Shown piece after piece: positions 1 to 64,000 of a stretch of 64,000 nt of DNA (the first letter of the stretch is position 1; each line of letters opens with the position of its first letter). Source of the DNA: an uncultured Phycisphaerales bacterium (GTDB lineage: Bacteria; Planctomycetota; Phycisphaerae; Tepidisphaerales; Tepidisphaeraceae); the NCBI GenBank assembly GCA_963844715.1, contig CAWJPJ010000006.1, positions 384,001 to 448,000 of the forward strand, read 5' to 3'. Made by a program: the position numbers and the translations under genes. The notes below the pieces were generated by a model. It was not told the DNA's origin and searched no databases. It worked only from the letters and a program-made list of their open reading frames with translations.

Positions 1-840
1 CTTGGTCTTAGCCATGGAGGGCTTTATGACCAAGCCGTTGGTGACCGACGAGCTTTGGGAGTTGATCCGACCCCTGCTTCCCAAGCACCGCAGTGGTCCA
101 GGAAAGCGCGGCCGGCCGCCGCTGGACGATCGCGCGGCGTTGTCGGGTATTCTGTTCGTGCTCAAAACCGGCATTCCGTGGGAATACCTTCCCCAGGAGA
201 TGGGATGCGGCAGCGGCATGAGTTGCTGGCGTCGACTGCGCGATTGGAACCATCGTGGGGTTTGGACGAAGCTGCACGGACTATTGCTGAATCGATTGCG
301 GCGGTCGAATGCCATCGACTGGTCGCGGGCCTTGGTGGATTCTGCTTCCGTGCGGGCCGTGCACGGGGGAAAAAAACGGGTCCGAGCCCGGTAGATCGCA
401 GGAAAAACGGTTCCAAGCACCATGTATTGACCGATGGCAACGGCACGCCGATGGTTGCCCTCCTGACGGCGGCCAACCGCCACGACATCACGCAACTGCT
501 GCCGCTGATCGATGCGATTCCAAAGGTCTCGGGCAAACCGGGCCGGCCGCGCTGGCGGTTCGAGGTGGTGCAGGGAGACCGGGCGTATCACTCCGAACCG
601 CACCGAAAGGCGTTGCGTCAGCGTGGCAGCCGCCCGTTGCTGGCCCGACGCAACCGCCCGCACGGAAGTGGTCTTGGCAAAACCCGCTGGCCGGTGGAGC
701 GTACGCTGAGTTGGTTGCATCAGAATCGCCGACTGCGAGTCCGTTACGAAAAACGGCCCGACATCCACGCCGCGTTCATGACCGTGGGTGAGGCAATGAT
801 CTGTTGGAACAGGCTTCATTCGCATTTTTGTTAGAGGCTC
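1..840 (+). mobile_element. IS5-family insertion sequence (IS427-like, two-ORF type); left end lies outside the window
   Basis: Transposase ORF pair. Probable right terminus ...TTTTGTTAGAGGCTC followed by TTAA at 841-844; the boundary cannot be confirmed without the left end. Confidence 0.8.
26..834 (+). CDS. IS5-family DDE transposase, expressed by -1 frameshift (orfA 26-394, orfB to 834)
   Basis: orfA has VTDELWELIRPLLP, GRPPLDDRAALSGILFVLKTGIPW and VDSASVRA. orfB has GSKHHVLTDGNG, GDRAY and RWPVERTLSWL. GGGGGAAAAAAAC slippery run at 365-377; GGAGG RBS before the ATG at 26. Confidence 0.92.
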
Positions 841-961
841 TTAAGTTCATTGGCGGGATCTAGAGATTTGCGAACTCGCATCGGCCGGGGTTGATCGGTC
901 CATTGCGCAGGTAAACGCCAGGTAATCTTGCGCGCCGAATAGCGCAGCAAGAAACGGGCCA

Positions 962-991
962 TGGGGCGATTGGTTGTTTCCAATCGCCCCA
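962..991 (-). terminator. Hairpin downstream of the PEP-CTERM gene (putative terminator)
   Basis: Perfect 12-bp inverted repeat TGGGGCGATTGG / CCAATCGCCCCA with a 6-nt loop. Confidence 0.6.
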
Positions 992-1030
992 GACCCAAAA
1001 TGTCACCCAAACTCTCCGCTCTGATCGAAT

Positions 1031-1744
1031 TTATGCCGTCTTACGACGCCGGGTCAGCAGACCCAGAGCGCCGATTCCGAGCACGGCCAAGGAAGTCGGT
1101 TCCGGAACCGGAGCCACGACAATCGAGAACGTTTCCGGATTAGCGATCGCGCCGGTATACGCCGGGGACGTGGAATTCGGGTCCAGGTCGTACAGGCTGT
1201 TGAACGTCGTGGTGAGATCCGCGCTCTTGGTGGCCGGATAGTTTTCAGCGCCCAGCACGAAGATATTGCTCACGTTCGTCGTGATCGTGATGCTGCCAAT
1301 CTGGATATCGCCGCTGGCGTTGGGAAGCGGCCCACTTGAGGCGGCTTCGCCCACGGCGTTGGCGATGCCCTGAAACGTCGAACTGTCCTTGCCCGACGGA
1401 TTGGCGAAACCGCCGCCGGCGGCGAAGTTATCGCCGTTGCTGGTGATACTTCCGGCACTGCCGGTGAGCGTTCCGGCGGCAGTGTTGCTCGTCTGGGTCA
1501 CGGAGAAGGCGGCCGTAAACATGCCGTCGTCCGACGTGATCAGCGAACTGCTGCCGTTGCTGAGCTGCTCATACAGATAAATGGGGATGGTGATCGGCAC
1601 CCCGGCCGTGGCGTTGTACGACGTGACGGCGGTACCGCCGGTATACGTCGTATATTTGTAGGTGATGGCCGCTTTAGCGCTTCCCGCGGCCGCCAAAGCC
1701 GCGGCCGCCGCTGCGGTCATCATTGCTGAACGTAACTTATGCAT
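1031..1744 (-). CDS. PEP-CTERM sorting-domain protein
   Basis: Signal peptide (AAAAAALAAAGSAKA), Ser/Thr/Gly-rich body, C-terminal VPEPTSLAVLGIGALGLLTRRRK; AGGAGG RBS. Confidence 0.92.
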   Translation of the reverse strand: MHKLRSAMMTAAAAAALAAAGSAKAAITYKYTTYTGGTAVTSYNATAGVPITIPIYLYEQLSNGSSSLITSDDGMFTAAFSVTQTSNTAAGTLTGSAGSITSNGDNFAAGGGFANPSGKDSSTFQGIANAVGEAASSGPLPNASGDIQIGSITITTNVSNIFVLGAENYPATKSADLTTTFNSLYDLDPNSTSPAYTGAIANPETFSIVVAPVPEPTSLAVLGIGALGLLTRRRKTA

Positions 1745-1766
1745 CTGACCTCCTAGGTCTTGGGTG

Positions 1767-1800
1767 AAAAGAGGCCTCGCCCCCAACCGGAGGCGAGGCC
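1767..1800 (-). terminator. Intergenic hairpin with U-tract between the giant surface protein and the PEP-CTERM gene
   Basis: GGCCTCGCC...GGCGAGGCC stem followed on the minus strand by TCTTTT. Confidence 0.55.
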
Positions 1801-1809
1801 ATGAATCCT

Positions 1810-4800
1810 TTAGTAGACGTAACTGACGGCGTAATCCTTGTTGAAATCGCGCAGCGAGATGGCGTTGATTGTGCCAGTCCCGTTGTAGTCGAGGGCGGCG
1901 TTATAGTTCGAGTCGCCGACCGAGGACGCATAATCCCTGTCGAAGCTACGCAAATCGCTCGCGTTTACCGTGCCGCTGCCGCTCAGATCACCGAACAGCA
2001 CGTGGAAGTACTGCGAATTACCAGAATCGGTTTCGTTCGAAGCAAACGTCACGGGGGTGACATTTCCGTTATCGAACTCGGCTGTGCCGGTCGCGGTATC
2101 GGTGATGGACGGGCCGTTCAATACCAACTGGTAGATACCGTTGACGAAGAACCCGTTATCGTTGCCGCCAGTGCGGTCGAGGGTGCCGCCCGGAGTTACG
2201 GCCAGTGTCAGGGTCGTGCCACCATCGGTTAGGGACGCGGTCACGTCGCCAGTGACATTCACGGGCGCCGCGCCGGTATCGATCGAGCCATCGGCGTTGA
2301 GAACTTCCTGATAGAGCGTGAAGGAGTTGCTGCCGAGGGTCACCGGCGTGTTAAATGTGACGCTGATCGAACCGACAGTGGACCGCTGAGCGGTGCCGTC
2401 GCCGACCTGGGAGCTTACGACGACCGGTTCGACCCCGTCGGTCCCGTGGAAGACAATGTTGTCCAGACGCCAGTTGCCCTTGCTGCCGTTGTAAGCGACG
2501 ACGCTGAACGGATTGCCAAGGGTGTTCAGCTGGGCGTTAGCGTACTGATCTTCCTGGGTGACCGTATCGCTGCCGCCGGTATCGGTGATGGTCATGGCGG
2601 TTTGGATCGAGGTGCCAAGAGTTCCCTGGAACTGCACGACATAGGCGGGATTGTTGCCCGTTGTGGGGTCCGCCGAGTTATAGGTGACCGATACATTGCT
2701 CGCACCGACGTTGCTAAGCGCCGCCAGCGCGGCCTGGATGTTGTTGGCCATCGTCGTGTTGTTCGCACTGTAGAGGATCGTGCTGGTGGTATGCCCGTTG
2801 AACGTCAGCGTAAAATTATGGTTGTCATTCAGCGTGATGGCCTGCTGATTGGACAAGATCGTGTTGTAGGCGTTGACCAACCGAATCCCAAAGTTCGCAT
2901 CGTTGTTCGCGCGAGAGACGCCGGTGAGATCGAAGACAACGGGGACAACGCCACCGACGGCGCTGTCGCCGTAGAAGTCATCGTTACCTGGGGCAAAGAG
3001 GGAGAGCTCGCTGCCGAGGTTGATCCAAGTCGAGCCGTTGAGCGTGTACTGCTCCTGGGCATTCTGCTCGCCGGAGTGAGTGGAGAACCAGTCCAGCGTT
3101 ATATAAATGCTGCTGTATCCGGTGGTGGGAACCATGAACTGGCCGCCCTGGGTGTACTGGGCGACGAAGTTGCTCCAGCCGTTTGCGGGGGCCCCACCGG
3201 AAGTGGCGTTGATACCGGAACGGAGGCGCAAGTATTTTCGCTGAAGCTGGTGTCGACAACGTCGGGGCCGGAGGTGGCGACGTCGTCGGCATTGACGGCG
3301 CCGGGTGAACCGGTCCCGGTCGCGGGGTCGTTGGGGTTGTAAGCCAGGTTGAAGCCGATGGCGGTGGCGGTGCCGCCGACATCGAGGGAGCTGTCAACGC
3401 CGGCTGCGACAGGAGCGGGACTGTTGACATAGAGATCGGCCGAGGAACCGCTGGAGTTGACGTTCTGGTAAAGCTCGTTGAAGTCCCAATCGGTGAGGAT
3501 GCCGTCGGTGGGAAGAACCGTGAGAGTGACGGCATTGGTGTTGGTGACACCAGCGGAACTGGTGAACTGGGCTCGATACATATAGCCGTTCTGAGTCGTG
3601 TTATCCGCGGTAACGATGTTGAGGGTATCGGTGGCCGAACCGGCCACGGTCACATCGTCGTCGGCCAGATTGGTCCAGGTGCTGCCGCCGTTGGTGCTAA
3701 TCTGCCACTGAACGGTCGGCGTGGGAGTGCCGATGGCATAGGTCGTGAACATCGTACCTTCGCCCTGCTGAACCGATTCATTGGTCGGCTGAATGAGGAT
3801 ATACGGGGCGACGGGAGCTTCCACCGTGAGAGTTGCCCCAACGGTGTCGGTGCTGCCGGCCCCATTGGAGAAGACCGCGCGGTATTGCAAGCCGTTCTGG
3901 TCGAGATCCGTGTCGGTCGTGAAGGTGTAAGTGGAGGTGTATTGATTGCCTGCTTGGGCGGTGAAGGTGCCGCCAGTTGGCGTGACCGTGCCGCCCGAAA
4001 CCGCCGACCAGCTCGTGCCATTGCTGCTGACCTGCCATGCAACCGTGGGGAGGGTTTCGGAATAAGCGGTGGCCGTGAATGTGACGGGCTGGCCGGCGGC
4101 GATGGTTTGAGAAACGGGGGTGGTCTCGATGCCGGGGGTGCCGGTGAGGGTATCGCCGTTGAAGGAGATGTCGCCGAATTCCCAGTTTCCGCCGCCGTCA
4201 ACGAAGCCGGTGGCACCGAACTGCTGAACGGTGGTGCCGCTGATGATGGCTCCGGACTGGACCGGCGTGACGGTGATGGTGCCGGACCCTATGTGCGTGA
4301 TCAATCCGTCGAGGGTGCCTAGCAGGATGGGGCTTCCGGAGGTGAAGCCGGTGGTGGACGCCACATCGATAACCACGGACTGGTTGGCCGTGATGGAGTA
4401 TGGGGCCGTCGTGGTGGTGGTGATGGTATTGGGCGTGGCATTCTGCCAAGTGGCGACGCTGTCGCCGGACGAAGAGATCGTCATCTGGGGCTCGACGGTA
4501 TTTTTCAAGGCGCCCTGGAAGATGACGGAGTAGCCGTTGTAAGCCGTAATGGGGCCCGGCGGCGTGTAGGTGTTGGTCGCGATTGTGGAGGAGACCAGGA
4601 CGTTGCCGGCGCCAATGTTGGAAAGAGCGGACAGGGCGGTTTGGATATTCGCCGCCATGGTGGTGGCGTTGCCGCTATAGACGATGGTTCCGGTGGTGTG
4701 GCCATTGAAGGTGAGCGTGAAGTTGCTGGTATCCGGGTTATCCGTCGTGCCGCCGGAGGCGACATAACTGTCGAGATCGATGACCTGGATATCGCTGGCC

Positions 4801-7148
4801 AAACCGAAACCGCTGGCGTATTGACCATGCGAACCGACGCCGCCATTAACGAACGGGTTACCGTCGATAATGTTGGGCAGAGCCGGGTCGTAAACGGAAA
4901 CGAGGCGAACTTGCAAATCGGGATTATTGTTGGCGAAAGAGACTCCCTGCAGGTTGACTTCGACACCGGAGGGGTCGGGGTTTTGGATGACGGTGGCGTC
5001 GGCGGAGACTGATCCGGAGGCGGTGGGGACAATGCTCAACTGGCCGGTGGTAGATCCAACCACGATAGCACCAACCCCACCTACAGTGATCGCCTCATCA
5101 TAGAAGAACCCGCTGCTGCTGGCGACGTTGATGTTAGTGCTGGTGTCCGCGGTGAGAGAATAGCCCTGGGAAGTGGTGGTCGGGGCCGTGGCGCCGTAGT
5201 AGTCGCCACTGAGAGCCTGGATGGGCGTTCCGACGTTGACCCAAGTTCCGTCATCGTTGTACTGAGCCTGCATGTCGCCGATGGCGCCCTGAGTCCAATT
5301 GAAGTTCAAGGTAACGTTGCTGTAACCCTGGGTATCCACGGTGAATTCGACGCCTTGGGTATCCTGCGGAGCGTTCTGGCTCCAGCCGTCCGGATTTCCG
5401 GGGGACCCTGTGGGGCCTTCGCCCGAACCGCCGCGAACGCGCCAGACATATTCGGAGAAGCCGGGGTCGTTGTTGCTGGCGATGGGGATGATGTCTGCTT
5501 CGGGGCCGGACGGATTGCCGTCGTAGGAGTTGGTCATTCCGAGGACTTCAGCGGAGTTATCGCTCAGGGTGCCGTTGTAAGTCGTGGGATCGGGCGAATT
5601 ACCGGTTCCCTGGGAGGTGTCGCCGCCGGGCGAGGCGCCCTCACCAGTGGAGAAGTTCCACTGGGTGATGGGAGTTCCCTGGACGGTGACGGTCGCGGCC
5701 GTGGTCGTTGCCATACCGTCGCCGTTCATGTAGGTCGCTTCGTATTCGGTGCCGGTGATGGACTCGTTGGCGGTGAGAGTGAGGATGGGCGTGGTTGCCC
5801 CGGAGACGCCGGTGCCGTTATTCAATTGATTCCAGCTCGACCCGCCGTTGGTGCTGTAATACCACTGGTCGCTCAGGGTCGGAACGCCAATGGCGGAGGA
5901 AACGAGCGTGACGGTGGAACCGGCGGCAACTTCCTGACTAGCGGGATCACCGTTGATGACCGGGGAGGTGGCAACCGTGAGGGTTGCAGCGTTGGACGTC
6001 GCCGAGCCCGCTGCGCTGCTGAATATCGCTTCGTATTGATAGCCGTTTTCGGTGCCCGTGGTGCTGCTAATGGTGAGCGTATCGGTTGTATTGTCGGAAT
6101 CCGTCGTATCCATCGCGAAGCCGGAGCCGTTGTTGACCCACCACTGGACGGTCGGGGTGGGGTTGCCAGACGCGGTGGCTGTGAACGAAACCGAATTTCC
6201 GGCCGCGACAACCTGACTGATCGGCTGGGTGGTGACCGCGGGGGCGGCACCGCCCGCAGTGATCTTGATGTCATCGATGCGCCAGTTACCGGCTGGACTC
6301 GTGGCGCCGCCCTGTTGGAGGTCGGCGCTGCCGGTGGCGGCGTTGACAATGCGTACGCCGAAGTTCGCATCGTTATTCACGCCGGAAATGCCGGTTAGAC
6401 TGACTTGGATTCCGTTTTGCCAATAGAGGCCGTCGCCGTTGGCGGGGTTGGCGAATTCGAAATAGGATCCATTGACGATATTAGGATTGGTGGTGTTGGT
6501 GGCGATGGTCATACCATCGCTAGCGCCGGCATTGGTGCCTCCGCCGACGGTTCCGATGGTCAGATCAGCCGCCGGGGCATTGATCCAAGTTGTGCCATCG
6601 GTGGTGTACTCGACCTGGAAAGCGTCCGTGGCGGAACCCGAGGAGGGGTCGAGATCGAAAGTGAGGACGATCGAGGAATAGCCGACGGTGCTGGTGGAGA
6701 ACTGAGCGCCCTGGGTTCCGATTCCGGCGGTGCTGCTCCAGCCATCGTTGCAACCGCGTAGGCGCGAAGCGTTAGCGCCGACGCCCTCGCTGCTCTGATC
6801 GGTTTGGCCGCCGTTGGCGGGGTTGTTGCCAGAGCCGACGAGAATAGCCGAGATATCGCCTGGCGGGGTTGTTGCTACGGCACCGGGGGTTGGGTAGGCG
6901 TAAACGCCGCCCGGTGAATTGGTGTTGGTCCCTGAAGTCTGGAACCCGATGGAAAGAGCGGTGCCGGTACCGGTGCTGGGGGCGGGGGAAAGGTTTGTGG
7001 CAACGGACAAGTTAGTAAATGTCCAGGCCGCGACGGTGGTACTCAGCATGACGCGATCTTCCATTTGCTCCATGGCGAAGACGGCGGCGCTGGCAATTGC
7101 CTTCTTGGCGGACCGGTAGTTTTTTCGCTCTTTGTGGTTTACGCGCAT
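1810..7148 (-). CDS. Giant secreted/surface protein (~1780 aa): LEPR-XLL-type N-terminus, Ig-like repeats, three repeated beta-rich domains, C-terminal dockerin-like domain; one frameshift near 3230
   Basis: MEQMEDRVMLS motif; Ig repeats (VTTQPISQVV...PTPTVQW...NGYQY); planctomycete-type GDGTAQRSTV...LFGDLSGSGTVNASD...DYNGTGTIN ending. ORFs 3099-7148 and 1810-3231 join in the middle of a domain. GAGGAGG RBS. Confidence 0.85.
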
Positions 7149-7739
7149 CGGTTCCTCCTCTAGTTAGTTGAACCCCAAACGACCCCAACGACGGGACGGT
7201 GGTGAGATACCTGTCGATGGTGTCAAGTCTTGATCGGACACTCCAACCCTTGTGTCGCTCGCGCGACACGACTGCGATGAATGAACATCGCGGTACAGAT
7301 TGCTGAGCGGATTAAAGAGGGAGAATCCGTCTCCTTCCCTCGCCCAGCGCCTCAGATATGTCTGCCGGAGAATCTTCTATAAGGAAGCGTCTTCTCCAGT
7401 GACCTCCTGACGGGCGGGAAAATACGGGTCGAACATGTGGCCGCTGCTATGGGTGCCTAAAGATTTGGTTAATGTTCCCGAAAAAAGCGCAATCCGTTTG
7501 GCAGGAGACGGCGCGCGGGAATTGTTTGGATCGGGTTAATATTCTGCTAACCGCTTAAAATTCGCCGTGCTCCCGTTACGCTAACGAAACGTTAATTGCA
7601 TTCGCTTATTTTCCTGCGGCGGCGCGGGCCATGTCTTGCGCTTCGAAAATGGAGTAGGGCGCTCTTTTCAAGATCCTGCATACATTTGAAAAAGATATTT
7701 GGCCTCGGTAAACGGAGTGCATCTGGAAGGAGAAACTTC

Positions 7740-8777
7740 ATGAGCGGGAATTCAAAGCGGGGAGGATTCACTCTAGTTGAGTTGCTGGTGGTCATCGGAA
7801 TCATTGCGATTCTGGTGGGAATTCTGCTGCCGTCGCTAACCAAGGCTCGCCAGCAGGCGCAATTGGTGGAATGCCAGAGCAATTTGCGGCAATGGGGGAT
7901 TGGTATCGAGGATTACTGCGATATCAGCTTCGGCATGTTGCCTTCCAAAGGGGTCGATGCGAGTACGATGCCCGGATACGCGCCCGCTAATGGTTTTGTG
8001 GGGTTTGACGACAAAAGCCTTTGGTTCAACGCGATTCCGCCCTTCGTTAATACGCAAAGCTACTATCAAATGCTGGTGGCGAATTACCAGGATCCGAAAG
8101 ACAATCCGCTACCCCAATATCAGTTTGGACAGAACGACATTTTTGTCTGTGCCTCCGCAGCGCCGGCCGGCCCTCGTCCCGGCCAGGACCCGCCGCTGGA
8201 TCCGCTTAACCAGAATATGTTCACGCAGTATGGTATCGACAGCAACAGCGTGATCCGGGTGGGCCTGCATCCCACGAAGTATTTCGATTTCGACTTCAGC
8301 TACTGCTTTAATTCACAGCTCACCGATCCGCAGAACCAGCCGGCGGGCTTCCAAGCATCCACTTATCCGCTGAGGATTTCCAAATGCAGTCCTGCCAGTA
8401 CGGTTGCGCTGATGTTCGAGAAAATATCGAACTATCGGGAGTACGCGTACGACAAGGGAGTGCAGGATTGGCTTAATTCGCCGGTTACCAAGGATGAATT
8501 TTCGGCTGCCTCGCCAGAATATACGAGCGGTCCGGAGATCGATTCCAGCGGTTTTTGCAAGAACGTATGCCAGCAGGACACCGACTGGACGCGTTTTGCG
8601 GTTTGCCACAACGGCGGCGGAAATGTGCTGTTTGCGGATGGACACGTAGCCTGGTTCAAATGGTCCGATGTCCAGCTTGGTCTATCTCAATTTCCGCTGC
8701 CTCAGAACACGCTGCCAAACCACAATGTGAACAATGCCGGGATTATTTGGTGTCCGCTTGGACCGCCAGACAAATAA
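7740..8777 (+). CDS. Prepilin-type N-terminal cleavage/methylation protein with H-X9-DG motif (DUF1559-like)
   Basis: GFTLVELLVVIGIIAILVGILLPSL, CQSNLRQWG, HNGGGNVLFADGHV. Confidence 0.92.
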   Translation: MSGNSKRGGFTLVELLVVIGIIAILVGILLPSLTKARQQAQLVECQSNLRQWGIGIEDYCDISFGMLPSKGVDASTMPGYAPANGFVGFDDKSLWFNAIPPFVNTQSYYQMLVANYQDPKDNPLPQYQFGQNDIFVCASAAPAGPRPGQDPPLDPLNQNMFTQYGIDSNSVIRVGLHPTKYFDFDFSYCFNSQLTDPQNQPAGFQASTYPLRISKCSPASTVALMFEKISNYREYAYDKGVQDWLNSPVTKDEFSAASPEYTSGPEIDSSGFCKNVCQQDTDWTRFAVCHNGGGNVLFADGHVAWFKWSDVQLGLSQFPLPQNTLPNHNVNNAGIIWCPLGPPDK

Positions 8778-8935
8778 CCGGCAAGATTCGTCTGGACCGA
8801 CGTTCAATCCTCCGCGGGGCCGGGGCTAATCGGCGCGCGGAGAGCGCGGGTGCGGGTGACGGCAGAGACTCGCGATCGCTCCCAAGTCGAACAAACCTAA
8901 GGCGGCGGCAGTCGCTGTGACATCGATTCTGAATT

Positions 8936-11214
8936 ATGAGCGCAGGCGTCGGACAAACCCGGATTCAGGATGCGCTGCGGCTTCATCAGTCCGGGAAACT
9001 GGCGGAGGCGGAGGAAATCTATCGGCAGATATTGGAAACGCAGCCGCGAAGTCCGGAGGTGCTGCATCTTTTGGGGGTGTTGCGAGGACAATCGGGCGAT
9101 CCGGCAGGGTCGATTGAGCTTTTGAAGCGAGCCGTTGAGATCACTGCGAGTGATCCGGTTCTTTGGAACAACCTGGGAGAGGCTTATCGACAGGGAGCGA
9201 GACTGCCCGAAGCCATCGCGGCTTATCGGCGCGGGCTGGAGATCAATCCAAAATCGAGCGAGTCGCTGCGCAACCTGAGCATTGCGCTCGAGACTGTCCG
9301 GGCAAATGGACGAAGCGATGGCCGCGTGCCGTAGGGCGATTGCGCTGAGGCCGGATTATGCGGAGGCGCTCAACGATCTTGGAAATATGGTCGCCGACAG
9401 GAAACGGTACGCGGAGGCGATCACTGCGTACCGGCAGGCGATTGCGCATAGCCCGCGGTTCGCCAAGGCGTATTACAACCTGGGGATCGCGATGGCGAAC
9501 AACGGACAGCGGGCGGAGGCGGCCGAGGCGTATCGCGGCGCGGTCGCCGTCGATGGGAACTACGCGGAGGCGTGGAATAATCTCGGCTATGTGCTTCGTG
9601 AATTGGGGAAAATGGAGGAAGCGATCGCGGCGTTCGGCCGGGCAATGCAATCGCGTCCGGACATGGCGGAGATTCATCGCAATCTCGGGCTGGTGTTTTT
9701 CGAAATGGGCCGATACGAGCAGGCGATTGGCGCCTATCGGCGGGCGCTGGCGCTGAACCCGAATTATCCCGAAGGCCTGGTGAGTCTTGGGAACGCGATC
9801 AAGTCAACGGGACGGCTGGGTGAGGCCGTCGATCTATATCGACGGGCAATCGCGCTGAGCGGGGATTACGCGGATGCTTACACCGACCTGGGCAGCGCCC
9901 TCAAAGACCAGGGGGAACTGGACGAAGCAATCGCGGCGTATCGGCGCACGATGGAACTGAAGCCGGACGAGCCGCCGGCGCACAGCAATCTGATTTTCGG
10001 GCTGCACTACCATCCGGACGCGGATGCGCGGACGATCGCAGAGGAACACGCGAGATGGAACGCGAAGTTTGGGCGGCCAGGGCGCGGGGGATTGCGCGCG
10101 CATACGAATGATCGGAATCCGCAACGGCGGCTGCGGGTCGCGTATATTTCGCCGGATTTTCGAGATCACCCGGTGGCGCGATTTCTGCTGCCGGTGTTGA
10201 AGAATCATGATCATGCGGCATTTGATATCGTGGCGTATTCGCTTTCGCCAATGACGGACAGCACGACGGAAAGAATCCGCCCGCACATGGACCAGTGGCG
10301 GCAGATGGAGAGTCTGTCAGATCAGCAGGCGGCGGAGCAAATCCGAGCCGACGAAATCGATATTCTCGTGGACCTGGCCATGCACACGGGGGGAAATGCG
10401 CCTGCGCGCTATGGCGCTGAAGCCGGCGCCGGTGCAGTTCACGTATCTCGCCTATTGTTCGAGCACGGGATTGGAGACGGTGGATTATCGATTGAGCGAT
10501 CCTTATCTGGATCCGCCGGGGGAAGATGAGTCGGGCTATACGGAGCGGACGATTCGGCTGCCGAATACCTGGTGGGTCTATGAGCCGAGCGAGTTGGCTG
10601 GGGAAATTTCCACTGCGGTGATGGCCCCGCGTGGGGAGATTACTTTCGGCTGTCTGAATTCTTTTCGGAAAGTCAGCCGGCCTGCTATCGCCGCCTGGGC
10701 GAGAATTTTGCGAGAGGTCCCCGGGTCGCGTCTCTTGCTGCACTCGGCGGAGGGAAGTCATCGCGATCGATTACTGGGGCGGTTTGAAGAACACGGGGTT
10801 GGGCGCGAGCGAATTGAGTTCGTGGGATTTGTACCAATGGGAAAGTATTTTCAGCTCTATGACCGGATCGACGTGGCCCTGGACCCATTTCCTTATTGCG
10901 GCGGGACGACGACGTGCGATGCACTTTGGATGGGGGCGCCGGTGGTGACGCTTTCAGGACGGACGGCGGTTGGGCGCGCGGGGCGGAGTATTTTGTCCAA
11001 TGTGGGGCTGGAGAAGTTTGTGGCTCAATCCGAGGATCAATATGTGAAGATCGCGGTGGACCTGGCCGGGAATGTCGCGGAGCGACTGGAGCTTCGGCGG
11101 ACCATGCGCGACCGGATGCGGAATTCGCCGCTGATGGACGGGGCGAGTTTGGCACGGAATATCGAGGCGGCATATCGGGATGCGTGGCGGGAATGGACGA
11201 AATCGAGCGGCTAG
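8936..11214 (+). CDS. TPR-containing SPINDLY/OGT-like glycosyltransferase (GT41), copy 1; frameshifts near 9300 and 10400
   Basis: Many TPRs, then RLRVAYISPDFRDHPV, IDILVDLAMHT, PAPVQFTYLAY, LDPFPYCGGTTTCDALWMGAPVVTL. Confidence 0.88.
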
Positions 11215-11357
11215 CCGAGGTCGTTGCTCTCGGCAACATTATCCATACCATGGTTTTTTGCGATCACTGACACGCTTTATCGATTCCAAGGGAGTTCGCA
11301 TGATGATTCACCTTCAGACTGAGCATCGGACGCACGAACGGGATTAGGACCCACCCC

Positions 11358-13116
11358 ATGCGCGTTTTCCGGCGTCGTTTGGCCTTCCTATCGCTCGCTG
11401 CAACACCCGCCCTGCTACCGCTTATTCTTATTCTGCATTATGGAGTCAACTTTCATTTTTTGGATGAATGGTCGCCCGATATCGCCGGGATCTTCGTAAA
11501 GGCACATCTTCATCAACTCACTCTTCAGGATATTCTTGCCCAGCATAACGAACATCGCCTGGCGATCCCGCGGCTGATTCTCCTGGCGATTAATCCCATT
11601 ACGCACTGGAATAATGTGGCCAATGCCGTAGTTGCGTGGATCATCGTTTGTCGCCACGTCACTTCTGCTTTGGATGATCGTCCGTGCGACACAACCGCCA
11701 GGTCGGCGCATTTTCCTGTGGTTTCTCTGCAACTTATTACTCTTCACACCCGCCCAAAGCGAAAACTGGCTTTGGGGAATGGGTTTGGCAAACTTCACCC
11801 CGACCATCCTGGTGTTGGCCACTCTTGTCGTTGCGCTGAGTGCGATGCCAGTCTGGAGTCGGCTAATGATTTGCATTTTGCTGGCCTCCGCAGCGACGGT
11901 TTCCAGCGGCAACGGCGTGCTCGCATGGCCGCTGGCCTGCCCGCTCCTCGTATGGAGTGAGGTGCAAAATAAAGCGGCGCGGGGAAGATGGATTTTTACG
12001 ATCTGGCTTATCGCTTGCGCAACTGACCTTCTGCTTTATAGGTGGGGCTATGTTGAACCGAAGCATAGCGGAAGCCCTTATCCGAGAAGTCCCACGGCTA
12101 TTTTGGTCTATACGCTCGCATTCCTTGGCAATCCCTTTGCCCGGTGGGAACATTGGGATCTCCGGATCGCCAGCATTGTGATTGGCAGTTTAATGCTGCT
12201 GCTCCTTCTGGCGGCTGGGGTGTACGTGGCCCGCGCGTGGAAAACCAGTCGGCGTGAACTCGTCAGCCGATCACTACCCTGGTTAATGGTTGCTGGATAT
12301 GGAGTCTTCAGCGGTTTGCTCGCGTCGCTCTACCGCGGTCAATTTGGTCCACTTCAAGCCTTAAGTTCCCGTTACGTCAGCTATTCGATATTTCTTCCGA
12401 TCGCGCTAGTCAATTTAGTCCCCCTCATCTGCGGTGATATTTTTGCCAAACCAAAGGACTTTCGCGGCGTTTGGAAGTATTTGCCGCCCTCTTTGGCATC
12501 CGCCTTAATTGTGCTCCAGGTTTGCTCGCTCCCGGCAGCAATTCAAGACTGCCAGTATAGGCGTATTTGGTTTCGCCTGGGCAAGGGCGCACTGTTACTC
12601 CTAAATTTTGTCCCGGATAACCCGGAAATACCGCATATCGGAGTTCCAATGCCAGACCGATTGGTCGAAACAGCAAATGCATTAAATGAAATGGGATACT
12701 TACGCCCGCCGCTGATCGCATCGAACAATGCGCAGGAGATTCTGCGGCCAAGTGCCGGCGATGACAGAACCATCGGAGCGTTGGACGGGTTCCGAAGGAT
12801 GCCTTCCGGTCAGTGGCACGCTCGCGGATGGGCCGCCAACCTTGCGACTGGACAACCAGCCGACAGTATATTTCTGACGTTTAGCGACGCGCATCAGCAG
12901 CCAATCATCTTCGCGGCGGCATTTTTGGATATTCGTCGTGACGACGTGGTGAAAACAATGAACGACCCTGTTTCCCCGTGGTGTGGCTGGGAAGCACAAT
13001 TGGATATGAGTCGGATTCCACCGAATATTGGGCCAACTCAAATCACCGCTTGGGTTTTGGATATCGATACGGATACAGCAAGTCCGCTGGCGGGGTATGT
13101 GATATTCCGACGGTAA
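11358..13116 (+). CDS. Polytopic membrane protein, probable GT-C-fold glycosyltransferase; frameshift near 11650
   Basis: DEW after the first TM, QHNEHR motif, many TM helices, SSRY motif, soluble C-terminal domain (ARGWA...RRDDV). Confidence 0.6.
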
Positions 13117-13138
13117 TGCGAACAGATCTGAGTTGCAG

Positions 13139-13182
13139 GGGAGCGCCCCTCCCTTGCCCTCCCCCGGACTACCGGGACGGAA
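13139..13182. repeat. Possible degenerate REP-like half-site between convergent genes
   Basis: CCCCTCCCTTGCCCTCCCCCGGACTACCGGGA resembles the arm of the repeat at 25432-25536. Confidence 0.35.
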
Positions 13183-13382
13183 AATCAAAACAGCGACGCG
13201 GGCTTGAACGTGTTACGACTATTTGGGGGTAGGAACCCTGGAGAAAAGGACGCCAAGTCCCTCTGCCATTGTGGGGTGAGCGAAGATCGTGTTTTGTAGA
13301 GTGGTGAAGGGGAGGCCGGCGATCATCGCCATCTGGATGACGGCGAGTCGTTGTATTCACATTGCGCTCCTTGTCACAGGTG

Positions 13383-14174
13383 TCACCTGCGACGCCGTGA
13401 CCAGCGACCCAGTTTCGCCAATTCAAGATTCACCACATCGACATCAAACTCATTGGGATCGAATGATCCGCCGCACCACTGCATCGAGGATTCGTGTTCC
13501 TCATGACTGGGATCGGCGATCGCTTGCAAAAACTCCTGGTAGCCCCACGGCCCGCCCACGTCCTCCGGCGGACACCGCCGCTGGCCCCCGAGGCAAGTCA
13601 CGGTGGCCTTGCGATCATCTGCGATCGGTTCCACGGATTGGACCGTGATTGTGTGCATCCAACCGTCGCCAAAATCGTACAGGTACGTGAACTTCGTTCG
13701 CGCCTTTTGAATCAGCATCCCCAACACGACGCCACTTTCTTCCACGCCTTGATCCGGTTCCTCGGGGTCTTCGGTGAACTCTTGCCCGGCGATGGTAAAG
13801 CTGTGCAGATGGGAATCCGTCCAGCCCATGACGACTTGCAGGCTGTCGTGCAGCCGATCCAACGTGATCGAAGCGGGCACCATCAACTGCCGCCAGATCT
13901 TCGGCTGGACATCGTCAAGCACGATGCGGAGTTTGAAGCAATAGCCTTGAATAAAATCGCGGTCCCGCTTGCCGCCGCGGTGGACCAGGTCGGCGGCCAT
14001 GGCTGTCGCCTGCGGAGCCAGTCCCATCAGTTCGAACATCTCTTTCATGGATGCCGCAATATGCTTGTCGCTCAGGTCCGGCCGCTGGGCGCGAATCTGT
14101 TCGAGGGACTTGCCGGCGTTCATTTGGGTAGCGATGTCCAACGCCAGTGCGCTAATCTTAATGCTCTTTGCCAT
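13383..14174 (-). CDS. Plasmid pRiA4b ORF-3 family protein with N-terminal extension (passenger of the LSR element)
   Basis: IWRQLMVPASITLDRLHDSLQVVMGWTDSHLHSF, YLYDFGDGWMH, CPPEDVGGPWGY, FDPNEFD. Confidence 0.9.
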   Translation of the reverse strand: MAKSIKISALALDIATQMNAGKSLEQIRAQRPDLSDKHIAASMKEMFELMGLAPQATAMAADLVHRGGKRDRDFIQGYCFKLRIVLDDVQPKIWRQLMVPASITLDRLHDSLQVVMGWTDSHLHSFTIAGQEFTEDPEEPDQGVEESGVVLGMLIQKARTKFTYLYDFGDGWMHTITVQSVEPIADDRKATVTCLGGQRRCPPEDVGGPWGYQEFLQAIADPSHEEHESSMQWCGGSFDPNEFDVDVVNLELAKLGRWSRRRR

Positions 14175-16310
14175 GCAATTCCTTGTCACCATTTTGACTA
14201 CCCCTGTTAACTTCATCCTGGCGTGCCGGACCAAGCACGGCAGTTCTCAACTGTGTCGTGTTCTTGAACCTCTCCGCCAGATATTTCAATTGTGATTCAT
14301 CGGCACGCACGATCAAACGGCGAATCGGCTCGTCGCTATACCGTGCCTGCAACTGACCTCTATGGACCCAACTGCGAACCGTTCTTTCGCTGGCGCCTAT
14401 GTGACGCGCCAGGTCGGCGGTAGTCCACTCGTGTTCGTTCAACGGCGGCGATGGACGATGTTCCGGGGCCGGGCGATATCGCGAAAGCCATTTGCGGACG
14501 GTGCTGGCGTTAAATGGCAAGCCGCGTGGCGAGCGGTGCCCGGCAGTGTTGAGCTTGTTGGCAATTCCTGCCGATTTCACGCCTTGCTGATGCAGCGCGA
14601 TGATCATTTCATCAATGACGCCGTAATTGGCAAGTTGTTCGTGCCGTAACACGGGCCGCCGCAGGCGCACATAGCTGCGATGGCCGCCAACCCAGTGAAT
14701 CCACGCCTCGACCCATTCGCTGTGGCCTTCAACCTGCACCACAACCCGTTCGATAATCAGGCGCAGAATCGCCTTGCGGTCCTCATCCCGGGTGGACGGC
14801 GCGTGCCAGAGCGTGGGCAAATCGGACGCCAAACGTTGAATCTCCTCCTGTTCCCCCTCGCTCAAGAGCCGTGGACATTCCCGACGCCATCGTTCATGTT
14901 CCTCCATCAATTGCCGCTGTTGGCGTAGCGCCGTCTCCCAATTCGTCTCCAGCGTCCGCGCCACCAAGCGATTCTCAGGCTCTACCGCTTCATACTGACG
15001 ATGCGCGCGATCCGCCTCGTAGGCGACGCGCTCCAGTCGCTGACGCCACAACGCTTGGTCTTTTTCGCGTTGATTCTTCAAATCAGCCGCAACCTGGAGG
15101 CTGACTTCCAGCGCCGCCGGTTCCATGGCCAGCAATATCTGCCGCACAACTTCCTGATCCAGTGCCGATGCCGAGAGGCTTTGGCATGAAGGATCGGCAT
15201 AAGCGGTCTTCTTTCCTTCACAGCTATAGACGCCCTGGCTGGCCTTGCCGTAGCGGGTGAGCATGCGGTATCCGCAGCGGCGACAAACCACCAGCCCCGT
15301 TAATCGCGCCCGTCCATGTCGAATGGCGCCGCGGGATTCAATCTTCGATCGATTTTCGCGCATCTGATGCTGATTGGCTTCATACTGGGCCCAACTGATA
15401 TAAGCGGGGAACCGGTCACGGATCAATACCCGCCACTGGTCCCTGGGCAATCGCCGCCACCAGCAGTGCCCGTCGGGCCGTCTCTGTCGCCCATAGCGTC
15501 CATAAGTATAAGCACCGGCGTACATCGGATTGCACAACATGGCGCGAATCGTCGATAGATTGGGACGCCGCCATTGCAAAGTGCCATGATCGGGTCCGCC
15601 CTCAAGGCGAATCCCTATTCGCACGTTCTCATTCCGCAGTTGCCGTAATGTGCCGGTGGCCGTGCCAACCCGTTCAAACGCATCGAATACCCGCATCGCA
15701 ATGGCGCGTACCTGCTCATCGGGATCCTGGACAATGCGGCCGGCGGCGTCGCGAACATAACCAATCGGCAACCGGCTGAACAATTCGCCACGCTGCGCCT
15801 TCTGTCTGGCGCCTTGGAGCATCCGCTGTTTGAGAATGTGCAGTTCGGCCTCGGACATTGTCCCTTTGAGGCCCAGGAGCAGTCGATCGTTGTAGGCGGA
15901 TGGATCATAAAGCCCATCAAGGTCATAGATCAGCGTGCCAAACAGCGCGCACAACTCCAGCAGTTGATACCAATCTTTGCATAATCGGGCGAGCCGGGAC
16001 ATCTCCACGCCCAAGATCAAACCCACACGCCCCAACGCCACCTCCGCTAATAAGCGCTGGAAGCCCGAGCGGCCTTCGGCTGACGCGCCGGACCTGCCCA
16101 AATCTTCGTCATAAACCTGAACCAGCGCGCAGACCATCCGAGGCTAATCGCGTGATCAACCAACCCGTATTGCAACTGCGTCGATTCCCGATGCCGCTGC
16201 ACCTGATGAATGCTGGATTGGCGCACATAAACCACTGCCAGGCGTTCACGATGTTGCGAAGTGCATTTATGCTGGCCCACCGGCAGCGCCTCAATCGTGG
16301 TGCTGTTCAT
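14158..16310 (-). CDS. Large serine recombinase (resolvase, recombinase, zinc-ribbon and coiled-coil domains, C-terminal HTH); indel near 16130
   Basis: VYVRQSS with catalytic Ser, DEDLGRSG, SRLAR, DRLLLGLKGTMSEAELH, NPMYAG, CRRCG zinc ribbon, WTTADLARHIGASERTVRSW HTH. Confidence 0.92.
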
Positions 16311-16487
16311 GAAGTGGTCTCCGAGTTAGATAGTTTTGCAGGATGCGGCTCATCACCGCTATAAGCTGTCGGCGCGGCCGATCCGGCAGGTGCTGCCACA
16401 GATCGTTGTGTGTTTGCGATCCGCTCAGCGGCCGCGGCGAGTCCCGCAGCTTTGGGAGCGGATCGGTCGTCGGAAAGGGTCAGACAT
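16291..16487 (-). CDS. Small ORF (~65 aa) upstream of the LSR, not in the ORF track; needs one extra C in a C-run near 16478
   Basis: GGAGG RBS, then ATG TCT GAC CC(C) TTT reads MSDPFPTTDPLPKLRDSPRPLSGSQTHNDLWQHLPDRPRRQLIAVMSRILQNYLTRRPLHEQHHD*, overlapping the LSR start. Confidence 0.6.
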
Positions 16488-16808
16488 GACGATCCTCCGT
16501 GATCGGATGAATGGAGCCGGCCCTTAATCCACTGGGCCAGCCGCAACAGTGCGTCGGCTCCAATTGTCGGTCGCCCGCCCGCCGAATTCAATGGTGTGAC
16601 AACAGCAGCATTCTGATCATAAGGGTGAGGACTTCGCCGGCTTCGGGGCCGATCATGGTGAAGCCTCGGATTTTCTGGCTGTTGGGGTCGATCAGGACTT
16701 TCATAAAGCCCTGGTTCTCGTCGATCGTAGCGGTTCGCAGGATCATGCTGGTCGGGACTTTGACTACCTGGACGGGTATCCCGCGGGTTTTGGCTTCGGT
16801 TTCGGTTA

Positions 16809-17834
16809 GAGCATTTCCCATTTTAAACTAGCGCCATCGATGCTGTTTTGCTAATCTCCGATTCAACAAGGAGGTTGCCATGGCATCGCAAACCGCTCTG
16901 ACCCGTCGATGGATCATGTCGGCGTATCGTGCCGGCAAAGGCACGAAGGAGATTTCCGCGATCTTCGGCCGATGCGAGTCGGCCGTCCGCCGCGTGCGAC
17001 AGGATGAACGTGAACGGGGGACGGCCGAACCGCTGCTTCATCTTCGTGGCCGCAAGGGGAAGTTGACCGGCGAGTTGAAGACTCGTTTGAGTCGGTTCGT
17101 GGCCGCCCGGCCGGATGCCACGCTCAACGAGATCAAAGAGAAGTTGGCGCTGGACGTGTCGCTGTCGACGGTCGACCGTTGGCTCAGGAAGCTGGGCCTC
17201 TCCTTTAAAAAAAGTCTCTCCACGCGTCCGAGCAGGATCGGCCCGACGTCGCCGCCGCGCGGACGCAGTGGCGTCGGCGGCTGAAGGACGTCGATCCCGA
17301 GCGTCTTGTTTTTGTGGATGAATCCGGGGCCAAGACGAACTTCACCCGATTGCGTGGCCGGTGCGGCCGCGGCGAACGGTTGTTGTGCAAGACCCCGGCC
17401 GGACACTGGAGCACGACCACCATGATCGCCGCGGTTCGGCTCGACGGCGCGACCGCCGGCGCGATTGTTCAAGGGGCGATGGACAGCGATGTTTTTGTCG
17501 CCTGGGTGCGTGAAGCGCTCGTGCCCAGCCTGCGAAGCGGGGACATCGTGGTGATGGACAATTTGCAGCCGCACAAACATTCAGAAGTGCGACGCCTGAT
17601 CGAAGCCGCCGGCTGCGAACTGTGGTTGCTGCCACCCTACTCGCCGGATTTGAATCCGATCGAGATGATGTGGAGCAAAGCGAAGCAACTGATCCGCTCG
17701 GCGGAGCCCAGAACGTTCGACACCTTGGTCCGGGCTGTGTTCGCGGCAATGGACGCCGTTACGACCGAAGATGCCGCGGGATTTTTCCGCCATTGCGGTT
17801 ACCGCCAGCCGCTAGTTTAATTTGGGAAATGCTC
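16809..17834 (+). mobile_element. IS630-family insertion sequence (1026 bp) with TA target duplication
   Basis: 25-bp TIRs GAGCATTTCCCATTTTAAACTAGCG (16809-16833) and CGCTAGTTTAATTTGGGAAATGCTC (17810-17834), 23/25 match; TA at 16807-16808 and 17835-17836. Confidence 0.95.
16880..17820 (+). CDS. IS630 transposase, expressed by -1 frameshift
   Basis: HTH orfA ending LGLSFKK at the TTTAAAAAAAG slippery site (17204-17214); orfB has FVDESG, VMDNLQPH, LPPYSPDLNPIE. Confidence 0.93.
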
Positions 17835-19127
17835 TAATCCGATTTGTGCGACCTGCGGATCGGTGAAAAGAACGGACGGGATGAGGCGGTCGCGCGTTGA
17901 ATGGGATTTGCCGGCGAGGTTGTCGCGGACGACGCGGAAATCATCATACGATACATGCGTGAATTGGGGGCTGCCGGCGCACTCGCCCATGGCCCAGATG
18001 TCGGCGGCGGTGGTTTCGAGACGGTCGTCGACTTTGATAAAGCCGCGTTCGTCGAGTTCGACGCCGGCGAATCCGAGGCCGATTCCGGCGGTGTTGGGGA
18101 CACGGCCAACGGCGGCAAGGATGTCGGTGGCGCGGAGGGTTTGGTTGCCGCTGCGGGTACGCACGTCCAAAGTCACGTTGACGCCAGAGCGGCCTTGCAC
18201 GCTGACCACGTCTGTTGAGAGAAGAATTTCGATGCCGTCGGCGGACAAGATGCGCTGGATTTCGGCGGCGACGTCGGGGTCTTGGTTGGGGAGAAGCTGC
18301 TGGCCGTGCTGAATAATCGTCACGCGGCTGCCGAAACGCTGGTAAGCCTGGGCAAATTCTAGGCCGACGTAACCGCCGCCGAGAACAACGAGATGCTCGG
18401 GGAGGCGATCGAGTTCGAGGATGTCGATGTGGGTCATGGGGCGGCTGTCCGCCAGGCCCGGAGTTGGGGGGATCAGGGCGTGCGTGCCGAGGTTCAGGAA
18501 GACGCGCTCGCCTTTAAGGATGCGGGTTCCGCCATCGTTCAGTTTTACTTCGACGGTTTTGGGTTCGATGAACGTGGCTTCGCCGAGGATAAGATCGGTG
18601 CCGGCGGCCTTATAAAGGTCGAGGTGCGCCGCGATCTCGGACTCGACCATTTTGCGCTTTCTCTGACGAACGGCGGCCATGTCGATTGACGTTGGACCGG
18701 TACGGGACCCAAAATGAGCCGCGTGATGAACCAGATCGGCGACTTTGTGCGCTCCAGATAACGTTCTTGCTGGGAAGGCAATTGATATTCGGGCACGATC
18801 CGCCGATCCATCGCCGTTCGACGACGACGTTCTGCTCCTTGGTTTTGCCAAAATGCCAGGCCAGGCACTTGCCGGCCTCGCCGCTTCCGATGATGAGATT
18901 TTTGACGGTCTCCGTGCCCATGTTCAGGTTCCTTCCGATGACTCCAGTTGGTGAAAATGTTAGGCAGGCGAAACGGTATTGTAAGCGGTGAAAATTGCAA
19001 TAAATTTCAGTTCCGGCGAATTTTTTCCCTTGGCTAAAGCTTTGGGCGTGGGTTAGCTTGGCAGCGGCTGAAATCGCGCTTCTGGAAGTTATCCACAACT
19101 TGATCCGACTCGGCGAGGAGCGTTTCC

Positions 19128-20854
19128 ATGTCGCAAAAACGCATCGCGGACGTTTTGGTTGATACGCTGATCGCCGCGGGGGTGAAGAGAGTTTACGGCG
19201 TCGTTGGGGATTCGCTGAATGCAATTCTTGAAGCGATCGGGAAACGCAAGGAAATCGAATGGATTCACGTTCGGCACGAGGAAGCCGGCGCGTTTGCCGC
19301 AGGGCGCAAGCACATCTGACGGGGGAACTGGCGGTTTGCGCGGGGAGCTGCGGGCCGGGGAACGTGCATCTGGTGAATGGGTTGTTCGATTGCCACCGGA
19401 GCCGGGTCCCGGTTTTGGCTATCGCGGCGCAAATCCCCAGCAACGAGATCGGGAGTGCGTATTTTCAGGAAACGCATCCGGATCAGTTCTTTAAGGATTG
19501 CAGTCATTACGCCGAACTGGTTTCGCAGGCGTCGCAGATGCCGCGGGTTTTGGAAATCGCGATTCAGACGGCGCTGACGATGCAGGGGGTTTCCGTGGTG
19601 GTCATTCCCGGAGATGTGGCGACCCGGGAGATACCGGAGCGCAAGCCGAGCGCGAGCGTGCGGCGGGCGACGCCAGTGATCAGACCATCGGACAAGGAAA
19701 TCGACGACTTTGCGAAGGTCTTGAATCAGGCCAAGACCGTGACGATTCTCGCCGGGGCGGGGTGCGCGGGAGCGCATGCGGAACTGATGCAGTTTGCGGG
19801 GAAACTGAAGTCGCCGATCGTGACGACGCTGCGCGGGCGGGAGCATGTGGAATATGACAGCCCCTACGATGTGGGAATGACGGGGTTGATCGGATTTGCA
19901 TCCGGGTATCACGCCATCATGCAGTGCGAGACGCTGGTAATGCTGGGGACGGATTTCCCATACACGCAGTTTTATCCGGAGAAGGCGAAAGTGGTTCAGG
20001 TAGACGTGCGCGGGGAAAACCTCGGCCGGCGCACCCGGCTGGATCTCGGATTGATCGGGGACGTGAAGGAGACAATTAAAGCCGTCCTCGGCAAGATCAC
20101 GCCCAAAACTGACGATGCCCATCTCGTCAGATTCTTAAATCATTACAAAGATGTTCGGAAAGGTTTGGACGAACTGGCGGTGGGAAAGCCGGGGAAGAAG
20201 CCGATGCATCCGCAGTTTGTGGCGCGGGTGATCGACGAGACGGCTTCGGATGATGCGATTTTTACGTGCGACGTCGGCACGCCGACGATCTGGGCCGCGC
20301 GGTATCTGAAGATGAACGGGAAACGGCGGCTGATGGGGTCGTTCAATCATGGATCAATGGCAAATGCCATGCCTCAGGCGATTGGCGCGCAATTGGAATT
20401 CCCCGGCAGGCAGGTGGTGACGTTCTCGGGTGACGGCGGGATCGCGATGCTTTTGGGGGATCTGCTTTCGATGCGGCAGCTCAAGATCCCTGTAAAGATG
20501 GTGGTCTTCAACAACGGGGCGCTGAGTTTCGTGGAACTGGAGATGAAAGCCGCGGGATTTTTGGAGAACGGAACGGATCTGGTCAATCCGAATTTCGCGG
20601 ACTTGGCCAAGAGCGTGGGCATCCGCGGGTTCCGGGTCGAAGACCCGGCGGATTTGAAGGGGGCGATCAGCGAGGCGTTTGAGCACGATGGACCAGCGCT
20701 GGTGGATGCCGTGGTCAATCGCATGGAGCTTTCCATGCCCCCCACCATTACGCTGGACCAAGCCAAGGGATTTAGTTTGTGGGCGATCAAGGCGGTGCTG
20801 AGCGGTCGGGCGAGTGAACTGGTGGATTTGGCGGCGACCAACCTATTGCGCTAA
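19128..20854 (+). CDS. poxB: Ubiquinone-dependent pyruvate dehydrogenase (pyruvate oxidase); frameshift near 19305
   Basis: [60 protein letters not shown] motif. Confidence 0.93.
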
Positions 20855-20883
20855 TCGATGGTTTCCTTAACGGAGACACAGCC

Positions 20884-22390
20884 GTGAGCCCTTCCGATCC
20901 CAAAACGGCTTCGCAATTCGATGTGGTTCTCGTCGGTGCGGGGATTATGAGCGCGACGCTGGCCGTGTTCCTAAAAGAACTTCAGCCGGACTTGAAGATC
21001 GCGATTTTTGAGAAGCTGGACGGAGCGGCGGAGGAGAGTTCAAACGCCTGGAATAACGCGGGGACGGGGCACGCGGCGCTGTGCGAATTGAACTACACGC
21101 CGGAGGACGCCAATGGGACGATCGATATTTCAAAGGCGCTGGGCGTGAACACGGAGTTCGATCTGTCCCGGCAATTTTGGGCTTATCTGGCGAAAAAGGG
21201 ATCGATCAAAGACCCGCAAGCGTTCATTCATTCCGTGCCCCACTGTTCCTTTGTGCGCAGGACCGGAAAATGCGGCGTTTCTCAAAAAACGATTCGACGC
21301 CCTGACGGCGCATCACTGCTATCGAGGGATGGAGTTCGCGGATGACAAAAAGGTGATGGCGGATTGGTTCCCCCTGGTCATGGAAGGGCGCGACCCGGCC
21401 GAAAAACTGGCGGCGACACGCATGCGCACAGGGACGGACGTGGATTACGGGGCGCTGACGAATATTCTGCTGGGGTCTCTAAGCGGCAAGGAGGGTTGCA
21501 CGATCGAGTATTTTGCCCGCGTGCAGGACCCCCGGCGGGACGGAAACCTCTGGTGCGTTCGCGTGCGCAACGAACAGACCGGCCTGCATCGAGACGTGCG
21601 GGCGAAATGCATCTTCATCGGGGCCGGCGGCGGATCGCTGCCGCTGCTGCAAAAGTCAGGCATACCCGAATCGCGCGGCTACGCGGGTTTCCCTGTCAGC
21701 GGAATCTGGTTGCGGTGCGACAACCCGGAGATCGCATCGCGGCACCACGCGAAGGTATATGGCAAGGCGTCGGTAGGCTCGCCGCCGATGTCCGTGCCGC
21801 ATCTGGATACGCGGCATATTGAGGGAAAGCTCTCGCTATTGTTTGGGCCGTACGCGGGGTTTTCAACCAAGTTCCTCAAACACGAATCGTATCTCGACCT
21901 CTTTGGGTCGATCGATCCGGAGAATTTGCTGCCGATGCTGGCCGTTGGTCGAGATAACGTGGCGCTGACGGAATACCTGATCGGTCAGGTGCTGGAGACC
22001 GAGAACCAGCGCCTGGCTGCCCTGCGGCAATATTTTCCCAACGCGCAGAAAAGCGACTGGCGCGAGGAAGTGGCCGGGCAGCGGGTGCAGATCATTAAGA
22101 AAGACCCGGTGCACGGCGGAATCCTGCAATTCGGCACGGAACTGGTCTTCGCGGCCGATCGATCGATCGTCGCCATGCTGGGAGCTTCGCCGGGGGCTTC
22201 GACGGCGGTGTGGATCATGGTCAAGGTCCTCGAGCAGTGCTTTGCCAAGCAACTCAAGGATAGCTGGATGGGGAAGATGAAAGAGATCATCCCGTCGTAC
22301 GGGCATTCCCTCATCGACGAGGCGGATTTGTGCCGGAAAGTTCGAGCCGATACGGCGGCGGTTTTAAATCTGGAGAACGTGAACGCATGA
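20884..22390 (+). CDS. mqo: Malate:quinone oxidoreductase; frameshift near 21260
   Basis: [61 protein letters not shown]. Confidence 0.93.
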
Positions 22391-22752
22391 TCAGAGCTTA
22401 TCGACTGGTTACCGGCGAGGATGGCCATTCCCACGTGACGCGCGGGAGCGTCATGGACAACGAAACGCTGCCGGCGGCCTCGATTTTGTTTGAAGAAACG
22501 CCGCCGCATTCATCCCTGGATTGGCACAACGCGCCGACGACGCAATATGTGATCACGCTGACGGGAGTTCTGGAATTCACAACGCGCGGCGGCGAGAAAT
22601 TTGTCGTCAATCCGGGAGAAATACTCGTGGCACTGGATACGATGGGGAGCGGCCATAAGTGGCGGCTGATTAACGATCAACCTTGGACGCGGTTGTATGT
22701 GGCGATCAAGGATGGAATGAAGGTTAATTTTCGGGCGGATGACGGGAAATAG
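22387..22752 (+). CDS. Cupin-domain protein
   Basis: [36 protein letters not shown] overlap with the mqo stop. Confidence 0.8.
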
Positions 22753-22783
22753 TTTATTCGCAATACTCATCGCTTGTTAAAAG

Positions 22784-22903
22784 CATTGGCACAGAGGACG
22801 CAGAGACCACAGAGGGCACAGAGAAATACTTTTTATTTTCTCGTCCGTGCCTTTACCGCACTCCTCTGTGCCCTCTGTGATCTCTGTGTCCTCTGTGCTA
22901 ATG
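22784..22903. repeat. REP-like long palindrome built from (CACAGAG)n-type units between convergent genes
   Basis: CATTGGCACAGAGGACGCAGAGACCACAGAGGGCACAGAG ... CTCTGTGCCCTCTGTGATCTCTGTGTCCTCTGTGCTAATG. Confidence 0.85.
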
Positions 22904-22932
22904 ATTTTGTGCATACCGCAGGGCAGATCGGA

Positions 22933-23974
22933 TTAATCCTCGTCACCGAGCGAAAACTTGGCCGGCATTTTTGAATAAATGAATAGGAAGTAGCACCCGG
23001 CGAGAATCACGCCGGGGATCCACCACATGAGGGCTAATCTAAGGCTGTCGGTGGGGGCGGCTGCGCTGGCGACGGTGAGGCCGTTTGCGGCGATTCGGGC
23101 GGGTAATACGTAGGGGTAAATTCCGAACGCCGCGCTACCCAATACCGCATAAAGAGCGCCTGAGGAGGCCAGATACGCCCGGCCGGCGTGGCCTTGTTGG
23201 CGACATGGCTCTGGTGCGGATGATCGCCCCGACAGCCAAAAGCGGCAGGACGATGCCCCACCAATGGGCGCGGATATTTATGCGCACCTGCGGCTGGAGG
23301 ATGGTGCTGGTCACGACGCAAACGATCAGGGCGATCACCATGGCCAGCCACAGATCATCGGCGACTTTTGTCGCGCGCTCCTGGACCGGGCCATCGGTAT
23401 ATCGAACGAGCCAGAGGGCGCCGTGATGGGCCAGGGCGATGAGGGCGGTCACGCCGACGAGGATGGTGAACCAGTCGAGGATTCCTGTTTGATCGCTGAC
23501 TCGGAAGTTGGTCCAGAGGGCTTCGAAGAAGGTGCCGCCCGTTTCATCGAAGGGGACGCCGCGGACGAAATTGCCCAGGGCGGCTCCGAGGCAGACCGCG
23601 AGCAGGATGCTGGAGATGAAAAACACCACATCCCAGAACCGGGTCCAAAGGGGGTCGGCGATTCGATCGCGCAATTCGATCGCGATTCCACGGCCCATGA
23701 GCAGCCAGAGCACCAGCATGATGGCGAGGTAGAACCCGCTGAGCGATTCGGCCAGCAGTCGCGGGAAGGCGAGGACCATCGTGCCGCCGATGACGACGAG
23801 CCAGACTTCGTTGGGTTTCCAGACCTGGTGAATGGATTGAAGGACCTGGCGGCGCTGGTTTTCATCGCGGCCGACGAAAAAGTAGAGAATTCCCACCCCG
23901 ATGTCGGTACCGCCGAAAGCGACGAAAGTCGCCAGGGTGATCCAGAAGAGGCAGAACCAGAGGGTTGCCATCAT
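22933..23974 (-). CDS. cydB: Cytochrome bd ubiquinol oxidase subunit II; frameshift near 23170
   Basis: GTDIGVG, VWKPNEVWLV, LGNFVRGVP; C-terminus in ORF 22933-23142. Confidence 0.88.
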
Positions 23975-25328
23975 GCACCCCCCGTTTGAAGCGCCGGTTC
24001 GGGGGCGCGGGCAGATTCAGGGCCGGCGTGGATGATGAGCGTCATCACGAAGAAATAGACAAAGGTGAGAAAGAGATAGAGGCCCATGAAGCCGAGCAGG
24101 GAGAACCAGACGTTTCCGGTCGAGACGTTTTGGGAGTAGCCGTCGGTGGTGCGCATAATCTGATAGATGATCCAAGGTTGGCGGCCGAGTTCGGCGGTGC
24201 ACCAGCCGGCCGTGTTGGCGATGAATGGAAACGGCAATGCGAGCATCAAAATCCACAGGACCCAGCGGGTATAGTAAAGCCTTCTGAGCAGCAGTAGCAG
24301 GAAGCTCAGCGACATGATCGCCATGAACATCGTTCCCAGGCCGACCATGATGTGATAGGCGAAGTAGAGCGGCGGGACGAAATCCGGCCACTGGTCGCGG
24401 GGAAAATCTTCGAGGCCGACGACCTTGCCCGTCCAGCGCTTATGGGTAAGAAATGAAAGGACGTGCGGCAGGATGATCGGATTGTCGATGGTCATCGTCT
24501 GCATGTTGGGCTGCCCGATCATGACGAGGGAGGCGCTCTCCTGCGTGTGGAAATGACCCTCCATCGCGGCGAATCCGACCGGCTGATACTTATAAACCTG
24601 CTTGGCGACCAGATCGCCCGTGGGCACGGCGGCCATGATGCTCGCGATGAATCCGACGAAAACGGACAGACCCAGGCATTTCGCGCAAAATCGAGATGGT
24701 GCCCGCGGAGAAGGTAGTAGCCGGCGAGGCTGGCCATCAAGAAGCAGCCGGTGATGACGGTGCCGACGACGACGTGAAAGTATTCGACGATCGCCCAGGG
24801 ATTGTTCAGCAGTCCCCAGATGGAGGTGAGGGCGATGCGATGATCGGGGAGAATTTCAAAAGCGACGGGGTGCTGCATCCAGGCGTTGGTGCAGACAATG
24901 AAATACGCGCTGAGCCACGCCCCGACGAAGACCAGGAAAGCGGCGACCCAATGCCCGAATTGGCCGAGGCGTTTTTCGCCGTAGAGAAGGGAATAGAGAA
25001 AGGCGGATTCGAGGAAGAAGGCGAAGACGCCTTCCATGCCGAGGGTTTGGCCGATGACTCCCCCCGCCGTGGCGGAGAATCGCGCCCAGTTGGTGCCGAA
25101 TTGGAATTCCATGGGGATGCCGGTGACGACGCCCATGATGAAGCTGACGCCGAGCACTTTGGTCCAGAAGCGGACGGCTCGATTCGCGGTTTCGTCGCCC
25201 GTTAATAGAGACTTCGATTTCAGAAGGAAGATCAATAGGCCCAGACCCATTGTGATCTGGGGGAAGATGTAGTGGTAGATGATGGTGAAAGCGAATTGCT
25301 GACGATGAGCCAGGGCTTGAAAATCCAT
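23971..25328 (-). CDS. cydA: Cytochrome bd ubiquinol oxidase subunit I (short Q-loop); frameshift near 24690
   Basis: RQQFAFTIIYHYIFP, GVVTGIPMEFQFGTNW, NAWMQHP, AAMEG, GWCTAELGRQPW. Confidence 0.93.
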
Positions 25329-25431
25329 GGCGAATTGTCCTTGCTGGTCCGACGTCGAAACAGCGTATGTCTTCGGCCTTCGCCAAACAAGTTTCATAGC
25401 GCGCGGTGCGACAGGGGAGCGGTCTCCTCTG

Positions 25432-25536
25432 CCCCCTCTCCCTGTACTCGGGGAGAGGGCAGGGGTGAGGGGCGATTGGCGCAGTTCGAGCGCACGCCCC
25501 TCACCCTATCCCTCTCCCCGAGTACAGGGAGAGGGG
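25432..25536. repeat. REP-like palindrome (CCCCTCACCCT..CCCTCTCCC type), head-to-head pair
   Basis: CCCCTCTCCCTGTACTCGGGGAGAGGGCAGGGGTGAGGGGCG ... CGCCCCTCACCCTATCCCTCTCCCCGAGTACAGGGAGAGGGG. Confidence 0.88.
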
Positions 25537-26793
25537 ACAAAGGGGCGGCGCAAGACGGAGCGAAAGTGGAATCGCCAGGCCGATGGCGATCGCGGCGGTT
25601 AACAGAATTGTGTAGACGATCAGGGAGATCATCTGTGCGATCAATGCCGGCGAGCTGACGCCGCCCGAATGCATAATTTGCAAACTAGCGGCGACGGCTT
25701 TGAAGGCGTAGGAGCCGGGGACCATGGCGACGACGCCGGGGAAGGCAAACGTGGCGGGCGGGGCGGCGAACTTAGTTGCGAAAATGTGGGCGAGAATTCC
25801 GGCGGCGAGGGAGCCGATTATGGTTCCCACGACGATGTCGACGCCGAGATGCCCCAGAAGTGTGCGCAGAGTGTGGCTGCACAGGCCGCAGACGACGCAC
25901 GCCCAGGCGATTTTTTTGGTGACGTTGAAGAGAAGGACGTAGCCGACGGTTGCCAGGGCGGAAAAGAGGGCGTCCTGGGCGATGGGAAGGAGCGGCGTCG
26001 CGCCGGAGGTGGGAAACTCGATTCCGGTGGCGACCGTGGCGATCATGAGGCCGAATGCGATCGCCGCGACGACGAGGAGCGCCGAGGCGAGGCGCGCGAG
26101 GCTGAGACTCATGCTGTTATGAATGGCGTCGCGGATGCTGTTGATGAGGGGCACGCCGGGGACGAGGATCATGCCGGGGGCGATGAGGCAGAGTGCGGCT
26201 GCGGGGACCGGATGCACGCGCATGGCGATCCCCCCTACCGCTCCGCCCGAAAGAGCGGCGAAGAACGTGACGGCCAGGGGATGAATATGCCGGCGGCGGA
26301 GTTGGTGCTGGAGGAGAATGGCCACGGTTCCCGCCAGAAAAGACGCGGCGAAGATGACTTTGCCCCCGCCGAAAAGCCAGGAGAGAGAGGCGGCGGTGAG
26401 ACCCAGAGCGAGTGCGACGAGCCAGCCGGGATAGAGAGGGCGTTTTTGTTCGACGGCATCGAGGCGGGCTCGCGCTTGCTCGACATCGAGCGCGCCCCGG
26501 GCCGCGTCATCGGAAATCTGGTTTAATGCTTGTACCGCCGCCATGTCGACGATCATTCCTTCGATGTGCGAGCCGACTTTGGTGCGGAATTCGCCGCCGG
26601 AGATGACCGTGAGCAAAAGCGCTTCGTAGGTGACGAGCAGATGGGTCTCGAATCCCAAGCCCCGCGCGAACTGCTCGACGGCGGCCTGCACGCGGGCGGT
26701 ATCGGCGCCATTCACCAGCAGATTTCGGCCGAGGACCAGGGCCAGATGCGCCACGTCTTCCGCGCCGGCGGCCTTGGGCGGAACTTCCTGCAT
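25501..26793 (-). CDS. ThrE-family threonine/serine (or succinate) exporter, fused two-domain form; alternative GTG start at 26817
   Basis: LLVNGADTARV, LVPGVPLINSIRD, MVPGSYAF, about 10 TMs. Confidence 0.85.
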   Translation of the reverse strand: MQEVPPKAAGAEDVAHLALVLGRNLLVNGADTARVQAAVEQFARGLGFETHLLVTYEALLLTVISGGEFRTKVGSHIEGMIVDMAAVQALNQISDDAARGALDVEQARARLDAVEQKRPLYPGWLVALALGLTAASLSWLFGGGKVIFAASFLAGTVAILLQHQLRRRHIHPLAVTFFAALSGGAVGGIAMRVHPVPAAALCLIAPGMILVPGVPLINSIRDAIHNSMSLSLARLASALLVVAAIAFGLMIATVATGIEFPTSGATPLLPIAQDALFSALATVGYVLLFNVTKKIAWACVVCGLCSHTLRTLLGHLGVDIVVGTIIGSLAAGILAHIFATKFAAPPATFAFPGVVAMVPGSYAFKAVAASLQIMHSGGVSSPALIAQMISLIVYTILLTAAIAIGLAIPLSLRLAPPLCPLSLYSGRGIG

Positions 26794-26813
26794 GGAAATG
26801 TCGTTAGCGATTT

Positions 26814-28220
26814 TCACTTTTCGACGGCGACGTAGGGGTGCACCATTTTTGCTGGATCGACGACGCGATCGAACTCGGCTTCGCTGACATAGCCGAGTTT
26901 CAGGGCGGCCGCTTTGAGCGTCAGATCGTGATCTACGGCGTAATGGGCGATCTTGGACGCCTTGTCGTAGCCAATGACCGGCGCCAGAGCCGTGACGAGC
27001 ATGAGGGAGCGCTCGACGTATTCGGCGATTTTCTTCAGATTCGGCTGGGTGCCCTCGATGAGGAACTTGCGGAAGTTGGTGCACCCGTCGGTTAAAAGAG
27101 TAATCGACTCGGCAATGTTGGCGATCATGAGGGGCTTATAAACGTTCATTTCCAGATAGCCGCCTGCGCCCCCGAAGCCGACGGCGACATCGGTGGCCAT
27201 GACCTGGACGGCGAGCATCGTCAGGGCTTCGGCCTGAGTGGGGTTGACCTTGCCGGGCATGATAGACGAGCCGGGCTCATTCTCGGGGATGTGCAACTCG
27301 GCGAAGCCGGCGCGCGGGCCGCAGGACATCAGGCGGATGTCGTTGCCGATTTTATACAACGAGGCGGCAAGCGTGCGAAGCGTGCCTGAGAGATGGACCA
27401 GGGCATCGTGCGAACCCTGGACGGCGAACTTGTTGGGGGCGCTGATAAACGGGAGGCGCGTGAATTTTGCGATTTCGGTGCAGGCCGCCTCGGCGAATCC
27501 CGGCGCGGCGTTGATCCCGGTTCCAACAGCGGTTCCGCCAAGCGCGAGTTTGTATACGCCGGGAAGGGCCGCGGCGAGGCGTTCCAGATCGTCGGAAAGC
27601 ATTCCGACATACCCGGACCACTCCTGGCCGAGAGTGATCGGCGTGGCGTCCTGCATATGGGTGCGGCCGATCTTGACGATGTTCTCCCAATCCCGCGCCT
27701 TGGCGGAGATTGCATCTCGCAACGCAGTCACGGCGGGAATCAATCGCTGGTTTACATTCAAAGCACCGCCATATACATCGCCGACGGGAACGTGTCGTTC
27801 GACGATTGCGACATGTTCACGTGATCGTTGGGATGGACCGGGCGACTTGCTGCCCAGCGGCGTGTCGGCTAGCTGGCAACATCGGTTGGAAATCACTTCA
27901 TTGACATTCATGTTGAACTGCGTGCCGCTGCCGGTCATCCAGACGTGGAGGGGAAACATGTCATGGTGCTGGCCGGCGAGAATTTCGTCGCAGACGCCGA
28001 CGATGAGGTTGACGGCGGTGTCGTTCAACCGGCCGCCGGCGTGATTGGCCACGGCGGCGGAGCGTTTGAGGATCGCATAGGCGGTGATCATCTCCCGGGG
28101 GATAAGGTCTTGGCCGATGCTGAAATGCTCTAAAGAGCGCTGGGTTTGAGCGCCCCAAAGTTTGTCGGCGGGGACTTGAACATCTCCCAGGCTGTCGGTT
28201 TCGGTTCGAAAGTCTGCCAT
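26814..28220 (-). CDS. fumC: Class II fumarate hydratase; two compensating indels near 27770-27840
   Basis: [52 protein letters not shown]; the [18 protein letters not shown] segment is in a shifted frame. Confidence 0.95.
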
Positions 28221-28527
28221 GGGCCGCTCCCATCGGAACTTACGATTGGAATTGGGTACAGAATTGTTTTAACGGTTGCGCCGGCGGATATCCTAACAAA
28301 GGGGGAAGTGGCCGCGAACGCTTTTTTTGCTTGGACGGGAAATTTCGCAAACCGAGCAAGAGCGGGATTTGTTGGTATTTATTCGATTGACAGTCAAACG
28401 CCTAAGAAATTACTTTGCGGGTCGGACTTGATCGAGCTGCGCTTTTGTTGACTTGGAATTGAGATAAGTTGCCGATCGGAATTGTCGGGCGTTCTCTGCA
28501 TTTGGGTCTGGCGTAACGGAGAGAGCG

Positions 28528-29637
28528 ATGGGTAGCGAGCTAGAGCCGAAGGCCGCCGCGCCACGTGCCTCATCGATCCATGCGAACCCGTTGGGGCGTC
28601 TGGCGCTCGTCGGCGTCATCATCGCCGCAGTGGCGGGCGTCTTTTTGTATTTGGGGGGATGGCTGTCGCCAAACGATTTGACGCCAACAAAATTCGCCGA
28701 CGCGTTTCAGGCGGCAGATGGGGTTCATCCGGGATTCCGTCGCAATCACGCCAAGGGCGTTTGCGTTTCGGGTTACTTCGAGAGCAATGGAAATGGCGTC
28801 GAGATTTCCAGGGCGAGCGTGTTCCGTGCCGGCCGGTCTGAGGTTGTCGGTCGATTTTCGCTATCGGGCGGAATGCCCGCTCAGGCGGACACCAACGGAC
28901 AAGTTCGCGGACTCGGATTGCAATTGACGTCCGCGGATGGCGAGATTTGGCGGACGGCGATGGTGAATCTTCCAGTTTTCCCGTTTGGCACGCCGAAGGC
29001 GTTTTACGACCATCTCGTGGCCACCATTCCGGACCCGGCAACGGGGAAACCCGACCCGGAAAAGTTGAAAGCATTTCTGGCCTCGAACCCGGAGACCATG
29101 GCCGCGTTTGGGATCATCGAGAGTCATCCGCCCTCGGCCGGATTCGCGGACAGCACGTTCTATGGGTTGAACGCGTTTATCTTCACCAACGCCGGGGGCC
29201 AGTCGGTGCCCGTGCGCTGGGTTTTTTCGCCGGCGGAACCATTTCCCGGTGGACAGTCGAGCGATCCGAATTATCTCTTCGACGCGCTGATCGCGCGGAT
29301 TTACCGAGCCCCTTTGCAATGGCATCTCATGCTGATCGTTGGCCAGCCCGGCGATCCGACCGATGACGCCACCCTGCCTTGGCCCGATTCCCGGCGGCAG
29401 ATCGATGCCGGAACGCTGACTATCGACGGCATACAAAGCGAAGACGCCAGCCCGACTGCGCTGCTTAATTTCGATCCGCTGGTCTTGCCGGACGGGATTG
29501 CACCGTCGGACGATCCGCTGCTGAGCGCGCGGTCGGCGGTCTATTCCGAATCATTCACTCGGCGCTCGGGCGAGCAAAAAACGCCCAGCGCCGTGACGCC
29601 GGCGGAAGTCGCGGCACCCGGGGCTGCACCGCATTAG
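28528..29637 (+). CDS. Catalase-related heme peroxidase (SrpA-like) with N-terminal membrane anchor
   Basis: HPGFRRNHAKG, VVGRFS, SDDPLLSARSAVYSESFTRR. Confidence 0.9.
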   Translation: MGSELEPKAAAPRASSIHANPLGRLALVGVIIAAVAGVFLYLGGWLSPNDLTPTKFADAFQAADGVHPGFRRNHAKGVCVSGYFESNGNGVEISRASVFRAGRSEVVGRFSLSGGMPAQADTNGQVRGLGLQLTSADGEIWRTAMVNLPVFPFGTPKAFYDHLVATIPDPATGKPDPEKLKAFLASNPETMAAFGIIESHPPSAGFADSTFYGLNAFIFTNAGGQSVPVRWVFSPAEPFPGGQSSDPNYLFDALIARIYRAPLQWHLMLIVGQPGDPTDDATLPWPDSRRQIDAGTLTIDGIQSEDASPTALLNFDPLVLPDGIAPSDDPLLSARSAVYSESFTRRSGEQKTPSAVTPAEVAAPGAAPH

Positions 29638-29649
29638 GGAGATTGCGCA

Positions 29650-30234
29650 ATGGCTGAATCGCGAGTCCAATTTACGATGCCGATGCGAATTCTGCATTGG
29701 GTCATTGCCGCGATGGTCCTCGCCATGCTGGGAATCGGCGTCGCCATGGTGACTTCACTGGGCAGTTACCATGTCTTGATCTCCATTCATCGCCCGCTGG
29801 GCATCGGGATTCTCATTCTCGCATGCGTGAGACTGGTCACGCGGCTTTTGAGCCCCCTGCCGCCCTTCCCCTCTACCGTCCCCCCGCGGGAGCGCGTCGT
29901 GGCGGAGGCATCCGAATACATCATGTACGCCCTGCTTTTTGCCATGCCGCTGATTGGTTGGGGAATGCTCTCGGCGGCGCGATACCCGATCATCATGTTC
30001 GGCTCCGTGCGCCTGCCTTATATCCTGCCGCATAGCCCGATGCTTTACTGGTGGCTCCGCAAGGCACATACCGTGTTGGCGTATCTTTTTTTTGTCGTTT
30101 TCATGGGCCATTTCAGCGCGGTACTATTTCATACGCTGGTGATCCGTGACGGCTTGCTGCTGCGGATGGTTCCGTGGTCCGCGCGGCCGCCTTCCGCTGC
30201 AGCATCCACGGCGACGAATTCCGCAGAGAGATGA
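29650..30234 (+). CDS. Cytochrome b561 family protein
   Basis: RILHW, IHRPLG, AHTVLAY, GHFSAVLFH; four TMs; typical partner of SrpA-like peroxidases. Confidence 0.88.
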   Translation: MAESRVQFTMPMRILHWVIAAMVLAMLGIGVAMVTSLGSYHVLISIHRPLGIGILILACVRLVTRLLSPLPPFPSTVPPRERVVAEASEYIMYALLFAMPLIGWGMLSAARYPIIMFGSVRLPYILPHSPMLYWWLRKAHTVLAYLFFVVFMGHFSAVLFHTLVIRDGLLLRMVPWSARPPSAAASTATNSAER

Positions 30235-30314
30235 AACTGTACAAATCAGTGGCCGTCGCGACGATGACAGGCCTAGGATAAAGCCGCAGCATTTCATTTA
30301 CAGGAGAAAGAGTC

Positions 30315-30835
30315 ATGCCTAAGACTGCATCGAATCATCGGAACCGGACGCATGCCATGGACGAGATCCCGACGGATCTCGATCACAAGGGGGTTGGAGA
30401 GATCACGGCTGATCTGAAGCGATTGCTCGCCGATACGTTTGCGCTGTATATGAAGACCAAGAATTTTCATTGGCACATGACCGGCGCGCATTTCAGGGAC
30501 TACCACCTGCTGCTGGATGAGCACGCCGACCAGATTTATGCGATGACGGATGATCTCGCGGAGCGCGCCGCAAGATTGGCGGGACTACGCTGCGCTCCAT
30601 CGGCGACATCGCCCGCCATCAGCGCATCGGCGACAGCGACAGCCCGAATTTGTCCGCCAAAGAGATGCTCGAGGAACTCAGCACGGACAATCAGGCGCTG
30701 ACGCGCTATTTCCGCGCGACCCACGCAATCTGCGACAAGTACAACGACGTCGCGACGGCGAGCATGATCGAAGTCTGGATCGACCAGACCGAGCGGCGAA
30801 CCTGGTTCCTATCGGAAATCGTGGAAGGGTTGTAA
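30315..30835 (+). CDS. dps: Dps DNA-protection protein; frameshift near 30570
   Basis: LYMKTKNFHWHMTGAHFRDYHLLLDE, DDLAER, DVATASMIEVWIDQTERRTWFL. Confidence 0.92.
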
Positions 30836-30905
30836 GACCCACGACGACTGACGCGCTATCCGCGGAACGAAGTCGGTGCGCGGCGCCGGCGATAGGAGAT
30901 GCACG

Positions 30906-31100
30906 TGAAAACTTCGGGTAACACGATATTGATAACCGGAGGCGCGTCCGGAATTGGGCGCGGGCTTGCCGAGGCGTTTTCCGCGAAGGGGAACAAGGTG
31001 ATCATCGCGGGCGCCGTGAAAGTTTGCTGAAGGAAGTGGCGGCGGCGAATCCGGGGATGGCGTATGAAACGCTTGATACCACCGACCCGGATTCGATCCA
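30906..31100 (+). pseudogene. Truncated short-chain dehydrogenase (DltE-like) remnant
   Basis: [36 protein letters not shown], then [25 protein letters not shown]; no catalytic YxxxK follows. Confidence 0.65.
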
Positions 31101-31729
31101 TAATATTTTCCGAAAAGGTTACATCGCGATAACCGTCACTAAATGCGGTGATTTACAGCGCGGGGGTGATGAATGCCGAGAAGATCGGCCAGGCGGATGT
31201 TCCGACGAGCGAGGAGATCTTCAACGTTTGCGGATGCGAAATGGGGGGGCTCATATCTGAGGGCCATTCAAGTGAATTCCGGCGGGTTACGATCGGGGCA
31301 GCGCGCGGGCGGATGGGGTGCGACCCGAATCGTTACACTTTTAACAAATCGACTTGAACAAACTGTCCGCGATGGAATTTTAATTAGGTGGCCCACGATC
31401 TGAGTGAGGCGGTAGTGGGATGTAGAAGCATGGCTACCCACGCGGTCGCGAGGTACGCAGTTCCCTACAAGGTCGTACGTAAAGGAACTATTGAAATTCA
31501 TATCGTCCTTCGCCGATGGAAGATATTTTTCTGCGAGCGAATGCAAGCATTATTATTTTCTTTACCTGACCCAAGCCCGTTACTAAACTTCCCCAGCTAC
31601 AGAAGATTGGTCTAGGGCAGGATTTTTAAGGCGCGGTCGCAGGCGTTCGGCGTAAATTCATCTCACATATTATTTTCGCGGAGAGGCGATATTGCCGACA
31701 CGGTGCCGTGTTCCCCGGGGAGGGGTGCT

Positions 31730-32692
31730 ATGAAAAAGCTGATCTTGGGTTTAGGCGTCCTGACTTGCATCATTGGCCTAGGCTTTGACGGGGCGCGGGC
31801 ATCGGTGCTTCCGAACTACAACCTGGTCGTCTTCGGAAATCTGATGGACACGTCCGATGTGGAAGGGACGGCCATTATCGGTGGAAACTTCACGGGCACC
31901 GCGGCAAATTTCGGGACTTCGCTTAATCAGGCAACCACCGCAGGGACCGATGTGCTGACGATCGGAGGGAATCTCAACAGCGGCGCAACCGTGAACATCG
32001 AGGCGGGTGGAAATCTTCGCATCGGGGGAACCGTCAGCGGGAACGTGAACCTCAACGGGTCGGGCGGGTCGATCGTCCATGCGGCACCGCCAGTGAACAT
32101 GGCGACCCTGCAAACGCAAATGATCAATCTTTCGAATTCACTCAATTCGATGACGCCCAATAGCACCGTGACGCTCCCCGGCTCCCAGCCTTCCAACATC
32201 ACCTTCAACGCAACTTTTGTAAACGGCGTTGCAGTCTTTGACGTGTCGGCGTCACAAATCTTTGAGAACGCCAATGCGCAACAGATTCTGCTGAATGTGG
32301 GGTCGGCTTCGCCGACGGACAGCACGGTCATCATCAACGTCTCCGGCTCGGACATTAACTTCGACGATGGGAACATGGGAGCGGCGTTTGACGATTCATC
32401 CTGGGCGAGCCAGGTGCTTTGGAATTTCAACGGGGCAACCACGTTGAACATCGCCAATTCACTGGATGTGAATCGAGAATTGTGGGGCTCGGTCCTGGCC
32501 CCCAGCGCGATGACGACGCTGAGTTCCGACAGCCCGATCGATGGAACGGTGGTGGTGGGGAATGCCGATCTTCAGGGGGAAATTCATTTGCCGCAGTTTG
32601 ATGGATCGGTGCCCGTGCCTGAGCCGACGACGGGGGCGATTGTGGGGTTGGGCGGCCTGCTGATGTTGCGGCGGCGAAATGCGGCAAAATGA
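31730..32692 (+). CDS. Choice-of-anchor A domain protein with PEP-CTERM
   Basis: YNLVVFGNL..SDVEG, VIINVSG, VLWNF, GSVLAP, GEIH, VPEPTTGAIVGLGGLLMLRRR. Confidence 0.9.
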   Translation: MKKLILGLGVLTCIIGLGFDGARASVLPNYNLVVFGNLMDTSDVEGTAIIGGNFTGTAANFGTSLNQATTAGTDVLTIGGNLNSGATVNIEAGGNLRIGGTVSGNVNLNGSGGSIVHAAPPVNMATLQTQMINLSNSLNSMTPNSTVTLPGSQPSNITFNATFVNGVAVFDVSASQIFENANAQQILLNVGSASPTDSTVIINVSGSDINFDDGNMGAAFDDSSWASQVLWNFNGATTLNIANSLDVNRELWGSVLAPSAMTTLSSDSPIDGTVVVGNADLQGEIHLPQFDGSVPVPEPTTGAIVGLGGLLMLRRRNAAK

Positions 32693-32766
32693 TAGGTTGG
32701 GGGATGGATCTTGTCGGCCAACGAATTGGCTTCGGATGACAGGCAGGACGAGAGCTTCGCGAACTC

Positions 32767-34875
32767 TCATGTAGAGCCCGGGGATATTTGAACTTCTTGT
32801 TTTTCGCGTTGCCTTTGCCAAATGTTTCGCAACGCGCATTCAAGGCTCTTTGTGAAGCCGGCGGCGTCGAGAATTGGGGCGGCTTTCAGGCGATCACGCA
32901 TCGAACTACGCAGCGACGCCAAATTCGCTCGGTCCTCGGCCAAGCTGCGGGCGATGGCGATATAATTCTCTTGCGAGGAGGCGATCCATTGTGGGAACCG
33001 CGCCTGAGTCAGGGTACTGGTGCTCATGCGGCTGGCGTAGGTTTTGCCCGCGAGCGTAATGACCGGCACCCCCTGCCAAAGCGCGTCGCAGGTCGTCGTG
33101 TGCCCGCTGAACGGAAATGGATCGAGTGCGATATCGATTTGGGAATAGTTGGCGAGATACACCTTTCGCGGTCGCTTGCCGATGAAACGCACGCGATCGG
33201 GGCCAAGCCCGAGCGATTCGAATAATCTGGCGACGCGCGGATCAGCGTCGTGCGCGGTGGGACCGAGAAGCAAAAGTCGTGAATCGGGAACCGTTCGCAG
33301 GAGTTCGGCCCAGGCCGCGACGACCGCCGCGCCGTGTTTTGTCGGGTTGTTCATGCAGCCGAAGGTGATATAGCCGTTGGATTCCACGGGGGGCGGCGCG
33401 ACATCCGGGGCGTAATCACTCGGGCCGTAAACAAAGAAGCTGGGATCAAGCCGGAGCAGCTTTTCGACGTAGAGATGATCCGTTGAGCCCGGAGGATCGG
33501 CGACGGTGTCGGTGATTCGATAATCCATCACCTCCATTCCCGTGGTGTGCTGGTAGCCGAGATAGGTCATCTGAATCGGCGCCGGCTTCCTGGCGAATAG
33601 AAGCAAGCGATTCCCGCCAATGTGACCCGCTAGATCGATGAGAATGTCGATCTCATCTTCGCGCACTTGCTTGGCCGCGGCCTCATCGTCGCTCAGAGAG
33701 ATATCGCGCCACTCGTGGGCGAACTGGCGGAATTGATCCGTTGTGGCGTCGGCGACCGTTCCGCTGGAATAGCAGGTGATATGGAACGACGCGCGATCGT
33801 GCGCGAGAATCATCGGCAGGCTGAAAAGGCTGACGGCGTGATCGCGAAAATGGCCGGAAACGTACCCGATGCGAAGCGGACGATCGGGATCGGATCGAGA
33901 ATAGGCGAGCGGATGCGCCGGCCGCAACGGGTCGGCAAAGCGCTCGGCCCAGTCGCGATGCTGCTGGGCGACCTCCACATCGTCGAGCGAGTCGTCGTAC
34001 AGAAGCGTGTAGAGAAAGTTCTGGTATTCGCCCAGGGTCGTGGCCATGTCCAGGGCCTTGGCGTAACAGTCGAGCGCCAGATCGACAAAACCGAGGTCTT
34101 TGTAAACAGTCCCGAGCACGGCATAGACTTCCGCTCGAGGCGAGGTTTTCAAAACCTCGAGGAGCAACTTTTCCGATTCCTGGGCATTCGCCAAACCGGC
34201 CAGAACGCTGGATAGATTGGTGTCGCGCGACATCGTTTTGCGGCTCGATTTTCAGGGCTTGATAGAGGGTCGCGGCGGACCGCAACGGCCGCCCGGTGAG
34301 TTCATGGACCAACGCCAGGCGAATCCACGCCTCGACACGCGACGGCTTCAATTTGGTCGTCCGCTCGAACAATTCTTCGGCTTGGTCGAGACGACGGTCC
34401 GACAGGCGGAGTGATCCGACTTCGAAACAAACGTCGCCGCTATTCGGGCAAGATTGCAGCGCCTCTTCGAGCGTTTGCGCGGAACCCTTTTCGTCGCCGA
34501 TTGCGCAAAGAGATGGCGAGATTCAGGCGCGGGTGATCGAAAGCGGGATCGATCGAAATCGCCAGCCGATATTGCTCAATTGCCTCATCGAATCGACTGA
34601 GTTTATGCAGACAATTCGCCAAATTGGCGTTGTAAGGCGCTTTGGGGACATCCTGAAAGGTTATGGCGGCGCGTAGAAGCTTAATCGCCCGCTCGATATC
34701 GCCCCACGTTTCATAGAGCAGGGCGAGCAAGTGCAGAGCATCCGAATTGCGCGGGTCGGCGCGAATGATGTCGCCGATAGAGCCGCGCGGCCTCGGCGGT
34801 CTCACCCAACTCCTGAAGCCTAATGCCTCTGGCGAGTTTACCTTGGACGTCGCGCCTGAGTTGTAACTTCCGCAT
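32767..34875 (-). CDS. TPR-containing SPINDLY/OGT-like glycosyltransferase (GT41), copy 2; several frameshifts in the TPR part (34230-34780)
   Basis: PLRIGYVSGHFRDHAV, IDLAGHIGGNRL, PAPIQMTYLGY, LDPFPFSGHTTTCDALWQGVPV; upstream TPR fragments in ORFs 33683-34372 and 34440-34886. Confidence 0.82.
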
Positions 34876-35042
34876 AGCGTGGGCAAATCTTAACGAACGG
34901 CGCAGGATGTGGACAAAAGAATCCTGCGCGACGGAGCAATATTAAGGAGATGCTATTGGAAAACTAATCATTTCCTGCGTTTTGACCCCTAAGTTTTTGG
35001 CGGAGATAAGGGTAGGCAAAACGTACTAGGGTAGGAGAGAGA

Positions 35043-36308
35043 ATGTACAATTCGATTTTGGACCGTCGCAAGATGAAGGTGGCGGCGCTGGGTCTGGCAT
35101 TGACCGCTCCCATCTCGGGATTTGAATCGATATCCAAGGGCGGCGTAACTACACCCGGCGATTTGGTTGTGGAGCAGGTCGGGAACGGGTCGGCTGCGCT
35201 CACCAGTGTCAGCACAGCCGTTTTCCTGGATATTTTCAAACCGGCCGTAAGCGGGAGCGACACGGTCACGTTGAGCCCGGAAACAACGGCGCAGCTTGCG
35301 TTACCGACCACGTTAACCTCAAACGGGCTTGCATCAAATCCGCTCACCACGAGCGGCTCGGCGTCATCCGAAGGGGAAATCACGGTTTCCTCAAATGGCG
35401 CCACGATTCTGGTCCCCGGATACGACGCGAACGTCGGCACGACCGGAATTGCAAGCAGCAACTCGACGACCGACCCGCGCGGGGTGGCACTCGTCTCAAC
35501 CTCGACCGGGGCGATCGATACCAGCACCACGACGACGGGATTCAACGGAAATAACATCCGCAGCGCGGTGCTATTCAATAGTACGACCGTGTATGCGGCC
35601 GGCGCTACGACGCCGGGCGTGACGGCGCTGACCGTCGATGCGAACGCCACAACCAACGGGGCCGGCGTCGAACTCGAGAACGCGATGACCAACATCCGGC
35701 AACTCGAGATTTTCGGGGGCACCCTTTACCTATCCGACAGCAATGGCAGCGCGCTTCGCCTGGCGAGCATCACTGGATTCAATGGCACGGCGAATTCGGC
35801 GACGACAACGGAATTGGCCGGACTTTCGGCGAATAACGCGTCGAGTCCCACGGGGACGAAAGTATATTCGCCATACAGCTTTGCCTTCGCCAATAACGCC
35901 AATACGCTTTATCTCGTCGACGAAGGGAGCGGAGGCGGCAACAACTCGGGTAATGGCGTGGTCGAAAAGTTTATCCTTTCAAGCGGCACGTACACTCAGG
36001 ATGGTTTTGTGAACATCGGCAACGACGCCACTGGGCTTGCCGTTGAATCGCTTACCGGTTCCAGCGGGTCGTTCGAAGCCATCTTCGCGACGAATCCGTC
36101 GAGTATCTACGAGATCAGCGATACAGGGGGCTCGATAATGGGCGATACGCTCAATACGTTGGAGGCTGCCGGCACCAACGAAGGATATCGCGGAATCGTC
36201 GTGGTCCCCGAACCGACAACCCTGTCGATTCTCGCATTGGCGGGCTGCGCGGTACTGCCAAGACGCAGGCGGCGACGCCCCGCCCCGGAACCGGCGCGGA
36301 CTTCCTAA
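35043..36308 (+). CDS. Ser/Thr-rich PEP-CTERM protein
   Basis: Signal peptide, TPGDLVVEQVGNG, SEGEITVS, NIRSAV, YRGIVVVPEPTTLSILALAGCAVLPRRRRRR. Confidence 0.9.
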   Translation: MYNSILDRRKMKVAALGLALTAPISGFESISKGGVTTPGDLVVEQVGNGSAALTSVSTAVFLDIFKPAVSGSDTVTLSPETTAQLALPTTLTSNGLASNPLTTSGSASSEGEITVSSNGATILVPGYDANVGTTGIASSNSTTDPRGVALVSTSTGAIDTSTTTTGFNGNNIRSAVLFNSTTVYAAGATTPGVTALTVDANATTNGAGVELENAMTNIRQLEIFGGTLYLSDSNGSALRLASITGFNGTANSATTTELAGLSANNASSPTGTKVYSPYSFAFANNANTLYLVDEGSGGGNNSGNGVVEKFILSSGTYTQDGFVNIGNDATGLAVESLTGSSGSFEAIFATNPSSIYEISDTGGSIMGDTLNTLEAAGTNEGYRGIVVVPEPTTLSILALAGCAVLPRRRRRRPAPEPARTS

Positions 36309-36531
36309 ATATCCGTGCGGCGGATCGACGGTGCGCATGAAGAAATGGCACTGCGCGGCGATGGGAGTGCGCGATGGTTGCGGCTTATCTCAGGGATTGG
36401 CCCTGCGATCGGCGCTCCTGAACCGGACCCCCCAACCATTTTGATTTCGTAGGCGCTTGCCGTTCTTCGTGAATTGTCCATCCGTTTGAATTGCGCGTTT
36501 TCGGGACCGCGGGATTATGTCGAGTTCCGCA

Positions 36532-38500
36532 TCAGACCCCCGCGCACCAATGTTTCCACATTTGGCGATAGGCTACCTCGATGTTGCGGGCGAAGCGTGG
36601 GGCATCCACGAGGGGCGACTTGGACATGAGATCGCGAAGCGTGGCGCGCAGATTGGCCAGTCGCGGGAGATCATTGGCCAAGGCCGCGGCTTTTTCGATG
36701 TAGTCTCGCTCGTTTGTTGCGATGAGGTTTTCGAGACCCAGGTTGGCCAGGAGGGAGACGCCACCCCTGCCGCCGGCGGTTGCGCCGGCGAGGGTGATCA
36801 GCGGCAGGCCCATCCAAAGGGCATCCATGCTTGTCGTATGACCCGTGTGCGGGAACGGATCGAGATAGATGTCCATCTGGTGGTGAAGTTTGAGGTACTC
36901 AGTGCCTTGGGGCCAAAGGGAGTAAAGAATCAGCCGAGCCTTGTCGATTCCTTTTGTTGCGAAAAAGTCGATGACGCGGCGCTGCGTTTCACCATCGGGG
37001 CAGCGCAGGAAAAGGCGCGAGTTGGGCACAGCGGTTAGAAGGCGGCTCCAGGTTTCCAATACCGGCGGCGTGACTTTGCAAAAGTTGTTCAGGCTGCCGA
37101 ACGTAATAAACCCGTTGCGCAGCGGGGAGTTCGTTCACCGGCGGGGAATCGGTCGGCGCCTCGAAGACCAGGTAGCACTCGGGCAATCGGATCGTCTTCT
37201 CGACGTAATGCCCCTCGTGAAAACCCGGCGGGTCGATGTGTGCGTCGGTAATGCGATACTCGATCGTGCTCAAACCTGTCGTGGCCTGGTTGCATAAATA
37301 GGTCGTTTGGACGGGCGCGGGTTTGCGAGCGAAAACCAGCAGCCGGTTGCTGGCCATGTGGGAGACGAGATCGACGAGGACGTCGATTCTATCTTGCCGA
37401 ATCAGATCGGCGACTTTTTCGTCGGTCAGCCCGACGAGGTTGCGCCAATTGTCGCTCGTGCGCTCGCATTGCCGCGTCATGTCGTCCGGCCGTTTCACAT
37501 CCGAGTAGCAAAACGTCTGGTATTGCGCGCGATCGTGATGTTTCAGGAGCGGGAGCATGGAATAGCCGTTGGTGTGATGGCGGAAATTTGGGGAGATGTA
37601 CCCGATGCGCAGCGGGCGGTCGGGGTTGCGATCATTTTTCCATGGCTGAATCTGCGAGAGGAGCGGGCTCGCATGCCGATCATTCCAGCCGACGGCCTCG
37701 GCGCGAATTTCCCCGGCCGTCGCACCGGCGAGGAAGCACAGGTCATAAATGAGATTGCTGTGAAGCTGCCGGTCGCCCGGGGCATGCGCAATCGCCTGGC
37801 GGAGGACAGCAATCGACTCGGCCATCTGCCCTTTGGCCTTGAGCACACTGGCCAGATTATTCAGCGCCCGCGCGAAGTTCGGCTGCAAATCAATCGCGCG
37901 CCCAAACGCGGCGGCTGCCTCATCCAACTGACGCTTCTCCCGCAGCGCGGTGCCGAGATTGTTAAAAGCCTCGGGGAAGCGATTGCGCAGGGCGATCGCC
38001 TGCCGATACGCGGCGATCGCGTCTTCGAGAAGTCCGGCGTCCTTCAGCGCGTTGCCAAGATTGTTGAAGGCGTCCGGATCGCTGGGACGAAGGGCGGTGG
38101 CGGCCCGAAAGGCGGCAATCGCCTCGTCGAATCGCCCCACCTTTCGCAAGGCAATTCCAAGATTATTGTGTGCTTCGAAATAAGACGGGCGCAGGGCGAC
38201 GGCCTGACGATAGGCCCGCACCGCCTCTTCGGGCTCCGGGCCGTTTACCAGGGCGTTGCCTAGATTGTTGTGCGCCTCGGCATAGTCGGGCCTGAGGCTG
38301 ATCGCGTGACGAATCAAACTCATCGCCGATTGCGTGCGCCCGGCTTGCGCTTCAACGATGCCAAGATGATGCAGGGCTTCGGCACACTTTGGGTCGCGCT
38401 GAAGAATCTCCTGGTACAACCGCGCGGCTTCGCCGAGGCGCCCGGCCTGGTGGTGCTTGAGGGCCAAATCGAAAGTCTGTTCAACGGTTTGATTCGTCAT
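36532..38500 (-). CDS. TPR-containing SPINDLY/OGT-like glycosyltransferase (GT41), copy 3; frameshift near 37115
   Basis: TPR array, PLRIGYISPNFRHH, PAPVQTTYL, LDPFPHTGHTTSMDALWMGLPLITL. Confidence 0.88.
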
Positions 38501-38687
38501 AAGGTCGACGCCATGACCTGGCGCGGGTCATCGGCCAGTCGGCTATAGTCTTCACGTACTTAGTGGTGTTGGTCAATAGGCAGCGGCGATGACGAACGGG
38601 AATGCGCTTGCCCCGGTTCAAATTAGGGAAATAACGCAACGAATGACGATCCGATAGTAGCCAGGGACCCATTCTTGACCGCTCGGT

Positions 38688-39644
38688 TTACTTTGCGGCT
38701 CGTCTTCTCCGGCCGCTCATCAGGTAGACCGATGCTCGCAATTCGATGAGCGGATCAGCGGAGGCGTCGATCCCGGGGACTCTGGGGACGGAATCAAAGA
38801 TCAATTGCTTCTGCTCGTCGGCATCGTTCATCTTCAATTTGTCGAGAACGATTTTGCCGAATTCGATCGTTTGACGATCGGCGGGCCAGCGGGCACAGGG
38901 GTCGTCGGTGGGGTCGCCGGGGTTGGCCAATTGCACCATGATGCGGAATTCGATCGGGCCGCGGGAGAGGCGATCTTTCAACTCGTCGAAAAGGTAATTC
39001 GGGCCTTTGGTCTTGGCGGCGTCGGATTCGAGGTATTCGTTGCCCAGCGCGGGGACGACGCGGTATCTCCCGAAGCGGGTTGCGCCGGCCGCGTTAGTGA
39101 ACTTGTACGCCGAGATCGCGAAATAAGTTTGCCTGGCGAAACTCGCCGGGAGCGCCCTGGAAGCCTGCACAAACGCCAGGGACGCAGGATGCGACCCGAG
39201 GAATTTTTCGATCGGCTTGGGATTTTTCGGATCAGACGGCGTGAAACGATCGCTCGTAGCCACGGCGGTCAGGAACTGGAGAAATTCTTCGCCGTTACGA
39301 GCCGGGAACGCGTCGGTGGAATGGGCGATGATGTCGGTGTGGCTGTGCTCGGCGAGGTGAAAACGAGTGACCATGCCGCGTGGGAAGGCATCCGCGATGT
39401 TGTCGGGCACGTCGGGAATGCCAGGCGAATCGGAAAATCTTACGGTAACAGGGGTTGAGGGCCGCTGAATATGCGGAGCCATGGTCAGCGACGCGGCCTG
39501 CGGCGACGGAGTGAACGTCCCCGTCACCAGCGCCCCCTTGGCATGAGCCGGACGGAACCCGGGATGATAGCCGAAAATGGCGTCGAATTGTTCGAGGATT
39601 TTGTGGCTAAGGGAGAGAAGTCTTTCATCGGTGGGTAAGGGCAT
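38688..39644 (-). CDS. Catalase-related heme peroxidase (cytoplasmic)
   Basis: HPGFRPAHAKG, VTVRFS, SADPLIELRASVYLMSGRRR. Confidence 0.9.
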   Translation of the reverse strand: MPLPTDERLLSLSHKILEQFDAIFGYHPGFRPAHAKGALVTGTFTPSPQAASLTMAPHIQRPSTPVTVRFSDSPGIPDVPDNIADAFPRGMVTRFHLAEHSHTDIIAHSTDAFPARNGEEFLQFLTAVATSDRFTPSDPKNPKPIEKFLGSHPASLAFVQASRALPASFARQTYFAISAYKFTNAAGATRFGRYRVVPALGNEYLESDAAKTKGPNYLFDELKDRLSRGPIEFRIMVQLANPGDPTDDPCARWPADRQTIEFGKIVLDKLKMNDADEQKQLIFDSVPRVPGIDASADPLIELRASVYLMSGRRRRAAK

Positions 39645-39875
39645 GGGGCCTCCTTCAAAGAGATTGCCGACGGACCGGGCGCTAACAGCACGACGACGAG
39701 AAGTTTAGGCGCGGGAGTAAGGGAATTTCGAGATCGGAATTTGATAATTCTGTTAGCTAGGGGAATCGACAAGATTGTGATCGGGCTGCTGCAATGAGCC
39801 TGGTCGCCGCCGATAAAGGCACTCCTCGGAATCGCTTTTGCGTGCTCCAAGCCTTGCGGCTGTATACTTTCTCCC

Positions 39876-40658
39876 ATGAAGTTCCTGAATCGCCTGGAGC
39901 GAAGCATCGGGCGATATGCCATTCATAATGTGACGCTTGGATTGGTGGTGCTTCAGGGCGTCATGTGGGTGCTGATGCAGGGGCAGCCGGGGATTGCGGA
40001 GAATCTTGTTCTCGAGCGGTCGCTCATCCTGGGCGGCCAATGGTGGCGGCTCTTCACGTTCATCTTTCTTCCCCCGGCAAACAATGCGATTTTCCTGTTC
40101 TTCGCGCTCTGGCTCCTCTATCTCATGGGCACGGCCCTGGAAAACCAATGGGGCGCGTTTCGATTTAATCTTTATCTGCTCATCGGATACCTGGCGACCG
40201 TCGGGTCGGTCTTCCTCGCGCCCGAGGGCGTCGCGACCAACGCTTTTCTCACCGGGTCGATCTTTCTGGCGTTCGCCTATCTCTATCCCGAATTTCCCAT
40301 CATGCTGTTTTTCATTTTGCCCATAAAGGTCAAGTGGATTGCCCTGGTGACGTGGATCTTTTACTTCGTCATGTTTGCCATGGGGGGCTGGCTGACCAGG
40401 ATGCTGATCGTCGCGTCGGTACTGAATTTCCTGCTATTCTTTGGCGTGGACATCGCGCAAAACGTAAAGCTTGGCCACCGGCGAATGGTGCGCAAGATGG
40501 GAACGCTGGCCGTGCAGGATGATGCGATCAATCGCTGCGTGATTTGTGGGGTGACGGAGAAGACCGATCGCAAGATGGAGTTTCGGTATTGCCCCGAGTG
40601 CGCGGGGACGCCGTGCTATTGCATGAAGCACCTGGCGGGGCATGTGCATAGGAAATAG
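39876..40658 (+). CDS. Rhomboid/Derlin-like membrane protein with C-terminal zinc finger
   Basis: GQWWRLFTFIF, LENQWGAFRFNLY, LPIKVKW; CVICG...CPEC...CYCMKH. Confidence 0.75.
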   Translation: MKFLNRLERSIGRYAIHNVTLGLVVLQGVMWVLMQGQPGIAENLVLERSLILGGQWWRLFTFIFLPPANNAIFLFFALWLLYLMGTALENQWGAFRFNLYLLIGYLATVGSVFLAPEGVATNAFLTGSIFLAFAYLYPEFPIMLFFILPIKVKWIALVTWIFYFVMFAMGGWLTRMLIVASVLNFLLFFGVDIAQNVKLGHRRMVRKMGTLAVQDDAINRCVICGVTEKTDRKMEFRYCPECAGTPCYCMKHLAGHVHRK

Positions 40659-40776
40659 GGGATGGGGGCCGCGGGATTAGCGCCGTGGAGAGGGGGAACG
40701 GAGCGTTTACCCGCGGAGAATCCCCGATGGTGTGAGATTGTTTAGCGACAGATTATTTTTTTGTTATCCCGATAAT

Positions 40777-40820
40777 CTACGAACATTTTCGTTGACTCAA
40801 CGAAACTCTTCGTAGATAGT
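40777..40820 (+). promoter_or_regulatory. Twin BlaI-type operators overlapping a sigma70-like promoter
   Basis: 18-bp dyads CTACGAACATTTTCGTTG (40777-40794) and CAACGAAACTCTTCGTAG (40798-40815); TTGACT (40792-40797), 17 bp spacer, GATAGT (40815-40820). Confidence 0.8.
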
Positions 40821-40828
40821 GCATCTAT

Positions 40829-41227
40829 ATGGCCGGAACAGACCTCAAAAGACCGACCGACGCGGAACTCACCCTGCTTCAAATGCTTTGGAAACGCGGC
40901 CCCTCGACGGTCCGCGAACTGCACGATGCAATCGCGGCATCCGATCCGGATCGCGCAGTGGGGTATACCACGGCGCTGAAGCTGCTGCAGATCATGACCG
41001 TTAAAGGGCTGGTGCTTCGGGTGTTGGCCGGCCGGCAGCATATCTATCGGGCGGCCCGTCCGGCAGGACAGACGCAAAAACAACTGGTCAAGGATCTCCT
41101 CCGCAGGGCGTTCGATAACTCCGCCGCATCCCTGGTGCTTCAGGCTCTGTCCGTCCGCCCGTCCAGCCCGGATGAACTCAAAGAAATCAGGCAGCTGATC
41201 AACAAATTGGAAATGGAAGGCAGATGA
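40829..41227 (+). CDS. BlaI/MecI/CopY family transcriptional repressor
   Basis: PTDAELTLLQMLWKRGPSTVRELH, YTTALKLLQIM, ELKEIRQLI. Confidence 0.93.
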   Translation: MAGTDLKRPTDAELTLLQMLWKRGPSTVRELHDAIAASDPDRAVGYTTALKLLQIMTVKGLVLRVLAGRQHIYRAARPAGQTQKQLVKDLLRRAFDNSAASLVLQALSVRPSSPDELKEIRQLINKLEMEGR

Positions 41228-43230
41228 ACCCACATTTCAACCCGCTCCTGTTACGCCTCGGGCTGACCTTGGCGCACACTTTTTGGGAAGCAGCGGCCAT
41301 GGCGGCCGCACTATTCCTCGTGCTGGTGCTCCTGCGGCGGGCTGAGTCCGGGCTTCGCTACGCAGCGGCGATTTCCGGGATGGCATGCACATTGTTCGTG
41401 GCGGCGTTCACCTGGACAGAGCTGCCACTTCACCCCGTTGCCGGTGCCTTCCCGGTCGCGGCGGCGGTTTATATCCCCGCCGACCATTTTAAGCAGCACG
41501 ACGAAAACCCGCGGCGGCCGCTAACGCCATCCAGTAACGCTGCCGTGTCAATCGGCGCAATGCGGAATTGGCGGCTCGATCCAGCAATCGCCCTCACGTG
41601 GCTCGCTGTCGCGTGGCTGGCCGGCGTCGCTGCGATCGCATTGTTCCGTGTGACCGGGTGGTTCGTTCTTAGCAGGCGGCTGTCCATCGAAACGGCGCCG
41701 CTGGACGAGTTATGGAAAAATCGCCTCGCGGCACTTGAGCGGAACGCCGGAGTCGGCCGGGCAATCCGATGGCTCCAATCGGCAGACTCCGAAGTGCCGT
41801 ATGTCTTCGGCTGGCGCAGACCGACAATTGTCGTGCCGGTCGCGGCGCAAACCGTGCTCCCGAGCCGCGAATTGGAGGCCGTGCTTGGACACGAACTCGC
41901 CCACGTCCGGCGCGGCGATTACGTCATGAACCTTGTTCAGACGGCGATCGAAACGTTGTTCTTCTACCATCCGGCGGTGCTGTGGATGTCCGGGCAGGTT
42001 AGGGTGGAGCGAGAAAACTGCTGCGACGATCTCGGCGCGCGCATGGCCGGATCGATCACGACCTACGCAAAGGCGCTGGCCGACCTGGAGGCAATACGCC
42101 TACCCGGGGGCGGCGGCGCGCTTGCGGCGACGGGAACATCATTGCTGCCGCGGCTGCGCCGGTTGACGGGCCAAGGGCGGTCCGCCATCCCGTTCGGCGG
42201 GATGCTGCTGGCGGGATTGAGCGCGGCCCTGCTGGTGTTGCCGTTCCTGTCGGTCAAGCTGCTTGCAAGCACGCCGCCAAATCCCGGGTCATCCATCGCC
42301 CCATCGGCAAACCAGTTGCCCGGAGTCGATCCCCTCCTCAAACCTTATGTGCCCCCGGTAAAGCCAATGGGACCCGACTCCCAGTTGTTTCTGACCGGGT
42401 CAGGAACGATGGGTCGGCTTGCGGACCCGCTCATCGCGAAATTTGTGCTGATCAATCCCGGTGTCTATCACGAAAGCTCCCTGCGCGGAAGCGCATGGGT
42501 CGCAGACCAACTCGGCAGCGGCGAATACAACATCGGCCTGATGAGCCGGCCGATGAATGTTGCCGAGCACAAATTATTTCGCACCCGCATGAAGCATGAT
42601 CCGATCGAAATCATAATCGCCCGCGACGCGATCGTGGTCCTGGTAAACAAGGATAATCCGATTCCGGGTATAACGCTGCCGCAACTCGATGCGCTCTACG
42701 GGACCAATCGCCTGGCCGGCTACACGGGCGACGTGAAGACGTGGGGCGGACTGGGCCTGACGGGGAGTTGGGCGACGGTGGCGGTTTCGCCATACGGGCT
42801 CTTGGAAGAGGGCCAGGGGACGGTGGAGACCTTCCGGCGGATCGCGCTCAAGGGGGGCCCGATCAACAAGAACATCCACGACATTCCGTTCCCGGAAAAT
42901 GAGTTTGGTCAGGCGGTCGCCAAGGACCCCGCCGGAATTTCGTACAATATCGATCATCCTCCGGTCGAGGGCGCAAAGGCAATCGGCGTGGCCGCAAAAG
43001 CGGGCGAACCCTTTATAGCCGCCAGCCCGGAGACGATCGCGGACGGAAGTTATCCGCTCTCCCGAGGCCTTTACCTGTACCTCGCGGACAACACAGACAA
43101 GGCAGCCAATGAGTTTGTGAAATTCGTTCTGAGCCGCGACGGTCAAGCCGTCATCGCGCGAACCGGCGAGGCGATTCCAGTGCCGGCGATCGAAGTCGAC
43201 CAACAATTAAAAGACGCAAACATCCATTGA
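41224..43230 (+). CDS. BlaR1-like M56 metallopeptidase fused to a PstS-type solute-binding domain
   Basis: TMs, HELAHVRRGDY (HExxH), FFYHP, RENCCDD; after a TM come GSGTM, MSRP, DAIVVLVNKDNP, GSYPLSRGLYLY, FVKFVLSRDGQ. Confidence 0.88.
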   Translation: MNPHFNPLLLRLGLTLAHTFWEAAAMAAALFLVLVLLRRAESGLRYAAAISGMACTLFVAAFTWTELPLHPVAGAFPVAAAVYIPADHFKQHDENPRRPLTPSSNAAVSIGAMRNWRLDPAIALTWLAVAWLAGVAAIALFRVTGWFVLSRRLSIETAPLDELWKNRLAALERNAGVGRAIRWLQSADSEVPYVFGWRRPTIVVPVAAQTVLPSRELEAVLGHELAHVRRGDYVMNLVQTAIETLFFYHPAVLWMSGQVRVERENCCDDLGARMAGSITTYAKALADLEAIRLPGGGGALAATGTSLLPRLRRLTGQGRSAIPFGGMLLAGLSAALLVLPFLSVKLLASTPPNPGSSIAPSANQLPGVDPLLKPYVPPVKPMGPDSQLFLTGSGTMGRLADPLIAKFVLINPGVYHESSLRGSAWVADQLGSGEYNIGLMSRPMNVAEHKLFRTRMKHDPIEIIIARDAIVVLVNKDNPIPGITLPQLDALYGTNRLAGYTGDVKTWGGLGLTGSWATVAVSPYGLLEEGQGTVETFRRIALKGGPINKNIHDIPFPENEFGQAVAKDPAGISYNIDHPPVEGAKAIGVAAKAGEPFIAASPETIADGSYPLSRGLYLYLADNTDKAANEFVKFVLSRDGQAVIARTGEAIPVPAIEVDQQLKDANIH

Positions 43231-43400
43231 GGAAAGCGTCCTTCTGAAAAGCATCTCCTAACTTTTCCCGCGTGTCCCCGGACGAGCGAGGGACACCCGA
43301 CTATCCTGAAATAGATTTAACGGGTGCCTGTCGCCGGTTCCCGCTAAAATGGCGGACGATTCGTGATCCGCCCGTAATAAAAGTGTTGAGACTAAAGTTG

Positions 43401-43928
43401 ATGGCATCTTCAATTTCGACCGCTCGTCTCATATTGGTTCCCGCGACGGTCGCCCACGCTCGGGCCGAGATCGATGATCGAGTTGAATTTGCCCGGCTCA
43501 TCGAGGCGTCGGTTCCCGAAAACTGGCCACCGGAAGCAGTTGCCGACGCTTTACCCCTGTTCTTGAAATGGCTTGAGGCGGCGCCCGACCACGTCGGCTG
43601 GTTTGGGCGGTACATTCTAGCCAAAGGCGACGGCGCGAATTTGCCCGTTTTATGCGGCAGTTGCGGGTTCCTGGGACCGCCACAAGACGGCGAGGTCAAT
43701 ATCGGCTATTCCGTTCTCCCCCAGTTCCAACGTCGGGGTTTCGCAACGGAAGCGGTTGGCGGTCTGGTCGGGTGGGCGATGGAACAGCCGGCCGTAACTC
43801 GAATCGTGGCTGAAACGGAGTGGGCGAATCCGGCTTCGGTGCGTGTCTTGAGCAAGCTCGAGTTCACGGCAGCTGGACTGTGCGCGGACCATCGCGGCGT
43901 GCGCTTCGAACTGCGCCGCCGCATTTGA
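43401..43928 (+). CDS. GNAT (RimJ/RimL-like) N-acetyltransferase
   Basis: TARLILVP, IGYSVLPQFQRRGFATEA, NPASVRVLSKL. Confidence 0.88.
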   Translation: MASSISTARLILVPATVAHARAEIDDRVEFARLIEASVPENWPPEAVADALPLFLKWLEAAPDHVGWFGRYILAKGDGANLPVLCGSCGFLGPPQDGEVNIGYSVLPQFQRRGFATEAVGGLVGWAMEQPAVTRIVAETEWANPASVRVLSKLEFTAAGLCADHRGVRFELRRRI

Positions 43929-44029
43929 GCATGTGACTGCCTCAGCTGTGCGAATCTTCATCGGTCAAAAGTTTAGGCACTGATGCGTCGGAACTTTTGC
44001 CTTTTTCATCATTTTACTCAGCCTCCTGC

Positions 44030-44419
44030 TTATCTCCCGTTGGCGATTCGCAGAATACGCTCCAAAGCAATCAGGACAAATGGCGTCGCACAGATTGCCA
44101 TGCCGATCACCGCGCATAAGCATGCAAACCTCCCATATCGGCCGCTTCTGGCCATCGAAACGGCCCCCGTCCCGAGCCCGCCAAGCAAGACAATGAAGAG
44201 CGCGGACAAGAACATGGCATTCGTTCGGGCATCGGCCTGGATAGCCGCCGTCAGGCCTGCGTCCGGCGTGAAGCGTTCGTCATATTCATTTCCCACAACG
44301 ACAAAAAACGTAGCCGCCCCCCACACCACGCCAACGGCGGCCAGTCCAAGCGATAAAAATGGGAGGATCACCCATCTAAATCGCTTTCGAGTCCCATAGT
44401 CTAAAATTCGCGCCGCCAT
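44030..44419 (-). CDS. Hypothetical membrane protein (three TMs)
   Basis: Hydrophobic segments; LDYG N-terminal motif. Confidence 0.6.
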   Translation of the reverse strand: MAARILDYGTRKRFRWVILPFLSLGLAAVGVVWGAATFFVVVGNEYDERFTPDAGLTAAIQADARTNAMFLSALFIVLLGGLGTGAVSMARSGRYGRFACLCAVIGMAICATPFVLIALERILRIANGR

Positions 44420-44437
44420 TGCCCTAACTCAACCTAT

Positions 44438-44710
44438 TCAGTAGAGACCATGAATGACCCAAAGCGTCACGACGGCGATCACGATGATGAAAACCGTCAA
44501 AATGAACCAGATCGGCTTGCGACGGGGAAGCGAATCCTCGCGCGAGATAAAGCTGCGACAGTGGGTACAAACCTCGGCCTGTTCGAAAACCGGTTTTCCG
44601 CAATGCGGGCAAGGCTCGGTTTCGATTGACTCATCATCGCCAACATCTTCCGGACCGGGGAATTCCCGGTCGTCGAGGTCAGCCTCATCGTCGTCGTTCG
44701 AATAACCCAT
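44438..44710 (-). CDS. Small zinc-ribbon membrane protein
   Basis: Acidic N-terminus, CPHCG...CTHC, C-terminal TM. Confidence 0.75.
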   Translation of the reverse strand: MGYSNDDDEADLDDREFPGPEDVGDDESIETEPCPHCGKPVFEQAEVCTHCRSFISREDSLPRRKPIWFILTVFIIVIAVVTLWVIHGLY

Positions 44711-44866
44711 ATTTATTTATGGCCCCCGCTCGGCAAGCGAAAGACCCGCAACGATTATAAGTTTGGTTTCCGCCGGACAGGCACCTATCTCCGGTTATCT
44801 AATCCGTTGATGAGGACGGAAATCATTCTGGAAATCTCATCCGGATTGCTTTTGGAGAAGTCCCGG

Positions 44867-45235
44867 TCAAGTTGCTAAATAAACCCGTCGCTTTGCAAGG
44901 GATTTCAGTGCGGTGCGATCGCCTTTGATTAGCGCGAGTTTCTTGGCGTGGGTCCATCGCTTTATTTGCGGTTCACGTGCGATCGCCGTGGATTCTGATT
45001 GATGTCGTTCCTGATACACAAGGGTGATTGGTCTGCGGCAGGCGGTCCACATCGCAGCGCGTCCGTCGTTATGCAGGTTCACCCGTTCTTCGACGCTTGA
45101 GGTATGGCCGACGTAAAGGCTTCCATCTGCACAGCGGAGAATGTACACAAAAAAGGAATCCGCTGACGCGAATGCGGTGGAGAAGTCGCCCTTCGATGCA
45201 CTACGCTTACTCAGGGCATTCGACTCGCCGCTCAT
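44867..45235 (-). CDS. GIY-YIG nuclease family protein (YhbQ/UPF0213-like); start uncertain
   Basis: FVYILRCADGSLYVGHT, RVNLHNDG, AIAREPQIKRWTHAKKLALI. Confidence 0.88.
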   Translation of the reverse strand: MSGESNALSKRSASKGDFSTAFASADSFFVYILRCADGSLYVGHTSSVEERVNLHNDGRAAMWTACRRPITLVYQERHQSESTAIAREPQIKRWTHAKKLALIKGDRTALKSLAKRRVYLAT

Positions 45236-45319
45236 TAGTTGTCTCACGTAACTCGTGCCCGAGTATCACCCTTTTTTCTTCCTTCACTGGCCTGCCATGA
45301 GCGAGCGCAGCGAGTCGAA
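45189..45319. repeat. TTCGACTCGC..GCTCA-type inverted repeats between the tRNA and the GIY-YIG gene
   Basis: CCCTTCGATGCACTACGCTTACTCAGGGC (from 45189), TTCGACTCGCCGCTCAT (~45219-45235) and the inverted ATGAGCGAGCGCAGCGAGTCGAA (45297-45319). Confidence 0.7.
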
Positions 45320-45390
45320 TGGAGCCATGGGGATTTGAACCCCAAATTCCACCATGCCATGGTGGCGTGATCCCATTTCACTATGGCCCC
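45320..45390 (-). tRNA. tRNA-Ala (GGC); CCA not encoded
   Basis: GGGGCCA/TGGCTCC acceptor stem with G3:U70, anticodon arm CCACC-ATGGCAT-GGTGG, T arm with GGTTCAAATCC. Confidence 0.95.
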
Positions 45391-45530
45391 GGTGCGTGTT
45401 TTGGACGCCGGTTGCACAAAAACTCTATCGCTGGGGGACCCCCTGTCAAGCCAAGGGGCGGCGGGTACAATTTCAGGGCGGTTTGTTGATGCCGGCTGTT
45501 GGCTGATCCGAAGAGTGGTTCGACACGACT

Positions 45531-46136
45531 ATGACGAACACGGGATCGGGAAATCCGCCGGGGCTCGTGCTGGCCAGTGCTTCCCCGCGCCGGCAGAGTT
45601 TGCTCAAGGACGCGGGTTATCAGTTCACAATCGTCCCGGCGGACATCGACGAGCGGGCGGTCGCCGGCGGTCTCCCCCCGATTGAAATGGCGGAGAAGCT
45701 CGCGCTGGCCAAGGCGGAATTCGTGGGGACGCGATTTCCCGATCACGTCGTTCTGGGCGCCGATACGATCGTAGCGCTGGGAGACATCGCGATCGGCAAG
45801 CCCACCGATCCGGGCGACGCGCGGGCCATGCTGCATATGCTGTCGGGTACGACGCAGATGGTGATCACGGCCGTGTGCGTGCATCGGCTCAGCGCGGGGG
45901 TGGCGCGGGTCGATCACGTGATCTCGGCCGTTCGCATGGCGCCATTGACGAACTCCGAGATCAACGATTACATCGCCACCGGGCAATGGGAAGGGAAAGC
46001 TGGGGGATACGGCATTCAGGACCCCGATCCCTTCGTCGAACGAATCCGCGGATGTAAAACAAACATCGTTGGCTTGCCGATGAAGACGACGGTCCGGCTG
46101 CTTGAATCGACGGGCATCTATCCTGTTAAATCTTAA
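45531..46136 (+). CDS. maf: Maf family nucleoside triphosphate pyrophosphatase
   Basis: LVLASASPRR, GADTIV, GKP, GKAGGYGIQ, NIVGLP. Confidence 0.93.
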   Translation: MTNTGSGNPPGLVLASASPRRQSLLKDAGYQFTIVPADIDERAVAGGLPPIEMAEKLALAKAEFVGTRFPDHVVLGADTIVALGDIAIGKPTDPGDARAMLHMLSGTTQMVITAVCVHRLSAGVARVDHVISAVRMAPLTNSEINDYIATGQWEGKAGGYGIQDPDPFVERIRGCKTNIVGLPMKTTVRLLESTGIYPVKS

Positions 46137-46138
46137 AG

Positions 46139-46294
46139 GGCAACCGCAGAGACACAGAGGCGCAGAGTTGAAAACCCGCCGTGGCGGGGAAGACGCAGAG
46201 AAAATCGTGAGTCAAGATACAAAGCATTTTTTCTCCGCGTCTTCCCCGCCACGGCCGGTTTTCAACTCCTCGTCTCTGCGTCTCTGCGGTTGCC
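46139..46294. repeat. Long palindromic REP/MITE-like element (~65-bp arms) overlapping the start of the DUF192 gene
   Basis: GGCAACCGCAGAGACACAGAG...GTTGAAAACCCGCCGTGGCGGGGAAGACGCAGAGAAAA / TTTTCTCCGCGTCTTCCCCGCCACGGCCGGTTTTCAAC...TCTCTGCGTCTCTGCGGTTGCC. Confidence 0.88.
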
Positions 46295-46722
46295 TTTTGC
46301 TTTTGCTTTTAACCCCGCCCGGTTGCAATCATTCACAAACCCTCCCCACGGTGCCGATGTACATTGGGAATCAGACGTTTTCGCTGGAACTTGCGACGAC
46401 CGAGGCGCAGCAGGAACTGGGACTCATGCATCGGGACCATCTCGACTCCGATAAAGGGATGCTTTTCATCTTCCCGGACAGTCAGGTCCGGACCTTCTGG
46501 AACCACGATGTTTCCTTTGCGCTGGACCTGATATTTCTGGACCCTTCCGGCAAGGTCGTCAGCATCAAGCGGCTGGAAACGTACAGCGACAAGGATATTT
46601 CCAGCGACCAGCCGGCTAAGTTTGCAATTGAGCTAAACGCAGGCACGGCGGCGGCATTGGGGGTCAAGCCGGGGGATGTTCTGACGGTTCCGCCGCCGAT
46701 TGAGGTGGTGGAGAACCGATAA
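46207..46722 (+). CDS. DUF192 family protein, probable lipoprotein; start uncertain
   Basis: ELATTEAQQELGLMHR, GMLFIF, LDLIFLD, AIELNAG, GVKPGD; LLLLLLTPPGC. Confidence 0.85.
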   Translation: MSQDTKHFFSASSPPRPVFNSSSLRLCGCLLLLLLTPPGCNHSQTLPTVPMYIGNQTFSLELATTEAQQELGLMHRDHLDSDKGMLFIFPDSQVRTFWNHDVSFALDLIFLDPSGKVVSIKRLETYSDKDISSDQPAKFAIELNAGTAAALGVKPGDVLTVPPPIEVVENR

Positions 46723-46808
46723 TTTCGCCGGGCTTAAGGTCCTATTCCGCATTGCCGACAAGCGGAGATAGCCGGCGACCCATATCACCATGGCCCGCCC
46801 CATCCAAC

Positions 46809-47682
46809 TTGGCCAGTGCATTACACATCCCCGTGATCGACGAAGCCGAGGATCGGCAGCGCCTTCTTGCCGAAATCGAATCCCTCCGCGCCGAGGTGAA
46901 TCTTCTGCGGCGGCGCGACGAGACCCTGAACTTTTACATGTTCCGGTTGGATGAAGAACTGCGCCTGGCGGCGAAGTTGCAGCAGGATTTTCTGCCCAAG
47001 ACTTTGCCGCAGGTTGGACCGGTGCGGTTTCACTCGCTCTTCCGGCCTGCCGGGTATGTCAGCGGCGATCTGTATGACGTGATGCGGCTGGACGAAACGC
47101 ACGTTGGATTTTACATGGCCGACGCCGTGGGCCATGGAATGCCGGCGGCACTCATCACGATGTTCATCAAGAACGGGCTTTCGACAAAGCAAATCACCGC
47201 CGAGGGGTATCGCCTGCTCGGTCCGGGGGAATCGCTGGGAAAACTGAATCGGTCGATGATTGAGCAGAATCTTTCCGGGGCAACGTTCGCAACGGCATTC
47301 TATGGCACGGTCGATTCAAATACCCTGATGTGCAAGTACGCGCGGGCGGGGCATCCGTTGCCGATTCTTTTGCGGCGCGATGGAACCGCGGTCACGGTCG
47401 AATCCGATGGCGGGCTGCTGGGCATCTTCCCGGATGAGGTATACGTTGAGGGGCAGATCCTGCTCCGTAGCGGGGATCGAATGTTTGTCTATAGCGACGG
47501 CATCGAGGTATCTTTCGTGGACGACGGCGCCGATCATCAGGAATGGCTGCGGCAGCTTCAGAAGCGCGGCACACCAGCCGACCGAGCAGATTCTGATGGA
47601 AATCTCCGAGGCCCTGGACAAGGAGACCGGAAGCCTCCAGCCCAAAGACGACGTCTCGATGGTCGTGCTGGAAATCGACTGA
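46809..47682 (+). CDS. PP2C/SpoIIE-type serine phosphatase; frameshift near 47570; start approximate
   Basis: ELRLAAKLQQDFLP, VSGDLYD, ADAVGHG, RAGHP, YSDGI, then DDVSMVVLE in ORF 47380-47682. Confidence 0.85.
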
Positions 47683-47699
47683 CATTACAATCCCCGGCT

Positions 47700-48065
47700 A
47701 TGCAATTTCTCCTGCACGGCCCTCTCACCCCTGCCGCCGGACAAGCTCTCCAACGCCACGAACACACCATCCATCAGCCAAACGAGGCGGATTTGACGGC
47801 GGAGTCGCCGCCGGCGGACGTTCTTCGCGCCGCCGGCGCCAAACAATGGGATATTTTGACGGCCGATGCCGCACTGGCCCGCGCGCCGTTTGAGGAAAGA
47901 GTTCCATTCGGGCGGTCGATCATCTTTCTGCAATTAAAAGGCGGGGATATCGAGCAGGACGAAGCGATCGACCGCCTGTTTACGCGCTATAAGCGCCTGA
48001 CCCCGGGAAGAATTTACACGGTGACCGAAGGGCGCGTGAAGGTGAGGCAGTTGCCGGGGAAATGA
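47700..48065 (+). CDS. Hypothetical protein, possibly PIN-like (DUF5615-like)
   Basis: MQFLLHGPLTPAAGQALQRHEH..., ILTAD, C-terminal RVKVRQLP. Confidence 0.55.
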   Translation: MQFLLHGPLTPAAGQALQRHEHTIHQPNEADLTAESPPADVLRAAGAKQWDILTADAALARAPFEERVPFGRSIIFLQLKGGDIEQDEAIDRLFTRYKRLTPGRIYTVTEGRVKVRQLPGK

Positions 48066-48082
48066 GAGGAAACTTAATCAGC

Positions 48083-48640
48083 TTATTTCAGGACACCCGC
48101 AATCAGCGTGACGTTGTTCGGCGAGTTGGCGCCTTCAAAATTGTAAAAGTACTCGCGGATTTCCCCCGTTGCAGCGGAGTCGGGACCAGCCCCATTAAGA
48201 CTCGACATCAATTCCTGGCGCGCCTGCCCGATCTTGGCCAAGGGTCCGCCGTATAAAACGGTTTGGCATTCAACGGGCGGAAGCTCATCCACCTCATATC
48301 CGTTTGGGGCGACCGCGTCTTTGCCCACGGCGATCCCTATCTTCAATTCAAAAACCGCGTTCGGGTCGGCGGGCGGATTCTGAAACATAAACACCATCGG
48401 TCCCCGCGGCTGGATATTGGCGATCTTCAAAGCCACAAACAAATTCGGGATCTCCGTCCTGGCTGTATCGCCAATCGTTTGCCGCGTCACCTGCGTATCA
48501 ACAAAAAGAAAATTGAATCCCGGCAGTCTCAACCGCCGGGGCGAGCCGATGGATACGTCCTCCGACGGGCGAGTCTGAGCTAACAGGACCGACGGAAACA
48601 ACATCGACGCCAGAGCAATTTGCAGGAGGATATATTTCAT
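48083..48640 (-). CDS. Secreted GyrI-like small-molecule-binding protein
   Basis: Signal peptide; GPMVF, FELKIGIAV, VLYGGP, EIREYFYNFEG. Confidence 0.7.
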   Translation of the reverse strand: MKYILLQIALASMLFPSVLLAQTRPSEDVSIGSPRRLRLPGFNFLFVDTQVTRQTIGDTARTEIPNLFVALKIANIQPRGPMVFMFQNPPADPNAVFELKIGIAVGKDAVAPNGYEVDELPPVECQTVLYGGPLAKIGQARQELMSSLNGAGPDSAATGEIREYFYNFEGANSPNNVTLIAGVLK

Positions 48641-48666
48641 GTTCGGCTCCGTAGGTAAGTGCCACT

Positions 48667-50106
48667 TCAATGATTGGACAGATCGCGCTTCCTGAATCCG
48701 ATCAGCGCGATGAGGAGTGTTTCCGTGCAGGTGAAAAACGTGACCATCACCCAAAGCGATCCCGACACGCCGGGGCGGACGGTCTTGTGCTCCAGAATCT
48801 GGGTCCACCCGGCGAGACGCCAATGCATCAGGATCAGCGTGCTGATGCCGAGGAGGGGGACGAACCAAAGCGTGAAACGCCGGCGGACCGTGAAGCTTCG
48901 ATGCCGCCAGAAATACGCGCAGGTGATCATCAACGCAACTGTGACGGCAGAGAGAATCGCGATGGATCTTTGATCGCCGGCTTTCCAGGCGAGATTGAAC
49001 ATCCACCCCATGGTGCCGCCGACGATGGCGACGATCGTCCAGAGCGGCTTGGGCTTCTTCTCGCAAGGGGCCGACAGCTCACCTTCCGCAGGCGCCGGCT
49101 CACTCCCTCGAATCGCATTCCAGTGCCATCGCCCCAATATGATGATGACGGTTCCGACGATCGTAACCGAGATCATCAACTCAATGATCCCGGCGAAATC
49201 ATGGTGGCGGAATGCTTTCGGCTGCACAAAATTCGTCGCAAACAGCGCGGCCATGCACATTCCGACCAGGATGGCAAACCCCATAATGAATCGCCGCTCG
49301 CGCGCCGAGCGGGCCGATCGCAACGCCTCGCGGGTCCCCTTGAACCCTCCCCAGACTGCAATCAATAGACTCGCGGGCATGAAAATCCAACCCATCGCGC
49401 CGGCGCCGAGCGAGGACGATCCCTTCGCGGCCACTCCAAGCGTCGCTGCTTTTGCCGCCGGCGGCGTCAGTGCCGGCAGCGCCGCCAAAACCGCAATGGC
49501 GAAAGCCGATGTCGGCGCGGAGCGGGCCAGATTCCGTTCCAATGTCTCCGCCATCTGATCGCGCAGCAGGTCGCGGCCGCGCGCCAGTCGCTGACGAACG
49601 GCATCCTCGGTCATTCCCGTCGCCGCGGCGACCGCCGCCGTCGATTGCCCCTGACGATAATAAAGCACCATCGTCTCGCGATATCGCTGCGGCAATTCAG
49701 AGAGAATCCGCCAGAGCATCTCGCGCTCTTCCTTCTGGAGCGCCTCCTGTGGCGGGGAAGCCGACTCGCTGGCGATCGATGTCGGAAACAAATTATTCAG
49801 GCGATTCTTTTCGCGGTGATTGGCCCGCTGAAAATCGACCGCTTTTCGCCGCGCGATCTGGCACAGCCAGGGCGCCAGCTTTTCCCCGTCACTTATCCCC
49901 GACAGGCTTTTCCACGCCGAAAGAAATGTGTCCTGAGCGAGATCCTCGCTGCGGTGGAGATCGCCGCAAACGGAATAAATCACCCCGGCGACCATCCCCT
50001 GATACCGCCGCACGATCCGCCCGAACGCTTCGCGATTCCCCCGGCGGCTTTCCGCCACCAAATCCGTATCCGGCGATTGTCCGTTCTCAAGCAGCGCAGC
50101 GGTCAT
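48667..50106 (-). CDS. ECF sigma-70 factor with a multi-TM C-terminal extension
   Basis: AFGRIVRRYQ, EDLAQDTF, WLCQIARR, YRETMVLYYRQGQS, AVRQRLARGR, then about 7 hydrophobic segments. Confidence 0.9.
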   Translation of the reverse strand: MTAALLENGQSPDTDLVAESRRGNREAFGRIVRRYQGMVAGVIYSVCGDLHRSEDLAQDTFLSAWKSLSGISDGEKLAPWLCQIARRKAVDFQRANHREKNRLNNLFPTSIASESASPPQEALQKEEREMLWRILSELPQRYRETMVLYYRQGQSTAAVAAATGMTEDAVRQRLARGRDLLRDQMAETLERNLARSAPTSAFAIAVLAALPALTPPAAKAATLGVAAKGSSSLGAGAMGWIFMPASLLIAVWGGFKGTREALRSARSARERRFIMGFAILVGMCMAALFATNFVQPKAFRHHDFAGIIELMISVTIVGTVIIILGRWHWNAIRGSEPAPAEGELSAPCEKKPKPLWTIVAIVGGTMGWMFNLAWKAGDQRSIAILSAVTVALMITCAYFWRHRSFTVRRRFTLWFVPLLGISTLILMHWRLAGWTQILEHKTVRPGVSGSLWVMVTFFTCTETLLIALIGFRKRDLSNH

Positions 50107-50236
50107 GGCGATCCTCGTTCTAAAGTCTCCGCCATGTAGACGCCGCAAGAAGGCCCGGAGTGACAAAATCCGAGTGGAATTCAGGGATTATCGTCAAACC
50201 CACCCCATTAAACATCAGAGCCGGTTTGTTGTTGCG

Positions 50237-51128
50237 CTAAACCGCGCGATTTTCGGCTGGGCGTGCGGGGCTGGCGTCTTTTCCCGCTTCCGATTTCGGC
50301 TCCAGCATGTCGTTGTCGCGGAGCATGTTGTCGCGGATGCGGGCGATGAAGAAATCCACAACGGCGGGAATGGCTGTGGCGATGGTGAGGGACGCGCGAC
50401 TGAATGGCTTGGGCCAGAGTTCGCGCACGGGGCGCTCGATGACTCGGGCCATGCGGCGGGCGAGGCCTCGGCGCTTCCTTTTTTCCCGCAAGCCAGGGCG
50501 TGCGGATTCATCCCCCCTACTTCGTGGGCCGTATTGAAGAAATCCGTTTCGACTCTCTCGGGATGAACGCTGGTAACGGCAATTCCCGCGGGCTTGAGTT
50601 CCACGCGCAAGCCCTCGGCAATGCTGAGCTGCGCCGATTTTGTCGCCGCATATAAACTGAAATAAGGCAATCCCCGCCGTGCGCACATGCGCTGGAAACG
50701 ATCATGAGTTGTCCGCGAATGCCGTCGCGCTCTTTCTGGCGCTTCATAACAGGGATGGCGCATCGGCAGCATTCGATCGTGCCGAACAAATTGGTCTGGA
50801 AGATTTGCTGGATATCCTGCTGGCTGAGTTTGTCGAAGGCCCGCGCGAAGGCGTAGCCGGCGTTGCAGACGAGCGTATCGAGCCGCCCGTACTTTTCGAT
50901 CGCGGTGTCGATAATGCGGCGGCAATCCTCGGGCTTGGAGACGTCGGCCTGGAGACAAATGTGCTTGCCGCCGAGTTGGCGATTCAGTTCTTCCAGGCGA
51001 TCGGCCCGGCGCGCCGCGAGCACAAGACTTGATCCCCGCCCGGCGAGTTCCACGGCCAAAGCCCTGCCGATGCCGGCGCTGGCTCCGGTGATAACGGTCA
51101 CCATCCCCTGAAGTTGCCTTCTCGCCAT
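50237..51128 (-). CDS. Short-chain dehydrogenase/reductase; frameshift near 50680
   Basis: ITGASAGIG, ARRADRL, CNAG, YAATKSA. Confidence 0.88.
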
Positions 51129-51201
51129 AATTTGCTTGCCGCCCGTCGCTCCCTAGCCGCGACTCTATCCAACTTTCCGCACGTAATCTACACTAAAAGG
51201 C

Positions 51202-51799
51202 ATGTTTACGGGAATTGTCGAGTGCACCGCCGGGGTTTTGGGAGCCACGGATGTCCCCGGCGGCCGCCGTCTTCGATTGGCGACGGATTGGAAGGATGTG
51301 ACACTCGGGCAGAGCATCGCAGTGAACGGGTGCTGCCTAACCATCGCCGACATCAAAAAAGACGAAATTTCGTTTGATGTGATTCCCGAGACCTTACAAA
51401 AAACCAATCTTGGGCTGCTCCAAGCCGGGCAAGACGTCAATCTGGAGAGATCGTTACGGATTGGTGACCGCTTGGACGGCCATTGGGTGCAGGGACACAT
51501 TGATGGCCGAGCGATCCTATTGGAAAGCAAGACATCGGCCGAGGAAGTTCGTTTGCGCGCTGAAACCGCCCGCCGAATTGGCGAAATATCTGATCCCCAA
51601 GGGGTCGGTCGCGATTGACGGCGTGAGCCTGACGATCGCGGCCATTCCCGAACCCTCGGTTTTTGAGGTGGCCCTCATTCCTACCACTCTCCGCCTGACA
51701 ACTCTGGGGCAAAAGCAACCCGGATGGCCCTTTAACCTGGAGGCCGATCTGCTCAGCAAAACCATCGTTACATGGTTGGAACGGCAGAACGCCCGGTGA
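51202..51799 (+). CDS. ribE: Riboflavin synthase (alpha chain); frameshift near 51570
   Basis: MFTGIVE, SIAVNGCCLT, VNLERS, GHWVQGHIDG, KGSVAIDGVSLT. Confidence 0.93.
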
Positions 51800-51960
51800 A
51801 ACTTTAATGAGTTCTGTTGGGCACTCATACGGCAATTTCCGTGCCGCGACGAATAAGAAATAGTCGATATTCAACGGACGTAACGTGGCAAAAACGCGGT
51901 CGGAAATCCGGCCGGCGGATTTGGCTAACGGCCTATCTGGCGTAGAATTGCGTACGTCGA

Positions 51961-53001
51961 ATGAGTGATTATCGACCCAACATCGCGATCACCATGGGAG
52001 ACCCCGCCGGGATTGGCGCCGAGGTGATCGTCAAGGCTCTGGCCGACCCCGTTCTGCGGCATCGCGCTCACTTCATCGTCTATGGATTGAACGAACTGCT
52101 GAGCTATGCCGCGGACTTGGCCGAGTTCGACGTCTTCTGGTGGCGCGACCAATACAACGCCCGGCTGCGCAACTATCCACACGATGTCGTTGTCGTGGAC
52201 TATGACCAATACTCCATGCTTGGCAGCGCCATCCGCGCTCCAAGCAAAATGGGGGGCGAGGCCTCCATGCGGTTTTGCATGGACGCGATCGATGCCGCGA
52301 ATAAGAACCTGGTCGATGCGGTCGTCACCGCGCCGATCGCCAAGGAGAGCTGGAAGCTGGCGGGGTACCATTACCCGGGGCATACCGAGCTGTTTGCGCA
52401 ACGGACCAATACGCGGCGGTTCGCGATGATGTTCACCGGCGGCCCGCTTCGGGTCGTGCTGGCGACGGTGCATCTGCCGCTGATGGGGTTATGGAACAAG
52501 CTCAACATCGGCGCGGTTTTTCAGCCGATCGAAATGGTTCATCAGGCTCTGGTGGAATGGTTTGATATTCCCAAGCCGCGGATCGCGGTGTGCGGGGTGA
52601 ATCCTCACGCAAGCGAAAACGGGCAATTTGGCGATGAGGAAGAGCGGATCATCTCGCCGGCCATTCTGATGGCCAAGGACCAGGGCATCGACGTCACCGG
52701 GCCCTATCCGTCGGATACGATTTTCCTCAAGGCCCGCGACGGGCACTACGACGCCGTGGTGGCGATGTATCACGATCAGGGACTCATTCCGGTGAAGCTC
52801 CTGGCGTTCGACAAGGCGGTGAACGTGACGCTGGGGCTGCCGATTGTGCGGACCAGCCCCGATCATGGGACGGCTTTCGATATCGTGGGCCGAAATCGGG
52901 CCAATCCAGGCTCGATGCGCGCCGCGATCGAGCTGGCGATTGACCTGGCCGTGCGCCGGCACACCCGGCGCGAAGCTGCGAAGCTGATTCCCAAGCCGTG
53001 A
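51961..53001 (+). CDS. pdxA: 4-hydroxythreonine-4-phosphate dehydrogenase
   Basis: ITMGDPAGIGAE, VTAPIAK, PGHTE, NPHASE, MYHDQG, RTSPDHGTAFDI. Confidence 0.95.
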   Translation: MSDYRPNIAITMGDPAGIGAEVIVKALADPVLRHRAHFIVYGLNELLSYAADLAEFDVFWWRDQYNARLRNYPHDVVVVDYDQYSMLGSAIRAPSKMGGEASMRFCMDAIDAANKNLVDAVVTAPIAKESWKLAGYHYPGHTELFAQRTNTRRFAMMFTGGPLRVVLATVHLPLMGLWNKLNIGAVFQPIEMVHQALVEWFDIPKPRIAVCGVNPHASENGQFGDEEERIISPAILMAKDQGIDVTGPYPSDTIFLKARDGHYDAVVAMYHDQGLIPVKLLAFDKAVNVTLGLPIVRTSPDHGTAFDIVGRNRANPGSMRAAIELAIDLAVRRHTRREAAKLIPKP

Positions 53002-53107
53002 CGTTCGTTGCAACCCTCAGCGCATTCTCCCTTTGGTTTGTGATCGGCACCCAACTTACTTATAACGATTGCACCGATCACTCGGCGTAAGGAAGCGGCG
53101 AGAGTTC

Positions 53108-53920
53108 ATGCATCCGAAAGTTCGCCTCAAATCCACGGAAATTCGCGATGTCTTGCGGCTTCTGGGAGAAGTCCGGGAACTGGGGAGCCAGCCCGACCGC
53201 TGGCGCCTGCACGCCATCCGCGGTTTGGCGAAACTCACGGGTGCCCGCGTGTGCATCGCCGGAGAACATTTTCTCAATAAGGAAAAGCCGGAAGAGACGT
53301 GGCTCGTCGGTCTGGGGGACGTCGGCTGGGAAGGGAATCAATCCCAAATTTTCTATCAATTCCTGGCCGACGGTGGCATGGCCCGCGACCCGTTACACGT
53401 TGCCATTCTTGGGCTGCCGAAACGCGCCTTTACGCGCCGCCGCCGGGACCTCGTCGCCGATGAAAACTGGTATTCCGCCGCGGCCACGACGACCGCCCGT
53501 CGCGGGGCGGACGTGGACGACACCATCTATTCGCGCTGGCCGCTGCCCCTGGCGGGCTGGGGGAATATGTTCATGCTCATGCGGTCTTGGAATGCCGCGC
53601 CGTTTTCGGCACGCGATCGGCTGATCGTTTCATTTTTTCATCGGGAACTGGGGCGGGTATGGCGATCTTCGGCCGGGCCGGCCGCCGATCTTCCGCCCCG
53701 GCTCCGTCAGACGCTGCAACTGGCCGCCGAGGGGCTGACGGAAAAGAAAATTGCGCAGAAATTAGGGGTCAGCGTGCACACGGCCCATGACTTTTTCCGA
53801 CGGCTGTATAGACATTTCGAAGTCAAAACGCGAGCGCAACTCCTCGCGCATCCCGATTGCCGCCCAGTACACTTTCGACCCGCGCTTTCGATCTTTCCGG
53901 ATGATCGCTACAAATCCTAG
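53108..53920 (+). CDS. LuxR-type HTH transcriptional regulator
   Basis: LPPRLRQTLQLAAEGLTEKKIAQKLGVSVHTAHD; GAF-like N-terminal region. Confidence 0.85.
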   Translation: MHPKVRLKSTEIRDVLRLLGEVRELGSQPDRWRLHAIRGLAKLTGARVCIAGEHFLNKEKPEETWLVGLGDVGWEGNQSQIFYQFLADGGMARDPLHVAILGLPKRAFTRRRRDLVADENWYSAAATTTARRGADVDDTIYSRWPLPLAGWGNMFMLMRSWNAAPFSARDRLIVSFFHRELGRVWRSSAGPAADLPPRLRQTLQLAAEGLTEKKIAQKLGVSVHTAHDFFRRLYRHFEVKTRAQLLAHPDCRPVHFRPALSIFPDDRYKS

Positions 53921-53983
53921 AATCCAGCGCATTTCCCCGTCGATGGACTCACGGATGGCCATTCACTGCCTGATTTGGAAGGC

Positions 53984-54757
53984 CTACCACTCGCCGTCAG
54001 CGATCCGCTCGTACTCGGTGCTTTCGGGCTCCCCGGATAAAATTCGCGTGAGGGCGGCCCGAACATCCGCCGGGCGCAAATTGCGCCCCGGGCATTGAGT
54101 GTCCTTGGTCTCGCCGTGCCCGAGAACGTGCGACAGCGGGATGCGGTAGGTACGCATGAGATAGACGATGAGCCGGATAAGAGACCGGCGTTGCGCCATC
54201 GTGGGATGGGTTTTGTTGAAATTGCCGACCAGACAGATGCCGATGCCGCTGATGTTAAAGCGGTTATCCAGGGCGTTATCGTGAGCCCCCCACTTCTGTT
54301 TGACCCAGCGTGGGCCGACCTCGATTTGGCCGTCGCCGCTGTTGGTGCCGTTGCCGATGACGAAGTGATACCCGAGTTCGTCGAAACCTCGATCGCGGTG
54401 CCAGCGGTCGATAATCGCGGCTGAGCCGTAGTCGCTGTCGCTATGGTGGATGATGATCCAGACCCAGTGATTGAGCGGGGCCTGGGGAATCCAGGTTCGG
54501 GGGACGCCGTTGTCGTAATATTCGGCTCGCGTCGGCGGGGTCGGAACGACGGCGGCGGCGATCACCGGCGGGCTGCTCGGCGGCGAGACCGGCCGTTCAT
54601 TCACTTGAGCCGAGTCCAACTCGCCCGGTGGGAGGATCGTCGGGCCGCTGAGGCGCATGGGGGGCAGATTCTGGTCGCTCTCGTCGGTCTGACATCCCGT
54701 CAAAACCGCGGTGCAGACCAGCAAAATCGCCGTTAATACGGTCTTTAAAGGGAACAT
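53984..54757 (-). CDS. N-acetylmuramoyl-L-alanine amidase (Amidase_2/PGRP), lipoprotein
   Basis: LTGC lipobox, IIIHHS, GYHFVIGNG, GAH, GIGICLVGNF, GHGETKDTQCPG. Confidence 0.92.
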   Translation of the reverse strand: MFPLKTVLTAILLVCTAVLTGCQTDESDQNLPPMRLSGPTILPPGELDSAQVNERPVSPPSSPPVIAAAVVPTPPTRAEYYDNGVPRTWIPQAPLNHWVWIIIHHSDSDYGSAAIIDRWHRDRGFDELGYHFVIGNGTNSGDGQIEVGPRWVKQKWGAHDNALDNRFNISGIGICLVGNFNKTHPTMAQRRSLIRLIVYLMRTYRIPLSHVLGHGETKDTQCPGRNLRPADVRAALTRILSGEPESTEYERIADGEW

Positions 54758-54946
54758 GCTCGATGACCTCCGGTCGAACCGGTTATCGGCACATCCCGCG
54801 TGCGCGGACCACTTTTGACCTTTGTCGGAAGCCTGCCCAATTCGGAATGACGCCATCCCTGGCCTCTCTTCTCGTTGCCCCACAATCTCCTGATGACGAT
54901 TTGTAACGGACGCGGGCGGCAATTTCCAGCCCGAGGAGTCCTATTT

Positions 54947-55841
54947 CTAGGTTTTCCATGGATGAGTCTTGCGGCCGAGAGTCATATCCAAATTCAACTT
55001 CGCCTGGGGCAAATCCGGGCGAAGCGACAGTGCCTGGCGGGCGGAGGCTTCGGATTCGTCCAATCGGCCCAATTCGCGCAGGGGAATGGCAAGGTTGCTG
55101 AAGGCCTCGGCGTAATCGGGCCTGAGCTCGATGGCCCGGCGGAACATGGCGATCGCGTCGCCATGCTTCCCCTTTTCGTTGAAGGCGCAGCCGAGATTAT
55201 TGTGCGCTTCGGGAAAATCCGGCTGCAATCGGATGGCGAGGCGATATTCGGCGACCGCGTCATCCCACAATCCCGCCCAGGCCAGGCAGCCGGCGAGATT
55301 GTTGTGCGCGCTGGCCTCCTCGGGGCGGCATTGCACGGATCGGCGAAACGCCGCGACAGCCTCCTTCGTCTTGCCCATGGAGCGATAGACCTGGCCCAGG
55401 TTTTCGTGTGCTTCGCCAAATCCCGGGCGAAGCTGGACCGCTCTTTGACAAGCGGCCAGGGCATCGTCCAGCTTTCCCATGCCGCGGAGGATGTCGCCCA
55501 GATTGGTATATCCCTGAGCAAACTCCCGACGGAGCGCGATGGCCCTTTTGGCGCTTTGTACCGCCTCCGCAAAGCGCCCTGCGCGGCGATACGCCTCGGC
55601 GAGGTTGCTGTAATATTCTGCCTCCCCGGTCTCGACCTTGATCGCTTTCTCGAGCAAATCAATCGCGAGGCCAGTGTCTCCAAGCTGAAGGCACGCAACG
55701 CCGAGGAGATGCAGCACCTCGGCGTGGTCCGGCTCAAGTTGGAGAAGCTGCTCGTAGATCTCCTTGGCCTGCGGGACACGCACCGGCAAGCTGATGCCGA
55801 AAGGCCAGATCAAAAAGTTTGTTGATGTCCGGCTGTGTCAC
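54947..55841 (-). CDS. TPR-only protein resembling the TPR arrays of the GT41 copies; frameshift near 55780
   Basis: TPRs (AEVLHLLG, YYSNLAEAY, AHNNLG); upstream frame reads VTQPDINKLFDLAFRHQLAG. Confidence 0.8.
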
Positions 55842-55893
55842 ATGGGCAAGTTAGTTTCCCGGAAACGCGCATGCAACTGGTTTGTCGCAAGGC

Positions 55894-55928
55894 AAAAGAA
55901 AAAGCCCAGGGAGTTTTGCTCCCTGGGC
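55894..55928 (-). terminator. Rho-independent terminator of the porin gene
   Basis: GCCCAGGGAG / CTCCCTGGGC stem followed on the minus strand by TTTTTCTTTT. Confidence 0.85.
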
Positions 55929-55962
55929 ATCGTATTTTCAAGCCAAGATAAGCGATCGGAAC

Positions 55963-57279
55963 CTAGAACTGCATGATCGCGTCGACACCGAACGAGACCT
56001 GGCTGTATTTGCCCGAGCCCGGACCAGTGAACCCATAAGCTCGCTGATCGGCCCAGTCCACGCGGATTTCAGGACGAACCTGAAGCCACTGGAACCAGTT
56101 GTCGTTGGGCATGGGATGGATCTGCACGTTCGCCGTCGCTTCGTAGTAGTTGACGTTGACGGGTGCGCCGGTGGTCAGGCCGCCGGTGTCATCGTACCAC
56201 TCGATACGGAAGTTGGGGGTGAAGTGGGTGTCGAACTTGTAGGCCGCGTACAGGGCCACGCCGCCCCACTGGGCGTTGTTGCCCGGGGTGGTGTTGGCCG
56301 AGTGCGGTGCATCGCCATAGACGCCGTCGCCGTTGAGCGTCAGCTCGTCGGAGGCGGCATAAGTAACGATGCCTTCCAAGGTCGTCCAGTAGTCGCTGTT
56401 GTCGTCGGTTCCTTCCGGACCGAACTCGGCATTGGCGACATAACTCCATTTGTCGTTGATCTTGCCACTGGCTTCAATGATGCCGTCGATGGCCCCATTG
56501 TTATCCGACGTGCTCTGATTCCAGCCGCGGCTGATACCGCCGGTCAGGTTCAAGTCCTGACCCATGAGCAGCTTGGCGAAGGTATAGCTGGCCCAAATAC
56601 CCGTGTTCGTCAGCGGAATACCGAACGTAAAGCTGTAGCTATGGGTATAGAATGCGTTACCCGTCGGGTTGATGACTTCAAGCCCGAGGATGGCCGGTAT
56701 CTTGCCGAGCTTGAGCGTCAAACCGCTGCCGATCTTGCCTAGGTACAGTTCGACGTTCGCTTGGGGAATATCGTACTGTTCCTGCGGATGGGGGAACGGT
56801 GAATTATCGAGGATGCCGTGAGAGTGAATCTGGGCATCGTCGATACCGTAGCCCTGCTCGAAGTTGAATCCCCAGTCCCAATCCTTGGTCGTATCCAACG
56901 ACTTGGATAGGGTGAGGTCCAACTGGTCCAAGACGACCTCGTCGCTGAACCCGCCGGGAAACGCGATAAACGTAGGCTGATCGTCAGCCTTGTTATCGTT
57001 GTTGAAATCGTCCCAGTACCCGGCCTCGACGAATCCTGTGATGCTGAGGTGATTCTTCTCAAGCCACTGACCCACGGAGGTCGGGTCCAGCGCGTACATA
57101 ATCGGCGTCAGCGTGGTGGGCGTGGCCGGGGCACTGGATGCGTCCAAGGTCAACGGATTCGAAAATGCCGGAATGGAGGCTTCGTCTTGACTAGATTGGG
57201 GCAAATCCGCCGCGAGGGCGAATGACCCACAACCCAGCACCGCCGCTAAGGCGGTATAACCCAACCCTTTCCATACCAT
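55963..57279 (-). CDS. Outer-membrane beta-barrel porin (BBP2/DUF1597-like)
   Basis: Signal peptide, GLEVINPTGNAFYTHSYSF, RPEIRVDWA, terminal Phe (DAIMQF). Confidence 0.88.
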   Translation of the reverse strand: MVWKGLGYTALAAVLGCGSFALAADLPQSSQDEASIPAFSNPLTLDASSAPATPTTLTPIMYALDPTSVGQWLEKNHLSITGFVEAGYWDDFNNDNKADDQPTFIAFPGGFSDEVVLDQLDLTLSKSLDTTKDWDWGFNFEQGYGIDDAQIHSHGILDNSPFPHPQEQYDIPQANVELYLGKIGSGLTLKLGKIPAILGLEVINPTGNAFYTHSYSFTFGIPLTNTGIWASYTFAKLLMGQDLNLTGGISRGWNQSTSDNNGAIDGIIEASGKINDKWSYVANAEFGPEGTDDNSDYWTTLEGIVTYAASDELTLNGDGVYGDAPHSANTTPGNNAQWGGVALYAAYKFDTHFTPNFRIEWYDDTGGLTTGAPVNVNYYEATANVQIHPMPNDNWFQWLQVRPEIRVDWADQRAYGFTGPGSGKYSQVSFGVDAIMQF

Positions 57280-57349
57280 TGGCTTGACTCCTTCTCTAAA
57301 AAATTGGCGCGATGGTCTTACCTAAACCATGTCGGACCAAAACCCATTG

Positions 57350-57365
57350 GCAAAACCAATGCCGA
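57350..57365 (-). promoter_or_regulatory. Sigma54 -24/-12 promoter for the porin
   Basis: Minus strand TCGGCATTGGTTTTGC (GG-N10-GC), about 70 bp upstream of the ATG. Confidence 0.65.
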
Positions 57366-57452
57366 GCGATTCTGTTGAATCGGTTTTGATCCGCGCAGAC
57401 TGTTTTTGCAGCCGCCACCACTGTTTTTTTTCTACTGCTCGGTTCTCCACAG

Positions 57453-57471
57453 TTGCCTATGACATAGGCAA
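57453..57471. promoter_or_regulatory. Palindromic enhancer-like site (NtrC-like TGC-N11-GCA)
   Basis: Perfect TTGCCTATG-A-CATAGGCAA about 90 bp upstream of the sigma54 site. Confidence 0.6.
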
Positions 57472-57594
57472 AACAAAATGTATACAACATTTATGCCACA
57501 ACTAGCGGCTACACCGCAAGGGGCGATTTCAATTGTTAAAGTAGCCAAATTACCAACCAAATGCTAATCTAGCACGAACACTCAACACCCACTG

Positions 57595-58372
57595 CTATTC
57601 CAACGTGCATGCAACTCTAAATCCCATATTTGCAAGACGTTGCGTATGATGTATGCGATCCCTGTACGAGGCCTTTAAGGTTCCGCGCTTGGCATCCCAC
57701 CCCCCGCCGCGGACCACCCGCCACATACCGGCATCATATGGCTCCCAAGCTGACCCATCGGAGGGAGCGCCGGCGTAGGTTTCGTGCCACACATCTGCCA
57801 CGACTTCGCGCACGTTGCCATGCATGTCGTAAAGGCCCAATGAATTCCTTGGATATGACCCGACCGTGACCGGTCGACCCACGCCAGCGGTCGTCGCCAC
57901 TTTCCGTATATAGAAAATTTGCCTCTTTGACGCTGATCTGGTTGCCCGTCGAATACTCCCCCTCCGAGCCAGCCCGGCAACAATACTCCCACTCCGATTC
58001 GCTCGGCAGCCGATAGCCTCTCCCCGCCGCGATCGAAAGCCATCTCATATAGCTGATCGCATCCTCCCAACTCACGTCGCAAACCGGGAGTCTTCCGCGG
58101 CCCCAGCCCTGGTCGTCTGGTTTATAGACTGACGAATCGCCCTCAGCGTACGCGTCCCACTGCTCGAATGTGATTGGGTATCTGGAGATCGCCAGCCAGT
58201 GCTTAATCTCAACCCGATGGCGCGGCTTCTCGTGCGCCGTGCCAGTGTCGGCGCCCATCAAGAAACTCCCGGGGGGGATGACCACCATCTCCGGAAGCAT
58301 TAGTCCATCCGAGAAGCAGGTCCCGGCAACCCGAGCCTGCTCCACCCGGGCGTCATGGTCCAACAACGACAT
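57595..58372 (-). CDS. Formylglycine-generating enzyme (SUMF1/EgtB/PvdO) family protein; frameshift near 57890
   Basis: [52 protein letters not shown]. Confidence 0.88.
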
Positions 58373-58609
58373 AAAGGCGAATCTCCAACCCCTCGCTCAG
58401 CAAACTCCCCTGGCGGGATAGCGCGGTGAGCCTTCCAGGTTCTCCGGTCTTTGCAACCCGGATGCCAAACGTCCCAAACTCGCTAAAACCCCTCCGGAGG
58501 CGGCGAAAAACGCGAAAATACGCCGTGCAGGGACCAAAGCGATGCCCATCAGTTAAGCGAAAACCCCGATTTTCGGTGAATTATGCCCGTCCCGTTATCA
58601 TTCCCGTTA

Positions 58610-59127
58610 ATGAAAAGATTCGCATTATATGTGACCGCTGTGACTTGCACGGCTTTGCTCGCCGGGTGCCAGACGACAGGCTCGCGCTCCCAGCCTGTCG
58701 AGACATTTCGCAATGCCACGGGCGCGGATCTGAGTCTTGGCATTCTCAGTGTCACGCGCGACGCGGCGGGATTTCCCCTCCCCGTCGCCAATCTCCGAAG
58801 CCTGACGGAGGATGAGATCATCGTTACCTATGGTCCCGGCGATCTGACTATTCATTGCGGGCCGTATGTCTCCACCGGTCCGACCGCTACCTATGACATC
58901 CGGCGCGAGATTCTCGATTCCTACGGCTACATGGATTTCCCCCCCAACACTTCCGGTTGGGCCGAACTTTCCGCGGATGGAAAACTTCAGCTCTTGCACC
59001 CAACCCGCCTTGCGCAGGCCAGTACGAACTTTGGGCAACCCTCCGCGTTCCCGACTGCGGAATTCTTCACACGCCCCATCAGGCCTATATTGTTACTATC
59101 CAGAAACCAACTTCGCGCGATAAATAG
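58610..59127 (+). CDS. Hypothetical lipoprotein; frameshift near 59015
   Basis: MKRFALYVTAVTCTALLAGC lipobox; a shifted frame continues GQYELWATLRVP...SRDK* ending at 59127. Confidence 0.65.
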
Positions 59128-59134
59128 CTCGGGT

Positions 59135-59959
59135 ATGGACCCTCGGCTGACAAAATTCATCCGCCAAAAGCAAAAAAGACTTTGGACCCTTGTCGGCGGA
59201 CGGCGGTTTACAGCGTTCGGGCATCGCCTGCAGGTCGATCCCGAAACGGAACTTCCCGAATCGCGCCGGTATGGGATTCCTCAGGGGCCAACTCGCGAGC
59301 AGGTGCTGCGCTACACCGATCACGTTCAACTCCGCAGCGTGTGCGCGTACCTGGACGCCTTCGCGGGGTCGCCGGTCGTGGTGGAGGTCGGGGCCCACAT
59401 GGGGGGCTACGCCTGCATCATGGGCGCGATCCTGCGCCAGAAACATGGACGGATGCTGGCGATCGAGCCGAACCCCGAACATTGCCGGCGTCTGCGCACG
59501 AATCTGGCGCTCAACTCCCTGGAAAAGACGGTCACCGTCGAGGAGGTGGCGATCGGCGACGTGAACGGCAAAGTACGACTGACCACCTCCGGCACGCAAT
59601 CGACTATCTCGAGGGACTCGGCGAACTGGATTACCGTTCAATCGGCGACGTTAGCCAGCGTGCTGGCCCGGCATCACATATCGCGAATCGATCTGCTGAT
59701 CATTGATGTTGACGGGGCGGAACTTCCCGCGCTGCGCGGCTTTCCATGGGGTCAGGTCGGCGTTTCGCAAATTTTCTGCGAGCTACACCCCTATGCGTGG
59801 CAGGACTTCGGATATGAAGCGGCGGACCTGGATCGTTTTCTGGACGAACACAAGCTTCTCCCCATCGACATGTTCTTCCGTCCCTGGCCGAGACTGCCCG
59901 ATTCCACCCACTGGTCGAGCTACATCGGCCCGACCCTGCTCGTCCCGGTCGGACAATGA
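59135..59959 (+). CDS. FkbM family methyltransferase
   Basis: VVVEVGAHMG, AIEPNP, NLALN, IDLLIIDVDGAE, CELHP. Confidence 0.88.
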   Translation: MDPRLTKFIRQKQKRLWTLVGGRRFTAFGHRLQVDPETELPESRRYGIPQGPTREQVLRYTDHVQLRSVCAYLDAFAGSPVVVEVGAHMGGYACIMGAILRQKHGRMLAIEPNPEHCRRLRTNLALNSLEKTVTVEEVAIGDVNGKVRLTTSGTQSTISRDSANWITVQSATLASVLARHHISRIDLLIIDVDGAELPALRGFPWGQVGVSQIFCELHPYAWQDFGYEAADLDRFLDEHKLLPIDMFFRPWPRLPDSTHWSSYIGPTLLVPVGQ

Positions 59960-60020
59960 CCCGCCGTGTTGACCCGCTCGAAAAGGGCGGGGACACTTCG
60001 CCTGCACCAGAACCGACCTG

Positions 60021-61215
60021 ATGCAAAATATCGTCATCGACAAACCGTATGTCCCCGTCTTGCCCCGGCGCGGAAGACTCTGGCCCGCCCTTCTGGCTTT
60101 ATATATCCCAAAACTGTTGCGCAAGAAATTCGCGGTTGAGAAAGTTGAATGCCTCCACGCGGATCGTCTGACTAAATCGCTGGGCGAGGGGCATGGAATC
60201 CTGCTGACGCCGAATCATTGCCGCGATGAGGACCCGTTTCTGCTGGGCGTTCTTTCCCGCTGCGTACATTCACCATTTTTTATCATGGCGAGCTGGCATG
60301 TTTTTATGCAGGATCGGATGCAGACCTTTTTGCTGCGGCGAGCCGGAGCGTTCAGCATTTACCGCGAGGGGATCGACCAGGGCGCGGTGAACACGGCCGT
60401 CGAAATGCTGGAAACCGCCGCCCGGCCGCTGGTGATTTTTCCCGAGGGGTTGGTATCGCGGACCAACGACCGGCTGAATGAATTGCTCGACGGCACGGCC
60501 CTCATCGCGCACTCCGCCGCCAAACGGCGCGCCAAGCTCGACCCGCTTGGGAAGGTTGTGGTCCATCCGATCGCTCTGCGCTACCGATTCCAGGGCGACA
60601 TCAAAGCCGCGGTCGAAACCGTTCTCGACGACATCGAAACCCGCCTGACCTGGCAAAAACAAACGTCGTTTTCGATGCTCGAGCGGATTTATAAAACCGG
60701 CGGAGCCTTGCTCGCTTTAAAAGAACTGGAATATCTCGGGGAGGCGCGAACGGAGATGTGGGTCCGCGGCTGGCGAATCTGATCGATGCGATTCTACTGC
60801 CCCTGGAAAAACAGTGGCTCGACGCCCAGTACCCCGCCGACTCGGTCCCCACGCGCGTCAAGCGCTGCGCTCGGCGATTCTTCCGGATATGACCAAAAAC
60901 GAAATCGACGAGCCGGAACGGCAGCGGCGCTGGAAGCAACTGGCCGATCTGTATCTCGCGCAGCAATTGGCGCATTCTCCGCCCGATTATGTCCGGTCGA
61001 ATCCGAGCGCGGAAAGATTGCTCGAAACCGTAGAGCGGTTTGACGAGGATTTGACGGACAAGGTACGCCTGCTCGGCCCGCTTCATGCGACGATTACCGT
61101 CGGGGAGGCGATCGAAGTCTCGCCGACGCGCGAATCGCGCGGTTCCTCCGATCCCCTGATGGACGAAATCGAAAAGCAGCTCAATTCGCTTTTGGGGATC
61201 ACTCCAGCCGCATGA
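60021..61215 (+). CDS. PlsC-like phospholipid/glycerol acyltransferase; frameshifts near 60760-60870
   Basis: NHCRDED (HX4D), GAFSIYREG, IFPEG, PIALRY. Confidence 0.82.
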
Positions 61216-61887
61216 CGGCGTCATTTTCCATCATCGGCGTGCGCATCGGCGCGATCGTGGCCAGCCTCTCTCTTTGGTTCTGGACGCAGCGATTGCTCGC
61301 CAGGCGCGATGCGGCCAATTTTGACCCCTCCGTGTTTATCCCGGATGGTATTCATGGAGCCACCGCGCGCATTAACCGGTATCTGAATGAAAATCCTAGA
61401 TCGGCCAATGCCCTGCTGATCTCCAGCTCGCTGGGCATCGATCTGCTCGGGTTTTATTTGCTCGGATCGGCCATCTTCGGCACAACAATCGAGCCGTTTC
61501 TCGGCTTGCTGATCCTCTTTGCCCTGCGTCAGCTTTGCCAAATTTTGTGCCCCCTGCCGCCCCCGCCCGGAATGATTTGGCACTCGCCAGGTTTTCCTGC
61601 GCTTTCTGGTCACGTACGGCACGGCCAGCGATCTGTTTTTCTCCGGGCATACCGCGATCGCGGTGTATGGCGCCGCGACGCTGGCGTCTTCGCTCGGAAC
61701 GGTCGGCATCATTCTTGGCACATTAATTGCATTCTACGAAATGATCGCCGTGCTGCTGCTGCGGGCGCACTATACGATGGACGTTTTCGCCGGCACGGTA
61801 ACCGCGCTGTACGTTCATCATCTGGCGATTGAAATCGCCCCGACGGTAGATCACTGGCTCGCCCACGTCGCCGTGGCAATCCGCTAA
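61212..61887 (+). CDS. Sphingomyelin-synthase/PAP2_C-like membrane phosphotransferase; frameshift near 61605
   Basis: LRQLCQILCPLPPP, then shifted-frame DLFFSGHT and RAHYTMDV; ATGA overlap with the acyltransferase. Confidence 0.78.
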
Positions 61888-62017
61888 TCGCCGGCGATGG
61901 CAAGCATCGCGGTCATCGGCGCCGTCGGCGCCGTAAGCGCACGGTGGTCTTCGCTGAACTCATCCCTCTGATCGGACGAACGATTTCCCATCGCCGATAG
62001 AGCTCCTCGGCGCCGCC

Positions 62018-63565
62018 CTATTGCTCTTTGGGGATCCCCGCCATCGCGGCAAGTCGCACGGACGTTTTGTGCGCGGAATACAGCAATAGATCGGGGCTGG
62101 TCCCCTCAACGCGCTTCAGTTCAAAATCGGGCAATTCCGCCACTATTTCTTCGGGATGAATATCCAGGACGACGACATAAAAAGCGTCCATCGACTGCAA
62201 TTCATTCCGTGCGATCGTGCCGGGGAATCCGTAGTACGAATCCACGATGCGCTGAACCCGGGTTTGAAAGAGCCGATTGTTTTCGTGCAAGAAATCCTCA
62301 CCGAGGTTCGCGCCCAGATACGCACAGCGCACGCGCAAATCCGGCGCAACTTGCATCATCGGCACAAAGTCCTGAGCCGAAAGAAAGACCACCGGCTCAT
62401 TGCCGGTCAATTGGCGGATCGCCTCGACGCGGCCATTAATTGCGCTGTGAAATTGCATCCAGACCCGGACGTGAAGAGAGAACAATATCGTTCCCGCGAG
62501 GAGCATGACCGTACAGGCCACGCGCGCAAGCCTCGGGGGAACGCGGCGGATGAGCCACGCGGCTACGACCGCCAGGGCCGGGACGCCCGCAATCGCGTAA
62601 CGCGGCATCAGGGCCGGTTGCCCGACCAGGGAGAACGCGATGATTGCCAGGGGAACCATTCCCAACGCCGCCAAAGCCGAGAGAGGCGCTATTGAATCCG
62701 ACGGCGATTTGGGTTTCAGCTTGTGCAAGACCCCTGCAACCAGGAAATAGATCACGGGGGTCGCCACCAGCGAGGGCGGCGCGATGCCCGTGATGAACGC
62801 CCCGAGTCCCGCCAGCGGGCGCGAGATCCATGTCGTATTCCCCAGCGCTAGATAATGCCCGTGCACGAACGGCAGGCACGCCGCCAGCGCCAGCGGCCCG
62901 GCCATCAGCGCGCACCAGTCGGGCAAGCGCAGGGCGCGATCCTTGCGATGGATCATCCAATACCCAGCGACGGCGGCGAACCACGCCGCCAGACCAAAAT
63001 AATGCAGCGAGCAAAGGAGCACGCTGCAAACCCCGAGCATCGTTGTTCTTATCCATGATCGATTCGGGGTCGCCAGCGCCCAGCACAGCCAAACCGCCGC
63101 GGCAAGCTGCGGCCCGTAGGCTCGCGCATCAAAGGCGGCCGTCATAACCGCGGGATGACACCAAAAGATCAGCGCTCCGAAGATCGCACTGATCCGATCG
63201 ACGGCCAATCGCAGCACCGCGTAAACGCCCACGACGGCCGACCAAACGCTCAGGCAAGCCATCAGCCGAAGCGTCACCGGCGAGACCCCACCCAGAAGCT
63301 TGCCAAAGAACCGGCAACATAAATAGAACGTCGGCCCTTGCGTATCGGATCCATGGAGCAACGCGATCATGGAATGAGCCAGACTCGGGTCGGCGGCAAG
63401 CAGATTGGTGTAGACTTCGTCCTGCCAGAGGTCGCGGCCGAACATGGCGAATCCGCCTGTCAGCGCAAGTTGAAGCAATATCAGCAGCGCGAACGCCGCC
63501 GCGGCGACGGGCAGTTCGCCCTTCGCCGGTCCACGGGTTTGGGTTGGCTCCTGCGATTTCAGCAT
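62018..63565 (-). CDS. GT-C (GT39/PMT-like) membrane glycosyltransferase
   Basis: LWQDE, PTFY, TLRL, DARAYG, LHYFG, PRY; many TMs. Confidence 0.8.
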   Translation of the reverse strand: MLKSQEPTQTRGPAKGELPVAAAAFALLILLQLALTGGFAMFGRDLWQDEVYTNLLAADPSLAHSMIALLHGSDTQGPTFYLCCRFFGKLLGGVSPVTLRLMACLSVWSAVVGVYAVLRLAVDRISAIFGALIFWCHPAVMTAAFDARAYGPQLAAAVWLCWALATPNRSWIRTTMLGVCSVLLCSLHYFGLAAWFAAVAGYWMIHRKDRALRLPDWCALMAGPLALAACLPFVHGHYLALGNTTWISRPLAGLGAFITGIAPPSLVATPVIYFLVAGVLHKLKPKSPSDSIAPLSALAALGMVPLAIIAFSLVGQPALMPRYAIAGVPALAVVAAWLIRRVPPRLARVACTVMLLAGTILFSLHVRVWMQFHSAINGRVEAIRQLTGNEPVVFLSAQDFVPMMQVAPDLRVRCAYLGANLGEDFLHENNRLFQTRVQRIVDSYYGFPGTIARNELQSMDAFYVVVLDIHPEEIVAELPDFELKRVEGTSPDLLLYSAHKTSVRLAAMAGIPKEQ

Positions 63566-63729
63566 GGCAAAAAATGGGTGGACCGCGTCCGCCCCGACTT
63601 TCGATTCCCCAATATCAGGCTGGATGAATCGTGCCTCGGAAACGCGGAAGATCAAACGCAAGCGGGCCGGGAATCATTTAAGAGGCCCGGCCACGCGATA
63701 AGTTGGGAATGATTTGCGGTGATTGTCAG

Positions 63730-64000
63730 TTATGCGGCAAGGGAGCGGCGGCGGCTCAAGAGGCAGAGGCCCGCCAGCGAAAGGATCGCTATCGATGTCG
63801 GCTCCGGCACCGCGACCGCCTTGGCGCTGGAATTCCAGCTATAGGTGCACCCCGAAGTCGTAAACGTCGCGACCCAGGAAGCGGGACTGGAGTCGGAGGG
63901 GGAGATGCTGTCCGAAATCGTCCCGGACCCGCTCAACTCCAACGCGCTGGACGTATCCAGCGGCTCAGTCAACGTGTTCAGCGTGAACTTGTACGTGACC
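63730..64000 (-). CDS. PEP-CTERM protein (5' part outside the window)
   Basis: VAVPEPTSIAILSLAGLCLLSRRR. Confidence 0.88.
   Translation of the reverse strand, partial: VTYKFTLNTLTEPLDTSSALELSGSGTISDSISPSDSSPASWVATFTTSGCTYSWNSSAKAVAVPEPTSIAILSLAGLCLLSRRRSLAA

Follow-up and report, generated by a model that had tools for sequence, protein, structure and literature searches.

A minimal mobile element with a large serine recombinase inside a reductase gene of an uncultured Phycisphaerales bacterium

A 64,000-nucleotide stretch of an uncultured Phycisphaerales genome (the window) carries, at positions 13348-16626, a 3,279-bp insert that interrupts a minus-strand gene for a pyridine-nucleotide disulfide reductase. 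The insert is a real element of minimal content that relies on a large serine recombinase (LSR). Its family, widespread and LSR-only, consists of very small mobile elements (2.6-3.4 kb). Three members, namely the window element, its 77%-identical relative L023 and a 42%-identical cousin in genome G406, are units of 2.6-3.4 kb with precise ends, each placed in a conserved coding motif, often one that belongs to another mobile element; they add to the evidence for a family of elements of this size that move by an LSR alone. We consider it likely that the element is autonomous and of insertion-sequence size, with the LSR as its sole recombination enzyme, and that it cycles via a circle. In such a cycle, the LSR would pair the two end arms (attL x attR) and cut a 2-bp core in a shared GAG/CTC triplet, excision would release a 3.28-kb circle with a 66-bp attP, and the LSR would then recombine attP with a chromosomal or mobile-element site resembling TGGATGAnGnnGAGGnnTTCGCC. 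Circle formation is suggested by the family and by a start signal that comes into frame only after the ends are joined.

Insert boundaries and end arms

On the minus strand, the reductase frame (...GPEAGEVL) runs to the CTC at 16629-16627 and restarts at 13347 downwards with CTC GCC GTC ATC CAG, encoding LAVIQ...HPTMAEGLGVLFSRVPTPK*. The Pfam domain Pyr_redox_dim continues across this break, with profile positions 16-77 matched in 16588-16821 and 78-106 in 13230-13347; the two matches identify the middle piece of the gene (16627..16821, minus strand, ending TMIGPEAGEVL) and its 3' piece (13219..13347, minus strand, LAVIQ...TPK*). The initial annotation had proposed that the gene was broken between EVL and AVIQ, and the homologues bear this out. 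In all three that match both pieces (two in G001 and one in G016; L059 matched the upstream piece alone), the residue that ends the upstream piece also starts the downstream piece (462/462, 427/427 and 571/571). The junction triplet, which reads GAG on the plus strand at both 13345-13347 (with the crossover dinucleotide; CTC on the minus strand) and 16627-16629 (the second copy), is one shared Leu codon present in single copy in these three uninterrupted homologues. Because the homologues meet on the same residue, the reductase site has one copy of the triplet, as conservative serine recombination predicts. Short-read contigs, assembled independently, bridge the left junction in runs X1 and X2 and the right junction in X4 (record 31). 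Precise junctions together with three of three contiguous homologues establish the boundaries of the insert. A further insertion in the reductase gene, of the IS630 family, lies at 16880-17820, and the gene is split into two reading frames near 18850.

Joining the ends creates a 66-bp dyad with arms of 32 nt (16595-16626 and 13347-13378) on either side of GA, as had been described from the first. The arms are symmetric at 19 of 32 positions, a value reached by 13 of 100,000 random 32-mer pairs drawn from the window, and they carry a terminal inverted repeat of 8 bp without mismatch (TGTGACAA / TTGTCACA), equidistant from the dyad centre. The arm on the 3' side relative to the LSR gene (13348..13378, minus strand) is 86% identical over 44 nt to the corresponding end of L023 and contains the distal motif TGTGACAA, a Shine-Dalgarno sequence AAGGAG (13372-13367) and a GTG (13360-13358). 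The arm on the 5' side (16595..16626, minus strand), defined by its sequence, the L023 alignment and the dyad statistics, ends in TTGTCACA on the minus strand, and the frame of the small open reading frame (ORF) described below is open throughout it. The dyad and the single shared triplet fit LSR-type conservative exchange, with no target duplication beyond the shared core. That core had been assigned as GA. It could also be AG; GA on the plus strand is most likely because the arm lengths are equal, the one argument that separates the two.

The recombinase and a small gene split by integration

The LSR gene (14158..16310, minus strand) encodes Pfam Resolvase, Recombinase and Zn_ribbon_recom domains and a C-terminal HTH. 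One base is missing after 16130 in the window, which divides the gene into an N-terminal part with the motif YVRQSS (16047-16310) and a C-terminal part (14158-16137). The C-terminal part matches Resolvase (PF00239, E 4.6e-16) and, C-terminal to this catalytic domain, Recombinase (PF07508, E 4.8e-14) and the zinc beta-ribbon (PF13408, E 1.5e-08); across 51 aligned sequences, residues R30 and S32 are conserved in 90% or more. The eight Pfam families matched at E <= 0.01 do not include DUF4368. The initial annotation had noted an indel in this gene, and the window does carry a frameshift, but the short-read contigs lack it. Contigs of X1 and X3 have an extra G behind 16130, and an X1 contig encodes the intact 717-aa LSR (P0001). 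On the contig sequences, the indel reflects either a mistake in the assembly or variation between strains, and not a dead gene. A sigma-70 consensus scan detected no promoter on the element's coding strand; it returned one match, on the wrong strand, with 1.8 expected in shuffled sequences.

Upstream of the LSR gene lies the small ORF (16307..16591, minus strand; 285 nt), which has the same length and 63% identity in L023. It encodes 94 aa from an internal TTG without a Shine-Dalgarno sequence, and its stop and the start of the LSR gene overlap both in the window (as ATGA) and in L023. When the element ends are joined, however, all three elements with known ends gain a start codon that is in frame with the small gene, 13-14 nt ahead of the joint. 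In the window and L023 this far-end signal is AAGGAG-N6-GTG at -13, conserved between the two, and in G406 it is an ATG at -14. Circle closure would thereby supply the small gene with an in-frame start and a ribosome-binding site. Because the integrated gene is without a ribosome-binding site and its start is joined to it by the circle, the full product would come from the excised form only. This split arrangement of the small gene had been missed by the initial annotation.

The small ORF may be a shortened relative of DUF5372 that keeps the C-terminal helix alone, a reading based on an hhalign match of 22 columns (E 0.0011, probability 20%). Its N-terminal helix motif, P-I-x-x-x-ALLxLARW, is kept in six of six aligned relatives, down to 17-31% identity. 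When the small protein was docked on the LSR, ipSAE was 0.59 (0.59, 0.60 and 0.59 in three runs) and the best of three controls scored 0.00; the runs share at least 47% of contacts, with a partner pLDDT of 41-43. Of 157 solved complexes, 116 reach the docking mark, as do 2 of 215 mismatched pairs; passing scores of 0.60 or under include 18 of the 157 solved complexes and both of the passing mismatched pairs. Contact between the small protein and the LSR is thus weakly predicted.

Given these features, we considered whether the element is mobile but its small ORF is non-functional or made from an internal start, with the far-end start a by-product of the arm sequence. The small ORF has no Pfam match at E <= 0.01, and its differences from L023 are distributed over the three codon positions as 25/16/15, without third-position bias (12 synonymous and 35 non-synonymous codon changes). 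Moreover, AAGGAG and GTG lie inside an LSR-binding arm and could be conserved for DNA recognition, and the predicted complex of the small protein with the LSR is weakly supported. Against this, G406, whose arms are unrelated in sequence to those of the window, also places an ATG at -14 in frame with its small gene, which is a clear DUF5372 member (E 4.4e-22). The conservation of the helix motif at such low identity, and of both the ORF length and the overlap with the LSR start in L023, likewise speaks for a gene. We therefore regard the by-product explanation as unlikely.

If instead the small protein is made from the circle, it could act on the LSR to favor re-insertion. Our most far-reaching proposal, which we advance tentatively and with more doubt than conviction, is a topology switch in which a small protein made only from the circle binds the LSR, sets its direction and drives reinsertion; the family would home into conserved coding motifs of other mobile elements, such as ParB-like and IS21 transposase genes, and would now and then strike look-alike host sites, the reductase among them, as collateral damage. 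If true, this would be a type of directionality control that serine integrases are not known to have. It would also be a simple, portable control of recombination direction and would explain how minimal elements avoid being lost after excision.

Relatives, genomic contexts and target sites

L023 is homologous to the window over 16638-14262 (75.7%) and 13377-13334 (86%, 44 nt). Its ends are homologous to those of the window element rather than different, a point on which the boundaries drawn in the initial annotation depended, and the same CTC triplet stands at both junctions. L023 sits in a ParB-like ORF, between ...HPMDEA|E and E|AFAK. A second context for the window element itself comes from Logan contigs of four runs of one study (X5 and X6, with shares of 0.07 and 0.06, were left out). 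In contigs of three soil runs (X1, X3 and X4), a near-identical element has a different right flank, diverging from the window after 16638 into a 30-mer; with two mismatches, this 30-mer has a counterpart in a ParB-like gene of the genome to which the window belongs. This flank is one base longer than the ParB frame of that genome, so the ParB-like target gene may itself be broken. The near-identical LSR element thus occurs in two contexts, the reductase and the ParB-like flank, in keeping with the transposon-like behavior first proposed for it.

The G406 cousin provides a second line of evidence for mobility. It occurs as two copies with 99.97% identity, a 3,382-bp repeat, in one closed genome, with a unit size of about 3.38 kb (3,375-3,382 bp). 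Both copies lie inside rve/Mu-transpos_C_2 (IS21 IstA-like) genes at a K-x-(K/R)-V-E motif and carry a full DUF5372-HTH-LSR set. With the precise junctions and the arms and triplet shared with L023, these copies uphold the original view of an insertion sequence-sized element with att-like arms that is moved by its LSR.

Could the insert nevertheless be the decayed stump of a larger island or prophage, of which the integrase end survives in a no longer mobile form? Two relatives, L045 and L002 (LSR identity 46-51%), have the LSR next to one and the same DUF1257 gene, with an AAA ATPase gene as a further neighbor in L045, and there it could serve a larger element. In addition, a single copy, with the frameshift, is present in the window's genome (85% complete). 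However, both att arms of the window element are present and symmetric, L023 keeps both arms around 2,648 bp (2.65 kb) only, and the 3.38-kb unit of G406 is duplicated at near-complete identity. The second flank in the contigs and their lack of the frameshift also argue against a stump, which we judge quite improbable. The window element is probably active today.

Still less credible, to the point that we give it very little weight, is a domesticated gene-interrupting element of the skin/SpoIVCA or fdxN/XisF type whose regulated excision restores the reductase: the element is co-oriented with the host gene and sits frame-precisely inside a coding motif, such that conservative excision would restore ...GEVLAVIQ... 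exactly, but excision would not yield a functional gene because the reductase is otherwise disrupted (by the IS630-family insertion and the two frames near 18850), the same element or its 77% relative lies in unrelated ParB-like genes, and neither of two same-genus relatives carries it.

L023 and the second flank thus show a ParB-like gene as target, G406 shows IS21 IstA-like genes, and the window shows the reductase. The target motif of about 23 bp, approximately TGGATGAnGnnGAGGnnTTCGCC, has five matches with up to two mismatches in the window's own genome, and the reversed control has none. Of the two best, with one mismatch each, one falls in the ParB-like gene L052/L099 and the other in L098, which has a near-identical site. 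The two ParB-like look-alike sites in this genome are empty. The usual target of the lineage appears to be the HP(M/L)DEAE|AFAK coding motif of a ParB-like gene on other mobile DNA, and the elements would prey mainly on such DNA. Most likely, the reductase site mimics this preferred motif, and the insertion in the window would reflect use of such a look-alike.

We also surveyed relatives more broadly. The closest protein matches to the LSR (P0002-P0007) have 66-83% identity. Scans of genome-contig and metagenome-contig collections for close relatives returned one locus each, and an order-level search gave a best LSR identity of 51%, with 5 of 141 genomes matching at E <= 1e-100. The window arm sequences were not found in 11 loci of more distant relatives with up to seven substitutions allowed. 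Among the Logan contigs of the four runs, we found neither an end-to-end joint nor a same-species empty site; contigs drop rare forms, and the absence of a circle joint from them is therefore uninformative. The single joint listed, from 13571 to 13809 in a contig of X4 (side 21), is too weak to interpret. Of 120 listed LSR homologues, 89 have a longest contig shorter than 5 kb, which we gave no weight as a sign of repeats because metagenome contigs are short anyway.

Known recombinase systems and the cargo gene

The mini LSR element is new as a variant of LSR transposons. Its transposase is an LSR, as in the clostridial transposons Tn4451/Tn4453 (TnpX) and Tn5397 (TndX). Those elements join their ends at a 2-bp GA core, to which the GAG at both window junctions can be likened, and they move through a circular intermediate. 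The Tn4451 circle joint creates a promoter for the recombinase, whereas the window joint would give a translation start. TnpX/TndX elements either measure 6 kb and bear genes for resistance and mobilisation or are a conjugative transposon, far from the 2.65-3.4 kb of window-type elements, and their target is short, in contrast to the ~23-bp motif. The window family further differs in having a DUF5372-type small gene before the LSR and a C-terminal HTH after it. TnpX/TndX LSRs mostly contain DUF4368, unlike the window LSR; one preprint assigns TndX-like enzymes to an LSR clade called "multi-targeting", 63% of which has DUF4368 (10.1101/2021.11.05.467528).

The integrases of Bxb1, phiC31 and A118 share the Resolvase, Recombinase and Zn ribbon set of the window LSR, and both systems use an imperfect dyad attP and conservative exchange without target duplication. 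The window element, however, has no phage, only a recombination module and one cargo gene. Phage attP sites span ~40-50 bp, and the strongest symmetric motif of the window lies farther out, 25-32 bp from the centre. Phage integrases work with a recombination directionality factor, and the window's small protein is predicted, weakly, to touch its integrase; but the small gene would be expressed from the excised form, and an excision factor needs the opposite. IS607 elements have a serine recombinase transposase without target-site duplication, and their TnpA is small, with an N-terminal DNA-binding domain and minimal target specificity (PMC6188088, PMC4058570). The window element resembles them in size, in using a serine recombinase as transposase and in lacking a target-site duplication, but its LSR has 717 aa, an N-terminal catalytic domain, C-terminal Recombinase and Zn-ribbon domains, and a long specific target.

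Pairs of DUF5372 and LSR genes, the latter of the window's LSR family and the former of its putative small-gene family, are annotated in rhizobial, Burkholderia and Streptomyces plasmids, and are adjacent in plasmid NZ_CP014310.1 of Burkholderia sp. PAMC 26561 (H20, H28). The LSR family occurs at 997 places in 486 plasmid records and the small-gene (DUF5372) family in 133 records. The window element differs from these pairs in having, apparently, the DUF5372 C-terminal helix only, no middle HTH gene and a gained PRiA4_ORF3 gene. Full-text literature searches found no description of a DUF5372-LSR mini-element family, and a literature search found no paper on DUF5372. For annotation, a "recombinase family protein" next to a small unknown gene in a broken gene can be a complete transposon. 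Serine integrases are valued in genome engineering, where any further enzyme whose sites are known is of use, and the locus yields an intact 717-aa LSR, a 66-bp joined-end site and two natural target sequences.

The cargo had been listed as the small ORF, the LSR and a PRiA4 ORF-3 protein, with the last stop 5 nt from the end arm, and this inventory holds. The PRiA4_ORF3 (MM3350-like) gene (13383..14234, minus strand) matches PF07929 (E 2.8e-63, profile 3-172 of 173) and PDB 2i1s (E 2.2e-29); translation probably begins with the ATG at 14171, and ~75 residues extend the protein at its N-terminus. L023 has no such gene. Homology breaks between 14262 and 13377, and 255 bp of unrelated sequence stand in its place; nor is PRiA4_ORF3 beside any other LSR relative that we fetched. 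Judged from these alignments, PRiA4_ORF3 is an add-on cargo cassette between the LSR gene and the end arm, a feature that had escaped the initial annotation. The idea that mobile elements of the phylum generally use PRiA4_ORF3 as an accessory was rejected: none of 29 loci has a transposase or recombinase neighbor (ORFs of at least 170 aa within ~1.5 kb of a PRiA4_ORF3 homologue), and homologues in the phylum either form fusions with DUF6398 or SEC-C or have housekeeping genes as neighbors. Elsewhere, one report describes pRiA4_Orf3-like genes in 12 Mutator-type transposons (PMC3942029). There are hints that the LSR-PRiA4 pair may recur, since an LSR (P0003, 82%) and a PRiA4 protein (P0123, 86%) come from the same source, with a longest contig of 13,350 bp each.

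Boundaries of the insert and state of its genes

The element is a 3,279-bp insert (window 13348-16626) in a pyridine-nucleotide disulfide reductase gene, with all genes of interest on the minus strand. On that strand, the upstream piece of the reductase reads ...TMIGPEAGEVL and ends at CTC (16629-16627), and the frame picks up again from 13347 downwards at CTC GCC GTC ATC CAG, reading LAVIQMAMIAGLPFTTLQNTIFAHPTMAEGLGVLFSRVPTPK to its stop. The Pfam profile Pyr_redox_dim is divided between the two, with the upstream piece matching positions 16-77 and the downstream piece matching 78-106. The initial annotation had proposed a precise element inside this gene and named contiguity of homologous reductases across the break as one point to check. 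The three homologues that match both pieces (two from the same-genus genome G001, one from G016) are all contiguous, the pieces abutting on one common residue (462/462, 427/427 and 571/571); a fourth homologue, from L059, matches the upstream piece only. Because this residue is shared in 3/3 homologues, the uninterrupted site has the junction triplet once. The left junction is spanned by short-read contigs from two soil sequencing runs (X1 record 3 and X2 record 10) and the right junction by a contig from a third (X4 record 31), all from an independent assembly route. Profile continuity, contiguous homologues and contigs across both junctions together bear out the proposed insertion, and the element is real.

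The insert carries three genes, all on the minus strand. A small open reading frame (ORF; 16307-16591), for which no Pfam match was found at E <= 0.01, overlaps the next start with its stop (ATGA). The large serine recombinase (LSR) gene (14158-16310) encodes Resolvase, Recombinase and Zn_ribbon_recom domains and a C-terminal HTH. The PRiA4_ORF3 gene (13383-14171/14234; Pfam E 2.8e-63) encodes a protein similar to PDB 2i1s, a structure deposited merely as a hypothetical protein. The window LSR is spread over two frames; an intact 717-aa form with one residue different (P0001) is present in the protein database, and in the two runs covering that place (X1 and X3) contigs have a frame-restoring extra G behind 16130. 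The frameshift therefore reflects either an assembly error or strain variation, and the LSR itself is complete. This missing G (2/2 covered runs) is one of three differences between window and contigs inside the element, the others being A instead of the window C at 15305 in all four runs (X1-X4) and G>A relative to the window at 14050 in two runs. Indels at other places in the window's assembly may also be errors.

The reductase gene is damaged elsewhere as well. An IS630-family element (16880-17820, plus strand; HTH and DDE_3 in two ORFs, 16880-17284 and 17314-17820) is flanked by reductase pieces that meet at a single residue when aligned to homologues. Over this element the contigs reach a depth of 10-40, versus 2-9 in the surroundings, and it is therefore multi-copy in the soil samples. 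Near 18850 the reductase changes frame: its N-terminal part (MGTETVKNLIIGSGEAGK...) does not share the frame of the main body (17817-18851), owing to a frameshift or to a further assembly indel.

Relatives and target sites

A relative was found on a 2,788-bp metagenome contig (L023), whose LSR is 77% identical to that of the window. The contig is homologous to window 16638-14262 (75.7%) and then again to 13377-13334 (86%), and between these stretches it has 255 bp, versus 884 bp with the PRiA4_ORF3 gene in the window. It ends in the window's arms (...AAGGAGTGCATTGTGAATACAACGA-CTC and CTC-...GTTGTCACA) and shares the junction triplet, and its flanks, ...ENFVREAMHPMDEA/E on one side and E/AFAK on the other, belong to a ParB-like gene; the 63-aa flank piece, searched alone, gave no Pfam match. 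The shared arms and triplet, in a relative with no PRiA4_ORF3 gene, indicate that L023 is a two-gene, 2,648-bp version of the element. A distant cousin is present in a closed 9.2-Mb genome (G406) as a 3,382-bp repeat in two copies of 99.97% identity, each encoding a DUF5372 protein (E 4.4e-22), an HTH protein and an LSR 42% identical to that of the window. Both copies lie inside rve/Mu-transpos_C_2 (IS21 IstA-like) genes at the motif K-x-(K/R)-V-E, with AA as the shared dinucleotide. This two-copy cousin settles the question of whether such elements are autonomous units.

The window element is single copy in its own genome, and the LSR was found in neither of the two same-genus genomes searched. 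On plasmids of cultured bacteria, the LSR family occurs in 486 records, mostly rhizobia, and DUF5372 genes occur in 133, adjoining an LSR gene in a Burkholderia plasmid. The Pseudomonas putida TOL plasmid pWW53 (NC_008275.1, 76006-78212) has an LSR homologue of approximately 40% identity, annotated as two "recombinase family protein" pieces and adjoining xylS. Other LSR relatives (46-51% identity; L045 6090-10527 and L002 1-1193) directly abut a convergent DUF1257 gene, with an AAA ATPase gene on the opposite side in L045, and may indicate a further conserved target or membership of a larger host element.

A second insertion context emerged from the soil study. Contigs of X1, X3 and X4 track the element to 16638 and then diverge into a 30-mer that differs at 2 positions from a stretch of a ParB-like gene in the window's own genome (contig 8, locus L052; ParB_N E 2e-4, under the Pfam cut-off), which reads ...MHPLDEAEAFAKLAQEEAKGV. 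This flank places the near-identical element in a ParB-like gene too; it is one base longer than the reading frame of the own-genome gene. The L052 gene itself (1055-2905) has an apparent one-base frameshift (ALALG/ENFV) and breaks off at approximately 1575 beside a tyrosine-recombinase-like ORF on the opposite strand, with an SSB-like gene upstream; the region appears to belong to an integrated mobile element.

The reductase and L023 sites have TGGATGA-G--GAG-G--TTCGCC in common (19/23 positions). This motif has five matches at <=2 mismatches in the own genome, versus none for a reversed control. The best two, with one mismatch each, are L099 (G000:C8:838830-838852), within the L052 ParB-like gene, and L098 (G000:C7:888900-888922), near-identical in sequence. 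We take the ParB-like motif to be the usual target, which would make the reductase site a look-alike of it. L099 and L098 are both empty and differ from occupied sites in having GAA instead of GAG. With GA as the crossover dinucleotide, both should be open to insertion; with AG they would not.

Joined ends and a putative split gene

When joined, the ends form the 66-bp dyad described in the initial annotation, with arms of 32 nt each around GA and outer ends TGTGACAA and TTGTCACA. The arms are symmetrical at 19/32 positions, a value equalled by 13 of 100,000 random 32-mer pairs from the window. The dyad thus holds as written; its central GA core is favoured over the alternative, AG within GAG, because arm lengths are equal in the window and L023.

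Joining the window ends at one CTC also brings AAGGAG-N6-GTG to 13 nt upstream of the junction, in the reading frame of the small ORF, and the predicted small protein would begin MNTTTHPYDQNAAVVTPLNSAGG... The same signal appears at -13 in L023, and the joined G406 ends, whose arms are unrelated in sequence, place ATG at -14 in frame with the DUF5372 gene. An in-frame start signal upon joining is thus present in all three elements with known ends. The integrated window copy offers the small ORF no start but an internal TTG that lacks a Shine-Dalgarno sequence. By measures other than the start signal, the small ORF is a weak gene: differences from L023 by codon position are 25/16/15 (12 codon changes synonymous, 35 non-synonymous), and its link to DUF5372 covers 22 columns of the C-terminal helix (E 0.0011, probability 20%). 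Speaking for a genuine gene, the ORF has a length of 285 nt and a stop overlapping the LSR start in both elements, and its helix motif is kept in 6/6 aligned relatives.

Structure prediction weakly suggests that the small protein may contact the LSR. The complex scored an ipSAE of 0.59 (runs 0.59, 0.60 and 0.59; best of three controls 0.00), with contact agreement of at least 47% and partner pLDDT of 41-43. The mark was passed by 116 of 157 solved complexes and 2 of 215 mismatched pairs, with just 18 of the 157, plus both passing mismatches, passing at 0.60 or under.

We propose that the LSR would excise the element as a circle, with strand exchange at GA, and that the circle would re-insert at sites resembling the ParB motif. 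The small protein, which would be produced from the circle only, might bias the LSR toward insertion. A phage-type excision factor must come from the integrated state, so the small-gene arrangement points the opposite way.

Comparison with known systems and the PRiA4_ORF3 cargo

A skin-like developmental element was ruled out, the reductase also carrying the IS630-family insertion and two frames near 18850, and an IS607-type element was ruled out by its different domain order. In its mode of action the element resembles the clostridial LSR transposons Tn4451 and Tn5397. A Pfam search found no DUF4368 in the window LSR, however, so the element falls outside their clade as described in a preprint (10.1101/2021.11.05.467528). 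Within a limited literature collection, we found no description of this element family by title and abstract among the matches listed, no paper on DUF5372, and, by title and abstract, nothing relevant on y4bD/y4pK/y4bA/y4pH. The element is probably active in the population; its chemistry is ordinary, its economy and layout unusual. The novel features of this locus are a shortened small gene, a PRiA4_ORF3 cassette, a ParB-like target that has a look-alike site in the host, and read evidence for two insertion contexts.

Given the shared ends of L023, PRiA4_ORF3 is cargo, an added cassette. The gene was not found beside the other LSR relatives fetched, and no transposase or recombinase matches were found near its homologues at 29 loci in other genomes of the phylum (ORFs >= 170 aa within approximately 1.5 kb). 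PRiA4_ORF3-type genes have been reported in Mutator-type transposons (PMC3942029). PRiA4_ORF3 domains elsewhere in the phylum occur fused to DUF6398 or SEC-C-motif regions (L070-L073, G255:C8:71576-82370), and one genome has two equal-scoring PRiA4_ORF3 copies 10 kb apart.
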